From NCBI GenBank assembly GCA_943787795.1, contig CALSNU010000006.1, positions 529,817 to 593,816 of the forward strand: a DNA stretch of 64,000 bases. The letters run 5' to 3'. The first letter of the stretch is position 1; every line of letters begins with the position of its first letter. Position numbers and translations under genes: made by a program. This DNA comes from an uncultured bacterium. Lineage in GTDB: Bacteria; Planctomycetota; UBA1135; GCA-002686595. Shown here piece after piece: positions 1-64,000 of the stretch. The notes beneath the pieces were generated by a model. The model was not told the origin of the DNA and did no database searches. It saw nothing but the letters and a program-made list of their open reading frames with translations.

Positions 1-1997
1 GGGGCGACGGAGACGAGGGTGACGACACGCCCGAAGAGGACGCCGAAGGCGAGGAGGAGCGTGAGGGCACGCCCGCGGCGGACGACGGCGTCAGCGGGAG
101 CTACTCCGGCACGCTCACGATGGCGGGCCAGCCCGAGATGCCCATCTCCGCGAGCCTGAGCCTCGACGGCACCCGCCTCAGCGGCTCGGCGACCTCCCCC
201 CTCGGGAACGCCGAGGTCAGCGGCGACCTGGACCCTGAGACCGGAGCCTGCAGCGGGAGTCTCGCCCTGGACTCGGGCGGAGAGGCCCAGTTCGATGGGT
301 CGATCAAGGACGGCGCCCTCGAGTGGACCGTCTCCACGAACGAGGGCGACATCACGGTCGTGGCCGAGCGCTCAAGCCCGGCCTCCGGCGAAGGGCGCGA
401 CGACGAGGACACCGACAAGGACACCGACGAGGAGGACGACAAGGACGCCCCAGAGACCGTCGAGATCGACTTCGAGGGCTTCGAGCACCGCGCGCTCCAG
501 CTCCCCGTGGCCTCGGGCAACTTCGCGAGCCTCTCGGTGAACCACAAGGGGCACCTGCTCTACGTCCGCCGCGGCTCAGGCATCAAAGCCTACGACCTGC
601 ACGGGGACGACCAGGCGGAGAAGAGCGTCACCGCCGGCGGCGACTTCAGCCTGTCCGCAGACGGCAAGCAGCTCCTCGTGGGGCGCGGCAACGATCCTGC
701 CATCGGCAAGGCCGGCGAGGGCAGCTCGCCCAAGAGCGTCAAGAAGGACGGCATGGAGGCCCGCATCGACCCGCGCCAGGAGTGGCCCCAGGTCTACCGC
801 GACGCGTGGCGCTTCTTCCGCGACTACTTCTACGCCGCCAACATGCATGGCGTGGACTGGCCTGCGGTCTACGAGCAGTACCTGCCCATGATCGCCTACT
901 GCGCGAACCGCGAGGACGTGGACTACGTGATGCGCGAGCTCGTCGCCGAGCTCAACGTGGGGCACGCCTACGTCCGCGGGGGTCCGATGGAACGGGGCCC
1001 GCGCGTCGGCGTGGGGCTCTTGGGCTGTGACTACACCCTGGAGAACGGCGCCTACCGCATCGCGCACATCGTCGAGGGCGGCGTCTGGGACTCGGATGCC
1101 CGCGGCCCCCTCAGCATGCCGGGCGTCGACGTGCGCGAGGGGGACTACCTCCTCGCCGTGGATGGGGTCCCCATGGACACGGGCAAGGACCCCTGGGCCG
1201 CCTTCCTCGGGAAGGGTGGCGAGGCCGTCGAGCTGACGGTGAGCGCCGCCCCCACCATGGACGACACGGCGCGCAAGGTGATGGTCAAGGCGCTCTCCTC
1301 GGAGCGCGGCCTGCGCTATCGCGAGTGGATCGAGGGCAACCGCCAGATGGTCGAGGAGCTCTCCGGTGGCCGCGTGGGCTACGTCTACGTGCCCGACACC
1401 GGCCAGAACGGTCGCAACAACCTGTTCCGCCAGCTGTACGGCCAGTCCCACCTGGACGCGCTCATCATCGACGAGCGCTGGAACGGCGGCGGGCAGTTCC
1501 CCAACCGGGAGATCGAGGCCCTCGACCGTCCGCGTACGAACTACTGGGGCCGCCGCTGGGGCCGCTCGATGGCGACGCCCAACGACTCCCACCAGGGCCC
1601 CAAGTGCATGCTCATCAACCGCGACGCGGGCTCGGGGGGAGACATGTTCCCGTACCTGTTCCGGCAGGCGGGGCTCGGCAAGCTGATCGGCACGCGGACC
1701 TGGGGCGGCCTGGTCGGGTACTCCGGGAGCCCGCAGCTCATCGACGGCGGCACCCTCGCCGTGCCGTCCTTCGGGTTCTTTGAGCTCGACGGTACCTGGG
1801 GCGTGGAGGGCCACGGCGTCGCCCCTGACATCGAGGTCATGGACGACCCGGCCCTGATGCAAGACGGCGCCGACCCGCAGATCCAGGCCGCCGTGCAGCA
1901 GATGCTCAAGGAGCTGGAGACCGGCGCGTACCAGGCACCGACCCGCCCCGCGGACCCGAACCGGACCGGCATGGGACTGCCCGAGTCAGAGCGCTAG
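1..1997 (+). CDS. Tricorn protease-like S41 peptidase with PDZ domain (5' partial)
   Basis: Frame open from base 3. Motifs EWPQVYRDAWR..RDYFY..NMHGVDW, ELNVGHAY, PDZ GLLGCD, GYVYVP, IIDERWNGGG, catalytic AGSGGD, GTRTWGG, VEGHGVAPD. Confidence 0.92.
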   Translation, partial: GDGDEGDDTPEEDAEGEEEREGTPAADDGVSGSYSGTLTMAGQPEMPISASLSLDGTRLSGSATSPLGNAEVSGDLDPETGACSGSLALDSGGEAQFDGSIKDGALEWTVSTNEGDITVVAERSSPASGEGRDDEDTDKDTDEEDDKDAPETVEIDFEGFEHRALQLPVASGNFASLSVNHKGHLLYVRRGSGIKAYDLHGDDQAEKSVTAGGDFSLSADGKQLLVGRGNDPAIGKAGEGSSPKSVKKDGMEARIDPRQEWPQVYRDAWRFFRDYFYAANMHGVDWPAVYEQYLPMIAYCANREDVDYVMRELVAELNVGHAYVRGGPMERGPRVGVGLLGCDYTLENGAYRIAHIVEGGVWDSDARGPLSMPGVDVREGDYLLAVDGVPMDTGKDPWAAFLGKGGEAVELTVSAAPTMDDTARKVMVKALSSERGLRYREWIEGNRQMVEELSGGRVGYVYVPDTGQNGRNNLFRQLYGQSHLDALIIDERWNGGGQFPNREIEALDRPRTNYWGRRWGRSMATPNDSHQGPKCMLINRDAGSGGDMFPYLFRQAGLGKLIGTRTWGGLVGYSGSPQLIDGGTLAVPSFGFFELDGTWGVEGHGVAPDIEVMDDPALMQDGADPQIQAAVQQMLKELETGAYQAPTRPADPNRTGMGLPESER

Positions 1998-2390
1998 GCC
2001 CGAACCGAGGGGGCGTCGCCGGCCGGTGCTTCGTCGATGAGGAGCCTCGACCGAGAATCTCATCGATGAGAAGCGTCGACCAAGGGCCTCGCCGAGGACC
2101 GTCGAGGCACCCACCGCCCCACCACCACGGCGGCTCCCCCCACCTTGACCCTCCGGCCACCGCGAAGCCAAGCGGCCAGGGTCGGAGCGAGCCTGTGGCG
2201 CCACCCATGGCGCCACGGGCAGGATCGGCTCGGGAAGGGCCGGCTCGGGAACCCGGCGTCCCGCTCCCGGGCGCCAGGCTCCGTGCCCGCGCCCGGCGAG
2301 GGACACCCCGCATCATGAACGGGTGCGCCAGCGTGACGCGCCGCCCATGCGAGGCGTGAGGCACGCCATCGCACGAGCAGCGGGGCGAGG

Positions 2391-2449
2391 CTCAGAGAAG
2401 GGCCGGTTCCGAGGAAGGCCAGCTCAGAGGAAGGCCGGCTCAGAGGAAG
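2391..2449. repeat. 16-bp tandem repeat (ctcagaggaaggccgg) x~3.7, last copy contains the stop codon of 2440..3639
   Basis: Units at 2391, 2407, 2423, 2439 read directly. Confidence 0.75.
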
Positions 2450-3639
2450 ACGACCTCAAGCCCGTCCGTGAAGTTGGAGGTCGTGTTGCCGCCGACGGCG
2501 TCTCGGTGCCAGGCGGTGAAGTTCCAGGTCTCGCCGGCCTGGATCGACACGAGGCCCGTCGGGGTCGGCGTCCGGGTCAGGTCGAGCTGGAGCGAGAAGG
2601 TCCCGCTGCTGCCTGAGTTGAGGATCTCCCCCGGTCCAACGTAGCGGCCGATCGCGCCGCCGATGCAGAGGATGCCCTGGCTCCCGCCGGGGTTCGCGAC
2701 GGCTCCCTGGGAGGTGCTGGTGAGGAAGAACCCGAAGGACGAGCTCGGCAGGCTAGAGGCCTCGAGTCGAAGGTTGTTCGAGCTCACGATGGCCGTTCCG
2801 ATGCCGCCGATCGACCCGGCCGCACCGGTGGAGTTCACGTTGGCGGCGCAGTAGTTCGTCCCGACGCTCCCCGCCGCGACGCCCTTGCCGAACTCGATGT
2901 CATCGAACATCACCACGTCCCCGAAGTTGCCGCCTGCGGAGAGGCGGATCTCGTTGAACTTGAGGTCGACGATCGTCGTGTCAAGATCCGCTCCACCCGT
3001 CGGGTACGGCGTCGCGGGGTCGATCCACATCTGGACCCGCTCATCGCCGGGCAGGCAGTCAATCCGGTAGACGAGCCGCGCCGGCTGGGAGGCGTTGCTG
3101 CCGGTCACAAACTCGGGCGGACGCCCCGTGGCGCCCTCATCGTCGATGCCCCACTCGTCCTGGTCCCATCCGGACCCCAGAAGGAGAGCCTCGGGCAACG
3201 ACTGACCGGCCTTCCAGAGGGAGAGCCCGCAGTACCCCTCGGTCGTGCCGCCGGCGTACTTCTCGATGCTGAAAGACACCCACAGCGTGGCGCCGTCTCG
3301 GCCCCACATGTTGGTCGCCGGGTCGAGCAGGTCCGGGTGAGCGGCGAGGTCAATCTGCCGGTAGGCCGAGTTCCATGTGGCCTGCTGCACCGCGTGCCCG
3401 CCCACCCCGTCACTCAAGACGAAGTTGGGCGCCACGGTGTTGTCCTGGGTGAGGTACGCGGCGTTCCCCGCACCATCGACGTACCAGTTGTTGGACCAGC
3501 CGGTCCCGCCCGGCAGGGCGTGGAAGGTGGCTCCGATGGGGTACTCGAAGGTCTCGGTGCACACCGGCGTGACCTGGGCGGTGGCGGTGGCCGCGAGGAG
3601 GACCACACCGAGCGAGAAGGGCGTGAGGTTGCGTTGCAT
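2440..3639 (-). CDS. Secreted protein, unknown beta-rich N-domain + conserved C-terminal WxRD domain
   Basis: ATG 3639, signal peptide MQRNLTPFSLGVVLLAATATAQ. C-terminal ~140 aa GTNYC..NSTG...LCIGG...WNFTAWHRD..SNFTDGLEVVFL. Confidence 0.85.
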   Translation of the reverse strand: MQRNLTPFSLGVVLLAATATAQVTPVCTETFEYPIGATFHALPGGTGWSNNWYVDGAGNAAYLTQDNTVAPNFVLSDGVGGHAVQQATWNSAYRQIDLAAHPDLLDPATNMWGRDGATLWVSFSIEKYAGGTTEGYCGLSLWKAGQSLPEALLLGSGWDQDEWGIDDEGATGRPPEFVTGSNASQPARLVYRIDCLPGDERVQMWIDPATPYPTGGADLDTTIVDLKFNEIRLSAGGNFGDVVMFDDIEFGKGVAAGSVGTNYCAANVNSTGAAGSIGGIGTAIVSSNNLRLEASSLPSSSFGFFLTSTSQGAVANPGGSQGILCIGGAIGRYVGPGEILNSGSSGTFSLQLDLTRTPTPTGLVSIQAGETWNFTAWHRDAVGGNTTSNFTDGLEVVFL

Positions 3640-3750
3640 GGGAACGAAGGGTTGGGCGATGGGGAAGACTCCGGACGAAGGAATACCCCGCGCGCCCGCT
3701 CCACGCCAGCACGGGCAAATCCCGAGGCAGTTTGACGCGCCCGGATCTAC

Positions 3751-3860
3751 CGCAGTGAACACGGTGCTGCCGCTGTTAACACGGTGCTGCCGCAGTGAAC
3801 ACGGTGCCGCCGCGCTGAACCCGGTGCTCCCGCATCGAACCAAGCGCTCCCGCGCTGAAA
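3751..3860. repeat. 20-bp tandem repeat (cgcagtgaacacggtgctgc) x5.5, decaying to the right
   Basis: Units at 3751, 3771, 3791, 3811, 3831, 3851. Confidence 0.85.
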
Positions 3861-3894
3861 CTCCTGCCCGCGCGCCGCGGCCCAGACCCTGGCG

Positions 3895-5298
3895 CTACCC
3901 CAGGATCTCCCGCACCACCCGCGACTCCTCCACGCCGGTCAGGCGCTGATCGAGGCCGAGGTAGGGATAGGTGAAGCGCTCGTGGTCGATGCCGAGCTGG
4001 TGCAGGATGGTCGCGTTGAGGTCGTTCACGTGGACGCCGCCCTCCGCCACGTTGTAGGACCAGTCGTCGGTGGCGCCGTGGGTGATGCCAGGCTTGATGC
4101 CCCCGCCGGCCATCCAGACCGTGAAGCAGCGGCCGTGGTGATCGCGGCCGCTCCCGGGGGCGCCGAGCTTGCCCTGGCTGTAGACGGTGCGGCCGAACTC
4201 CCCGCCCCACACGACCAGGGTGTCCTCCAGCAGGCCGAGCCGGGCGAGGTCCGAGACCAGGGCGGCGCTGGGCTGGTCGGTGTCCATGGACTGCGCCCGC
4301 AGCTCCCGGTCCAGGTTGAGGTGCTGGTCCCAGCCCCGGTGGAAGAGCTGCACCATGCGCACCCCGCGCTCGAGCATGCGGCGCGCGAGCAGGCAGTTGG
4401 CGGCGTAGGTGCCCGGCTTGCGCGCGTCCGGGCCATAGAGCTCGAAGACCTCCTCAGGCTCGTTGGAGAGGTCGGTGAGGTCCGGGACCGAGGTCTGCAT
4501 CCGGAAGGCCATCTCGTACTGATCGATGCGCGTGCGCGCCTCGGGATCCCCCGTGGCGTCCGCGTGCCGCCCGTTGAGCTTCGCGAGGTCATCCAAGAGC
4601 GCGCGGCGAGAGGCGGCGTCCACCCCCGGCGGGTTTTGCAGGTACAGGACCGGGTTGGCGCCAGGGCGCAGCTGCACGCCCTGGTGGGACGGCGGGAGGA
4701 AGCCCGAGCCCCACAGGCGAGAGAAGAGGGGCTGGCCGGGGTCCTTGCCCGTGCCCTGGGAGAGGAGCACCAGGTACGCCGGCAGGTCCCGGTTCTCGCT
4801 CCCCAGCCCGTAGCTGAGCCATGAGCCCAGGCTCGCCTTGCCCGGCTGCATGGCGCCCGTGTTGATCGTGGTGATCGCGGGGTCGTGGTTGATCGCCTCG
4901 GTGTGCACCCCCTTGAGGAAGCACAGCTTGTCCGCGATGCGCGCCGTCCACGGCATCAGCTCGCTGACCCAGGCGCCGCTCTCCCCGTGCTGCTTGAACT
5001 CGTAGGGCGGCGCCAGCACCGGGAAGCTCTTCTGCCCGGCGGTCATCCCCGTCACGCGCTGCCCGCCGCGGACGGACTCGGGGAGCTCCTGGCCGTGGAG
5101 CTCGCGCATGACCGGCTTGTAGTCGAACAGGTCGATGTGCGACGGCCCGCCGGACTGGAACAGGTACACCACGCGCTTGGCCTTGGGGGCGAAGTGCGGG
5201 AGCGCCGACTCGTCGCCGCCCAGCAGGCGTGAGAGCGCCAGGGCTCCCAGGCTCCCGGCGGACTGTCCGAGGAACGCGCGTCGGGTGAGCTCGATCAT
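3895..5298 (-). CDS. DUF1501 family (sulfatase-fold-like) protein with Tat signal
   Basis: TRRAFL Tat motif; [53 protein letters not shown]. Start overlaps the upstream stop (ATGA). Confidence 0.93.
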
Positions 5299-8246
5299 CC
5301 CCGCGTCACCGTCTCGCTCAGGTTGAGGACGAGCCCCGCGGCCAGGGTCCAGGCCGCGTGCTCGGCCGCCTCGAGGCTCGCGTCGCGCGGCGACTCCCCC
5401 ACGGAGATCAGCGCCTCGGCGTCCTCGGGGTGGGCCCCGAAGCGGGCCCGCTCCCGGGTGAGCAGCGACCCCACGATCCTCTGCTCTTCGCCGTCGGGTT
5501 CGCGCCCCACGGTGACCAGGTAGAGGTGGCGGATCTTCGCCGCGTCCGTCGCGCCGCCCTCGAGCAGCACGCGCTGCGCCAGGGCTCGCGCCGCCTCCAC
5601 GAAGCCCGTCTCGTTCAGCAGGACGAGCGCCTGCAGCGGCGTGTTCGTCCGCGATCGCCGCACCACGCAGACCTCCCGGCTGGGCGCGTCGAAGGCTGCC
5701 AGGATGGGCGGCGGGACGGTTCGCTTCCAGATGGTGTACATGCCGCGCCGGTAGAGGCCCTCGCCGTGATCCTGGACGTAGACCTGCTCGGTCGCGGGGG
5801 TGCTGCCGAAGTGGCTCATCTCACGCCAGAGGCCATCGGGCTGATAGGGGCGGCCGCTGGCGCCGCCGATGCGCGGCGAGAGGAGCCCGCTCGCCGAGAG
5901 GGCGACGTCCCGGATGAGCTCGGCCTGGAGGCGGAAGCGTGGGCCCCGCGCCAGGAGGCGGTTGGCGGGATCTCGCTCGAAGAGGCCCGGAGAGACCGCC
6001 GCATCCTGGCGATACGTGTCGGAGAGGACCATTTGCCTCAGCATCGCCTTCACGTCCCAGCCGCTCTCCACGAACTCCACCGCGAGCCAATCGAGGAGCT
6101 CGGGGTGACTCGGCAGGGAGCCCCGCACGCCGAAGTCCTCCGGGGTCTCCACCAGGCCGGTCCCGAACAGGAGCTGCCAGTAGGAGTTCACCGCCACGCG
6201 AGCGGTCAGCGGATGGTCGGGCCGCACCAGCCAGCGGGCGAGGCCCAGGCGGTCCGGGGCGGCCCCGGCGTCCATGGGCGGGAGGATCGCCGGGGTCCCG
6301 GGCTGGACCTCGTCCCCCTTCTGGTCGTAGACGCCGCGCATCAGGACGTGCGCCGGGCGCCGCATGCTGCGCTCCTCCATGACCATGGCGGTGGTCATGG
6401 GCTGCGCCTCGATGGCCGACCGCTGCTGGCCGAGCGCGGCGAGCTCCGCACGCAGGCCGTCCCGGGCGGGGTCGATGGAGCGGTGGTACTCCGCGAGCAG
6501 CGCCTGCTGCTCCGCCGACCGAGCACCAGCGCCCGCGGCGATGGCCGCCTGGACGTCGGCCGGCGGTCCGCTCGCCCGGAGGGCGAAGAAGACCCCGCCG
6601 GGGCCGCCGTAGTTGACGATCTTGACCAGCAGCTCGTTGGCGCCCGGGCGCGCCACCACGGTGATCGCCTCCTGATAGGGCTGGACGCCGCGGCGGACGT
6701 TGGCGTCGAGCACCAGCGCGCCGTTCCACCACACGCGGATGGAGTCGTCGCTCCCGAAGGCGAGCTCCAGGGGTCCGGCGTCGGCGCACTCGAAGCTGCG
6801 GCGCAGGTAGGTGGCGGCGTTGGTGGCCGGCAGGGCGTGCGGCACCCCGTCCACAAGGTCCGGACGCTGGACCCACTCCACCTCTCCCGGAGCGGCGGCC
6901 GCCGACGCGCCCGTCGGCTCGGGACCGAAGTTCGTCTGGAAGGCGGCGTCGCCCGATCCAGCGACGAACGGCCCGGCCACATCCCACGGCGTCAGCACAG
7001 GCGCCGCTCGCTCTGCGTCGCGCCGGGACTCGCCCTCGATCCAGTCGCGCAGGCGCGCCGCCGCCTCGGGCGTCTCCGCCTCGAGCGCGGACCGGACCCG
7101 CCCCTGCTCCGCCTCGAGGCTGGCGAGCCGCTGCCCCTGCTCCTCCGAGAAGACCGGGATGAAGGGCACGGAGTTCTTCCCGCCGTCTCCGTCGTTGCCA
7201 CGGTCGGTGATCGAGTTGAAGTAGGCGAAGAACTGGTAGTACTCGCGCTGCGAGATCGGGTCGTACTTATGGTCGTGGCAGCGGGCGCAGCCCATGGTCA
7301 GCCCGAGCCACGCCTGGGAGGTCGTAGCCACCCGGTCCGCGGCGTACTCCACGAGGTACTCCTCCTCGATGGTCCCGCCCTCATGGGTGTTCATGTGGTT
7401 GCGGTTGAACCCCGACGCGATCCGCGACGAGTCCGTCGCGTCCGGCAGCAGGTCCCCGGCGAGCTGTTCGACGGTGAACTGATCGAAGGGCATGTTCGCG
7501 TTGAACGCGTCGATCACCCAGTCGCGCCAGGCCCACATATGGCGGCCCCCGTCGATGGAGTAACCGTTGGTGTCCGCGTAGCGCGCCACGTCCAGCCACT
7601 GGAGGGCCATCCGCTCGCCGAAGCGTGGCGACGCGAGCAGCCGATCGACGACCGTGGCGTAGGCGTCGGGGGAGTCGTCCGCGAGGAACGCGTGGATCTC
7701 CTCCGGCGTAGGCGGAAGCCCGGTCAGGTCGAGGGTCACCCGCCGGAGGAGCGTGTGCCCGTCGGCCTCCGCCGCCGGCTCCAGCCCCGCGGACTCCAGC
7801 TGACGTTGGACGAGGGCGTCGATAGCCCCGGCGGCGTCCCCGCCGACAGCCGCATCAGGGCCCTCGTTGCGCTCCGGTGCACGGAACGCCCAGTGCTCAC
7901 CCCAGGGCGCACCCGCCGCGACCCAGCGCTCGAGGATGCGGACCTCGTCCTCACTCAGCGGGGGCTCGCCCTCGGGCGGCATCGCGTCGAAGAACTCGTC
8001 CCCGCCGTGAACCCGCGCGAGCAGCTCGCTCTCCCCGGGCGCCGCGCGATCGACCACCGCGTAGCCGCCACGATCTCGGACCGCGTCGTCCTCGAGGTCA
8101 AGCCGCAGGCCGCCCTCGCGCGCCGCGGCGTCAGGCCCATGGCACTCGAAGCAATGCTCGGCGAGGACAGGCCGGACGTCACGCGAGAAGTCCACCTCCG
8201 GCAGCGGAGCGGCGGACACCTGGAGGAGGCTGGCGAGGAGTAACAT
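5295..8246 (-). CDS. PSCyt1/DUF1549/DUF1553 planctomycete cytochrome c protein with inserted PA14-like domain
   Basis: ATG 8246. [68 protein letters not shown]. Insert [19 protein letters not shown]. Confidence 0.9.
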
Positions 8247-8253
8247 CCCGGAC

Positions 8254-8259
8254 AAAGTA
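8254..8259 (-). promoter_or_regulatory. -10 box TACTTT, 7 nt before ATG 8246 (leaderless-type)
   Basis: Seen in sequence; same geometry at eight other genes. Confidence 0.55.
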
Positions 8260-8515
8260 CCAAGGCCGTCGCGATTCCCCATGGCGCTCCTGTTTCGAGA
8301 TCTACACCTTGATTCGAAGCGGGAAGAGCAGAGGTGACGGACCGCGCCCTCCGGGCTGGACTCGAACGCCCACCGATTCGAGGATTGCCGCTTGGGGCCA
8401 CCGGCGAGCGCCACTTAGCGTTGCAGCGCAAAGCTTCACGCCACAGCGGCCCTTCTCCGCTCCGACGCAGCGCTCCTGGCACAGCGTTCCAGGCACAGCG
8501 CTTCCGCTCACCGCC

Positions 8516-8941
8516 ATGCCCAACCTGACCGCGTCACCTCGAGCCCTGGCCCACCGGGTCGCCGGGCTCACCCTCACCCTCACCCTGGCCGGGTGCGCCG
8601 AGGCCCCGGAGATTGAGGTCCTCCAGGCGGAGGTCAGCCCCGACGGGACCAAGGTCGCCACGAGCTTCTACTGCCAGGGGGGAGGCGCTGCGGGCTACAG
8701 CTTCCACAACGTGACCCTGACGCCCGTTGACGAGGCCGTGGATCCCTTCGACGGGCTCCTCGGCAAGCACAAGTCCTGGAACACCTTCGTGGGTATCGGG
8801 GTCATCTGGCTCGATGACGAGAACCTTGAGGTGACCTTCTCCGCGCACGGTGACGACGCCGAGCAGCTGTCCACCCGGGTCGCCACGAGCCTTGGGGTGG
8901 ACCTTCACTACGTGTTCCGATCGGGCTCGACCTCGAAGTGA
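8516..8941 (+). CDS. Small lipoprotein (possibly DUF5412-like)
   Basis: ATG 8516, lipobox LAGC, SPDGTKVA..YCQGGGAAG motif, high-GC3 codon usage. Confidence 0.7.
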   Translation: MPNLTASPRALAHRVAGLTLTLTLAGCAEAPEIEVLQAEVSPDGTKVATSFYCQGGGAAGYSFHNVTLTPVDEAVDPFDGLLGKHKSWNTFVGIGVIWLDDENLEVTFSAHGDDAEQLSTRVATSLGVDLHYVFRSGSTSK

Positions 8942-9058
8942 GCTTGACCCTGGGGTGAGCCGGGCCCGGGGTTGAGCTGAGCCCTGGAGCGAGCTGGGCC
9001 CTGGAGCGAGCTGGGCCCTGGAGCGAGCTGGGCCCTGGAGCGAGCTGGGCCCTGGAAT
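8940..9058. repeat. 17-bp tandem repeat (gagctgggccctggagc) x7 starting at the TGA of 8516..8941
   Basis: Degenerate units at 8940 and 8957; near-perfect units at 8974, 8991, 9008, 9025, 9042. Confidence 0.9.
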
Positions 9059-9221
9059 GGGCGAGCCCGTCGCGGCGGCGCCCCCTGCCAGGGCAAGGAC
9101 TGCAGCCGAGGCCCGGACCGAGCGGTCGGTGGCAGCCGAGCGGTCCGTCGGTCCGGGGCCCGTGAGCAGATTCCGAGCTGGCGCCTATGATCGGGAGCGT
9201 GACGCCCATCGGCGTCTCACC

Positions 9222-12200
9222 ATGCTCGCCCCCGCCGCCCTCCTCATCCTCCTCCAGGCGGCCCTCCCCGTTCAGGGCCGGCAGGCTGCTGCCGATCAGG
9301 CGGAGTTCTTCGAGAGCCGGATCCGACCCGTGCTGGTCGAGCACTGCTACGCCTGCCACAGCAGCTCGGGTGAGGCCAAGGGTGGCGTCCGCCTCGACCA
9401 TCGTGCGGCCATGCTGGAGGAGTCCCTCTTCGGCCCCATCGTGAGCCCGGGCGATCCCGGCGAGAGCGTGCTCCTCCAGGTCATGCGCCACGAGCTCGAG
9501 GGGCTCGAGATGCCCGAGGGTGGGGCGCGACTCGACGACCAGGTCCTGGCCGACTTCGAGGCGTGGATCCTCGCCGGCGCCGCGGACCCGCGGGACGAGC
9601 CCCCGGGCGCGGCCGAGGTGGAGGCCCTGCTGTCCTGGGAGGCGCGCCTCGCGCGGCGCATGGACTGGTGGAGCCTGCGGCCCGTGGAGGACCCGTCCCC
9701 CCCGGAGGTGGAAGGCACAGATCACCCGGTCGATCGCTTCATCGGGGCGCGGCTCGGCGAGCAGGGGCTCCAGCCCGCCGGCCCCGCCACCCGGCGCGAG
9801 CTCCATCGGCGCCTCACCCATGTCCTCACCGGCCTCCCCCCGTCACCCGAGGAGCTCCGGCGCTTCGAGGCCGACCCGCGGCCCGACGCCTACGAGCGCC
9901 TCGTGGACCGCCTGCTCGCCTCCCCCCACTTCGGCGAGCGCTGGGCGCGGCACTGGATGGACGTCGTCCGCTACGCCGACTCCCACGGCTCCGAGGGGGA
10001 CCCGCAGATCCCCTTCGCGTATCGCTACCGCGACTACCTGATCCGCGCCTTCAACGAGGACCTCCCCTACGACCGCTTCGTCCGGGAGCACGTGGCGGGC
10101 GACCTGCTCGAGCCCCGCCTGGATGCGGAGGGGCGCCTGAACGAGTCGATCCTCGCCACCGCCCACTGGCGGCTCGTCTACCACGGCTACCTGCCCACCG
10201 ATCCCCTGGACGAGAAGGTCCGCTTCGTCGACGACCAGATCAACGTCCTCGGGAAGGCCTTCCAGGCCCAGACCATCTCCTGCGCGCGCTGCCACGACCA
10301 CAAGTTCGACGCCATCAGCCAGGCGGACTACACGGCGCTGTTCGGCGTGCTCGCGTCGTGCCGCCCCGGCATCGTCGACGCCAACGCCGATGCGCTGAGC
10401 CATGGGGTCGAGCTCGAGCTACAGACGATCCAAGGCGGGCTCCGCGGCGCCCTCGCCGAGGACTGGCTGGCCGCCTTGCTGGAGGCATCGTCCCTGGAGC
10501 GGCTCGAGCAAGCCACCGGGGGGGAGCTCGAAGGAGACTACCCCCTCGACGCGCTCGGGCGGGCCGCGTCGGACCCCGAGTGGCGCCGCGGCGCCGTCGG
10601 GGCGGGGAAGGTCGACGCCGGGGAGGACGACACCGCACAGGTCGACACCGCGGAGGTCGGGGCCAGGGAGGCCGGGGCCGGGGAGATCGCCAACGCGGAG
10701 CGGTGGAATCTGACGGACCCGGAGGAGGCGGAGCGCTGGTTCAGCCACGGACCCGGCCTCGAGGCCGGACCCGTCCGCGCCGGACGCTTCACCGTCGCGG
10801 TCGAGGGACCCAGAGCCCTCACCGGGGTCTATCCCGCCGGCCTCTACACCCACCTCACGTCGACCCGCCAGCGAGGGGTGCTGCAATCCCGCCGCGTCGA
10901 CCTCGGGGAGGACCTCGCGGTCTGGGGCCTCGTCGCCGGCGAGGGCGCCCGGTTCCGCCACGTCGTCCAGGACTATCCGCGCCAGGGCACCGTCTACCAG
11001 ACCGCCGGGATCGGCGGCGGGGGCTGGGACTGGAAGCGGCTCGACCTCGCCTACTGGGCGGGCGACTCGATCCACCTCGAGCTCGTGACGGGCCAGGACG
11101 CCCCCGTGGAGACCACCGGCGGCGACCGCAGCTGGTTCGGGGTACGCGAGGTCGCGCTGCTCCCGCGCGGGGAGGAGCCCGCGCGCGACCCCGACCCCGC
11201 GGAGACGCTGTTGCGGCTCATGGCGTCCACTGGAAAGGACGCGTCCCCAGCCGCTGCCGCCCGTGAGGCCCTGCGCGGCGTCTTGCGGCGCTGGGAGGCC
11301 TACGAGTCGTCCGACGCCGAGGCGCTGCTCCTCGACGCGTGCCTGCGCCACGGGGTGCTCCCCAACGAATTGGACGCCCTCTCGAAGTCGGCGCCCCTCA
11401 TCGAGCGCTACCGCGCGCTCGAGGCCGATGTCCCCGTCCCCACCCGCGTCCCCGGACTTCTCGAGGCGGACGCCGCGGACTGGCCGCTCTTCGAGCGCGG
11501 CGACCACCGCCGCCCGGCGGGCCCGGTGCCCCGGCGCTTCCTCGAGGCTATCGACCCCACCCCGTTCGACGCCCGGGGCAGCGGACGGCTCCAGCTCGCA
11601 GACGCCCTCGTGGCCCCCTCGAACCCGCTCACCGCGCGGGTCATGGCGAACCGCGTGTGGCACCACCTGCTGGGCCGCGGCCTGGTCGCCACGCCGGACA
11701 ACTTTGGTCGCCTCGGCGCGCGCCCCACCCACCCGCGGCTCCTCGACCACCTGGCCAGCGAGTTCGTGCGCGGCGGCTGGTCCGTGAAGGGGCTCATCCG
11801 GCACGTGGTCACCTCCGAGACGTTCATGCGGTCAGCGGACGCCGCGGGGGAGGCCCTGGAGCGGGACCCGGACAACACCCTGCTATCCCACGCCTCGGTC
11901 CGCCGCATGGACGCGGAGTCCATCCGCGACGCCATGGTCGAGGTGGCGGGCGCCATGGACGGGCGCATGTTCGGCCCCCCGGCAGGCACAGGGCCCGGCA
12001 CCACCCGGCGCAGCGTCTACGTGCGCGCCCAGCGCAACCGGATGGACCCCTTCCTGGTCGCCTTCGACGCGCCGGTGCCCTTCGCACCGGTGGGCGCCCG
12101 ACCCGCGACCACGGTCCCCGCCCAGTCCCTCACGCTGCTGAACGACCCGCTCACGTGGACCCTCGCCGGGCGCTGGGCGGAGCGCGCTCGAGGGGCCGAT

Positions 12201-13265
12201 GGCTCGGACGCGGAGCGCCTGTCCGGAATGTGGGAGGCCGCCCTCGGCCGCCCACCGGGGGACGGCGAGCGCGAGCTGCTCCTGCGGCACCTGGCGGCGT
12301 GCGCGGACGAGGAGCGCGAGACCGCCGGGCAACGGGCGCGACTGGAGGGGGACGTCGCCGCCGCGCGGGCCTCCGTCGAGCGCCTGCTGGGCCGGGCGCG
12401 CGCGGCGCTGGAGGCGCGCGCGGTCACCGCCGACGGCGGCGAGGTCAGCGAGGTTCGCGGACCGGAGGCCATCGCCGCCTGGGACTTCACCCGGGGGCCC
12501 GAGCCCCTGGAGGCGCCCCCTCGGCTCACCCTGCACGGCACCGCGCGGCTCGAGGGTCGAGGCCTGATCCTCGACGGGGAAGGCCACGCCTCCACCGGGG
12601 GGATCGACCTCCCGCTCGGGCCGCGTACCCTCGCCGCGTGGGTGCAGCTCGACGACCTCGGGCAGCGCGGCGGCGGCGTGGTCTCGGTCCAGAACCGCGA
12701 CGGCGGCCAGTTCGACGCCCTGGTCTTCGGGGAGCGCAGGGCCCGCCGCTGGGTCCCCGGCTCGGACAACTTCAAGCGCACCGCGGACCTCGACGGCGAG
12801 GACGAGAGCGGCGGCGCGGACCCCGTCCATCTGGTGCTCAGCTACGCCGACGACGGGACGGTCACCGCCTACCGCAACGGCTCCCTGCTCGGCCACCCGA
12901 TCCGCACGGCCCCCCTCGCCGAGTACCGCGCGGGGGACTGGAACATCCTGCTCGGCCTGCGCCACGGCGCGCCCGCGGCGAGCCGCCTCTTCCGGGGCAC
13001 GGTGCTCCGCGCGGCGGTCCACGGGCACGCGTTCTCCGCGGAGGACGCCCTGGCTGCCTTCGAGGGCCGCGCGCCCGTCCTGCGAGAGGACCTCATCGCG
13101 GCCCTGTCGCCGGCCGAGCAGACCCAGCTGCTCGATGCAGAGGACCGGCTCGCGAAGGGCCGCGCCGCCCTCGATGCCCTCGGCCCTCCCAGCGGGCGGG
13201 ACGAGCCCTGGACCCGCGTCGCCCACGCGCTCTTCAACCTGAAGGAGTTCATCCATGTCCGCTGA
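9222..13265 (+). CDS. PSCyt1/DUF1549/DUF1553 planctomycete cytochrome c protein with LamG-like insert
   Basis: ATG 9222. [62 protein letters not shown]. LamG-like TLAAWVQ..HLVLSY..TAYRNG. Confidence 0.9.
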
Positions 13266-14694
13266 CCCCATCGGCGACCGCGCGCTCTCGCGCCGACGCT
13301 TCCTGGAGACGACCTCCACGGGCTTCGGGATGCTCGCCCTGGCCGGGCTCACCGCCGAGACCTCCATGGCGGGCGTCCGCCGCGCGGTGGAGCGCGAGGC
13401 CGCGCGGCGCCAGGCGAAGCACGTGATCTTCTGCTTCATGTCCGGCGGCGTGTCCCAGGTGGACTCCTTCGACCCCAAGCCCGAGCTGGAGCGCCTCCAC
13501 GGCCAGCCCATGCCGGTGGCGGTGCAGCGGACCCAGTTCAACAACAACGGCAACGTGATGGCGTCGCCCTTCCGCTTCAACCGGCACGGGGAGAGCGGGC
13601 TCGCCGTCAGCTCGATGTTCCCCCACATCGCCACGGTGGCGGACGAGCTGGCGGTCATCCGCTCCATGACCAGCAGCGTCAACGAGCACGCCCAGGGCAA
13701 CTTCCTCATGCACACGGGCTTCCCGTTCCTGGGGCACCCCAGCGCGGGCTCCTGGCTCCACTACGGCCTCGGCAGCGCGAGCGAGGACCTGCCGGGGTTC
13801 GTCGTGCTCCAGGCCGGCGGCGCGGTGCCTCCCCACGGTGGCGTCGGGCTCTTCAGCAGCGGCTTCCTGCCCGCCCATCACCAGGCCTCGGTCCTGGTTG
13901 CCGACCGGGACCCCGCCGTCCGCAACGTCGCCCCGGCCCTCGGTCCGAAGGCGCAGCGTCGCCAGCTCGACCTGATCGCGGAGCTGGACGCAGGCTTCCT
14001 GGAGCGCTCCCCTGACCGCGACCTCGAGGCGACCATCAGGAACTACGAGACCGCCTTCCGGATGCAGACCGCGGTCCCGGAGGTCTGCGCCATCGACGGG
14101 GAGACCGCCGCCACCCGCGCGCTCTACGGGCTGGACGACCCTGAGCCCACCAAGGCCGCCTACGCGCGCCAGTGCCTCCTGGCCCGCCGGCTCGTGGAGC
14201 GTGGCGTGCGCTTCGTGGAGCTCAGCTGCATCACCAAGAACATCGGCGCGGGCGGCGCCGCCAACCCCTGGGACCAGCACGGCGACCTCGAGCGTGGACA
14301 CGGAGCCATGGCGTACCAGGTGGATCAGCCCATCGCCGGCCTCATCAAGGACCTGCGCGCACGCGGCCTCCTCGAAGAGACGCTGATCGTCTGGGCGGGG
14401 GAGTTCGGAAGGACGCCTTTCTCCCAGGGCTCGGACGGCCGCGACCACAACCCCCACGGGTTCAGCGTGTTCCTGGCGGGCGGCGGCGTGAAGGGCGGCA
14501 GCGTCCTGGGCGCCACCGACGAGCTCGGCTATCACGCCGTCGAGGACCCCTGCGACGTCTACGACCTCTGGGCCACCGTCCTCCACCTCTGCGGCCTCGA
14601 CCACGAGCGGCTCACCTATCGCTACGCCGGCCGCGACGTTCGGCTCACCGACGTGCACGGCCGGGTCCTGCGCGCGGTGGTCGACGGACCCTGA
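13255..14694 (+). CDS. DUF1501 family protein with Tat signal
   Basis: [60 protein letters not shown]. Confidence 0.93.
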
Positions 14695-14738
14695 CCGGCC
14701 CTCGCCCTCGGCCAGACGGACCGTTTGAGGAGTCCTTC

Positions 14739-14793
14739 GCGGGGCCAGCGACGGGTCCTGCGACAGGTCCAGCGGCAGGGCCACTCGCAGGGT
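14739..14793. repeat. Degenerate 12-bp tandem repeat between convergent genes
   Basis: gcggggccagcg / acgggtcctgcg / acaggtccagcg / gcagggccactc. Confidence 0.5.
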
Positions 14794-14806
14794 CGCGCCC
14801 GCGGTC

Positions 14807-16180
14807 TCAGAGCGCCTCGATCAGCTCCTCCCGGAAGCCGCCCTGCAGATCCGCGAGCTGCTCGAAGCCCATCCCCTTGAGCAGGCTGACCGCGCAGGAG
14901 GAGCGATAGCCGGCTGCGCAGTGGACCAGCAGCGGCGCCGCGCGGTCCCAGCCGGCGGCGATCTGCGCGAGTCGATCCAGCGGCGCGTTGACGGCCCCGG
15001 GGAGGCTCGCGTTGGCGTGCTCGCCCGGACCGCGAACGTCGACGATCGTCGCCCCCGATTCGGCCATGTGATCTGGCAGCCGATCGGGATGAACCCGGTC
15101 GATGGTGTCCAGCTCACCCGCCGTGAGGTCGGCCTCGAGGTCCGCCCAATCGATCACTCCGCGGACGGTGTCATAGCCGATCCGTCCGAGCCGGATCACA
15201 GCCTGGTCCAGCTGATCGGCCTCGCCGACGACGACGAGCTCGTCCCCGGGAGCCAGCACGCTCCCGGCCCAAGGGGCGAAGCGGCCGTGGAGCCCAACGT
15301 TCACCGCCCCCGCCATGAAGCCCGCCTGGAACGCGTCCTCGTGGCGCACATCGAGGAGCCTGGCCCCGGCCGCCATCCGCTCGCGGACCTCAGCCGCTGT
15401 GAGCCGCGTCACGGACGCCGCGAGCGTTTCCTCGAGCAGCGGGCGCTCCTGCTTGTTGAGCACCGCGTCATGGAGGAAGTAGGCCGGCGCCGGCGGGCGC
15501 GCCGCGGTCACGAGCGCCACGAACGAGGCCCGATCGGGCGCCTGCAGCGCGGCGTTCCCGCGCCGCTGGGCGCCGATGGTCGAGACCGTGTCGGTGCTCA
15601 GGTTGTTGCCGCAAAGCGACCCAGCCCCGTGGGCGGGATAAACGAGGACCTCGTCGGGGAGCGCCATGAGCTTGCGGTGCAGCGAGTCGTGGAGCATCCC
15701 GGCGAGCTCCTCGGAGGTCACCCCCACCGAGGACAGGAGGTCTGGGCGCCCCACGTCACCGATGAAGAGCGTGTCGCCCGTGAGGACCGCATGGGGCGCC
15801 GCGCCATCGCCATCGCTCACCACGTAGCTCACCCCCTCCGGGGTATGCCCGGGGGTCTCGAGGACCGCAATGCGAACGCGACCCAGCTTCACGACGTCGC
15901 CGTCAGAGAGCGCGGTGAAGCCGAACTCGGCCTCCGCCAGCGCCCCCAGGTAGATCGGGATCTGGAACCGATCGCGGAGCTCGAGGTGCCCGGCGAGGAA
16001 GTCCGCGTGGAAGTGAGTCAGGGCCACTCCGACCGGCCGCAGGCCGCGCTGCGCCAGGAAGTCCACGTACACCTCAATGTCGCGCCGGGGGTCCACCACG
16101 AGGGCCTCGCCAGAGGCCTCGTCGGCGATGACGTAGCTCGCGTGGGAGAGGCAGCCGAGATAGAACTGTTCGATGAGCAT
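14807..16180 (-). CDS. MBL-fold persulfide dioxygenase + two rhodanese domains (CstB/Blh-like)
   Basis: ATG 16180. GCLSHASY, THFHADF, TPGHTPE, TGDTLFIGDVGRPDL, PAHGAGSLCG; C-terminal rhodanese HCAAGYRS. Confidence 0.9.
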   Translation of the reverse strand: MLIEQFYLGCLSHASYVIADEASGEALVVDPRRDIEVYVDFLAQRGLRPVGVALTHFHADFLAGHLELRDRFQIPIYLGALAEAEFGFTALSDGDVVKLGRVRIAVLETPGHTPEGVSYVVSDGDGAAPHAVLTGDTLFIGDVGRPDLLSSVGVTSEELAGMLHDSLHRKLMALPDEVLVYPAHGAGSLCGNNLSTDTVSTIGAQRRGNAALQAPDRASFVALVTAARPPAPAYFLHDAVLNKQERPLLEETLAASVTRLTAAEVRERMAAGARLLDVRHEDAFQAGFMAGAVNVGLHGRFAPWAGSVLAPGDELVVVGEADQLDQAVIRLGRIGYDTVRGVIDWADLEADLTAGELDTIDRVHPDRLPDHMAESGATIVDVRGPGEHANASLPGAVNAPLDRLAQIAAGWDRAAPLLVHCAAGYRSSCAVSLLKGMGFEQLADLQGGFREELIEAL

Positions 16181-16263
16181 GGATCGAGGGGGTGAGGCGT
16201 TGGGGTCAGAGCGTAAGCGAACCCCTGAGCCGCTGGCGACCCGGACCACGCAGTCCGCCCCTA

Positions 16264-16304
16264 CGACCTAGGGGGCGACCTAGGGGGCGACCTCGGGGGC
16301 GACC
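16264..16304. repeat. 12-bp tandem repeat (cgacctaggggg) x3.4
   Basis: Units at 16264, 16276, 16288, 16300. Confidence 0.8.
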
Positions 16305-16486
16305 GCCTGAGTTCATCGGACGCGACCCGCGGAGCGACACGATCGCAGGAGGCCGACACCTCACCGCCTCGGCACGCAGGGTGCTCGGCGGGCCCTGGCC
16401 CCTGGGCCCTTAATCCTGACCCCTTGCCCCTTGATCGAGTCTCCTGCGGCGAGCGTTCGCCCTGGGGGGGGGTGCTCGGAGGATGG

Positions 16487-18274
16487 TCAGGGGGTGAACG
16501 TCACGGTCCAGGCGTTCGTGAGGTTGGAGAGTCCACCGGCGCAGGAGCCGCCGAGGTCGCGGTACCAGACCTGGAAGCCCCAGGTCGAGCCCACGGTGAC
16601 CGTCGCCGGGTTGGACCCGCTCGTGGCAGTGTCCAGGATCCCCGGCCCAACGGTGAACGCGCCCGCGGTGCCGGTGGCCTCGAGCGCGATCCGGAAGAGC
16701 CCCCCGGCTCCTGGAGCGAGGCAGAGCCGCCCGTTGTTCCCCGGGGGCGTGAGCCCTCCGAACATGCCGTTGGCGAAGACCACGAACCCGAAGGTGTTCG
16801 GCGTGAGCTGGCTCGCCTGGAGCACGAGGCTGTCGGTGAAGACCGAGCTTGTGCCGGTCGCGCGCAGCCGGCCGCCCTGCCCCGTGTTGTTCAGGCAGCC
16901 CTCGTCGGGACCCGCGGTGTTGCCACAGGCCGACTCGGCCACGTCATCGCAGTCGCAGTCGGAGTTCCCGATCTCCTCACACTCGTCCGGGATGCCGTTC
17001 CCATCGATGTCCATGGAGGCGCCGTTCGTGATGTCCAGGGCGTCCTCGACTCCGTTGTCGTTGCAGTCCTTGATCGGGTCCTCTTCGGGGTCGCGCGTGT
17101 CCAGGGCGTCGAGGTCGTCGTCCGGGTTGAGCCCCATCAGCTCGGCGTTGTAGTAGATCGCGGGGGTCGAGGCGCCCGGGGGCGGCGGCCCCAGCACGTC
17201 GCCCTCGCCGATGGGCAGGTTGAACCGACTGTCCAGCTGACCGAGCACCGCGGAGCCGCGGCGCACGGAGAAGAGCACCAGGTCCCGCTGGCCGCCAGGC
17301 GACCCGGGGAGCCAGTCGAAGGGTTGCTCGGAGGGCTGATAGCCGGGGATCCCGTTCTCACGGATCACCAGCGCGTCCAGGTCATCGCTGCCCGGGCCGC
17401 CGACGCGGTCGAGGCCGAGGAGGTCGGCGCTCGCGTAGGGCAGCACCTGGCCCTGGCTGTTCAGGACGAGAATGTCTGCGCCCTGGAAGGGGTTGCCGTT
17501 GGGGTCGAACTGGTTCGACGCGGAGTCGGCCACCGGCACATTGGGCTGGTTCGGATCCGTGAAGCCGGCCTCGAGCGAGAAGAAGTACGGGCCCGGTGCG
17601 CTCCCGATCGAGCGCACCTCGAGCCCGTCGAGGTTGTCCCCGGTCCCCGGAACCGTCGGCGAGGGGAGCAGCGGCTCCGCGAGGCCGATCCCGGGGAAGA
17701 GGCCCCCGCCCTGGGTGCCACCGCCCTCGCCGTTGCCGTCCAGCACCCCGGTGTTGTCCCCGAAGCCGAACTGCGGTCCGGGCGTCGACACCGACGTCAC
17801 GAAGATGTCACCGGCCGCCTCGAAGGCCGCCGCTTCCTCCCGAACGCTCCGCGGGAGGATCGAGCCAGGGAGCCCCGTGGCGAACTCATCCACGGAGAAC
17901 AGCAGGTCCACCGTGTATCCCGGGTCCGGCAGAAGCAGGGCGTCCCGACCGAAGGAGAACGCGTCCACCTCCACTCCACACGAGAACCCTGGGGCGTGGC
18001 CGACGCACTGGGTGTAGCTCGAGAGGAAGGAGCCGGGCGCGACGTTGAGCGCCGGCGGCGAGAGGAACGGCGGGCCGGAGGGAGTGAGCAGGTCCGCCTC
18101 CGTGATCGGGGGCGCGTTCGGTGAGGTCTGCTGACCCATGAGCGGCCCCTGCCAGTCCACGGAGAGGAGCACCTCGCTCTGCGGAGGCCCCTGCGAGAGG
18201 GCCGGGCCGGCGAGTGCGATGGAGAGCAGCGCGGGGCGCAGGAGCGAGGCAGCGGCGAGCGGAGGACGGTTCAT
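16487..18274 (-). CDS. Secreted acidic repeat protein + DCNxNG Ca-binding-like motif + C-terminal WxRD domain; paralog of 23294..25051
   Basis: ATG 18274, signal peptide. SVDWQG, EVDAFS, LLFSVDEFA, DDLDAL, FSVRRGSAV, DCNDNGVED; ends FQVWYRD..SNLTNAWTVTFTP. Confidence 0.85.
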   Translation of the reverse strand: MNRPPLAAASLLRPALLSIALAGPALSQGPPQSEVLLSVDWQGPLMGQQTSPNAPPITEADLLTPSGPPFLSPPALNVAPGSFLSSYTQCVGHAPGFSCGVEVDAFSFGRDALLLPDPGYTVDLLFSVDEFATGLPGSILPRSVREEAAAFEAAGDIFVTSVSTPGPQFGFGDNTGVLDGNGEGGGTQGGGLFPGIGLAEPLLPSPTVPGTGDNLDGLEVRSIGSAPGPYFFSLEAGFTDPNQPNVPVADSASNQFDPNGNPFQGADILVLNSQGQVLPYASADLLGLDRVGGPGSDDLDALVIRENGIPGYQPSEQPFDWLPGSPGGQRDLVLFSVRRGSAVLGQLDSRFNLPIGEGDVLGPPPPGASTPAIYYNAELMGLNPDDDLDALDTRDPEEDPIKDCNDNGVEDALDITNGASMDIDGNGIPDECEEIGNSDCDCDDVAESACGNTAGPDEGCLNNTGQGGRLRATGTSSVFTDSLVLQASQLTPNTFGFVVFANGMFGGLTPPGNNGRLCLAPGAGGLFRIALEATGTAGAFTVGPGILDTATSGSNPATVTVGSTWGFQVWYRDLGGSCAGGLSNLTNAWTVTFTP

Positions 18275-18382
18275 GGGAGTTGAGGTCCGAGACCTACCGA
18301 GTGTAGGAGGCCGGCCCATTCCTCGTCGCGGCCGCATGTCCCCATACGACACAACTGCCGCGGTCTTCCTCCACCCAGGCGC

Positions 18383-22203
<3,821 letters not shown>

Positions 22204-22260
22204 CTCTCCGATGGTAGAAGGCGAGACCGCTCTTTGGAGAGGTCGAGCTAGGATCCACCC
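22204..22260. promoter_or_regulatory. Back-to-back -10 boxes: TACCAT (- strand, 22211-22216) and TAGGAT (+ strand, 22249-22254)
   Basis: Each lies 7 or 6 nt before its ATG in a 57-bp divergent gap. Confidence 0.6.
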
Positions 22261-22875
22261 ATGGAAGAGCGTCCCAACGATTCCCTGGACGGCGTGACCG
22301 GCATGTGGCTCGCCGAGGTCAAGGGCGGTGACAGCGAGAGCTTCGGGCGGCTGTACGAGCACATCGCCCCAGCGCTCCTGACCTGGGCGGAGTTCCGCAT
22401 CCGCCCCGAGCAGCGCCAGCACGTGGACCCCTCGGACGTGGTGCAGGAGGTCTGGTTCCGGGCCTGGCGCCAGATGGAGTCCTTCGACCCCGAGGCCACC
22501 CCGTTCCGCTTCTGGATCTTCCGGATCGCCAAGAACGTGCTGCTCGAGGCGGTGCGCAAGACCCGCCGGGCCGACGTGACCGGGGCGGGCACCACGGCGA
22601 AGATCCAGCAGCTCGGCGAGCTCCAGGACACCATGACCGCCGTCTCCATGCGCCTCTCTCGCGACGAGGGCCTCGCTGCCTTCCGCGCCGAGGTGGACGC
22701 CCTACCCGAGGAGGAGCGCAAACTCGTGGTCCACTGCGGCCTTGAGGGGCTCCCCCTGGGCGAGGTCGCTGAGCGCCTCGGGATCTCCACCGAGGCCGCG
22801 GGCAAGCGCTGGCAGCGCCTCCGCGCGCGGCTCGCCGAAGGCACCCTGCCCGAGCACCTGCTGGCGGGAGCCTGA
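22261..22875 (+). CDS. ECF RNA polymerase sigma factor, planctomycete kinase-associated type
   Basis: GDSESFGRLY, DPSDVVQEVW, FRFWIFRIAKN (region 2); ALPEEERKLV..EGLPLGEVAERLGIS (region 4). Confidence 0.92.
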   Translation: MEERPNDSLDGVTGMWLAEVKGGDSESFGRLYEHIAPALLTWAEFRIRPEQRQHVDPSDVVQEVWFRAWRQMESFDPEATPFRFWIFRIAKNVLLEAVRKTRRADVTGAGTTAKIQQLGELQDTMTAVSMRLSRDEGLAAFRAEVDALPEEERKLVVHCGLEGLPLGEVAERLGISTEAAGKRWQRLRARLAEGTLPEHLLAGA

Positions 22876-23293
22876 GCAGCAAGGCGGCGCCGACCTCCCC
22901 GGGGGCGCCGGGCCTCTAAGTTCCGGGGACCAGCGGTTCCCGGCGGCGGCCGGCTTCGATGCCCGGGAAGAGCGGGTGCGCTGAAGGAGCGGGTGCACTG
23001 GAAGACCGGACGCCCAGGAAGACGGGTGCCGCTGCCCAGGAAGACTGGCGTCCCCCCGAGCCGGCGCCCCCCTTGGGCACGAAGGAGGACGAGGAGCTCC
23101 GGCGCGAACGGTTCCTTGATGCCACCCTCGCCGCCCTAAGTCCATATCGATCAGCGACTTGCCGGACGGATGCGCGAGAGGGGGACGCCGCAGCGACGAG
23201 AGGTTGTCCGCTCCTCGGACGCGGGCGCACTTGGGAGTGACGGGTCCAGTCGGGCCCGCGCACTCCACCACCAAAGAACCAAGGACCCAGGCC

Positions 23294-25051
23294 ATGCAAC
23301 TCCGCCCCCTCACCCTCGCCGGCACCACGCTCCTCCTCGCCTCCACCGCCGCCGCTCAGAGTCAGTTCACCTTCTCCATCGACTGGCAGAGCGCCTCGAT
23401 GGGCTCGCCCTCGTCCGGCGGAGTTCCCATGACCGACGGCGACCTCTACCACCCATCGACCCTGAGCGCGATGCCCGCACCGGGCTTCGTCCCGGCTCCG
23501 ACGATGAGCCTCGACCACGCCGTCGACCTCGGTCTGCCCGGCGGCTGCGTCGGGCGCGGACCCGGCGTGCCCTGCGCCATCGAGGTGGACGCGTTCAGCC
23601 GCGGCGCTGACTTCCAGTTCGGGCCCAACCAACCCATCCGCGCCGGAGACCTGCTCTTCAGCGTGGACGAGTTCGCCGCTGGGCGCCCCGGCGGCCCGCT
23701 CCCGAACGTGCGCAGCGAGTTCGCCGCCGGCGACAGCTCCGCGGACGCCTTCGGCAGCCTCAACACCCTGCCCCCCGGCCCCCTCCCGCCGATGCCGGGC
23801 AGGAACATCGGCATGGTCGACGGCGACGGCGCGTTCTCCGCCAGCGGCTTCACCTACCCGTCCATCGGGCTCAAGGAGCCGAACTTGCCCGCCCCCGGAC
23901 CGATTGACATGGGCGACAACCAGGACGCCATGGACATCGTGGAGCCCGGCACCGCCACCACTAGCGCCGTCTACTTCAGCCTCGACGGCGGCATGTTCGA
24001 CGGCCGTGAAGGCATCCCGAACTCGAACGCCGCCGCGGCGAACAGCGTCGGCGCGGCCGACATCTTCGTCAACGCCGGCGGCGGCATGGCCCTGTGGGCC
24101 GGTGCGCCCTCCCTCGGGCTCGACCTGGTCGCCCCCCTCACCGACGACATCGACGCGCTCATCCTCTGGGAGAACGGGAACGGGGTCGCCGACGTCGCAC
24201 CGGGCCCCTACGGCTGGCAGAACGGCATGGACATGATCATCTTCTCCGTGCGCCGCGGCTCCGCGGTCATCGGACGCCCTGACAGCCAGTTCGGCCTTCC
24301 GATCGAAGAGGGCGACCTGCTGATCCCGCCCGTCGCCGGCGGCGCCTCGCCCTTCCCCGCCATCTTCATTCCGGCCGAAGCCCTCGGGCTCCTGACGGTG
24401 CGCTCCCACGGCGTCAGCCTCGGCGACGATCTGGACGCGGCGGACCACATCAGCGGGAACCTCTTCGACTGCGACAGCGACGGCCTCGAGGACGCCATCG
24501 CCATCGCCATGGGCCTCGTGATTGACGCGGACCAGAACGGCGTGCCCGACGCGTGCAGCTCGAGCCCGGTCGGAGCCCCCTTCTGCTTCTGCCCCGTGGT
24601 CGCCGCCCCTTGCGGCAACGCCTCGGCCACCTCCGGCTGCGTCAACGGCGCAGGCACCGGGGCCTTGCTCTCCGGGAGCGGCAGCGCGAGCGTCGCCCTG
24701 GACAACCTGGTCCTTACCACGAGCGCGATGCCGGCGGGATCGTTCGCCATGACGGTCATGGGGACCGGGACCACGCCGCCCGCCATCCTCGCCAACGGGC
24801 TCCGCTGCGTCGGCGGCTGGATGCACCGCTTCCCGCCCTACTCGACAGCCAGCGGCACGGCGTCCATCGGCCGCGGCACGGCCAACGTCTCCATGGGGCT
24901 GGTCGCCTACTCGACCTCCACCTTCACTCCCTCCGGCCACATCACGGCGGGCTCCACCTTCCACTTCCAGACCTTCTACCGCGATCTCGGCGGGCCCTGC
25001 GGCGCCATGTTCAACCTCTCGAACGCTCTCACGGTGAACTTCACGCTCTGA
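23294..25051 (+). CDS. Secreted acidic repeat protein + Ca-binding-like motif + C-terminal WxRD-type domain; paralog of 16487..18274
   Basis: ATG 23294, signal MQLRPLTLAGTTLLLASTAAAQ. FSIDWQS, EVDAFS, LLFSVDEFA, DDIDAL, FSVRRGSAV; ends FQTFYRD..FNLSNALTVNFTL. Confidence 0.85.
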   Translation: MQLRPLTLAGTTLLLASTAAAQSQFTFSIDWQSASMGSPSSGGVPMTDGDLYHPSTLSAMPAPGFVPAPTMSLDHAVDLGLPGGCVGRGPGVPCAIEVDAFSRGADFQFGPNQPIRAGDLLFSVDEFAAGRPGGPLPNVRSEFAAGDSSADAFGSLNTLPPGPLPPMPGRNIGMVDGDGAFSASGFTYPSIGLKEPNLPAPGPIDMGDNQDAMDIVEPGTATTSAVYFSLDGGMFDGREGIPNSNAAAANSVGAADIFVNAGGGMALWAGAPSLGLDLVAPLTDDIDALILWENGNGVADVAPGPYGWQNGMDMIIFSVRRGSAVIGRPDSQFGLPIEEGDLLIPPVAGGASPFPAIFIPAEALGLLTVRSHGVSLGDDLDAADHISGNLFDCDSDGLEDAIAIAMGLVIDADQNGVPDACSSSPVGAPFCFCPVVAAPCGNASATSGCVNGAGTGALLSGSGSASVALDNLVLTTSAMPAGSFAMTVMGTGTTPPAILANGLRCVGGWMHRFPPYSTASGTASIGRGTANVSMGLVAYSTSTFTPSGHITAGSTFHFQTFYRDLGGPCGAMFNLSNALTVNFTL

Positions 25052-25105
25052 GCTCGACCACTGATTCGGGCCCGGCGGGTGACCCTGGCGGCGCCCGTCG
25101 CCCTA

Positions 25106-25149
25106 GCCCCAGCTCCGGGCCCCAGCTCCGGGCCCCAGCTCCGGGCCCC
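25106..25149. repeat. 13-bp tandem repeat (gccccagctccgg) x3.4
   Basis: Units at 25106, 25119, 25132. Confidence 0.8.
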
Positions 25150-25386
25150 TCCCCGGCCCCTCCCCGGCCAGGCGCTCCCCACGGAGCGGCTGGCCTCTGG
25201 CCTTTTCCGACCGATCCCTCCCCCCGCGCCCCTGAGGCCTCCCGGGACTCCGAGCGAGACAGCCCCGGGTGCCCCCTGGCTGGAATCCCAGAAGGCCCAG
25301 CCCCGTCTGTTTCCAGTTGGGGTCCGGCCGCTAGGCTGTCTGACCGGCCACCTCGTGCCCGCGGCCTCGCTCCCCACATCTTCCCC

Positions 25387-27954
25387 ATGACTCATCCTGC
25401 CGTCCGACGCGCCCTCGCTGCCGTCCCTCCGCTCGCGTGCGCCGCCCTCCTGCTCGGCACCACGGCGGCCGCTGGCCTGCGGCACGATGACGATCCGAAG
25501 ATCCAGGATCGGCGGCCGGCCTACGCCGGCGCAGGCTATCTCCGTGGCGCCGCTGCGCCCGCCGGGCTCCCGGCGGCCAGCACCGGAGCCGGCCCCGGCT
25601 TCGAAGCTCAGGGTCTCCGGCTCGAGTCCTGGCTCACGCTGGGTGACTTGGACGGCGCCAGCTCGGGCAACGACTGCTGGGGATACGCGTCTCCGTCCGG
25701 ACGCGAGTACGCCGTCGTCGGGACCTCGAGCAGCACGGTCATCGTCGAGGTCACCGACCCGGCCAACGCCTCCTTGATCGAGGTCATCCCCGGTCCGCTC
25801 AGCCTGTGGCGTGATGTCAAGGTGTACCAGGACCGCGCCTATTCGGTGAGCGAGGGCGGCGGCGGCATCCAGGTGATCGACCTCTCCGCTGTGGACGCCG
25901 GAGTCGTCACCCTTGAGAACACCGTCACCGGCTCTGGGGATGAGCGCACCCATAACGTGGCCATCGACGAGGTCAGTGGCTACCTCTACCGCACCGGCGG
26001 CGGCGGGAACGGGCTGCGGATCTACAGCCTGGCCAACCCCTCCTCCCCGCAGTTCGTCGGCTCCTGGGGGAGCCGCTACGTGCACGACGCCCAGGTGGTG
26101 ACCTACACCAGTGGCCCGTATGCCGGCCGCCAGCTCGCCTTCTGCTGCGCAGGTCTCGGGAACGGCTCCGGGGATACGGGGCTCTCCATCGTCGACGTGA
26201 CGAACAAGAACTTCCCCTTCCGCATCGAGCAGATCGCTTACCCGAATCGGCGCTACAGCCACCAGGGCTGGCTGTCCCCGGACCGCAGCCGCTTCTACCT
26301 CGGCGACGAGCTCGATGAAAACGCGGGGGTGAACACCACGGTCACCCGCGTGTTCGACGTGAGCGACCCCGGGGACGCGTCGTTCGTCGGCGAGTTCACC
26401 AACGGTGTCGCCAGTATCAGCCACAACATGTACGAGCGGGACGGGCTCCTGTTCCAGGCGAACTACACCTCCGGGCTGCGAGTCTTCGACACGGCGAGTG
26501 ACCCGAACAACCCTGCCGAGGTCGCCTTCTTCGACACCTCGCCCGACCTCACCTCGTCGTCGTTCAACGGCCTTTGGAGCTGCTACGTGGGGCTCCCAAG
26601 CGGGACGATCATCGGGAGCGACCTCGAGCGCGGGCTCTTCGTCTGGACCTTCGATCCGCTCGGCGTGGACGTGGACGCAACGGGCCTGCGGGAGCTAGAC
26701 GGCGCTGGAGCCACCGTGTCCGCCACGGTGCGCACCGTCAACGGCAACGCCATCGCTCCCGGCTCGGTGGAGCTGGTCGTGGACGGTGGCGCCGGTCCGG
26801 TCCTCCTCCCGATGACGGCTGGCTCCAGCCCTGGCGCCTTCACCGCGGAGATCCCGAGCTTCCCCTGCGGCGCCGAGGTCACCTGGTACGTGAGCGCGCG
26901 CACGCCCTCCGGTGTCCAGTCGACGTTCCCCGCGAACGCGCCCATCCGGCCCTTTGTCTCATGGGTCGGCGAGACCGTCACCACCGTGCGGTACGACGAC
27001 ATGCAGGCCGACAACGGCTGGCAGGGCAGCCTACCGGGAGACACCGCTACCCGCGGCCAGTGGACCCGTCAGCGGCCCGTGGGCACCGACGCGGAGCCCA
27101 ATGGCGGCTACCCGGTCAACGGCCGGCAGTGCTGGTTCACCGGGCAGGGGGCCGTCGCCAACAACACGGAGGCGGACGTCGATCAAGGATTCACCACGCT
27201 CCTCTCCCCCGTGCTCGACCTCACGGGGATGGACTACCCGGTGGTCGAGTACTACCGGTGGTTCTCCAACGTCTACGGGCAGAACGATCCCGACGATGCG
27301 TTCGAGGTCCTTATCTCCAACGACGCCGGCGCCACCTGGGTTGCGCTGGAGACCGTCGGGCCCCTCGGCCCCGGCACGGACGGCGGGTGGATCCGCGCGG
27401 CGTTCCTGGTCCCCCAGTTCGTGGTGCCCACCGACCAGGTGCAGCTCCGCTTCGTGGCCTCGGACACGGGCCTCCCGAACATCGTGGAGGCCGCGATCGA
27501 CGAGTTCCGCGTCTATGACGTCGGCTGCGATGACCCCGTCGGCGCGGCCTATTGTCAGGGCGCGCCGAACTCGACGGGGCTGGTCGGTGAGATCGTCGGT
27601 GAGGGCTCGGCGTTCCTTGCGCAGAATGACCTGGAGCTGGTGGCGACCCAGCTGCCTCCCCAGCAATCCGGCTTCTTCGTGGTCGCCAACGGTCAGGCCT
27701 CGGTGCCCATGATCGGCGGCGGTCAAGGGACCCTGTGCGTCGGCGGCACCACGGGCCGCTATCTCACCCAGGCCGCGAACTCCGGCCCCTCCGGGACCAT
27801 CCGGCTCGTGGTGGACGCCGCGGCAATCCCCACGCCGACGGGCGCCGCGGTGACCCTCGCCGGGGACACCTGGAACTTCCAGTGCTGGCATCGCGACGCG
27901 AACCCGGGGCCGACCTCGAACTTCACCGAGGGCTATTCGGTGACGTTCCGCTGA
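25387..27954 (+). CDS. Choice-of-anchor B family protein (LVIVD-like propeller) + jelly-roll domain + C-terminal WxRD domain
   Basis: ATG 25387, signal peptide. GNDCWGY, WRDVKVY, THNV, YVHDAQV, YSHQGWL, GDELDE, SHNMY, ANYTSGLRV; ends WNFQCWHRD..SNFTEGYSVTFR. Confidence 0.88.
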   Translation: MTHPAVRRALAAVPPLACAALLLGTTAAAGLRHDDDPKIQDRRPAYAGAGYLRGAAAPAGLPAASTGAGPGFEAQGLRLESWLTLGDLDGASSGNDCWGYASPSGREYAVVGTSSSTVIVEVTDPANASLIEVIPGPLSLWRDVKVYQDRAYSVSEGGGGIQVIDLSAVDAGVVTLENTVTGSGDERTHNVAIDEVSGYLYRTGGGGNGLRIYSLANPSSPQFVGSWGSRYVHDAQVVTYTSGPYAGRQLAFCCAGLGNGSGDTGLSIVDVTNKNFPFRIEQIAYPNRRYSHQGWLSPDRSRFYLGDELDENAGVNTTVTRVFDVSDPGDASFVGEFTNGVASISHNMYERDGLLFQANYTSGLRVFDTASDPNNPAEVAFFDTSPDLTSSSFNGLWSCYVGLPSGTIIGSDLERGLFVWTFDPLGVDVDATGLRELDGAGATVSATVRTVNGNAIAPGSVELVVDGGAGPVLLPMTAGSSPGAFTAEIPSFPCGAEVTWYVSARTPSGVQSTFPANAPIRPFVSWVGETVTTVRYDDMQADNGWQGSLPGDTATRGQWTRQRPVGTDAEPNGGYPVNGRQCWFTGQGAVANNTEADVDQGFTTLLSPVLDLTGMDYPVVEYYRWFSNVYGQNDPDDAFEVLISNDAGATWVALETVGPLGPGTDGGWIRAAFLVPQFVVPTDQVQLRFVASDTGLPNIVEAAIDEFRVYDVGCDDPVGAAYCQGAPNSTGLVGEIVGEGSAFLAQNDLELVATQLPPQQSGFFVVANGQASVPMIGGGQGTLCVGGTTGRYLTQAANSGPSGTIRLVVDAAAIPTPTGAAVTLAGDTWNFQCWHRDANPGPTSNFTEGYSVTFR

Positions 27955-27969
27955 CCCGCGCGGCGTCGA

Positions 27970-28335
27970 TCAGGCACAGACTCGGCATCGGCCCACGAGG
28001 GTCACTTCGTGGGCGGTGGTCTCGAATCCGACCGGCGTCAGGCGCTGGATCGAGCCGGGACAGCCGGGGACATCAAAGACTCGGTCGCAGCCTTCGCAGA
28101 GGAAGTGGTGATGGTGATCGAGCCCAGCGAGCTCGTAGCGGACGGCCTGCCCGGGCACAGGGACCTGTACGAGCTCTTCGCGCTCGACCATACCCTTCAG
28201 GTTGCGATAGACCGTCGTCAGGTTGAGCTGCGGAACCTCCTCGCCCGCGAGATCGAGCACCTCGGTCGGGCTGAGGGGCCGTCCAGCTCCTTTGAACGCA
28301 GACCGGATTGCTCGCCGCTGTTCGGTCATTCGCAT
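27970..28335 (-). CDS. Fur-family metalloregulator (probably Zur)
   Basis: ATG 28335. TEQRRAI, TTVYRNL, HHHHFLCEGC, C-terminal CRVC. Divergent from a metal ABC uptake operon. TAAGGT 7 nt before ATG. Confidence 0.9.
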   Translation of the reverse strand: MRMTEQRRAIRSAFKGAGRPLSPTEVLDLAGEEVPQLNLTTVYRNLKGMVEREELVQVPVPGQAVRYELAGLDHHHHFLCEGCDRVFDVPGCPGSIQRLTPVGFETTAHEVTLVGRCRVCA

Positions 28336-28364
28336 GAGCGTGACCTTAGCAGGATCAAGCTGGC

Positions 28365-28393
28365 TTGCAAATGCCAATGCATTGGCATAACGT
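28365..28393 (+). promoter_or_regulatory. Sigma70-type promoter (TTGCAA-17-TAACGT) whose spacer is covered by an 18-bp perfect palindrome ATGCCAATGCATTGGCAT (candidate Fur/Zur operator)
   Basis: Palindrome 28371-28388 read directly; AT-rich island between the regulator and the uptake operon. Confidence 0.7.
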
Positions 28394-28469
28394 CCCCGTC
28401 TGAGGATTCTCACGCTGCTCGTTGAGGCCTCACTCCCTCGCCCGAAGCGCTCAGCCCCAAGCCCAACAG

Positions 28470-29843
28470 ATGCCTGCCTCCGTCCCCCAGCCTCTCGCAG
28501 TCCTGACCCTCGCATCCCTTCTCGGCCCCCCCGCCATCGCCGTGCAGGGCAATCAGCCTGACCTCATCCCACAGGCCGAGCCGGACACGGCGCCGTTGGC
28601 CAAGCCCCAGGAGGAGGACTATCCCGGCACGGAACTGCCGATGAACCTGAACCCAACCCCGGACCAGGCTCGGGCGCCCATCGGCCTCCTGCGAAGCCCG
28701 GGGATGCCCCGCATCTACTGGGGTCAGACCACCCGCTTCACCTCCGCGTTCAACCCCGCCTTCGGCATCGCCGTGGATGGCTCCTTTAACTGGGCCGACA
28801 ACGGGTCAGACGAGGACGGCTTCGCCTTTGATCTGGGCGTCGCGGAGCTCACCGGCCAGGGCGCCATCTCACCGAACTGGTGGGGCAACTTCGCCCTCGA
28901 GACCGACTCAGAGGAGGTGGAGCTCACCGAAGCTGCGCTCTTCTACAGCGGACTCGCCGACCGAACCAGCATCAGGGCCGGGCGCTTCTTCCTGGACTTC
29001 GGCAAGCAGATGCAGATCCACGTCCACGACCTCTCGACGCCGCAGCGGCCCGCCGTCCTACGGGAGTACCTGGGGACGGAGGTCCCCGGCACCGGCTTCC
29101 AGTTCGACCACTGGGCCCCCATCGGTGAGACCACCGCCTTCCGCTTCTCAACCGCCGTCTTCGGCGACCAGGAATCCCACGGGCACGGGTTCCTGTTTGA
29201 CGACCATGACGAGAGCCACGGGCCCGAGGTGGAGCCTTTCGTCGACGACCGGCGAGACTTCTCCGAGCTCATCTTCACTGCGCGAGCGACGGCGATGACC
29301 GACGTGGGCGAAGAGAGCATGCTGCAGCTTGGCGCCTCCCTCCGCGCCGTCCCAGACTTCGGCTTCGAGGGCGGGACCAACGACACGGGAGACACCTTGA
29401 GCACCGACGGCCTCAACCAGTCGGTCTACGGTCTCGACCTCACCTACGGGTGGAACAGCGACGACGGGACCCGCTCGTGGACCTTCGGAGGCGAGTACCT
29501 CTACGCTGACGGAGATCTCAACGCCGAGGTCGTCGGCGACGGCACGCCCGGCGCTTCGCTCGACCTGCTGAGTGGGTCCGCACAGGGGTGGTTCGCCTTC
29601 GCCGAGCACGCCTGGGACCAACAGAACTCGGTCGGACTGATGGTCTCCTCCCTCGAGAAGCTCGAGGAGGCGCTGCCGCGTGAGACCGAGTCCACCCTGT
29701 ACTGGAGCCACTATCCCACCGAGTTCATGCGAGTCCGCGTCGCTGGGATCCACTTTGACCGAGAGGGGGCCGAGGACGGCCAGGCCCTGATGTTGCAACT
29801 CACCGGGTACATCGGCGCCCACGGCCACCCCTACAACTGGTAG
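28470..29843 (+). CDS. His-rich outer-membrane beta-barrel/porin associated with Zn/Mn uptake
   Basis: ATG 28470, signal peptide. FNPAFG, RAGRFFLDFGK..HVHD, HGHG..DHDESH, alternating strands, C-terminal IGAHGHPYNW. Confidence 0.7.
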   Translation: MPASVPQPLAVLTLASLLGPPAIAVQGNQPDLIPQAEPDTAPLAKPQEEDYPGTELPMNLNPTPDQARAPIGLLRSPGMPRIYWGQTTRFTSAFNPAFGIAVDGSFNWADNGSDEDGFAFDLGVAELTGQGAISPNWWGNFALETDSEEVELTEAALFYSGLADRTSIRAGRFFLDFGKQMQIHVHDLSTPQRPAVLREYLGTEVPGTGFQFDHWAPIGETTAFRFSTAVFGDQESHGHGFLFDDHDESHGPEVEPFVDDRRDFSELIFTARATAMTDVGEESMLQLGASLRAVPDFGFEGGTNDTGDTLSTDGLNQSVYGLDLTYGWNSDDGTRSWTFGGEYLYADGDLNAEVVGDGTPGASLDLLSGSAQGWFAFAEHAWDQQNSVGLMVSSLEKLEEALPRETESTLYWSHYPTEFMRVRVAGIHFDREGAEDGQALMLQLTGYIGAHGHPYNW

Positions 29844-29854
29844 AACCCGCGCCC

Positions 29855-30811
29855 ATGCTCACCCGCCGCATCTTGCTGCTCGCGACCCTCATCGGCGCCA
29901 CCTCGCTGGTCTCGGGCGCCTCGGCATTGCCTGCCGATGGAGGAGACCCGCTCAATGTGGTCACCACCATCCCTGACCTCGCGGACATCGTGCGTGAGGT
30001 CGGGGGCGATGAGGTCAAGGTGCGCTGTGTCGCCAAGGGCCGAGAGAACCTGCACAGCGTCCGCCTTCGCCCGTCGCACCTCGTCATGACCGCGCGCGCC
30101 GACCTGTTCGTCCAGGTCGGCCTCGCCCTGGAGCACGGCTGGGTCCCCGGCCTGCTCGAGAGCGCCCGGAACAGCAAGATCATGCGAGATGGCCCGCTCA
30201 ACGTCGGCACGGGGTGGCCGAAGCTGGTGGAGATCCCCGTCACGCTCGACCGGCGCGCTGGCGTGGACATTCACCCGCTCGGCAATCCGCACATCAACAT
30301 GCACCCCGACTTCGGCTCCTTTGCGGGCCGAAAGATCCGGGACCGGCTGAAGGCGATGCGCCCGGAGCAGGCGGGCAAGTTCGACAAGAATCTGGCCGCC
30401 TACGAGAAGCGTATCGCCGCCCACCGCAAGCGCTGGGATGAGGCCGCGAAGCTCCTCAAGGGGCGCAAGGTCGTCCAGTACCACAAGGAGTTCAGCTACC
30501 TCTGCGGCGCCAACGGGATCCTGATGGTCGGCGCTCTCGAGCCTCAACCCGGCGTGCCGCCCACCCCAGGACACCTCGCCCAGATCACGAAGGGGATGCG
30601 AGAGCTCGGCGTCACCGTCATCCTTCACGGCCCCTGGACACCTGGCCGGGTGGCCGAGGACGCGGCCAAGCGCGCAGGCGCGAAGGCCGTGGAGCTCCCG
30701 GTCATGACCCAGCGGGACGGCGGCACCTGGCTCGGCTTCATGGACCGCCTCCACGAAGGCCTCCTGGGCGCCTGGGATCTCGAGCTTGAAGAGCGTGAAG
30801 ACCAAGACTGA
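29855..30811 (+). CDS. Metal (Zn/Mn) ABC transporter substrate-binding protein, ZnuA/TroA family
   Basis: VVTTIPDLADIVREVGGD, ENLH, GLALE, DIHPLGNPH, YHKEF, EPQPGVPPTP. Confidence 0.9.
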   Translation: MLTRRILLLATLIGATSLVSGASALPADGGDPLNVVTTIPDLADIVREVGGDEVKVRCVAKGRENLHSVRLRPSHLVMTARADLFVQVGLALEHGWVPGLLESARNSKIMRDGPLNVGTGWPKLVEIPVTLDRRAGVDIHPLGNPHINMHPDFGSFAGRKIRDRLKAMRPEQAGKFDKNLAAYEKRIAAHRKRWDEAAKLLKGRKVVQYHKEFSYLCGANGILMVGALEPQPGVPPTPGHLAQITKGMRELGVTVILHGPWTPGRVAEDAAKRAGAKAVELPVMTQRDGGTWLGFMDRLHEGLLGAWDLELEEREDQD

Positions 30812-31517
30812 GCCCCGCGCGGAGTCCGCTGTCCGGAAGACGGTGTTGGAGCTCTCGAATGTCGCCCTCGGTTACGGGAGCGATCTGATCCTCACAGGGA
30901 TCTCCCTGCGGGTCGAGGCCGGTGAGCGGATCGCGGTCCTCGGCCCGAACGGCGCAGGCAAGACAACGCTCCTGCGCGGTCTCGTCGGCCTCCTGCCGCC
31001 GCTGACCGGAGAGGTGATGGGTTCCTCGTCGCGGTTTGGCCTCGTCCCCCAGCGCGAGCGCCTCGACCCCATCTTCCCGATCACCACCCGAGAGCTGGTG
31101 TTGCAGGGTGCCATCCGACGGCTCGGGGGCTGGAGGCGCAGCTTCTCGAGGGTCGATCGCGCGCGCGCCGAGCGCTTCCTGGAAGAGCTCCACCTCGGCC
31201 CCCATGCGGATCGGCCCCTGAACCACCTCTCTGGCGGCCAGCGCCAGCGAGCCCTCGTGGCCCGCGCCCTCATGTCCAACCCGGAGGTGCTCCTGCTCGA
31301 TGAGCCCACGAGCGGGGTCGATCAGCAGTCCACCGAGGTCATCCTCGGTCAGGTGGATCGTGCGGCCCGCGAGGAGGGCATCGCCTCGCTCCTGGTCACC
31401 CACGACGAGCGGGGCTTGCAGGAGCGAGTCGATCGAATCTGGCGCGTTGACGCCAGAGGCGTCCGAGTCACGGCGGGGGGCGCGATGGCGCCCCATGACC
31501 CCATGGGGTCCGCGTGA
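30795..31517 (+). CDS. Metal ABC transporter ATP-binding protein (ZnuC-like); start uncertain
   Basis: GPNGAGKTT, LSGGQRQR, LLLDEPT, VTHD. Confidence 0.9.
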   Translation: MKTKTEPRAESAVRKTVLELSNVALGYGSDLILTGISLRVEAGERIAVLGPNGAGKTTLLRGLVGLLPPLTGEVMGSSSRFGLVPQRERLDPIFPITTRELVLQGAIRRLGGWRRSFSRVDRARAERFLEELHLGPHADRPLNHLSGGQRQRALVARALMSNPEVLLLDEPTSGVDQQSTEVILGQVDRAAREEGIASLLVTHDERGLQERVDRIWRVDARGVRVTAGGAMAPHDPMGSA

Positions 31518-32386
31518 GCTTCGCAGAAGCCTGGGAGTTCTTCCGGTGGTCGATCCTCGCCATCCTGGCCACTGGAATCGCAGCGCCGGTCCTTGGCGCC
31601 TTCCTGCTCCTGCGCCGCACGAGCTTCCACGGCCTGGCCCTCCCGCAGTTCGCGGCCGCGGGGATCGCGGTGGGATTCCTGCTGCTGCCCTGGTTCGTGA
31701 GCCTCGGCGCGTTTGGCGCCGCGCCGGTGGAGGACATCGCGGCTGACCCCCACGCGGCGCATGGCTACCACCTGATCTTCGCGGCGCTCGGTACCTTCCT
31801 CGGCCTCGCGGCCCTCGTCGCTCCGCAGGACCGGCTCGGGATGGAGAGCGCGCGCATGGCGGGAGCATTCGCCACGGCCAGCGCAGTGACCATCCTCTGC
31901 GCCAACGCCTCTCCCTTCGGAGAGATCTTCGTCAACGGCATTCTGACCGGCGAGTCCCTTGTCGTGGGACCCCGGGAGTTCGCCACCCTGGCCCCGACCC
32001 TCGCGATCTCCGTCCTCCTCCTCTTCCTCCTCCGGCACGACCTCGTACTGGCCAGCCTGGACCGCGAGGCCGCGCTGGTTCAAAGAAGGCCGGTCCGCAG
32101 CCACGAGGCGGTCTTCGCCGCCCTGCTCGGCACCTCCATCGCTGTGGGGACGATGAGCGTGGGCCCGGTCATGCTCTTCGGCCTCCTCGTGCTGCCCCCT
32201 CTCGGCGCGCGGCGCCTCGCCAACAGCGTCCGTGGATTCTTCGTGCTCTCCGCCGTCGTTGGACTCGTGTCGACGGTCGCGGGTCTGTGCGCGTCCTTCT
32301 GGATCGACCTACCGCCGGCCCCGTGCGTCGTGGCCGCCGCCGCCATCGTCACGCTGCCCGGGGCGCTGTTCCCGCACAGGAGCTGA
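31514..32386 (+). CDS. Metal ABC transporter permease (ZnuB-like)
   Basis: GTGA overlap with the ATPase; multiple TM helices; LGAFLLLRR, GLLVLPP, DLPPAP. Confidence 0.88.
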   Translation: MSFAEAWEFFRWSILAILATGIAAPVLGAFLLLRRTSFHGLALPQFAAAGIAVGFLLLPWFVSLGAFGAAPVEDIAADPHAAHGYHLIFAALGTFLGLAALVAPQDRLGMESARMAGAFATASAVTILCANASPFGEIFVNGILTGESLVVGPREFATLAPTLAISVLLLFLLRHDLVLASLDREAALVQRRPVRSHEAVFAALLGTSIAVGTMSVGPVMLFGLLVLPPLGARRLANSVRGFFVLSAVVGLVSTVAGLCASFWIDLPPAPCVVAAAAIVTLPGALFPHRS

Positions 32387-32887
32387 GACGCCTCAGGTCG
32401 GGCCCCGCTCCCCACCCGACGCAAGAAATGGCCCCTTGGGGCCGCAAGGGGATCGCGCGAGTCGCCATCGCCGCGCTCCATCTGACGGGTGTTCCACTGG
32501 ACAGCTCCGGGTGACCGACCGGCGCGCCACTCGTGCCGTGAGCGATGGAGCCCGGGCCAGGACACGGCCGCTCTCAAGGCCAGCAGCATCGCGGACCGTC
32601 GAGAGCGCGGGGGAATGTCCCGGAAGCGCCGCCCCGCCTTGATCGGGACCAGGGGGGCGGCAGTGTGGGAGCGGGTGCACCTCCGCTGCCCCATCACGGG
32701 GCACCGGGCGCCGCTCCCCCCTCACCGGTGGCCTCGACGAGGACGCCGTCTCGGCCGTCACGGAGCCATTGACGGCAGGTTTACCTCGAAGGATGCGGCC
32801 GAGCGGGCAAATAGGCGTTCCAATCTTCAGGCAGAAGCCCAGACGCATCTGGCGCAGAACGACTCCCACCCCTGCTTCTCTAAAGCC

Positions 32888-34498
32888 ATGACTCTCCTTT
32901 CCACCCTCGCCCTGACCTCCGCCATCGCTGGCGGCGGCGGCGGCTTCAGCGGCGCGCTCGAGATCAACGAGATCCGCATCGATCAGCCCAGCTCCGACAA
33001 CGACGAGTACTTCGAGTTGAAGGGTGACCCCTCGCTCGACCTGGCGAACGTCTACTACATCGTCATCGGAGACGGATCCGGCGGCTCCGGCGTGGTCGAG
33101 TCGGTGACCGACCTGACGGGCAGCACGGTGGCTAGCACCGGCTACTTCGTCGCCGCGGAGAGCAGCTTCAGCCTCGGGACCGCGGACCTCACGACCACCC
33201 TCGGCTTCGAGAACAGCGACAACGTCACGCACATGCTCGTCACTGCCTTCACCGGCACGCTCCAGGACGACCTCGACACCAACGACGATGGTTTCCTCGA
33301 CGTGCGGCCCTGGGACCAGGTGCTCGACGCCGTCGCGCTCGTGGAGACGCCGTTCTCCGGAGACAAGACCTACGAGATGATGTTCGGCGGCGCCAGCGTC
33401 GGCCCCGACGGGAACTTCGTCCCCGGCCACGCCTTCCAGTGCAACGCTGGCTGGCAGATCGGCAGCTTCAGCACGGGAACCACCGACACCCCCGGAGCCG
33501 CCAACTCACCCATGTGCCCTGCCCCGCGGATCAACGAGATCCGTATCGATCAGCCCAGCAGCGACACCGACGAGTACTTCGAGCTCCTCACCGAGCCCGG
33601 CGCTGACCTGTCCTCTCTGAGCTACATCGTCATCGGGGACGGCTCCGGCGGCTCGGGCGTCGTCGAGTCCATCACGGACCTCGCTGGCCTCTCCACGGGC
33701 GCCTCGGGCTTCTTCCTTGCTGCGGAGAGCTCGTTCACCTTCAGCGTGACTCCCGACCTCACGACCTCGCTCGGCTTCGAGAACAGCGACAACGTCACCC
33801 ACCTCCTGGTGCGGGACTTCACCGGCGTCCTCCAGGAGGACCTCGACACGGACGACGACGGGGTCCTGGACATCACGCCCTGGAGCGAGGTGGTCGACGC
33901 GGTCTCGCTCGTCGAGGAGATCGGCGGCGGTGACCAGTACTACGGCTCTGCGCTCGGCTTCGCGGACCTCGGCCCCAGCGGGGGCTTTGTCCCTGCCCAG
34001 GCCGTGCGATGCGGCGAGGGCTGGAGGATCGGGTCCTTCGGCCTCAACGGATTCGACTCCCCTGGCGCCCAGAACTTCCCTTGCACCGGGGGCTCCTTTC
34101 GCTGCTACACCACCTCCTTCGACCCGACCAATCAGGGGATCCTCGCGGTCCTGGGGTCGGGTTCCCTGCAGCTGAACGACTCAGCGGTTTTCGCCTACGA
34201 GCTCCCCGTGGACTCGTTCGGCGTCATGATCGCCGGGAATATCGACACGCCGGCTGCCTCCCCGTTCGGCATATCGTGCATCGCCAGCTCGGCCACCCGC
34301 GTCGGCTACGGCTTCGCGACCGACGGCGAGCTCACCTTCCCCATCGACCTGGAGGACCTCGTCTATGCGCCGCTGGGTTCGGGGGGCAGCGGCTTCGCCC
34401 CCGGTGACGGCTTGGCCTTCCAGTACCTGTATCGCGACGCCTCGGCGCCCGCCGGCGCGAGGTACTCTGACGCGGTTGCGTTCACGATCGGCCTCTGA
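32888..34498 (+). CDS. Secreted protein with two tandem lamin-tail-like domains + divergent C-terminal xRD domain
   Basis: ATG 32888. INEIRIDQPSSDxDEYFEL...FENSDNVTH...DLDTxDDG...DTPG occurs twice (offset 567 nt); ends FQYLYRD..YSDAVAFTIGL. Confidence 0.85.
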   Translation: MTLLSTLALTSAIAGGGGGFSGALEINEIRIDQPSSDNDEYFELKGDPSLDLANVYYIVIGDGSGGSGVVESVTDLTGSTVASTGYFVAAESSFSLGTADLTTTLGFENSDNVTHMLVTAFTGTLQDDLDTNDDGFLDVRPWDQVLDAVALVETPFSGDKTYEMMFGGASVGPDGNFVPGHAFQCNAGWQIGSFSTGTTDTPGAANSPMCPAPRINEIRIDQPSSDTDEYFELLTEPGADLSSLSYIVIGDGSGGSGVVESITDLAGLSTGASGFFLAAESSFTFSVTPDLTTSLGFENSDNVTHLLVRDFTGVLQEDLDTDDDGVLDITPWSEVVDAVSLVEEIGGGDQYYGSALGFADLGPSGGFVPAQAVRCGEGWRIGSFGLNGFDSPGAQNFPCTGGSFRCYTTSFDPTNQGILAVLGSGSLQLNDSAVFAYELPVDSFGVMIAGNIDTPAASPFGISCIASSATRVGYGFATDGELTFPIDLEDLVYAPLGSGGSGFAPGDGLAFQYLYRDASAPAGARYSDAVAFTIGL

Positions 34499-34544
34499 GC
34501 TAGCGCCAGCGAGGCGGGCCAGCCCCGCTCTCACAGCGACCCCA

Positions 34545-34584
34545 GGGGGGGGCGCCGTGGCCTTTGCCGCGGCGCCCCCCCCTT
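34545..34584 (+). terminator. Strong hairpin (17-bp stem, CTTT loop) downstream of 32888..34498
   Basis: G8-CGCCG-TGGC / CTTT / GCCG-CGGCG-C8, one G.U pair, short T tail. Confidence 0.6.
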
Positions 34585-34601
34585 CGTATCCCGAGGGCTC
34601 T

Positions 34602-34664
34602 CCGTCCGCCACGAAGGCCGTCCGCCACGAAGGCCGTCCGCAACGAGGGCCGTCCGCAACGGAG
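34602..34664. repeat. 16-bp tandem repeat (ccgtccgccacgaagg) x4
   Basis: Units at 34602, 34618, 34634, 34650. Confidence 0.85.
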
Positions 34665-34904
34665 CCGGCGAGGCCGCCCACCTGCCCCTTCGCTGCGGCG
34701 ACCGAGACTGGGGGGGGAGCCAGCCCTCCCGCGCCGGGCCACTGACTCCGGACCCCGATTCCCTCTGTGCGCGCGGAACGTTGGGGTGCCCCATGGGTTG
34801 GACGAGGCAGTGCGCGCGAAGCGGCTGCGTCGATCATGGGTCGCAACGTCGCGCCTTATGATCCACGCTCTTCGCCACCCGCATCGAGGCCCGTACCCGC
34901 CCGC

Positions 34905-35936
34905 ATGACCCTCTCCCACCTCGTCCTCGCCCTCGCGCCCCTGCTCGCCGCCCCCCTCCCTGTCTCCCAGGACCCTGTCCACGACCCTGACCTTCAGGGG
35001 ACCGACGCCGCGGGGACCCACAGCCGCACGATGGAGATCGGCGGCGCCGAACGCGGCTATCTCCTCCACGTTCCGGACGCCTACGACTCACGAGGCCGCA
35101 AGGACCCCGTCCCCCTTGTGGTGATGCTCCATGGCCGCACCAGCAACGGAAAGCAGGCCGCCAGCGCCTACTACGGGTGGACCAAGCTCTCCAACCAGGA
35201 GGGCTTCGTGGTCGCCTTCCCCACGGCGCTCGGGAAACCGACGAGCTGGAAGGCTTCGTGGGCCGGCAAGCCCACGGACGACTCGCTCTTCCTTGCAGCC
35301 CTCATCGACGAGCTCGTCGGCGAGCTCGACGTCGACCCGAACCGGGTGTACATGACCGGGCACAGCAGCGGCGGCTTCATGAGCTACAGCTTCGCGGCCA
35401 CCCACGGGGACAAGGTCGCCGCAATCGGCCCCGTGGCTGGCCTGTCCGTGGACCGGAGGCCGCCCTCCGCGCCCGTCTCCGTGATCTCCTTCCACGGTAT
35501 CGCGGACCGCGTCGTCCCCTACGGCAAGAACAGATGGCGCGCCGCCACAGCCATTGAGTCCGCAGAGCGGTTCGCCAAGCACGGCGACTGCAAGGCGATG
35601 GATCGCGAGGAGCTCCAGGGCGACCGGGTCCATCTGGATCGATGGGTCAACAAAAAGGAAGGGACCGAGGTCGTGCTCTACAGCATCGAGGGCGGCGACC
35701 ACGGGTGGCCCCGCGGCGGCCGGCGGTCCGTGCCAGCGACGAAGCTGATCTGGGAGTTCTTTGAGGCCCATCCCCGCCGCGAGGGCGCGGATCAGACGGA
35801 GCCTGAAGGTCCGGCCAAGGTTCCTGGCGAGTCGAGCACGTCGCCGGAGCGGAAGAGAGAGGCCGAGCGGGCCGGGCGCCTCGACGGCCGCCGGGGCGAG
35901 CTACGAATCTTGAACAGTCCAGCGTTCCGCGGCTGA
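34905..35936 (+). CDS. Secreted PHB depolymerase/LpqC-family alpha/beta esterase
   Basis: ATG 34905. RGYLLHVP, PLVVMLHG, RVYMTGHSSGG, FHGIADRVVP, GGDHGWP, IWEFF. Confidence 0.88.
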   Translation: MTLSHLVLALAPLLAAPLPVSQDPVHDPDLQGTDAAGTHSRTMEIGGAERGYLLHVPDAYDSRGRKDPVPLVVMLHGRTSNGKQAASAYYGWTKLSNQEGFVVAFPTALGKPTSWKASWAGKPTDDSLFLAALIDELVGELDVDPNRVYMTGHSSGGFMSYSFAATHGDKVAAIGPVAGLSVDRRPPSAPVSVISFHGIADRVVPYGKNRWRAATAIESAERFAKHGDCKAMDREELQGDRVHLDRWVNKKEGTEVVLYSIEGGDHGWPRGGRRSVPATKLIWEFFEAHPRREGADQTEPEGPAKVPGESSTSPERKREAERAGRLDGRRGELRILNSPAFRG

Positions 35937-36090
35937 TCGCGGCCCGACCTCCATCTGGAGTTCTGCCGGAGGCTTTCGCTATCCTGTGCGGGTGATCATC
36001 GCCCTCACGACCCGACCCCGCTGAACGCGACGCTGGCCCGGAGTTTCCGGGCCCGCATGAACGCGGGGGCGCCCCCCGCGACGGCGCCCC

Positions 36091-37101
36091 ATGCATCGAA
36101 ACTTCATCCTCGCCCTCGCGCTGGCCGTCGGCTGCGCTGGACCCGCAGAGCGGGAAGACTCCCCCCCCGGCGGCGGGTCCGCTGCCGAATCCCTGGCTGG
36201 CCGCAGACTCGCCCTTGAGCTCACGGTGACGGTCCCGGAGCTGGCGGAAGAGGGCCCCCTCCACGTGTTCGTCCCGCTCCCGCGCGAGGCCTCGGCGCAG
36301 CGTGTGGAGACCTTGACCGTGATCGCCCCCATCGAAGGCTCGATCCAGGCCGACGGCCTCGGGAACCGCTTCTGGCACGGCGAGAGCGCGGGGCCACGTG
36401 GGGAGTTCCAGATCCAGGTCAACGCGACCGTCGAGCGCCTGCCGCGTAGCAGCTCCCCCGTGGCCGGCGCCGCCCTCACCGAGGGCGACCGCGAGCGGCT
36501 CTCGCCCTGGCTCGCCTCCACGGACCGCGTCCCCCTCGGCGAGGCCACCGAAGAGGAGCTCCGGCCCATCCTCGATGAGCTCGGCCCGTCTCCTGCCGGG
36601 GCCGACGCCCGCGCCCGTCAGATCTACGAGTGGGTCGTGGACAACGTCGAGTACAGGAAGACGGGCACCGGCTGGGGGAACGGCGACATCTTCTGGGCCT
36701 GCAGCGAGCGCTACGGCAACTGCACCGACTTCCACACGCTGCTCCTCGCCCTCGCGCGCACCGAGGGCATCCCCGGCCGCTTCGAGATGGGCTTCCCGAT
36801 CCCCATGGACCGCCCGTCCGGCTCGATCGGCGGCTACCACTGCTGGGTCGAGCTCTGGCTCCCCGGCGCAGGCTGGATTCCGCTCGACGCGTCGGAGGCC
36901 GCCAAGCACCCCGAGGACCGCGAGCTGCACTTCGGGGGCGAGGAGCCGGACCGCGTCCTGTTCACCCGCGGCCGCGACCTGCGCCTCGGAGACGACCACC
37001 AGGGCCCCGCCCTCAACTACTTCATCCACACCTTCGCCGAACTCGACGGTTCCAGACTCGACGGCGTCGAGCAGACCGTCCGCTACGAGGAGATGCCATG
37101 A
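36091..37101 (+). CDS. Transglutaminase-like cysteine enzyme, lipoprotein
   Basis: Lipobox AVGC; triad motifs GNCTDFH, YHCW, PLDAS. ATGA overlap with the next gene. Confidence 0.88.
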   Translation: MHRNFILALALAVGCAGPAEREDSPPGGGSAAESLAGRRLALELTVTVPELAEEGPLHVFVPLPREASAQRVETLTVIAPIEGSIQADGLGNRFWHGESAGPRGEFQIQVNATVERLPRSSSPVAGAALTEGDRERLSPWLASTDRVPLGEATEEELRPILDELGPSPAGADARARQIYEWVVDNVEYRKTGTGWGNGDIFWACSERYGNCTDFHTLLLALARTEGIPGRFEMGFPIPMDRPSGSIGGYHCWVELWLPGAGWIPLDASEAAKHPEDRELHFGGEEPDRVLFTRGRDLRLGDDHQGPALNYFIHTFAELDGSRLDGVEQTVRYEEMP

Positions 37102-37505
37102 GCAAGATGTTCGTTGACGTCCGACGCTGTATCGGATGCCACGCCTGTTCGGTCGCCTGCAAGACCGAGCACAGCGTGCCCCTGGGCACGTTCCGCACCA
37201 GGGTCCGCTGGCTCCCGGAGCCCGGCGATGGGCGCATGACCTTCCTGCCCGTGTTCGCGGAGACCTGCGACCTCGGCGCCAACCGCGCGGAGCACGGGCT
37301 GGAGCCGGCCTGCGTCATGTCTTGCCCGACCAAGGCGCTGGCCATCGTGGATGAAGCGCCCCCCGAGTCACGCCCCCTCGAGCGCAAGGGCGACACCCGC
37401 GACGGCGTCGTCTATCGCGGCCACGCTCGCTGGCAAGAGGACGCCATGAACGCCGGCGTCGCGCTCTCCCCCGAGGACCCCGACCCCATCTACGAGCAAT
37501 GGTAA
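37098..37505 (+). CDS. Short DmsB/PsrB-like Fe-S subunit (135 aa, two Cys groups only)
   Basis: ATG 37098. CIGCHACSVACK and CDLG...EPACVMSCPT; coupled to genes on both sides. Confidence 0.85.
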   Translation: MSKMFVDVRRCIGCHACSVACKTEHSVPLGTFRTRVRWLPEPGDGRMTFLPVFAETCDLGANRAEHGLEPACVMSCPTKALAIVDEAPPESRPLERKGDTRDGVVYRGHARWQEDAMNAGVALSPEDPDPIYEQW

Positions 37506-40174
37506 GCCTCGATCGACGCGAACTCCTGACCCTCGCTGGCGGCCTGGGCGCCGCCGCCTTCTCCGGCGGGCTCCTCTCGGGCTGCAGCTCGAGCGGTGAC
37601 GGGAAGGCCCTCCCCTCCATGGGCGACGCCATGGCCACCCGCATCGACTACGGCCGCGCGAAGGCCGTGCCCACCATCTGCTTCGGCTGCACGACCCACT
37701 GCGGGGTCATCGGCTGGGTGCAGGACGGGCGCGTGCGGCAGATCGAGGGCAACCCGAAGGACCCGAACACCCAGGGCGCCATTTGCGGCAAGGCCCAGGG
37801 CGTGATCCAGGCCACCTACGACCCCCAGCGCATCGTCTACCCGCTCAAGCGGGTCGGCAAGCGCGGCGAGGGCAAGTGGCGCCGGGCCACCTGGGAGGAG
37901 GCCATGACGGAGATCGGCGGCAAGCTCAAGACCCTGCGCGACGAGGGCCGGCCCGAGGAGCTCGTCTTCCACTACGGCCGCGACAAGACCAAGGGCTTCA
38001 CCAGCCGCTGGACCGACGCCTTCGGGACGCCCAACCGCCTCAACCGGCGCTCCATCTGCAGCTCGAACCGCCGCGTGCCGCTGATGAGCATGTACGGACG
38101 CGAGTTCGAATGGGAGTCTCAGGACCTCGAGCGCACGAACTACGTGGTCAACTTCGGCGGCAACCCGATGGAGGCCTATCAAGGCGGGCTCTTCATGATC
38201 CGCCGCCTCATGGACGCGCGCGTGGACCGTGGCGCCAAGCTGGTGACCTTCGAGGTCCGCCCCTCGGCCACGGCGTCCATCAGCGACGAGTTCCACACGG
38301 TGCACCCCGCGAGCGACGGCGCCATCGCCATGGCCATGGCCCACGTCATCCTGCGCGAGGGACTCCAAGACACCGCGTTCTGGAACACCTGGGCCAACGT
38401 GGACCTCGACACCATCCGTGAGCAGGTCAAGGACTACACCCCCGAGTGGGCCGAGGGGATCTCGGGCGTGCCCGCGGACGACATCGCCCGCATCGCGGTG
38501 GAGTTCGCCAAGGCCGCGCCCGCCTGTTGCACCATGTCCAACCGGGGCAGCGCCAAGCACTACAACGGCGTACAGGCGGACCGCGCCATCCGCATGCTCG
38601 ACGTGCTCGTTGGGAACGTGGGCAAGCCCGGCGGCTTCTGCCTGTCGACGCTGCGCATGTGGAAGAACCGCTACGGCCAGTGGGGCCTGCCGGTCATCGA
38701 CCAGCCCGGCCCGAAGCCCTCCAAGCCCAAGGCGTGGCGGCCCGGCACGCGCGAGTTCGAGATGCTCCCCGCGGACGTCCAGGAGCGCGTCGCCGCATTC
38801 CCGGAGATGTGGCAGAAGAAGTACTTCGGCGAGCTCGCGACGCCGTCGGAGTACCCGCTCTCCTGGCACTGGTACAACATGCGCGTCGGCCAGCTGGTCT
38901 ACCCGTACATCAAGGAGGGCCGTCAGAAGGTCGGCGCCTACATCAGCTACACCCTGGGCGCGGCCTTCGGGTACCCCGAGGCCGACGTGGCTCGCGAGGT
39001 GCTCATGGACGAGGAGCTCGTGCCCCTGCACGTGGCCATCGACATCAGCTACAGCGAGCAGGCCGCGCTGGCGGACTGGATCCTGCCGGACGCCACGGCG
39101 CTCGAGCGCTGGGACGCGCACTCCACCAACAACTACGGCCTGCGCCCCTATACCGGGATCCGCCAGCCGCTGGTGGAGCCCATGGGCGAGGCACGTCCTG
39201 TTCAGATCATCCTGCGCGACCTCGCGCGGACGATCGGCGGCGGCATGGAGGCCCACTTCGACTTCGAGGACCTCGAGGACTACTACCGCGAGTGGTATGC
39301 CGAGGTCCCGGGCGACTGGGAGTCCCTCAAGCGCGAGGGCATCTGGACCGATCCCGAGCGGCCGCTGGATCACGAGCTCTACCTGCGGGAGGTGCCCGCC
39401 GACGAGCTGGTGAACCACAGCGTCGACCCGGAGACGAAGATCGTCACCGCCGACAAGGGAGCCAAGCGCGTGGCCGTGGGGATCGAGCTCGACGGCAAGA
39501 TCGTGCGAGGCTTCGATACGCCCACGCGGCGCATCACCGTGCAGGAGCCCCTGTATCCGCTGGCCGCCGCCCACGTGGGGCTTCCACTCACCGACATCAA
39601 CGCCCTGGAGCTCCCCACCTGGGGGCCGGTGCCCGAGCACGTGGACCTCGCCGAGGACCGCTTCGTCCTGACGACGTTCAAGTGGAACGTCCACACCCAG
39701 GGCCGGAGCGCGGGCTGGAAGTACAGCTCCGAGATCGTGCACACCAACCCCGTGTTCATGAACCCGAAGACCGCCCTCCTCCTCGGGCTGACGGAGGGCG
39801 ACGAGGTGACCCTCACCGTCTTCCGTCCGGCTCAGCACACCTATCGCGCCGGCGAGGACGAGCCCGTGGGCACGTTCACCCAGAAGGTGCGCCTGCTGGA
39901 GCGCGTCCACCCCAAGGTCGTCGCGGTCTCGCACCACATGGGGCACTGGGAACAGGGCAACGTGGCGCGCGCCGACATGGAGACCCCCTCGAAGGGCGAG
40001 GTCGGGTTCGGCTCGGAGTGCGACGCCGACGTCACGGACCGCGTGTGGTGGTCCAAGAAGCGCGGCGGCTCCGGCGGCGGTCGGCACCTCAACGACGCGC
40101 TGCCTATCAACCCGACGCCTCTGGTCGGTGGTCAGAGCTGGTTCGACAACGTCGTCGCCATCGAGAAGGTATGA
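37499..40174 (+). CDS. Mo/W-bisPGD oxidoreductase catalytic subunit (polysulfide/thiosulfate/arsenate reductase-like), Tat lipoprotein
   Basis: DRRELL + LSGC. FS0 CFGCTTHC..ICGK, RIVYPLKRVG, RRSIC (probable Cys Mo ligand), ADWILPDAT.LER, HTQGRS. Confidence 0.9.
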   Translation: MVSLDRRELLTLAGGLGAAAFSGGLLSGCSSSGDGKALPSMGDAMATRIDYGRAKAVPTICFGCTTHCGVIGWVQDGRVRQIEGNPKDPNTQGAICGKAQGVIQATYDPQRIVYPLKRVGKRGEGKWRRATWEEAMTEIGGKLKTLRDEGRPEELVFHYGRDKTKGFTSRWTDAFGTPNRLNRRSICSSNRRVPLMSMYGREFEWESQDLERTNYVVNFGGNPMEAYQGGLFMIRRLMDARVDRGAKLVTFEVRPSATASISDEFHTVHPASDGAIAMAMAHVILREGLQDTAFWNTWANVDLDTIREQVKDYTPEWAEGISGVPADDIARIAVEFAKAAPACCTMSNRGSAKHYNGVQADRAIRMLDVLVGNVGKPGGFCLSTLRMWKNRYGQWGLPVIDQPGPKPSKPKAWRPGTREFEMLPADVQERVAAFPEMWQKKYFGELATPSEYPLSWHWYNMRVGQLVYPYIKEGRQKVGAYISYTLGAAFGYPEADVAREVLMDEELVPLHVAIDISYSEQAALADWILPDATALERWDAHSTNNYGLRPYTGIRQPLVEPMGEARPVQIILRDLARTIGGGMEAHFDFEDLEDYYREWYAEVPGDWESLKREGIWTDPERPLDHELYLREVPADELVNHSVDPETKIVTADKGAKRVAVGIELDGKIVRGFDTPTRRITVQEPLYPLAAAHVGLPLTDINALELPTWGPVPEHVDLAEDRFVLTTFKWNVHTQGRSAGWKYSSEIVHTNPVFMNPKTALLLGLTEGDEVTLTVFRPAQHTYRAGEDEPVGTFTQKVRLLERVHPKVVAVSHHMGHWEQGNVARADMETPSKGEVGFGSECDADVTDRVWWSKKRGGSGGGRHLNDALPINPTPLVGGQSWFDNVVAIEKV

Positions 40175-40719
40175 AGGAGCTCGCGCCGCTCTACGAGCTC
40201 CTGGCTCGACTGCTCACCTCGGAGGTCGACGCGGCGCTGCTCACCGCCCTGAAGGCTCCGGAGGCCAGCGTGCTCCTCGAGCGCCTGGCCCCCGGGTTCC
40301 TTGAGGAGGAGCCCGACCTTGACGAACTTGCGGGGGAGTTCGCGGCGCTGTTCCTCATCCCGGGGGGCGCCCCGCCCTTCGCGAGCGCCTGGGCTCCGGA
40401 GGGCGCACCGGAGGAGCTCCCCGAGCGCATCGCCACCTTCGTCCACAAGGCGATGGAGGTCCTCTCGGTCGAGCAGAGCGGCTCAGCCGGCCGCCTGTCC
40501 CTGGACCACGCCGGGCTCCTGTGCGCGCTGGTCGCGCGTGGCCTAGAGGGCGACGCGTACCAGCAAGATCTCGCCAAGCACGTCCGAGAAGAAGCCCTGG
40601 CGCCCTGGGCGCCGCGGTTCGGGGAGGCGGTCGAGGCCAAGGCCTCCAGCAAGGTCTACCAGGCGGCCGGAGCCTTGCTGGTGAGTCTGCACGGGGACCC
40701 GGCGCAAGCCGAGACCTGA
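40171..40719 (+). CDS. TorD/DmsD-family chaperone
   Basis: ATG 40171 overlaps the stop of the Mo enzyme. EFAALF, PPFASAW, DHAG, L.PWAPRF, YQAAG. Confidence 0.85.
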   Translation: MKELAPLYELLARLLTSEVDAALLTALKAPEASVLLERLAPGFLEEEPDLDELAGEFAALFLIPGGAPPFASAWAPEGAPEELPERIATFVHKAMEVLSVEQSGSAGRLSLDHAGLLCALVARGLEGDAYQQDLAKHVREEALAPWAPRFGEAVEAKASSKVYQAAGALLVSLHGDPAQAET

Positions 40720-40737
40720 GACCCGAAGGGCCCTCGG

Positions 40738-40906
40738 CTCCACTGGCTCTCGACTCCACTGGCTCTCAGCTTCACTGGCCTCGGGGACACTACCGTCGGG
40801 GACACTGCCGCTGGGGACACTGCCGTTGGGGACACTGCCGTTGGGGACACTGCCGTTGGGGACACTGCCGCTGGGGACACTGCCGCTGGGGACACTGGCA
40901 CTGGGG
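40738..40906. repeat. Compound minisatellite: 16-bp unit (ctccactggctctcga) x~3, then 15-bp unit (ggggacactgccgyt) x8
   Basis: 15-bp units at 40783, 40798 ... 40888; no spacers. Confidence 0.92.
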
Positions 40907-41600
40907 CGCCCAAGGGAAACCACCCGCGCGGGCGCGCCTCGGGCCAGGGCCTTCCCGGACTTGGTGGGTTCGCCCTGGATCGGACCAGATCGCACCGACA
41001 CATCCCGAACGCATCCATGCGGCCGAGAAGAATCGAACGACCCGTGGCTGCCCCAAGCCGCCCTGGACAAAGGACTAAGGCCTGTATCCAAATAGGTCCC
41101 CGATGCGTCGCTTGAACTCCCCGCCGCAAATAAGGTATACCCCTAGGCGTTGTCGCCATGCGCGACCGCGACCCCACCACGACTGCCCCGGACGCGCGCT
41201 CCTGCCAGAGCCGCGACCGAAGTCGGGGCCCGACGCCGGCCCGGGTCTCTTCCTTGGCCTCTGCTCGCTGCCCTGGCTGCGCCCTGGCGAGCGGCCCCTG
41301 GGGACCGCCCGCTGACGGTTCCTCTCCGAGTGAGGCTCGCTCAGCAGGGGCCGCTGGATCGCTCCACCTGTTCCGTCGCGGCGGGTCAGGCGCTGCCCAA
41401 GGACCTGAGAGCCGGAGTTTCGTCGGAGGCCGGCCGAGTGCGAGCCCCCTGGAGGAGCAGGCAGGGCGCCTCGCCTCCTCGAGACCCCTGACGTGGCGAA
41501 CCTGCTCGCGCCACGCTTGCGCCCCTGAGCCTGGCGATCACGCCCCCTCCCCCGCCCCTCCACGACCAGCATCCACCCCGGATCGACGGAGGCGGGCGGA

Positions 41601-41606
41601 TAGGAT
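41601..41606 (+). promoter_or_regulatory. -10 box TAGGAT, 6 nt before ATG 41613
   Basis: Seen in sequence. Confidence 0.6.
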
Positions 41607-41612
41607 GCGATC

Positions 41613-43856
41613 ATGCTCCTCGCGCTGATCCCCCTGTCGCTGTCCCTACCCCAGGCCAGCGTCGACATCTCGTCCCTCCCCGTCCGGGCGCCCGCCCCCC
41701 TGGCGCCCCTCGCGACCGACTGGCTCCTCGACGAGGTCGCTCGCCGCGCCGAGGTCTACCGCGATGAGCAGGGCCAGACCATCGTCCTGGACAACGGGCT
41801 GCTCCGGCGCTCCATCCGGATGACGCCGAACGCGGCGACGGTCAGGCTGGATGACCTGATGACGGGGAGGTCCCTCCTCAGGGCGGTCCAACCCGAGGCC
41901 ATGGTGACCCTGGATGGGGTCCCCCACGCCATCGGCGGGCTCACGGGGCAGCCCAACCTCGCCTACCTCGACCCCGAGTGGCTCGCGGCCATGGAGGCCG
42001 CGCCCGGTGCGTGGCGCGTCACGGGCTTTGACGTCGGGGTACCAAGCGAGCGTCTGGCCTGGGCGAGAGTTCGCCACCATGCGCCGGACGTCGCCTGGCC
42101 TCCCCCTGGTATCTCCCTGCGCCTGGACTTCAAGGAGGCGTCCGGGGATGGCAGCGCGCCGCCAGGCGTGACGGTCTCCGTCCACTACGAGCTCTACGAC
42201 GGCGTCCCCGTCCTCGCCAAGTGGGTGACCGTCTCGAACGCGGGGAGCCGCACGGTACGCGTTGACGACTTCACCATCGAGCGGCTGGCCGTGGTGGAGC
42301 GCGACTCCATCGTCGAATCCAGGGAGGGCGAGCCCATGGACCCGCCGGACCTGCGCGTGGAGACCGAGTACTCCATGGGCGGACTCTCCTACAAGAACAG
42401 CCGCCGCCACGGGTACCGGTGGCTCGAGGATCCCGACTACACGAGCCAGGTCAACTACCTCAAGGGCACGCCCTGTCTCCTGGACGTCGGGCCGGAGAAC
42501 CAGGTCCTGCGCGACGTCAAGCCCGGGGAGACCTTCGAGTCCTTCCGCGCCTTCATCGGCGCCTATGACTCGGAGGACGTCACGCGGCGCGCGCTCACGG
42601 ACGGTCGGATCTACCGCACCATCGCCCCGTGGGTGACCGAGAACCCGCTGATGATGCACGTGAGGCACGCCGACCCGGACTCGGTTCGGCTCGCCATCGA
42701 TCAGTGCGCCGAGGTGGGGTTCGAGATGGTGATCCTCACCTTTGGCAGCGGGTTCAACGTCGAGGATTCCTCGGACGCGAACCTGGCTCGCATGCGCGAC
42801 TACGTGGCCTACGGCGCCGCGAAGGGCGTGGAGGTGGGGACCTACTCGCTGCTCTCCTCTCGCCGCGTGACCCCGGCGGGAGACAACTGCCTCAACCCGC
42901 TCACAGGGGAGCCTGGCGGCGAGGGCATGATCCACGGGGGTACGCCATCCCTCGCTTCCGCTTGGGGCCAGCGCTACCTCCAGACCCTGCGGACCTTCTT
43001 CGCGCAGACCGGCGCCATGCTGCTCGAGCACGATGGGCCCTACCCTGGGAACCTCGACGCCGCGGCGCGCCCCCCGCTGCAGCAGGGCGTCGAGGACTCT
43101 CGGTACGTGAACTGGATGCTGTCGCGGGACCTCTACGCCGACCTCCGAGCCAGGGGCGTCTACATCAACGCCCCCGACTGGTACTTCCTCGCGGGCACCA
43201 ACAAGTGCGGCATGGGCTACCGGGAGGTGAACTGGTCCCTGCCCCGCGCCCAGCAGGTGATCCACACGCGCCAGAACATCTTCGACGGGACCAAGTACAA
43301 GCTCCCCAGCATGGGCTGGATGTTCGTCCCGCTGACCCAATATCACGGGGGTGGCGCCGCCGCGACGGTCGAGCCGCTGGACGAGCACCTGGACCACTAC
43401 CGCGCGATGCTTGCGAGCAACCTCGGCGCCGGCGTCCAGGCCTGTTACCGCGGGCCGCGCCTCTTCGACACGCCCCGCGTGAGGGACGCCGTCAAGGCCC
43501 ACGTCGACTGGTACAAGGCGCACCGGGACATCCTCGAGAGCCCCGTCATCCACGCCGCCTCCCGGAGATCAGACGGTCGGGACCTCGACTGGATCCTGCA
43601 CGCCAACCCGTTGCTGGACGAGCCGGCACTGCTCGTGCTTCACAACCCGACCGACCGACCGATCAAGAGGTCCATGAGCGCTGACCTCTACTTCTCCGGC
43701 CTTGAAGGCTCGGTGACCGTCGAGGGTGGAAGCGGCGCCGACCTCCCGGCGGCAAGGTCCCTCGGCGAGGTCGCCCTGGACGCGAGAGGTCGGGCGAACA
43801 TCGACGTCGAGGTCGCCGCCCGTGGCATGGCGTGGTTCAGCTTCCGTCGCCCTTGA
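41613..43856 (+). CDS. Secreted alpha-galactosidase-like glycoside hydrolase (GH36-like TIM barrel)
   Basis: Signal peptide; VHYELYDG, APWVTENP, GFEMVILTFGSG, EHDGPYPG, GMGYREVNWS, ACYRGPRL. Confidence 0.7.
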   Translation: MLLALIPLSLSLPQASVDISSLPVRAPAPLAPLATDWLLDEVARRAEVYRDEQGQTIVLDNGLLRRSIRMTPNAATVRLDDLMTGRSLLRAVQPEAMVTLDGVPHAIGGLTGQPNLAYLDPEWLAAMEAAPGAWRVTGFDVGVPSERLAWARVRHHAPDVAWPPPGISLRLDFKEASGDGSAPPGVTVSVHYELYDGVPVLAKWVTVSNAGSRTVRVDDFTIERLAVVERDSIVESREGEPMDPPDLRVETEYSMGGLSYKNSRRHGYRWLEDPDYTSQVNYLKGTPCLLDVGPENQVLRDVKPGETFESFRAFIGAYDSEDVTRRALTDGRIYRTIAPWVTENPLMMHVRHADPDSVRLAIDQCAEVGFEMVILTFGSGFNVEDSSDANLARMRDYVAYGAAKGVEVGTYSLLSSRRVTPAGDNCLNPLTGEPGGEGMIHGGTPSLASAWGQRYLQTLRTFFAQTGAMLLEHDGPYPGNLDAAARPPLQQGVEDSRYVNWMLSRDLYADLRARGVYINAPDWYFLAGTNKCGMGYREVNWSLPRAQQVIHTRQNIFDGTKYKLPSMGWMFVPLTQYHGGGAAATVEPLDEHLDHYRAMLASNLGAGVQACYRGPRLFDTPRVRDAVKAHVDWYKAHRDILESPVIHAASRRSDGRDLDWILHANPLLDEPALLVLHNPTDRPIKRSMSADLYFSGLEGSVTVEGGSGADLPAARSLGEVALDARGRANIDVEVAARGMAWFSFRRP

Positions 43857-43941
43857 GGCGGGTGCCCTTGACCCGGTCATCTGACCCCGCGCACCCCGCC
43901 CGCCGCCGGAGAACAGGCGGCGCTACCGCTCGCGCCCCGGC

Positions 43942-45093
43942 TCAGGTCGTCTCTTCGACGGGTGCTGAGGCTCGCTTGCGCGCCAGCAACATGCCTGCGG
44001 CGATGAGCGCGGCCCCCAGCCCGTAGAGGATGGGTGCCCGGCTCAGGGTGCGGGGATCCGATCCGATCGCTGGCTCTGCGTAGTAGACCTCCGCGAAACG
44101 GGCGTCCACGTCGGCCCCCGCGGCGATCCACTCGGCCTCGTTGAGCCGCAGCTCCGCCCACCAGGCCTCCGACTCCGCGAGCTCTGTGGCGAACTGCGCC
44201 TCGAGCTCCTCCACCCGGAGGCTCCGGGTCTCCCCGGACTCCGGGGTCTGCATGGAGAGCGCCTTGCGCGCCTTTTCCCGATAGGCCGCCGCCGCGCCCG
44301 GATCGTCGCACGACTCCGCGGCTCGCAGGAGCGCGCGCGCCGCGAGCCCCTTGGCGTCCTGCTGGAAGTCGGCGAGCAGCAGGTCGCTGAGCGCCTCGAG
44401 GAGAACTGGCGAGGAGTGGTTGCCGAACCGGATCATCCCGGCGACGCCGGCGACTCCCGCCGCGATGGCCTCGGACTGCGCCTCGGGCGCGGCGGGATCC
44501 AACTCCAGGCGGGCCGCGAGGAAGGCCCAGAAGTTGGGCGCAGGCGCCGCGCCGATCTGGCTCGCGGACTCCGCGCAAAGGGGGAGCTTCACCTCGGCCG
44601 CGCCAGCGCGCTTGGCCAGGACGTACTGAACAAGGAGGAGCTGGTAGACCTCTCGCCCGAAGTGCGCCTCCGGGTTGACGGCGAGCGCCTCACCGATGAA
44701 GCCTGCACCGACCTCGAGGTTGCCGGCGTGCACGTGGAAGGTCCCGAGGTTCGCGAGGGTCTCGTACCGGCGAGGGTCTTGCTCGAGCAACGCCTCCATC
44801 AACGCGATCGCGCGCTCATCCTCGCCCAGCTTCGAGTGGGCCACCGCGAGGTCATCGACCAGCTCGGGGCCGACCTCGCCGCGCTCCATACGAGCCGTCC
44901 GGTCCGCCACGCGCCAGCGATAGTACGCGTCGCTGTGCCTCAGGAACTTGCCCGAGACCACCTCGAGGACGCTCGGGAAGCGCTGGCGCTCCATCAAGCG
45001 CGTGTCACGATCCCAAAGACACGCGGAGGCCGCTGCCGCGTGGACGGCACCTGCCATCAGCAGGCCACAACCCAGAAGAACCCAGTATCGCAT
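43942..45093 (-). CDS. Exported TPR-containing hypothetical protein with C-terminal TM helix
   Basis: ATG 45093 (TATGCT 6 nt upstream). ACLWDRDT, YETLANLGTF, NPEAHFGRE; hydrophobic tail followed by RKR. Confidence 0.75.
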   Translation of the reverse strand: MRYWVLLGCGLLMAGAVHAAAASACLWDRDTRLMERQRFPSVLEVVSGKFLRHSDAYYRWRVADRTARMERGEVGPELVDDLAVAHSKLGEDERAIALMEALLEQDPRRYETLANLGTFHVHAGNLEVGAGFIGEALAVNPEAHFGREVYQLLLVQYVLAKRAGAAEVKLPLCAESASQIGAAPAPNFWAFLAARLELDPAAPEAQSEAIAAGVAGVAGMIRFGNHSSPVLLEALSDLLLADFQQDAKGLAARALLRAAESCDDPGAAAAYREKARKALSMQTPESGETRSLRVEELEAQFATELAESEAWWAELRLNEAEWIAAGADVDARFAEVYYAEPAIGSDPRTLSRAPILYGLGAALIAAGMLLARKRASAPVEETT

Positions 45094-45296
45094 GGCCGGA
45101 GCATAACCCGGCACCCCGCCAGCGGAACCTGCGGGCCCAGCGTCCCTCTGCAGGGCCGCCTCGGCTCTCTCCGCCAACCCACCGTGGCCGGGAGTTCCCT
45201 GCGAAGAGTCAATCCCATCCCCGCCCCCACCGGCTTGAGCGGCTAGCCTCGCGCTGCAGGTTCAGCATTCCACCCCCGCCCCCCCCAACGGAACCC

Positions 45297-45677
45297 ATGC
45301 CCAATTGCGCTTCGCCCGAGTCCACCGTCCAGCTCTACATCGACGGCGTGAGAACCGGCAGTCGAGAGGCTCTTGAGACCGCCTTCCACGCCGACGCACG
45401 TATGTTTGGCGCCCTCGCCGGCCAGCGGGTGGACGTCGCCGTATCAGAGCTGGTGGCGATGGTGGCCGCCCAGCCCGCCGATGTGGACGGGACCTTCAAG
45501 GCGACGATCCGCTCGATCGAGACCCACGGTGACGTCGCGGTTGCGGTGGTGGACGAGGAGAACTTCTGGGGCGCAGTGGGCTTCACGGACATCTTCACCC
45601 TCTCTCTCATCGAGGGCTCCTGGCAGATCGTCTCCAAGACCTTCCATCACACGGGCGGACTGCCCCCCGGCGCCTGA
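45297..45677 (+). CDS. NTF2/SnoaL-like (lumazine-binding-like) protein
   Basis: YIDG..G...L..AFH.DARM, GDVA, FTDIF.L...GSWQIVSKTF. Confidence 0.85.
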   Translation: MPNCASPESTVQLYIDGVRTGSREALETAFHADARMFGALAGQRVDVAVSELVAMVAAQPADVDGTFKATIRSIETHGDVAVAVVDEENFWGAVGFTDIFTLSLIEGSWQIVSKTFHHTGGLPPGA

Positions 45678-45700
45678 GGGCTGCGGGCCCGCAGCCCTCA
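45675..45700. terminator. 26-bp perfect palindrome between convergent genes (candidate bidirectional terminator)
   Basis: TGAGGGCTGCGGG|CCCGCAGCCCTCA, beginning at the TGA of 45297..45677. Confidence 0.6.
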
Positions 45701-45776
45701 TCCAGGGTCGAGGGCGGGCCCACGGTCCACGGTTGGGCTGCGCCGAGGAGGGACGCCCCGCCGAGGATTGGGCGAC

Positions 45777-46607
45777 TCAGGTCTCCAGCTTCTTGCCCCA
45801 GCCGCTCTGCGTTGAGCGCTGAAGTACACGCCGCAGCTCGACCAACTCGGAGGTCCGCCGCCTCACGGACCGCTCCATGAGGTCCAGCTCCCCCCGCAGC
45901 CGCTCGAGGGCGGACACCTGGCGCCGAAGACCCTTGAGGGCCTCCGCGGGGAGCTCCTCCTTGGTCTCGACGCCGTGCTTGCCCATCGCCTCCGCGAGCG
46001 CCTCGCCCGCCACCTTGGACCACTGGCCGAAGCGGACGCGAGCATCGCCCAGCTGGGCCTGCTGGCGCTTCAACTCCGCCTCCGCAACTTCAAGCGCGCT
46101 CTCTCCAGGCGCCGGCTCGTTCCCTGGAGAGCAGTCTGCGGGGCAGAGATCATCCGGAGTGGAGCGCAGAGAGACCGCAGCCGGAGCGGGCCGGACAGCA
46201 TCCACCTCCTTCAGCTTCGGTCCGTCGAGGGGGGGCGGCCCGGGGATCATCGGCTGATCACTCGAGTCACTCGCAGTCCCGGAGCCCTCCAGGCGCTTGG
46301 GAGACGGGCGCTGCGGCCCCACAGGGCCTGGCAGGGCAGGGACCATCGGCTTCTCGGCCCTGTCCGCCGCCGTCCCTCTTCCCACCGGGCTCTTCTCGGG
46401 CGTCTTCTGCCCCTTGGACCCCTCGCCGTCCTTGGGCTGCCCAAGGTCCTCTGCATGGGAGAACTCCTGGAACCGGCTCGGGGTACGCATGGGCTCTCGC
46501 TTGGCATCTCGCCTCCAGCGAACCAGGCGTCCGAGCAGGATCATGGCGAGCCCCGCCACCCCGATGCCAGCGATGGTGTAGACCGCGGTCCATTCCAGTG
46601 AACTCAA
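45777..46607 (-). CDS. Hypothetical protein: N-terminal TM anchor, Pro-rich linker, C-terminal coiled coil
   Basis: TTG start with GGAGG 6 nt upstream; WTAVYTIAGIGVAGLAMILLG; heptad-rich C-terminus. Confidence 0.55.
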   Translation of the reverse strand: MSSLEWTAVYTIAGIGVAGLAMILLGRLVRWRRDAKREPMRTPSRFQEFSHAEDLGQPKDGEGSKGQKTPEKSPVGRGTAADRAEKPMVPALPGPVGPQRPSPKRLEGSGTASDSSDQPMIPGPPPLDGPKLKEVDAVRPAPAAVSLRSTPDDLCPADCSPGNEPAPGESALEVAEAELKRQQAQLGDARVRFGQWSKVAGEALAEAMGKHGVETKEELPAEALKGLRRQVSALERLRGELDLMERSVRRRTSELVELRRVLQRSTQSGWGKKLET

Positions 46608-47494
46608 CGCGAGCCTCCATGGGAACGAAGGGTCCGCGGGAGGACCTGGTGCGCGGATCGGGTCCCTCGACGGAGAGCGCTACCGGCGCTGGGCGCGAGG
46701 TCGGGAAGAAGGCCTTTGGCCTCGGGAAGTCGTCTCGCAGCCCATGGCTGACGAGGGAAGATGGTGGGCAGAGAGCCCCTGGAGGTGAGGTTCACGAGTC
46801 GACAGATGCGAGAGGAGTCGCGAGTACGGGCAGGCACGTCTCCGGCTCCTTTGTCTATCGAGAGCCGAACCTGGGCAACCTGACTGGGGACGTGCCGATT
46901 CCTTCCTAGGAAATTCCCTCAACCGGCCCTGCGTGAGTCCTGCCCCGAGTGCGACGGAGGGCAGCTTCGACACGACCGGGCCTCACAATGGGCGAGACAG
47001 CCTCGCGCCCCCCTCCAAGGAACGCGTCACGCCACCCGCGTCATTGCCAGAGGCAACGCTCCCTCGACGCGTCCCCGGTCCGGGACTGCCAGGGGCGGCG
47101 ACGCCGTCGCTGCGCGGCTTCTCAAGCGGCAACTCGCCCAGGGCCGCCATCCGTGGGCCCCAAGGCGGCGAGTCCACCGGGCCGCCGGGCTCCCCTCAAC
47201 CCCTCGTCGGCGCCCCGAGGTCTCGGCCGCGCCACGAGATCTCGGCGGCGAGATCACATCAACGCCGCTGGAGGCAAGGACCGCACCGGCGCCGCCGCCC
47301 GAGTCGGAGGACGCGAGTCGAAGGACGCGGGGCGGAGGACGCGGGCGGCGGGCTGCTCGCGGCTGCCGATGAAGGGGACCCGCGCAGGGGGCCATTCAAG
47401 GAGGACCGTGAGAGCCCGTCCATCGTAGGGCGGCGCGAGCAAGCCCCCCCTCGAAGACGAACCTGTCTTCCGTGGTTCGCGAACCAGCGCCAGG

Positions 47495-47869
47495 TCAGAG
47501 CGTGAGCGACAGGAGGGTTCCGCTCATGGCAAGCATGAGCGCAGCGGGCAGCGACTTGATCGGCGGATCGTTCACCTTGACGTGCATCGCAAGCGCCCCG
47601 AGCATCAGCAGCACGAGGACCGAGGCCGCGGGCATGAGCAGCTCGGGAAGCCAGATCCCGGCGATCAGCCCGACCGCGCAGCCGATCTTGAGCCCGCCGA
47701 CCAGGAAGAAGAACCATGTCGGCAGCCCGTAGGCGGTGAACTCCTGGCGGAGAGACGTGGAGTCCCCGCCCCGGTATCCCGTGGCGCTCCCGGCACGAAG
47801 CAGCCAGACGTTGAGGAGGCCGAGTCCGAGGACGACTTGAAGCACGAGAGGGAGGTTCAGATCAGGCAT
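47495..47869 (-). CDS. DoxX-family membrane protein
   Basis: LLNVWLLR..YRGG....EF..YGLP, LMLGALAMH.KV.DP. Confidence 0.85.
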   Translation of the reverse strand: MPDLNLPLVLQVVLGLGLLNVWLLRAGSATGYRGGDSTSLRQEFTAYGLPTWFFFLVGGLKIGCAVGLIAGIWLPELLMPAASVLVLLMLGALAMHVKVNDPPIKSLPAALMLAMSGTLLSLTL

Positions 47870-47918
47870 GACGGATGAGGGTTGTTGGTGTGCGGAGTGA
47901 ACGGCCAGGGTGTCGGGG

Positions 47919-48299
47919 TCACCGGCGGCCCGTGGCGACGAGGGCCTTGAGCGCGGTGAAGTCAGCGAGGGCGATGAGGTTGAGGGCGACCATGATCAGC
48001 GCGGGGACCACCCCGGGCGGGAACATCGTCAGGTTGAAGGCCGCGATCCCGAGGGTGATCGGCAGCTGAACGAGCGCGCCAAGGAAGCGCCAGCGCGGGA
48101 CGAGCAGCATGACACCCGTGACAAGGTGCCCAAGAACGACCCACACAAAAAGGCCCCCGTCCCGCATCAGCCGCCACATCTCGACGCCGAGGTCGTCGCC
48201 GCCCACGGGCGGCTCGATGACCTGCAGCACGTGGTTGGCCGCCGACCCCAGGAGAGGGATCGAGAGACCCGTGCAGGCGAGGGCTCGTACCCGGCTCAT
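47919..48299 (-). CDS. DoxX-like membrane protein
   Basis: Four hydrophobic segments; GVMLLVPRW..LGALVQLPITL. Confidence 0.7.
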   Translation of the reverse strand: MSRVRALACTGLSIPLLGSAANHVLQVIEPPVGGDDLGVEMWRLMRDGGLFVWVVLGHLVTGVMLLVPRWRFLGALVQLPITLGIAAFNLTMFPPGVVPALIMVALNLIALADFTALKALVATGRR

Positions 48300-48366
48300 G
48301 AGCCGACCACCAGGGACGATGAGTCCGGTGCACCGCTTCGGCGCGGCATCGTGAGAGGGTCGCGCG

Positions 48367-48723
48367 TCAAGGCTGAAGGAGCCCCCCGGCCGCGCGGTAG
48401 GCGAGGAACCCGTTCCCCACCATCAACAGGAGCGCAGGGCTCATCTGCAAGAAGGAGTCCCGGACCCGGATCCGAGCGAGCAGCGCGAAGAACATCAGCA
48501 GCGCGAGGCCCCCGGCAGCGAACGGTAAGAGCGCGGGGAGCTGGTAGCTCACCACGAGCCCGAGCCCCCCGAGGATCTCCAGCGACCCCGTCAGCACACG
48601 AAACCTGGCGACGCCAAAGCGCTCGAACTCGGAGGCCATCGCCGTCGGGTGGAGGCACATCCCCCCGTAGCCGAGGAAGACGATCGCGGACACGACCCAG
48701 CAGGCTTGGAGGAAGAGGTCCAT
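48367..48723 (-). CDS. DoxX-like membrane protein
   Basis: ATG 48723; EFERFG...R.LTGSLEILGGLGL, LLM..A...R.RVRD. Confidence 0.8.
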   Translation of the reverse strand: MDLFLQACWVVSAIVFLGYGGMCLHPTAMASEFERFGVARFRVLTGSLEILGGLGLVVSYQLPALLPFAAGGLALLMFFALLARIRVRDSFLQMSPALLLMVGNGFLAYRAAGGLLQP

Positions 48724-49088
48724 CACGGACTGTGGCGTTCGGACGCGAGCGGCCGCTGGATCCGCCTCGACGGGGGATCCGCGACAAATCTCCCAGCCCG
48801 AGGCCAGGTCGGCGCGGCCAGAGGCTTCCAAGACCAGCAGGACCGAGCCCCCCTACCCGGTCTCGCCCCAAGGTCTCGTCAGCTCCCTCCGGCTCCCCTG
48901 ACATCCCCGTCCCCTTTCCGCCCGTTGGCTCCCGCAACCCCCGTGGCACCCCCAGCCGGCCCTCGTGCCTCACGCCGCCCACTCAAGCTGCGCCTGCCCC
49001 CCCAGCAGCGCAGGGTCATCGCCACCGGATCGCGACCGTAGGGGCGAGCGCCACCCCGGCGTTCGACTCCGGTAGAGTGTTCGGCCCC

Positions 49089-50681
49089 ATGTCGCCTGAA
49101 CCGTCCCCCGAGCCCCACGCAGACGCCCAGGCTGACCTCAAAGCCAGGCGCGCCGACGACGACGCCGAGCGCGCCCGCCGCGCGGCTCAGGGCGCCGTCG
49201 CGGACCCGGCAGCGGTTCTGGCCCACGTGGAATGGCTCGAGACGCTCGCGGCCTCGGAGGAGTGCCTGTTCGATGTGGACGAGGCGACGCTCCTTCGCCT
49301 CCGTCAGGCCGCCGGCCGGATCGCCCTGCCCGATCGCCTCACGCGTCGGCGCCTCGCCAAGGCGCGCCGCGGCCAGGAGCGCCGCAAGGTCCGGGAGCAG
49401 GATGACCGCGCCCTTGAAGCCACCAGCAACCGGGCGCTGAAGCGGGCCCTCGCGTTCCCGACGGCGCCGAAGGAGCTGGCCATCACGGACGAACAGCGCG
49501 CCCTGCTGGAGCACCAGGCGCGCGAACGACCCAAGGAGGATCGCGGCCAGCTCAACGAGCCGCGCAGCTGCTACGTCTGCAAGGAGCCGTACACCGCGCT
49601 GCACCACCACTACGACTCCATGTGCGGCAGCTGCGCTGACATCAACTGGCTGAAGCGCACGGCCACGGCCGACCTGCGCGGACGCGTCGCGCTCGTCACC
49701 GGCTCACGGGTCAAGATCGGGTACGAGATCGTCCTGTTCCTGCTCCGCGCCGGCGCGCGGGTCATCGCCACCACCCGCTTCGCCTGCGACGCCGCCCGCC
49801 GGTACGAGTCAGAGCCAGACTTCGCCGATTGGCGCGACCGGCTCGACCTGCGCGCCCTCGACCTGCGCCACACGCCCACCGTGGAGGGGTTCTGCGCCGA
49901 GCTCCTCGAGTCCGAGGCGCGGCTGGACTTCCTGATCCACAACGCCTGTCAGACCGTGCGGCGGCCACCCGATTACTACCGGGACATGGCGGCGCGCGAG
50001 AACCCCGCCGAGCTCCCGGAGCGGCTGCAGGCGCTCCTGGGTGAGCCCACCGCCGAGCGCGCTCTGGCGCTCCACCGGACCCCGAGCAACGTCGCGCAGC
50101 TCAGCCAGATGGATCTCCTGGGTGAGGGCGACCAGGGGCATCTGTTCCCCGAAGGCCTCACCGACGGCGAGGGGCAGCAGCTGGACCTGCGCCCCTCCAA
50201 CTCCTGGCGACTGCAGCTCGACGAGGTGCCGACCGTCGAGATGCTGGAGGTCCAGCTGGTGAACTCCATCGCACCCTTCGTGCTCAACAGCCGCCTCAAG
50301 CCCCTGATGCTCGCGGTGGAGACCCACGACAAGCACATCGTCAACGTCTCGGCGATGGAGGGGCAGTTCAACCGCGCCCTCAAGACCACGCGCCACCCCC
50401 ACACCAACATGGCCAAGGCGGCGCTGAACATGATGACGCGCACCTCCGCCGCGGACTACGTCAAGGACGGCATCCACATGAACAGCGTGGACACCGGCTG
50501 GGTCACCGACGAGGACCAGCTGGAGCGAGCCACCGAGAAGGAGGTGGCCCAGCGCTTCGCCCCGCCCCTGGACTCGGTCGACGGCGCCGCCCGCTGCGTC
50601 GACCCGATCTTTGTGGGCTTCAACACCGGGCACCACTGCTGGGGCCAGTTCCTGAAGGACTACGGCCCGACGGACTGGTAG
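49089..50681 (+). CDS. Extended SDR-family oxidoreductase with N-terminal Cys/His Zn-finger-like segment
   Basis: ATG 49089. CYVCK..YTALHHHYDSMCGSC, VALVTGSRVKIG, LIHNACQT, IVNVSAMEG, HTNMAKAALNM, VDTGW. Confidence 0.88.
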   Translation: MSPEPSPEPHADAQADLKARRADDDAERARRAAQGAVADPAAVLAHVEWLETLAASEECLFDVDEATLLRLRQAAGRIALPDRLTRRRLAKARRGQERRKVREQDDRALEATSNRALKRALAFPTAPKELAITDEQRALLEHQARERPKEDRGQLNEPRSCYVCKEPYTALHHHYDSMCGSCADINWLKRTATADLRGRVALVTGSRVKIGYEIVLFLLRAGARVIATTRFACDAARRYESEPDFADWRDRLDLRALDLRHTPTVEGFCAELLESEARLDFLIHNACQTVRRPPDYYRDMAARENPAELPERLQALLGEPTAERALALHRTPSNVAQLSQMDLLGEGDQGHLFPEGLTDGEGQQLDLRPSNSWRLQLDEVPTVEMLEVQLVNSIAPFVLNSRLKPLMLAVETHDKHIVNVSAMEGQFNRALKTTRHPHTNMAKAALNMMTRTSAADYVKDGIHMNSVDTGWVTDEDQLERATEKEVAQRFAPPLDSVDGAARCVDPIFVGFNTGHHCWGQFLKDYGPTDW

Positions 50682-50706
50682 ACCGGCCGAGCGCCTGCCC
50701 GCCCCG

Positions 50707-50780
50707 CGGCTGGCCCTACGGCTGGCCCCACGGCTGGCCCCACGGCTGGCCCCACGGCTGGCCCTACGGCTGGCCCTACG
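50707..50780. repeat. 12-bp tandem repeat (cggctggcccya) x6
   Basis: Units at 50707 to 50767 in steps of 12. Confidence 0.9.
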
Positions 50781-50795
50781 CCGGGGACCCGTCCC

Positions 50796-51011
50796 CTACG
50801 CCAGGGACCCGTCGTCGGAGTCCACCACCTCACCCGCCAGCAACGCCGCGGCCACGCGGCGCTGGCGGGCCTCGCGAGCCGCGTCCTCCAAGCCCGGACG
50901 AACCGAGACCTCCGACGCTCCAAACGAGAGGCTCTCCAACCCCCACGCCGGCCGGGCGGTCACTCGGCCAAGGTGCATGTCACCGACGCAGAGGATTCGA
51001 ACCTGGGTCAT
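50796..51011 (-). pseudogene. N-terminal remnant (71 aa) of an SbcD/Mre11-like metallophosphoesterase
   Basis: RILCVGDMHLG and LLAGEVVD (decayed GDxxD); stops with no room for the remaining motifs. Confidence 0.6.
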
Positions 51012-51168
51012 CACCGGCCGCGGGGCAGCCCTCCCAAGGACGCGCCCCGCAGAAGGCGAAGGCAAGGATACCCAGCGCCGAGTGCGCTCTGCTCCGGCGG
51101 CGCCCCTGCCAGGCCCATGGGAGGGCGGCTCACGGGCGAGCGCGATGGCTTCCATGGGTCCCAGGCCC

Positions 51169-51174
51169 TAGCCT
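51169..51174 (+). promoter_or_regulatory. -10 box TAGCCT, 6 nt before ATG 51181
   Basis: Seen in sequence. Confidence 0.6.
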
Positions 51175-51180
51175 TGCCCC

Positions 51181-52824
51181 ATGCGCTCCATCTTCACCCT
51201 CGCCGCCGCGCTCCTCGCCCACGGTCTCGCGCTGGCCCAGTGTCCCCTCGAGGTGAAGGGATCGGGCGAAGACCAGCCGTTCCGGGTCACCGCCAGCGCT
51301 ACCGACCAGGTCCTGCTCGTGGACCTCATCCTGGACGATGAGTGGCACGCCTATGCCCGGGACGTCGGCGGCGGCCGCCCCGTGGAGCTCAGCGTCGACG
51401 CCGGCTGTGACTTTGCCGCGGCGGGCAGGGTCGGCCTGCCCGAGACAGAAGGCGCACGGCTGGAAGGCACCGTTCGCCTGCGCCTTCCACTGGAGCGCAC
51501 CGGCGAGGGTGACGAGCTGCGGGCGACCCTCTCGATCCAGGTGTGCGACGCGCTCGAGTGCCTCGTCCCCATGACGCTCACCCTGAGCGGAGAGGTGAAG
51601 CCACTGGGCGTCCTCCTCGTGGTCGCCGAGGCCGACGCTCGAGCCGAGCGCATCGCCGGCTGGCTCGTCGAGCGAGGCTTCGCCGTCGAAATGGCGACCT
51701 ACGCCGACGTGACCCTCGAAGCCTGCGACGCACACGACGTCGTGCTCGCGGACTCCAACGTCTTTCAGGCCCATGGCGTGGACCGCAAGACGATCCAGCG
51801 CTTCCCCCGTACCGCGACCCCCGTCGTGGCGGTGGGCTTCATCGGCACGGAGCTCGTCGAGGCCCACGGGGTGGCGATGACCAGCGGGTACATATGAATC
51901 TGCATGAACCACCAGGGCCACGGGGTGGCCCTCGACCATGCGATCTTCAACACACCCAACGCGGTCTCGTTCCCCGTCTCGGAGACGAAGGAGCGCGGAC
52001 CGAGCCAGGAAGGCCACACCTCGCCCCTCTATCCCGACGGCATGCCGGCCACCTACGGGGTGGTGGACTTCGAGGTCGACCAGCCGGACGGCTGGAACCC
52101 GACCCTGGTCTCCCACGAGGGCTTCTTCACCGACGTTCCCGGGTTCGAGAGCCTGGTCGAGGGCCAGAGCAGCAAGATGCTCGGCAGCCTCGCGCTGGCG
52201 CGGCAGGGCAGCTACTTCTACTGGGGCTACTCCATCGATCCCCAGAGGCTGACCGACCCCGCCGAGGACACCCTCGAGAACGTGGTGCGGTACATGGCGA
52301 CCAAGCGCGGCGAGCGGACGACTCCGTACGTCTGCAAGACTCGTCGGAGCCTCTGGGTCTACCTCGCGCTGAACCGGGAGTCTGGATACCTGCGCGGCAT
52401 CGAGGAGCACTTTCCCGGGTCGGTCCTCGAGGCGTCCCGAGAGGACTACGAGCCCACCCCGGCGGGCCTCGAGGCCTGGCTCGCGGAGAACCTCCCCTAT
52501 GTGTTCAGCGGCAAGGACGCGGCCCACCGCGGTGAGCGCTACAAGACCATCTACGAGGTCGACCTTGACGCCAGGACCCTCGGCACCCCCAACGCCGAGC
52601 GCGCGAGCCTGGAACGCTGGATCGAACTCGCGGCGAGCGACGATCCGAGCAGCGTCGAGCGCGCCGTCACGCTGCTCCGACGCTACGTCCACCCCGATAT
52701 CGCTCCGGAGACATGGGGCGAGGCTCCGCGGTGGTATGCCACCTGGCGGGATCGCCTCGTCTTCGTGGAGTCCGCGGGCTTCTGGTGGATGGAGGATCCG
52801 AGGCTCGCCGCTGTGCCCCGCTGA
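51181..52824 (+). CDS. Probable exported selenoprotein (547 aa, Sec at codon 239): signal peptide, DsbD-N-like domain, UxC motif domain
   Basis: ORFs 51181..51897 and 51904..52824 share a frame and are separated only by TGA 51895-51897 (GYI-TGA-IC). SECIS-like hairpin follows. WHAYA and QVCDALECLVP are DsbD-N-like. Confidence 0.75.
51898..51944 (+). promoter_or_regulatory. Bacterial SECIS-like hairpin directly 3' of the in-frame UGA
   Basis: Lower stem ATC(T)GCATG/CATGCGAT; upper stem AGGGCCAC/GTGGCCCT (51914-51921 / 51925-51932); G-rich apical loop 24 nt from the UGA. Confidence 0.7.
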
Positions 52825-52882
52825 TCGATACAGCTGTTCGACACAGCTGATCGACACCCTGATCGACACCCTGATCGACACC
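52821..52882. repeat. 12-13-bp tandem repeat (ctgatcgacacc) x5 starting on the TGA stop of 51181..52824
   Basis: Units at 52821, 52834, 52847, 52859, 52871. Confidence 0.85.
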
Positions 52883-53038
52883 GCTGAGTGACGTCGCCGA
52901 TGGACCTCCCTGCTGGGTCTCACCGACCGGGCGCGCGGCAAAGCCCACGCCAGGGCGGCACCTGCCCGACCAGGGGCTCATCAGACGCCCGCACCTGCAG
53001 CGCAGGCTCTGGACCGGGTGGTCGCCCTGCCGCCCCGC

Positions 53039-53281
53039 TCAGTAGTTGAAGAGGTCGCTCGCTCGAACGACCTCGCCGGCCGCCGCGCTGAGCGCCGCGC
53101 CGACCTTGGCCTTGGCCTTCGGCGTGAGGCGGCGCCCCTTGCACGCCCGCGCCACCATCTTGTGGGTCAGCTGCTCCGTCGAGGCCTCCACCAGGTCCTG
53201 GGGCTTGAGCCCGTGCCTGAACATCACCTCCACCAGGGGCTGAACCCCGAGGTTCCGCTCGATCTCTTCCTCTTCCGGCAT
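53039..53281 (-). CDS. Small basic hypothetical protein (80 aa), Cro/XRE-like helix pattern
   Basis: ATG 53281; ERNLGVQP..HGLK..DLV.ASTEQLTHKMV.RACKGRRLT...DLFNY; high-GC3 codons. Confidence 0.75.
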   Translation of the reverse strand: MPEEEEIERNLGVQPLVEVMFRHGLKPQDLVEASTEQLTHKMVARACKGRRLTPKAKAKVGAALSAAAGEVVRASDLFNY

Positions 53282-53431
53282 GGGCACAGGGTGACCTCCG
53301 GGCGGCCGCGCGGGGCGAGGATTCTCGCCCTGGCGGAGGGCCCGCCGCCGACTCTCGCCGACGGAGTCCCCTCCGAGCCCAGCACCGCTGCGCACAGCGG
53401 ACACTCGGGCCGTGGGCGGCCCCATCACCAT

Positions 53432-53540
53432 GGCACCGCGTCCGCCCTGGCACAGCGTCCGCCCCGGCACAGCGTCCGCCCCGGCCCAGCGTCCGCCCCG
53501 GCCCAGCGCGGCCCCTGCCCAGCGCAGCCCCTGCCCAGCG
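53432..53540. repeat. 16-17-bp tandem repeat (ggcmcagcgtccgcccc) x~6 in a divergent intergenic region
   Basis: Units at 53432, 53449, 53466, 53483, 53500, 53516. Confidence 0.8.
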
Positions 53541-53584
53541 ACATCCACCTCGGCCCATGTTCAGCCACGCGATAGGCTAAGGGG

Positions 53585-55492
53585 GTGCTCTGGCTCCCCA
53601 TGATCGTCCTGACCGCTGGGGTCTACCCCGAAGGGACGACGGAGCTCGCGCAGGAAGAGGGTCGGATCGATCCCGTGGTGATCCGGATCGAATCCGGCGC
53701 CGACCTCGAGGCGGCCGCCCGCCGGGTCCGCCTGAGGCTCTCCCAGCACCCGGGCGCCGACGTGCCGGGCGCCGATATTCCAAGCGCCGACATGCCGAGC
53801 GCCGACATCATCGTCGAGCTCGAGCAAGGCACCTATTCACTCGCGGCCCCCCTGGTCCTCGACGCTCGCGATGGCGGAGGCACGTCGCGCCAGGTGACCT
53901 GGCGCGCGGTGCCAGGCGAGACGGTGACGTTCAGCGGCGCGAACGCGGCGACGCCCTGGCGCGAGGACGAGGACGGGAGCTGGTCCGCGCCAGCCAGCGG
54001 CCCCCTGGTACGGCAGCTCTTCATGGGCGGCGAGCGCCGCCATCGCGCTCGCTGGCCCCGCGAAGGCTGGCTGCGACTGGAGAAAGAAGGCCCGGACAGG
54101 AGGACCTCCTTCCGCTTCCGCTCGGGCGACCTCGCCCCCTGGGAGCGGCGCCCCGCCGCCGGGCTGGCCGGGTCCGAGCTCCTGCTCCTGCACGACTGGT
54201 CCATGAGCCGCGTGGGCGTGGCCTCCATCGACGGGGAGAGCCGCTGGCTTACCGCGACCGACACCATCGGCGGGTACCTTCCCTTCTTCTTCCTGACCAA
54301 CTTCGAGCCCCACCCTCGATACGCGCTGGAGAACGTCGCCCCGGGCTGGAGCCAGCCCGGCGACTGGTGGCACGACGTGGGCGCCGGACGGTTGCGCTAC
54401 CTGCCGATGCCGCGAGAGCAACTGGGAGAGGCGCCCCCCACCGTCCCCGCACTCCAGACCCTGGTCGAGATCAGGGGCACCGAAGAGGCGCCGGTGCGCG
54501 GCCTCGCCTTCGAGGGCATCACCTTCGCCCACACACGGGCCATGTCACCGACCGGCGGGTACGCGGGCATCCAGGCCGCCTTCCATGACCAGCGCGCCGA
54601 CGCGCAGCCCCACCCCGAGCGCCCGTCCCCTGCCGCGGTGCACGTGCGCTTCGCCTGCGGCGTCCGGTTCGCCAACTGCCAGTTCCGCGCCCTCGGCGCC
54701 AGCGCCCTGTGGCTCGCCGAAGGCGTCCAGGGCGCCCAGGTCCAGCGGTGCAACTTCGAGGATGTGGGAGCCAACGGCCTGATGATCGGCACCCCGAAGG
54801 AGCCCGGCGAGGCGGACGTCGAGGGCCTCCTGACCCGCTCGGTCACCTGCGCTGACAGCACCGTGGAGCGCTGCGGCGCCGTCTACATGGGGGCGGTGGG
54901 CATCTGGATCGGGATCGCCCGGGACGTCCATGTCCACCACAACGAGCTCCGCCGCCTCCCCTACACCGGCATCTCCCTCGGCTGGATCTGGAGCCCGCGC
55001 CCCAGCCCGAGCGCAGGGCATGTCATCGAGCACAACCACATCCACCACGTGATGCAGCGGCTCTCGGACGGCGGCGGGATCTACACCATCGGGCGCCACC
55101 CGGACTCCCACCTGCGGCACAACCTGATCCACGACGTCCCCATCAACCTGGGCCGCGCCGGGAGCAACGGCTTCTTCATCGACCAGGGCTCCAGCGAGCT
55201 CACCATCTCGGAAAACGTCGTCCACTCCATCGCGCGCTCCCCCGTGCGCTTCCACATGGCGGGTCCCTGCACCCTCGAGGGCAACACCCTCGTCAGCGCC
55301 GAGTCGGTGGCGACCTTCCGCTACGACAGCTGTGACCCGCAGACGATGAGCCTGGTCAACAATCAGAACTTGACCTCTCCCCCGTGGCGTCCATCGAAGA
55401 CCCCGCCCCTCGAGGTCGGCCCGCGACCGCCAGCGGGCCAAGGCCGCGCCCGTCCAGACCGCCAGGCTGCCCCGACTCCACATCGCCGCTGA
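53585..55492 (+). CDS. Right-handed parallel beta-helix protein (GH141-like carbohydrate-active enzyme)
   Basis: GTG with TAGGCT 6 nt upstream. GTYSL, RQLF..G.R..RARWP, HNEL..LPYTGISLGW, NHIHHVMQ.LSDGGGIYT.G, DQGSS. Confidence 0.8.
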   Translation: MLWLPMIVLTAGVYPEGTTELAQEEGRIDPVVIRIESGADLEAAARRVRLRLSQHPGADVPGADIPSADMPSADIIVELEQGTYSLAAPLVLDARDGGGTSRQVTWRAVPGETVTFSGANAATPWREDEDGSWSAPASGPLVRQLFMGGERRHRARWPREGWLRLEKEGPDRRTSFRFRSGDLAPWERRPAAGLAGSELLLLHDWSMSRVGVASIDGESRWLTATDTIGGYLPFFFLTNFEPHPRYALENVAPGWSQPGDWWHDVGAGRLRYLPMPREQLGEAPPTVPALQTLVEIRGTEEAPVRGLAFEGITFAHTRAMSPTGGYAGIQAAFHDQRADAQPHPERPSPAAVHVRFACGVRFANCQFRALGASALWLAEGVQGAQVQRCNFEDVGANGLMIGTPKEPGEADVEGLLTRSVTCADSTVERCGAVYMGAVGIWIGIARDVHVHHNELRRLPYTGISLGWIWSPRPSPSAGHVIEHNHIHHVMQRLSDGGGIYTIGRHPDSHLRHNLIHDVPINLGRAGSNGFFIDQGSSELTISENVVHSIARSPVRFHMAGPCTLEGNTLVSAESVATFRYDSCDPQTMSLVNNQNLTSPPWRPSKTPPLEVGPRPPAGQGRARPDRQAAPTPHRR

Positions 55493-55787
55493 GGAACCCC
55501 GCGCCCCGGAGGCCCTCCAGCGACTCGCGGCCCACCTCGACCTCACCCGCGGGTGCACTCCGCCGGTGGACGCGCAAGCCCTCGACCCCGAGTCCCTCAC
55601 CGCGCCGGAGGTCACCTTCTAGACCGCGCGCCTCGCGGGCGATCTCCTCGCGGTGGGCGCCCCCTCCGGCTCGTTGGAGGCTCCTCCACGCCGCCTTGGT
55701 AGCCTGGGGCGAGCCCCTTCCTCGACCCGACGCCGCGATGGACGGGGCGCGCCCCGCCAAGCTCCCGCCGCCCACAGATCGCCTGCC

Positions 55788-56618
55788 ATGCGCCATCTCC
55801 TCCACCCCTCTGCCCTCCTCGCCGCCTTCCTCCTCACGGTCTCCTGCGACCTCCAGCGGGCACCCGCCGAAGCTGCCCCGCCGGTGATCATCGACCTCTC
55901 CCACACCTACGACGACACCACCGTCTACTGGCCGACGGCCGAGGGCTTCCAGCTGCGACAGGACTCCCGGGGCTGGAACGACCGAGGCTTCTACTACGAG
56001 GCGAACACCTTCACCACGGCCGAGCATGGCGGCACGCACCTCGACGCCCCCGTGCACTTCGCAGAGGGAATGCGCTCGGTGGACGAGATCCCCCTCGATC
56101 AGCTGATCGGCCCCGGGGTCGTCGTGGACGTCACCGAGGCCTGCGCCGCAGACCGCGACCACCTGGTCTCCCTGGACGAGCTCCTCGCCCACGAGGCCGC
56201 CCACGGCGAGATCCCCGACGGCGCCATCGTGCTGCTCTTCACTGGCTTCAGCCGGCGCTGGCCAGATCGGGCGTCCTACATGGGAACCGAGGTCCGCGGC
56301 GCGGAGGGGGTGCAGCAGCTGCACTTCCCCGGGCTTCACCCTGACGCCGCGCGCTGGCTCGTGGAGGAGCGGGGGATCGGGGCCGTGGGACTCGACACGC
56401 CCAGCATCGACCACGGCCCTTCCGTGGAGTTCCTGACCCACCGGGCCCTCTTCGAGGCGAACGTCCCGGCCTTCGAGAACGTGGCCAACCTGCACCAGCT
56501 CCCGCCCCGGGGCGCGGAGATCATCGCGCTCCCCATGAAGATCCGCCGGGGCAGCGGCGCCCCCGCCCGCATCATCGCGGTCCTCCATGGCGAGCGAGGC
56601 CCCTCGAGCGACCGCTGA
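55788..56618 (+). CDS. Cyclase family (kynurenine formamidase-like) metallohydrolase, probable lipoprotein
   Basis: ATG 55788. TVSC lipobox-like; IDLSH, EHGGTHLDAPVHF, DTPSID, FENV, LPMKI..GSGAPAR. Confidence 0.9.
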   Translation: MRHLLHPSALLAAFLLTVSCDLQRAPAEAAPPVIIDLSHTYDDTTVYWPTAEGFQLRQDSRGWNDRGFYYEANTFTTAEHGGTHLDAPVHFAEGMRSVDEIPLDQLIGPGVVVDVTEACAADRDHLVSLDELLAHEAAHGEIPDGAIVLLFTGFSRRWPDRASYMGTEVRGAEGVQQLHFPGLHPDAARWLVEERGIGAVGLDTPSIDHGPSVEFLTHRALFEANVPAFENVANLHQLPPRGAEIIALPMKIRRGSGAPARIIAVLHGERGPSSDR

Positions 56619-56731
56619 GTTCATCACTGCCTGCCCCCCCCCTGCAGTCGCCCCTGCGGTCGCCCCAGCCGGGTCACCGTACTGCCCCGGACGCACAGGG
56701 GACCGGCCCCGCGTGGCGATCGAGCCTCGGC

Positions 56732-56737
56732 TAGGAT
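56732..56737 (+). promoter_or_regulatory. -10 box TAGGAT, 6 nt before ATG 56744
   Basis: Seen in sequence. Confidence 0.6.
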
Positions 56738-56743
56738 TCCGCC

Positions 56744-58117
56744 ATGCGCCTCCTCCTGCTCTCCGCCCTCTCCGCCTGCACAGGCGCGCCCGACGTCCCG
56801 CAACCCGCCGAGCGGCCCAACGTGGTCCTCGTCCTCGTCGACGACCTCGGCGCCTTCGATATCGGGTGCTACGGGAACCCCGCGGTCAACACGCCCCGCA
56901 TCGACAGGTTCAGCCGGGAGGCCGTACGCTTCACCGACGGGTACGCCGCCGCGCCCGTCTGCTCCCCCACCCGCGCCTCGATCATGACGGGCAAGTCGCC
57001 GGCGCGGATCCGGATCACCAACCACGCGCCGGACGACGAGCGGTTCTGGCCCGACGATCCGATCCTCGAGCCGGCGCCAATGCTCGACCGGCTCCCCCTT
57101 GAGGAGGTGACCCTCGCCGAGCTCCTCTCGGCCGCCGGCTACGACACGGCCTTCATGGGAAAGTGGCACCTCGCCCCCCAGCGAGTCGACGACGCCAACG
57201 AGTGGTTCCCTGACCGGCAGGGCTTCGACATCAACCTCGGCGGGAACGGCGCCGGCGGTCCCGGGCGGTTCTTCGCGCCCTACCGCTTCCCCAACCTAGA
57301 TTCGCGCGTAGACGGTGAGTACCTGCCGTACCGTCTCGGAGAGGAGGCCGTCGCCTACCTGGAGGATCAGGCTGACGACGACGACCCGTTCTTTCTCGCG
57401 CTCTGGCACTACACCGTGCACTGGCCGATCGAGGCGCCGGAGGAGCTCGTCGAGAGCTACACCGCGCGCGGCGACCAGCCTGGTATCAAGATGCCCGAAT
57501 ACGCCGCGATGACCGAGGCCCTCGACCAGGTCTTCGGGAGGGTCCTCGACGCCCTCGAGCGCACGGGACAGGCAGAGGACACCGTGGTCATCTTCACCTC
57601 CGACAACGGAGCCCTGCACAGCGTCGCCGATCTCGGGCCCCTGCGGAAGGCGAAGGGCTACCTCTACGAGGGCGGACTCCGGGTGCCGTTCATGGTCCGC
57701 TGGCCCGGCGTCACCGAGGCTGGCCGCGTGGACTCCACCCCGGTCATCTCCACGGACCTCTTTCCCACGATCCTCACGGCCTGCGGCGTCGCGCTGCCCG
57801 AGGACTACTGCGGTGATGGCGCTGACCTTGGAGGAGCCTTGAAAGGAGGCTCTCTCGACCGCGCGGCCATTCACTTCCACTACCCCAACTACGCCTGGCA
57901 CCGGTCCAACCGGCTCGGCGGCGCGATCCGAGCGGGCCGGCACAAGCTCATCGAGCGCTTCGACGACGGGAGCCTGGAGCTCTTCGACCTCCAGGAGGAC
58001 CTGGGAGAGGAGATCAACCTCGCCGCGCAGCAGCCCGAGCTGGCCGAGGACCTCCGGCGTCAGCTCGATGACTGGCGAGAGCGCGTCGACGCGGCCATGC
58101 CTGTCCGGGTTCGCTGA
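56744..58117 (+). CDS. Formylglycine-dependent sulfatase (S1), lipoprotein
   Basis: LSAC lipobox; PNVV...DDLG, CSPTRASIMTG, GKWHL, HWP, SDNG, KGYLYEGG.RVP. Confidence 0.95.
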   Translation: MRLLLLSALSACTGAPDVPQPAERPNVVLVLVDDLGAFDIGCYGNPAVNTPRIDRFSREAVRFTDGYAAAPVCSPTRASIMTGKSPARIRITNHAPDDERFWPDDPILEPAPMLDRLPLEEVTLAELLSAAGYDTAFMGKWHLAPQRVDDANEWFPDRQGFDINLGGNGAGGPGRFFAPYRFPNLDSRVDGEYLPYRLGEEAVAYLEDQADDDDPFFLALWHYTVHWPIEAPEELVESYTARGDQPGIKMPEYAAMTEALDQVFGRVLDALERTGQAEDTVVIFTSDNGALHSVADLGPLRKAKGYLYEGGLRVPFMVRWPGVTEAGRVDSTPVISTDLFPTILTACGVALPEDYCGDGADLGGALKGGSLDRAAIHFHYPNYAWHRSNRLGGAIRAGRHKLIERFDDGSLELFDLQEDLGEEINLAAQQPELAEDLRRQLDDWRERVDAAMPVRVR

Positions 58118-58126
58118 CGCCCCCGA

Positions 58127-58244
58127 GCCGTGGCGGCAAGACAGGGGCCGTGGCGGCAAGACAGGGGCCGTGGCGGCAAGACAGGGGCCGTGGCGGCAAG
58201 ACAGGGGCCGTGGCGGCAAGACAGGGGCCGTGGCGGCAAGACAG
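58127..58244. repeat. Perfect 20-bp tandem repeat (gccgtggcggcaagacaggg) x5.9
   Basis: Units from 58127 in steps of 20, starting 10 nt after the sulfatase stop. Confidence 0.95.
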
Positions 58245-58760
58245 CAGGCGCGTCGCCCAACCCGGGACTCCTGCGACCGGAGTCGAGTCGGCGCCCGCCG
58301 TCCCACCGCGGCGCCGCCCCGTTCATCTCTCGGGGACCGAGTCATCTCCTGGAGCCCGAGGCCCGGGCGTCTCTCGGAGACCGCCGTCGGGCTCCAGCCG
58401 ACCTGGTCGTCGTACCCGACGGCCCCGGCGGCGAGCCGATCGATGAGTAGGCACCGGAGCTTGGGGCGTGTCAGAGACAAGCCTCGCCAGGGAGCCCCCG
58501 CCCGCCGTCCGGTCGACTCCTTGCTCGCTCTCCCGGGAGCCGCCTCCCCCGGCGGCGGCACGCCGGAGTCGAGCCTGGTCGGCGGGGGCGGCCGTGCAAG
58601 AAACTGCGTCGGGCTGTCGCGCCCCGTCAATTCTCGCTCGGAAGCCGCTGGATCCTCCGCTGCTGGCGAACAGAATCGACCTCACTGAGCGCGAGGGCGT
58701 GCGCCCTTCCCCATCCGCGATTGCAGGGACCGTTCCTGTCACCGCATCGAGACCAGACCT

Positions 58761-60062
58761 TTGACCCTCCAAGTTACGGCGCCCCCGTTCTCCGTCATCG
58801 CGGAGGCAGGGGCTTCCGCGCAGCCCTCCATCGACACGGGCACGACCGCGTGGATGCTCGTGAGCACCGCGCTGGTGCTGCTGACGTTCCCCGGACTCGC
58901 CATGTTCTACGGCGGGCTGGTGCGGACCAAGAACGTCCTCGGGACGATGATGCACAGCTTCGCCGCGATGGCGATCATCGGCGTGCTCTGGGTCGCCGTC
59001 GGCTACGCCATCTCCTTCGGCGACAGCGTCTCCCTCGGCGGCAGCGGCTCCCTTGGCGGCAGCGTCGGCGGCATCTTCGGCTGGGACTCGAGCAAGGTCC
59101 TCCTGGCGGGGATTGACCAGACCATCATGGAGGGCGGGATTCCCGAGTACGTCTTCGCGATGTTCCAAGGGAAGTTCGCCATCATCACGCCAGCCCTGAT
59201 CGCGGGCGCCTTCGCTGAACGCGTGCGCTTTCTCGGCTACTGTGTGTTCATCGCGCTCTGGAGCCTGCTGATCTACAACCCGCTGGCCCACATCATCTGG
59301 GGCGGCGGCTTCCTGACCGGGGACGCCATCGACTTCGCCGGCGGCACCGTGATCCACATCTCCGCAGGCGTCGCGGGCCTCGTCGCGGCCCTCTACCTCG
59401 GCGCGCGGCGCGGGTTCCCTAGGGTCGCGATGCACCCCAACAACCTCGTCATGACCATGATGGGAGCTGGCCTGCTGTGGGTGGGCTGGTTTGGGTTCAA
59501 CGCGGGCAGCTCGGTCGAGAGCGGGCTGAAGACGGCGCAAGCCCTCACGGCCACGCAGGCGGCGGCCGCGGCCGGCGCGCTCGGGTGGATGATCATCGAG
59601 GGCTGGAGGCACGGCAAGGCCACCAGCCTGGGGCTCGTCTCCGGCATCCTGGCCGGACTCGTCGCGGTCACGCCCGCGGCCGGGGACGTCCTCCCCGTGG
59701 GGGCCATGGCCCTCGGCCTCATGGCCTCGGCGGCCTGCTACGGTGCGATCGCGGTCAAGAACCGCCTCGGCTACGACGACACCCTCGACGTCTTCGGGAT
59801 CCACGGCGTCGGCGGCATCGTCGGGGCCCTCGGCCTCACCGCCTTTCTGCGCGACGTCCCCGAGGGCGGGGTCTGGGCCCAGTTCGCGCACCAGGTCACA
59901 GGCGTCCTGGTGGCCGGCAGCGCCTCCGCAATCGGGACCTTGGTCCTCCTCGTCCTCGTGGAGCGCACCGTCGGACTCCGGCTCGAGGAGCGCGGCGAGC
60001 TGGCAGGCATGGACCACAGCATGCACGGCGAGCACGGCTACGGCCTGCTGAACCCCAACTGA
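58761..60062 (+). CDS. amtB: Ammonium transporter (start uncertain)
   Basis: PGLAMFYGGLVR.KN, FQGKFAIITPAL, DFAGGTVIH, LWVGWFGFNAGS, DDTLDVFGIHG (twin His intact). Confidence 0.95.
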   Translation: MTLQVTAPPFSVIAEAGASAQPSIDTGTTAWMLVSTALVLLTFPGLAMFYGGLVRTKNVLGTMMHSFAAMAIIGVLWVAVGYAISFGDSVSLGGSGSLGGSVGGIFGWDSSKVLLAGIDQTIMEGGIPEYVFAMFQGKFAIITPALIAGAFAERVRFLGYCVFIALWSLLIYNPLAHIIWGGGFLTGDAIDFAGGTVIHISAGVAGLVAALYLGARRGFPRVAMHPNNLVMTMMGAGLLWVGWFGFNAGSSVESGLKTAQALTATQAAAAAGALGWMIIEGWRHGKATSLGLVSGILAGLVAVTPAAGDVLPVGAMALGLMASAACYGAIAVKNRLGYDDTLDVFGIHGVGGIVGALGLTAFLRDVPEGGVWAQFAHQVTGVLVAGSASAIGTLVLLVLVERTVGLRLEERGELAGMDHSMHGEHGYGLLNPN

Positions 60063-60081
60063 GCGCCGAGGACAGCACACC

Positions 60082-60423
60082 ATGAAGCTCATCACCGCCA
60101 TCATCTGCCCCGAGCGACTGGACCAGGTCCGGCAAGCGCTGATCAAGGCAGACATCACCCGCATCACCGTGACCCGTTGCTCGGGCCGCGGCCAGGCGGA
60201 GAGCCTCGAGATCTACCGCGGCCTCGAGGTGGGCCCGGAACTGGTCCCCAAGGTCCGGCTCGACATCGCGTGCAACGACGACTTCGCCCAGGTCACCATC
60301 GATGCCATCCTCGAGGCTGCCCGCCGGGGTGAGGGCGAGGTGGGCGACGGCAAGATCTTCGTCACCGAGCTCCAGCAGTGCATCCGGATCCGGACCGGTG
60401 AGTCCGGGGGCACTGCGATCTGA
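60082..60423 (+). CDS. glnK: P-II nitrogen regulatory protein
   Basis: MKLITAII.P, YRG, PKV, GDGKIFV, IRIRTGE; directly downstream of amt. Confidence 0.92.
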   Translation: MKLITAIICPERLDQVRQALIKADITRITVTRCSGRGQAESLEIYRGLEVGPELVPKVRLDIACNDDFAQVTIDAILEAARRGEGEVGDGKIFVTELQQCIRIRTGESGGTAI

Positions 60424-60441
60424 CTCCAGAGGCAGGCGAGG

Positions 60442-61440
60442 ATGGCACGAACCACCCGCCACGCCTCAGCTGCCCCACGCCCGCCCCGCCGCCCAGGAGC
60501 CGCCCAGGAGCCGCCAGTCCCCCTGGCCACCGGCGTCCACGTCTCGCCAGGATGCGCAGCCGCCCTCGACTCGCCCGCACCAGCTCTCGGTCCGGCGACA
60601 CGCGGCTCGGACGCGGCTCGGACGCGGCTCGGACGCGGACCCTTCGACTGTCTCGCAACGGAGCCTGTCACCGGGCCACGCTTCAGGGAAGCTCCGGGGC
60701 CGGACGATGATGGCCCCATGGAGCTTCGGTCAGGCGAGCGCCCCGAGAGGGAGAGCCAAGGCGTCGACCTTGACCGCGGAACTCCCGCCGAGTTACTCGG
60801 CGAAGGGCCTCCCAGCGCAGGGCCTCCCAGCGCAGGGCCTCCCACGGCGGAGCCCTCGGACGCACCGGCCCCTTGGCCGCCCCCGTTCACCAAGACCCCA
60901 CGCTTCCCGTTGGTCCCGGAGCGTGAGGCGCCCTTGAGGCTCGACCCGTCCTCCCTCCCGGTCCCAGATCCAGAGTTCACCCCGACCCGCCTCTCCTCAA
61001 AGACGCCCCAAGAGTCACACGGCGAGCACAAGGTCCAGGCCGCGGCCTTTGACCGGAGGAACCCCAGCGGCCGCACTCGGCGCGATCGCGTGCTGCGACC
61101 GACCGCCGAGGATCGGGGCCGAGCGCAGGTGGCCCGGCGACTCAGCGCCGTGGGCTGCGGGATCCTCGTCGTCGCGCTCACCACCCCCCTCCTCGCAAGC
61201 CTCTCCTTCGGGGGCTGGCTCCTCATGACGACCGGAGGAGCGCTTGCGGGCCTTGCGGCCCTGGAGACCACGGACTCCGAGGCGTCCTGGCCCATCGCCA
61301 TGGCGGTCCTCGGGAGCCTCCTCGGACTCTTCCACGGACCCGCTGCCCTCGCCATCCTGAAGGCTCCGATCGGCGCGCTCGCCTTCGCCCTGACGGGCTG
61401 GTTGATGGGGAAGCTTCGCGAAATCCACAACGTCGGCTAG
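60442..61440 (+). CDS. Hypothetical membrane protein; low-complexity N-terminal half, true start uncertain
   Basis: Four TM-like segments after ~61140; N-terminal part is Pro-rich with internal 11-bp and 15-bp repeats. Confidence 0.45.
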   Translation: MARTTRHASAAPRPPRRPGAAQEPPVPLATGVHVSPGCAAALDSPAPALGPATRGSDAARTRLGRGPFDCLATEPVTGPRFREAPGPDDDGPMELRSGERPERESQGVDLDRGTPAELLGEGPPSAGPPSAGPPTAEPSDAPAPWPPPFTKTPRFPLVPEREAPLRLDPSSLPVPDPEFTPTRLSSKTPQESHGEHKVQAAAFDRRNPSGRTRRDRVLRPTAEDRGRAQVARRLSAVGCGILVVALTTPLLASLSFGGWLLMTTGGALAGLAALETTDSEASWPIAMAVLGSLLGLFHGPAALAILKAPIGALAFALTGWLMGKLREIHNVG

Positions 61441-61767
61441 CGATGGCGAAGGGGAGCGTCCGGCACTCCGGAGTCCCACCGGGCCTCAGCAGCCGTGAGG
61501 GCGCCGACGGCCCCGTCCAACAGTGCGCTCGATGACATCACGACGCCTGTGCCATCCACGGCGGACGCAGGATCACTGGTGGACCGAACTCGAGCCTGGG
61601 ATGCCCCGCCCTGTGACGCTCGGGGGCGGCTCCTGAGCTAAGGGAGTCGATTGACGCGCATGGTCGCCGCTTCGGTGCTTAGTCTCGACCGTCGCGGACC
61701 GATGACCTCCCCCGGAGGAGATCGCTCTTCGCGCCGCTCGCCCCCTTCGGCGAAGGAGATCCCAGAC

Positions 61768-62754
61768 ATGACCACTCAACGCCTCCCCACGAGGCTCCTT
61801 CCGGCGCTGGCCGTGGCCGCCGGCCTCTCCGGCGCCCACGTCCACGGCGAGGATGCACGCATCACCTGCACAGGAACGGTGACCTCGATCAACGGGGCGG
61901 GACTCCCCGGCACCCCGTTCTCGTCCACCAGCCCCGGGGACCGGGTCACGATCACGTTCGACGCCGAGATCGCCCGCCAGCTTCCGTTCGGCGAGTACCT
62001 CTACACCGTCAACACACCGTCATCGTCGATCACCGTGGGGCAGGCCACGGATGGGCTCGGGTTCTCCACCCTGAACCGACTCAACATCCGAAACGACTTC
62101 GGCCAGCTCGGGGACCTCTTCGCGATCAACGCCCAGCTCGGCAGCGATCCCTCCACGAGTTTTCTCGTCCAGCTCGTGGATGTCACCGCGGCCGCGCTTG
62201 CATCGCAGGATGTCAGAGACCTTTACGGAACGAGCCTGACGCTCTCGAGCTTCATCCCCTTCGCCTCCATCAACGGACCCAGCGGGACGGTCCAGTTCGA
62301 CGTGGAGGCGGTCGCGGTGGATGCGGCTCCGGGGACCACGCTAGGTGCCCCGTACTGCCAAGCCTCTCCCAATTCCACGGGCGCCGCGGGGACGACCCGG
62401 GCGTACGGCCTGCAGGCACCGGGAGAGAATGACCTCTCGGTCACGGCGACCGGGCTTCCCACGCAGACGTTCGGCTACTTCCTCGTCAGCGCCACCCAGG
62501 CCTTCGCGCCGGGTGCCGGCGGGAGCGACGGCAACCTCTGCCTCGGGGGCGCCGTCGGCCGGTTCGTGGGACAGGGGCAGATCATGCAGTCCGACTTCGG
62601 CGGCGAGATCTCCCTGCCGGTGGACCTCACCCAGCTCCCGAGCCCCACGGGTTCCGTGGCCGTTCAGGCTGGGGAGACCTGGAACTTCCAGCTCTGGCAC
62701 CGCGACGGTGCGTCCTCCAACTTCACGCAGGGCTGCTCTGTGACCTTCCTCTGA
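61768..62754 (+). CDS. Secreted protein, beta-sandwich N-domain + C-terminal WxRD domain
   Basis: AAGGAG before ATG 61768; signal peptide; GAPYC..NSTG...LCLGG...WNFQLWHRD..SNFTQGCSVTFL. Confidence 0.85.
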   Translation: MTTQRLPTRLLPALAVAAGLSGAHVHGEDARITCTGTVTSINGAGLPGTPFSSTSPGDRVTITFDAEIARQLPFGEYLYTVNTPSSSITVGQATDGLGFSTLNRLNIRNDFGQLGDLFAINAQLGSDPSTSFLVQLVDVTAAALASQDVRDLYGTSLTLSSFIPFASINGPSGTVQFDVEAVAVDAAPGTTLGAPYCQASPNSTGAAGTTRAYGLQAPGENDLSVTATGLPTQTFGYFLVSATQAFAPGAGGSDGNLCLGGAVGRFVGQGQIMQSDFGGEISLPVDLTQLPSPTGSVAVQAGETWNFQLWHRDGASSNFTQGCSVTFL

Positions 62755-63185
62755 GGGCCGCTCCGCGACAGGAGGGGCCCAGGCGGACCCGACCGCGCAG
62801 CGGGCAAGCCTCTCCGCCCCCCCCCCGACAACTCCGATTCCCCCCCCCCCCACGATCCCACGCTCCGCCAAGTCGCAGCTTGGATCGCTTATCCCGCTCG
62901 CCCCGCTCGACCCGCTCGACCCCCCGACAGGGGCGCGGGCCGGCAACGTCCAGGTCGTCGACGCGTCCACCGGCGCGCCGATCGAGCGAAAGTACGGAGC
63001 CAGGCACCCATCCACCGCTCGTCGGGGGCGTTCCCCCCAGGTGTTGCTCTGCCCTCGTTGCGCGGCCTGCCGCCCATCCCGATTAAAGCTCTCCCACGGA
63101 GAGCTTTTCGACCTCGGGGCGCTAGACTTTGGGCTCCGACGGAGCGCTCCGCGCGCATCCAGACCCGCGAAAAAGCCAAGGATCC

Positions 63186-63680
63186 ATGAAGACCGTCGCC
63201 ACCGACAAGTTCAGATCGCAGGACTCCCGCCGCGGCGCCGCAGTGGTCGGTTGCCTCCTCAAGACCCTCGCCACGGGGCTGGTCGGCGTGCTCATCCTGG
63301 GCGGCTTGGGCTACATGACGTTCTTCTCGACGTCGCACCACAACACCACCAGCTTCATGTTCCCCATGTACGGGGACCTGACGCCGCCCAAGGCCACGGA
63401 CATCACCCTCCACGCCGCCGGTCTCGACCACACCGCCCAGTACACCGTCAGCAAGGCAGACCTGGAGAGGTTCCTCGAGGCGCACTTCCAGGGCTTCGAG
63501 GGTCCTGACCCCATCGACGAAGAGTGGTTCGACAGGGTCCTCGAGGGCTCCAGGGGAGTCGACTGGCCCTGGCACGAGGGGGTGGTGAACTACGACATGT
63601 GGATGGCGAGGGGCACCTCGCACAGGATCCTGTACGACCCCAAGACCGGGCGCGCCTACCAGGAGTCGGCCCACTGGTAA
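63186..63680 (+). CDS. Hypothetical protein with N-terminal TM helix
   Basis: ATG 63186; GCLLKTLATGLVGVLILGGLGY; high-GC3 codons. Confidence 0.7.
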   Translation: MKTVATDKFRSQDSRRGAAVVGCLLKTLATGLVGVLILGGLGYMTFFSTSHHNTTSFMFPMYGDLTPPKATDITLHAAGLDHTAQYTVSKADLERFLEAHFQGFEGPDPIDEEWFDRVLEGSRGVDWPWHEGVVNYDMWMARGTSHRILYDPKTGRAYQESAHW

Positions 63681-63750
63681 GGAAGGCCCCCCGCCTCGTC
63701 GTGGGGACTCGCCCCCCGAGGGCCTGCGGTGCGCGGAGCCCGGCGTGAGT

Positions 63751-64000
63751 TCATCGATCCACGTGCGGATCGGCCTCGAGGCGGAATACACCGTCCACGA
63801 CCGGGGCCCCGGCGGTGACCGAGGTCAGCTCGAGCATGATCTTGCCAATCATCGGGTTCGCGAGCTGAACCTCGACGCGGTCGGGGAGCTGCATGCCCTC
63901 GACCTCACGGAAGCTCCGAAACGTGGTCTCACGGCCGAGGCGGCCCACCCCCGGGGATCGCGGCAAAGTCGTCGATCCGCCCGAGCCGCAGGCTCTCGGC
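63751..64000 (-). CDS. C-terminal fragment of a LolA-like/periplasmic protein running off the window; apparent +1 frameshift at C5 63948-63952
   Basis: ETTFRSFREVEGMQLP...VDGVF pattern. The upstream GC3-rich frame AESLRLGRIDDFAAIPG joins if one C is removed. Confidence 0.55.
   Translation of the reverse strand, partial: PRACGSGGSTTLPRSPGVGRLGRETTFRSFREVEGMQLPDRVEVQLANPMIGKIMLELTSVTAGAPVVDGVFRLEADPHVDR

Follow-up and report, generated by a model that had tools for sequence, protein, structure and literature searches.

Among the described systems closest to the locus analyzed here, the exported thioredoxin-fold selenoproteins of the DsbA-, DsbG-, and TlpA-like types, as given in the available part of Table 1 of the 2026 review of prokaryotic selenoprotein families (PMC13188914), feature UxxC or UGC motifs. 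They combine selenocysteine (Sec) with a nearby Cys, have common Cys homologues, and are encoded by genes that annotators split, all of which applies to the family presented in this study; the likely shared job is thiol/selenol redox chemistry in the cell envelope. However, the protein described below is built on another scaffold, carries U-x-C instead of U-x-x-C, and has no NCBIfam or Pfam match to these families. In the same part of the review, a GATase-fold selenoprotein with a GxUxG motif represents the sole amidotransferase-fold entry of the table, whereas the nucleophile elbow of our protein holds neither Cys nor Sec and no NCBIfam match was obtained at E ≤ 1. The LULAxC motif of TsoA (NF045695) superficially resembles the W-L-U-L-C-L of paralogues within the present family, but the Cys spacing is different, and neither the protein (E ≤ 1) nor ten of its relatives (E ≤ 0.1) matched this or any other NCBIfam family. 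Our protein resembles the N-terminal domains of DsbD and ScsB in its borderline PF11412 match, its modeled fold, and predicted export, and its orthologues keep a C-x4-C-x-P Cys pair; in contrast to DsbD, the DsbD-N-like domain occurs without the DsbD transmembrane domain and is joined to an unrelated catalytic module. Finally, ThuA-like 1t0b, GATase1-like 3rht (Planctomyces limnophilus), and STM3548 (2gk3), which have no amidotransferase activity, show the alpha/beta fold predicted for residues 138–377 (Z 12.1–13.8), but our protein differs from the ThuA-like and GATase1-like proteins in having no Pfam GATase/ThuA match, an elbow without conserved Cys, and an extra domain of 170 residues.

The locus resides on a stretch of 64,000 nucleotides from an uncultured member of the Planctomycetota (contig CALSNU010000006.1), which was analyzed as a whole and is referred to as the window; all positions given are window positions on the + strand. 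As reported in a first-pass annotation of this DNA, two same-frame ORFs are split by a lone TGA: the first (51181–51897) encodes 238 aa ending in ...MTSGYI followed by the TGA, the second (51904–52824) encodes 306 aa beginning with MNHQGH, and between them lie just the TGA (51895–51897), an ATC, and a TGC. Read-through yields 547 residues with the junction ...GYI-U-I-C-MNH, and the whole gene (51181–52824) comprises 547 codons, including one read-through UGA, followed by the true TGA stop (52822–52824). Orthologues with 50–88% identity align continuously over residues 1–547 and contain one in-frame TGA each. The two halves display the codon-position pattern of real local genes, with GC3 values of 0.88 and 0.91 and GC2 values of 0.47 and 0.48 for the first and second half, respectively. 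Of 26 complete relatives, 14 terminate with TGA, 10 with TAG, and 2 with TAA, but all of them have TGA as the internal codon. A putative signal peptide (MRSIFTLAAALLAHGLALA, residues 1–19, 51181–51237) with predicted cleavage after A-L-A was read directly from the sequence, in agreement with the first-pass annotation, and the second ORF appears to have none of its own. Similar hydrophobic N-termini were also observed for 27 relatives at the level of gene models, and the product is probably exported, given the predicted signal peptide. Both ORFs thus represent one gene for a redox protein with predicted export.

Evidence for this conclusion is provided by the column of codon 239. In total, 401 Planctomycetota genomes were searched, 39 of which contained matches, and a single-protein query of genome contigs returned four loci, three of them duplicating loci from the former search. 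All nine full-length matches (50–100% identity) contain exactly one in-frame TGA, and the TGA is located within an identical U-x-C-[LM] motif in 28 out of 28 Planctomycetota genome loci examined, including paralogues of just 24–30% identity (GYIUICM, DWLULCL, HHGULCL, GSGUTCL, and PYTUQCL). In alignment A1, protein conservation continues unbroken across the UGA column, and Cys241 (51901–51903), the partner of U239 in the U-x-C motif, is invariant both there and in the Cys-form alignment A3. A profile search over 1.84 billion representatives gave 1,996 matches at E ≤ 0.001; 154 of these proteins were aligned, and 104 of them span the codon-239 column. Here, Cys was found in 98 full-length relatives (as C-x-C-L), followed by Ser (3), Arg (1), Glu (1), and Gly (1); the six relatives without Cys suggest that some members function without a U/C centre or are inactive. 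Approximately 48 further aligned proteins begin directly after this column, which is the pattern expected of miscalled Sec forms, and the annotated starts of the fragments are merely the first Met following the TGA. At the DNA level, 64 of 78 scanned metagenome loci carry TGA (26), TGC (24), or TGT (14) at codon 239. Homologues with either TGA or Cys at this codon and continuity across it, for which the first-pass annotation had proposed to search, were therefore detected in quantity. Furthermore, the TGA itself recurs in independent data: DNA contigs of two other studies cross the region with an identical TGA, and one metatranscriptome contig of 425 nt bridges it unchanged, this RNA-library contig originating from a study of the probable source sample, with DNA carry-over being possible.

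Directly downstream of the UGA, an SECIS-like hairpin with an 8-bp stem and a GGG loop (AGGGCCAC-GGG-GTGGCCCT) was localized at 51914–51932, its loop starting 24 nt past the UGA. The corresponding 66-nt segment folds with −21 kcal/mol (z = −2.1 versus shuffles). Based on 27 loci, the upper stem (columns 20–26 with 32–38, enclosing a CGGGN loop) showed 70.9% paired cells as compared to 59.2% in shuffled alignments, and two-sided changes occurred in five of its seven pairs; slid controls gave 24–49%. None of 500 shuffles attained the pairing score of the upper stem, although shuffle counts and rank tests overstate significance because the relatives are akin and not independent of each other, and conserved A-H-G codons account for part of the hairpin conservation. 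The element is specific for TGA-bearing genes: fold energies for nucleotides 15–44 amounted to −11.3 and −10.5 kcal/mol for Sec genes versus −4.1 kcal/mol for Cys genes, and stems of 5 bp or more were seen for 22 out of 26 and 9 out of 21 Sec genes versus 2 out of 34 Cys genes. The hairpin thus covaries among Sec forms and is absent from Cys forms. Regarding the two-stem structure originally suggested, the upper stem is conserved and covarying, whereas the lower stem (ATCTGCATG/CATGCGAT) lacks covariation, with 63.5% paired cells versus 61.7% in shuffles and 49 of 500 shuffles reaching its score. No Rfam family matched positions 51800–52050 at E ≤ 10.

The machinery required for Sec insertion, whose presence the first-pass annotation had recommended to confirm, was completely identified in the host genome (84.9% complete). 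It encodes SelA, a SelB wing domain, a SelD that itself contains one in-frame TGA, and a tRNA-Sec (selC) with the anticodon tca. Taken together with the conserved TGA/Cys column, the covarying hairpin, and the unchanged TGA in independent data, these findings support the hidden selenoprotein claimed before; the gene is almost certainly a genuine selenoprotein gene, its internal TGA encoding Sec.

Concerning domain composition, the N-terminal part (residues 31–134, 51271–51582) represents a DsbD-N-like, immunoglobulin-like redox domain, and the resemblance to DsbD noted previously proved to be real. The Pfam model PF11412 (DsbD_N) scored 26.4 bits (E = 7.6e-6) for the first ORF; with 24.3 bits for the read-through protein, the match is borderline relative to the cut-off of 25. 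Several relatives reached 30–46 bits. Foldseek comparisons of this domain pointed to 6dps (TMt 0.68) and 5nhi (TMt 0.72), and in VIA-align the predicted structure appeared closest to the N-terminal domain of ScsB (6c29_A, Z 12.5), followed by 1vrs_B (Z 11.5), so that the modeled fold is compatible with both DsbD-N and ScsB-N structures. A sequence search of the PDB with the N-terminal domain did not recover DsbD, just chance ankyrin-repeat matches (E ≥ 0.15). The domain harbors the pair Cys122-x4-Cys127 (C-D-A-L-E-C, 51544–51561), both residues of which are kept in nine out of nine orthologues of alignment A1 and may correspond to the redox pair of DsbD.

The U-x-C motif is located in the adjacent alpha/beta domain (residues 138–377, 51592–52311), for which the AF2 model (pLDDT 87.7) predicts a class-I glutamine-amidotransferase-like, ThuA-like architecture. 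The best VIA-align match of the model was 1i7q_B (Z 13.8, rmsd 3.0, 177 aligned residues, model residues 142–375), and further matches were the ThuA-like 1t0b_G (Z 13.4) and 3rht_A (Z 12.1). This corrects the first reading of the locus, since the UxC domain is GATase-like and not of thioredoxin fold. A protein language model gave a weak lead to ThuA clusters (score 0.83), and no match to Pfam GATase, ThuA, or peptidase C26 was obtained at E ≤ 1. The nucleophile elbow, assigned from secondary structure to the segment following strand 215–218, contains no conserved Cys in the 21 sequences of alignment A1 and reads G-F-I-G in orthologues. The conserved U/C-x-C is found approximately 20 residues beyond the elbow, i.e., U239 does not occupy the canonical amidotransferase nucleophile position. 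In the GATase-fold selenoprotein mentioned above, GxUxG presumably corresponds to the canonical G-x-C-x-G nucleophile-elbow motif. According to the model, the UxC-bearing domain is thus a GATase fold that has lost its canonical nucleophile. Residues U/C239, His253, and Glu323 are invariant in alignments A1 and A3. The protein ends with a mostly helical domain (residues 378–547, 52312–52821) that was modeled with high confidence (pLDDT 95.2) and features the residues R388, D461, R501, and Y502, invariant in A1. Comparison with 48,161 PDB representatives yielded a best Z of 3.2 for this domain, which is not proof of a new fold.

Further hints on function were obtained from domain fusions. The DsbD-N domain is N-terminal in the clade of the window protein and C-terminal in loci L025, L026, L027, L032, and L033, and a C-terminal DsbD-N was detected in 11 of 20 Cys forms scanned. 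Three of these 11, as well as one form without a DsbD-N match, are additionally fused to an AhpC/TSA-redoxin/thioredoxin module. Fusions to DsbD-N at either end, sometimes together with TlpA-like thioredoxins, suggest a reductase of the selenol/thiol type that is exported and receives its electrons from the DsbD pathway. The UGA at 51895–51897 is almost certainly decoded by SelA, SelB, SelD, and tRNA-Sec, guided by the hairpin at 51914–51932, giving a Sec239-x-Cys241 centre on the GATase-like domain beside the invariant His253 and Glu323. In the proposed mechanism, the selenolate of U239 may then attack an oxidized substrate in the cell envelope, C241 would resolve the adduct to a selenenyl-sulfide, and the protein's own DsbD-N domain would reduce the latter. 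Recharging of this domain could be performed by a membrane protein of the DsbD/ScsB type, with cytoplasmic reducing power as the source; both DsbD_N and DsbD_TM domains are found in a 764-aa protein of the host genome. The relay from the DsbD-N Cys pair to UxC, which had been postulated before, is consistent with the domain fusions, and electrons would presumably flow in the direction given here. Overall, a Sec-decoded single gene for an envelope reductase relay is the favored reading and probably the correct one. For the relay mechanism as such, involving the U239 selenolate, C241, and the DsbD-N domain of the protein itself, the chances appear to be even or slightly better. More tentatively, and with somewhat less than an even chance, the family may represent a terminal branch, not described so far, of the envelope-reducing DsbD/ScsB pathway, i.e., a non-thioredoxin reductase with a GATase-like scaffold, a C/U-x-C centre, a new-fold substrate-binding domain, and a hard-wired DsbD-N electron-entry module, in which Cys and Sec would have been switched at least seven times.

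It is also conceivable, if unlikely, that the selenoprotein acts on metals: U239-x-C241 would, jointly with His247 and His253, make up a binding site for a soft metal (Cu(I), Hg(II), or similar), serving metal binding or detoxification in the envelope and not a disulfide-type reduction, and the reduced state of this site would be maintained by the DsbD-N/ScsB-like domain. ScsB is part of a copper-tolerance system, and it is the ScsB N-terminal domain (6c29_A) that best matches the modeled N-terminal domain. The only UxC entries in the available part of Table 1 of PMC13188914 belong to a Cu/Zn efflux transporter family and a thioredoxin-like family, and this source ties several recent selenoproteins to metal resistance. 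Moreover, His253 is invariant and His247 nearly so in Sec forms (A1); however, Cys forms often have Tyr, Phe, or Leu in place of His247. A scan of 20 loci revealed no recurrent copper or mercury resistance genes in their neighbourhood, one paralogue adjoining an RND efflux pair, and the TlpA-like thioredoxin fusions fit an electron relay at least equally well. Considerably less probable is a selenoprotein hydrolase, in which U239 as the nucleophile would form a re-invented Cys-His-Glu-type triad with His253 and Glu323 in the old amidotransferase cleft and cut an amide, thioester, or similar bond. The predicted class-I amidotransferase fold (Z 12–14), the invariance of the three residues, and the listing of a GATase-fold selenoprotein with GxUxG in the available parts of PMC13188914 and of the deep-Sep paper (PMC12013277) would agree with such an enzyme. 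However, the other Cys of the motif, located two residues further, is equally invariant and would be superfluous for a hydrolase, the repeated fusions to DsbD-N and thioredoxin folds have no role in hydrolysis, and Pfam GATase, ThuA, and peptidase C26 remained without a match at E ≤ 1. That the TGA is an ordinary stop separating two genes, a nonsense mutation in a pseudogene, or an assembly error in one frame is hardly credible: GC-rich genomes use TGA more often than any other stop and the 306-aa piece is annotated in many assemblies, but this reading is, at the sequence level, already contradicted by comparative data, namely the TGA at 28 genome and 26 metagenome loci with Cys in 98 of 104 full-length relatives, the unbroken protein conservation, the fragment starts at the first Met after the TGA, the confinement of the hairpin to TGA forms, and the agreement of independent assemblies.

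The envelope reductase favored here belongs to a large, unnamed bacterial family comprising 1,996 clusters at 50% identity in the profile search, with Sec forms accounting for approximately one third of the best-scoring members. As anticipated by the first-pass annotation, gene callers routinely split family members, so that genome and metagenome annotations show two 'hypothetical proteins' in place of one; the best 120 of 176 database matches were all second halves of 301–319 aa, called as proteins in many assemblies. The family also appears to be none of the classic selenoprotein families, as had been supposed. NCBIfam release 20.0 contains no family for the window protein or the ten relatives, at the thresholds given above, the unmatched families including TsoA NF045695, GOS_B, GOS_C, and DG/DW/DF, and no Pfam model covers the family core. 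Likewise, the available part of the table in PMC13188914 holds no matching entry, and the accessible sections of the selenoprotein literature, including PMC13188914, PMC12013277, and PMC4807772, provided no description of the family. A single 'hypothetical' Sec candidate from a Planctomycete, for which Rhodopirellula has a Cys homologue, is given in Table S9 of PMC4807772, as far as accessible. The prokaryotic selenoproteome gains a large family. Its active selenol would sit on a scaffold to which no thiol/selenol redox chemistry had been ascribed before; this scaffold is linked both to the DsbD electron-entry domain and to a domain that is predicted with confidence and lacks a solved relative. 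The window protein is a concrete test case for a possible new reductase activity in the envelope of marine Planctomycetota and, with regard to the Cys forms, of Bacteroidota.

Among 13 ORFs of the window and 169 ORFs around the loci of 20 relatives, Pfam scans revealed no recurring neighbour. Sporadically, sulfatases, ECF sigma factors, HEAT-repeat proteins, and kinase-FGE fusions were encountered next to family members.

The gene at positions 51181–52824 (forward strand) is very probably a genuine, mis-annotated selenoprotein gene. As the first-pass annotation described, a single TGA lies between two ORFs in the same frame, namely 51181–51897 (238 aa, terminated by the TGA at 51895–51897) and 51904–52824 (306 aa), with only TGA, ATC, and TGC separating the former's final sense codon from the ATG of the latter. 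The read-through product comprises 547 residues (...MTSGYI-U-I-C-MNHQGHG...) and is predicted to carry selenocysteine (Sec) at position 239 (U239). Codon-position GC values of the two halves (GC3 of 0.88 and 0.91; GC2 of 0.47 and 0.48) resembled those of the adjacent sulfatase gene in a genome featuring 68–70% GC, indicating the coding pattern of genuine genes. The gene region is present in marine metagenomes, and an assembly error at the TGA was excluded: contigs from two studies other than the probable source of the window, covering all 1,801 bases with differences at 51732 and 52413 only, match at this codon. A metatranscriptome library belonging to the same study as the probable source yielded a 425-nt contig that covers 51814–52238 and bridges the TGA with one difference (at 51850), which suggests transcription across the junction.

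When the read-through protein served as the query of a word-indexed protein search, the best 120 of 176 matches were all 301–319 aa long and spanned just its C-terminal 55%, implying that gene callers cut the gene at one same place throughout, as had been anticipated. A six-frame search of 401 Planctomycetota genomes yielded matches in 39 of them. All nine full-length matches (50–100% identity, own genome counted) featured exactly one in-frame TGA, as did most paralogues at 24–35% identity, and the TGA was located within the same U-x-C-[LM] motif in 28 out of 28 loci whose frames were extracted. After exclusion of L021, a locus with a disrupted upstream frame, the internal codon was TGA in all 27 gene models, the terminal stops being TGA (14), TAG (10), and TAA (2), with one gene cut by a contig end. 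Invariant columns in the 21-sequence alignment were L145, U239, C241, H253, P259, E323, G328, K332, R341, G349, N367, R388, D461, R501, Y502, and G533. C182 (51724–51726) and C385 (52333–52335) were kept in nine of nine orthologues of the window's clade, not in paralogues, and could form a clade-specific disulfide or an additional relay step. The window genome encodes a single family member; another genome searched, G119, carries three (L011/L040, L047, and L059), each with an in-frame TGA and two of them near DDE transposase genes.

The window genome (4.71 Mb, 8 contigs, 84.9% complete) encodes the complete set of Sec genes sought, namely selA (400.9 bits), a SelB winged-helix domain within a 677-codon frame, selD (327 bits), and one tRNA-Sec (anticodon tca). 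The recoding mechanism at U239 is the standard bacterial one. Because the selD match contains one in-frame TGA, SelD of this organism is probably a selenoprotein, too. selA and selD are located side by side outside the window (G000:C5:184772-187201).

The two-stem SECIS-like hairpin proposed earlier was retained in part: the upper stem covaries across 27 loci and is specific for Sec forms, and the lower stem was without support. The hairpin, AGGGCCAC-GGG-GTGGCCCT, is located at 51914–51932, its loop beginning 24 nt after the UGA, and the 66-nt segment containing it folds at -21 kcal/mol (z = -2.1). When 27 loci were aligned without gaps over the UGA plus 45 nt, a 7-bp stem (columns 20–26 with 32–38) closing a CGGGN loop was supported, with 70.9% of stem cells paired versus 59.2% in shuffles (0 of 500 as high) and 24–49% in slid controls. 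Five of the seven pairs showed changes on both sides (e.g., columns 23/35, CG in 11 and GC in 9); in L026, L027, L032, and L033, the register was offset by one position and the loop was CGUGCU. These paired substitutions change the amino acids encoded there (G-H-G-L-A versus A-H-G-M-R versus A-V-V-L-R); the stem, an RNA-level feature, is therefore maintained at the expense of the protein. As the key control, genes with Cys at the Sec codon lack the hairpin. Mean fold energies of nt 15–44 were -11.3 kcal/mol for Sec forms from genomes (n = 26), -10.5 for those from metagenomes (n = 21), and -4.1 for Cys forms (n = 34), with z-values against shuffles of -1.7, -1.15, and -0.22, respectively; rank-test p-values for this comparison are overstated, the relatives not being independent. 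An uninterrupted stem of 5 bp or longer occurred in 22/26, 9/21, and 2/34 sequences, respectively, and the usual loop letters were CGGG or CGGT in both Sec groups and TCAC or TCAT in Cys forms. No Rfam family matched the hairpin region.

Homologues with Cys aligned at codon 239 were abundant. The profile of the 21-sequence alignment recruited 1,996 matches at E ≤ 0.001, 417 of them at E ≤ 1e-30, from 1.84 billion representative proteins. Among 154 proteins aligned to the profile (the top 150 listed and four from the word-indexed search), 104 begin over 20 residues ahead of the Sec column, at which they feature Cys (98), Ser (3), Arg (1), Glu (1), or Gly (1). Approximately 48 others start within a few residues after this column (M-C-L..., M-D..., M-R...) and look like miscalled Sec forms. 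With a Cys-form alignment as the query, a scan of metagenomes confirmed 558 relatives. From these, 79 loci were retained; 78 were scanned (L125 omitted), and 14 with no or several motif sites were dropped. The 64 remaining single-site loci encode TGA (26), TGC (24), or TGT (14) at the Sec column. In a FastTree phylogeny built from 42 Sec and 127 Cys rows (169 in total), from which L125, the truncated L016, and any row with fewer than 60 residues ahead of the site or 250 behind it were excluded, nine Sec/Cys changes were needed, at least seven being forced by well-supported branches (shuffled mean 37.7), a count that is approximate given the quick tree and a flagged long-branch join. The window's clade comprises nine members, all Sec. 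Six full-length relatives (P0127, P0134, P0173, P0196, P0246, and P0268) lost both C-x-C residues (e.g., LSLDL, DRQSL) and may represent redox-inactive paralogues.

The AF2 model of the U239 protein reached a pLDDT of 87.7 and a pTM of 0.83. Residues 31–134 are a borderline match to Pfam DsbD_N and resemble solved structures of the DsbD and ScsB N-terminal domains, in agreement with the DsbD-N-like N-terminus recognized previously, and C122 and C127 (C-D-A-L-E-C-x-x-P) were kept in nine of nine orthologues. Residues 138–377 were modelled as a class-I glutamine-amidotransferase fold (TrpG 1i7q_B, Z 13.8; ThuA-like 1t0b_G, Z 13.4; Planctomyces GATase1-like 3rht_A, Z 12.1). No Pfam GATase or ThuA profile matched the protein, and no conserved Cys occupies the nucleophile-elbow position after strand 215–218; U239-x-C241 is located about 20 residues past the elbow, with A-H-G and then the invariant H253 after it. 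Residues 378–547 (52312–52821) fold confidently alone (pLDDT 95.2), matched none of 48,161 PDB representatives above Z 3.2, and may represent a new fold.

The novelty lies in the scaffold and in the protein family itself, which is large, uncharacterised, and marked by a C/U-x-C centre. As the first-pass annotation suspected, it falls outside recognised selenoprotein families: no NCBIfam model (release 20.0) matched the protein or ten relatives, Pfam holds no model for its core, and the architecture is absent from the greater part of Table 1 of a 2026 review (PMC13188914), where the UxC entries covered are only a thioredoxin-like and a Cu/Zn efflux transporter family. The family is likewise absent from the nine new families in the portion consulted of the deep-Sep paper (PMC12013277). 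Relatives are named 'hypothetical protein' or 'protein-disulfide reductase DsbD domain-containing protein', and in a language-model look-up, a Cys form fell among unnamed Bacteroidota and Planctomycetota clusters. One unnamed 'hypothetical' Sec candidate in a Planctomycete (PMC4807772, Table S9) could be a family member.

DsbD_N was C-terminal in 11 of 20 Cys forms scanned; three of these (P0157, P0194, and P0211), and P0216 without a DsbD_N match, carry an AhpC/TSA-redoxin/thioredoxin module, accompanied by DUF4369 in P0157 and P0194. Within the Planctomycetota, members of the window's clade carry DsbD_N at the N-terminus, L025, L026, L027, L032, and L033 carry it at the C-terminus, and others lack it, a domain-order permutation inside one family. 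The case for a redox enzyme recycled by the DsbD pathway rests mainly on these fusions to the pathway's electron-entry domain, which recur regardless of domain order. One protein of the window genome (764 aa) combines DsbD_N with DsbD_TM. A reductase-relay mechanism is the best-supported reading, which we infer with slightly better than even confidence. The neighbourhoods of the gene and its relatives offered no further functional clue. A short-chain dehydrogenase is encoded upstream (within 47910–50681), and a right-handed beta-helix protein (53585–55492), a sulfatase (56744–58117), and an ammonium transporter (58761–60062) downstream. Sulfatases were also found near two orthologues (L043 and L044). 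A 13-nt tandem repeat (GCTGATCGACACA, 5.4 copies, 52820–52887) begins at the stop codon of the gene, and a 12-nt repeat (GCCCCACGGCTG, 6.7 copies, 50701–50780) is located about 400 nt upstream.
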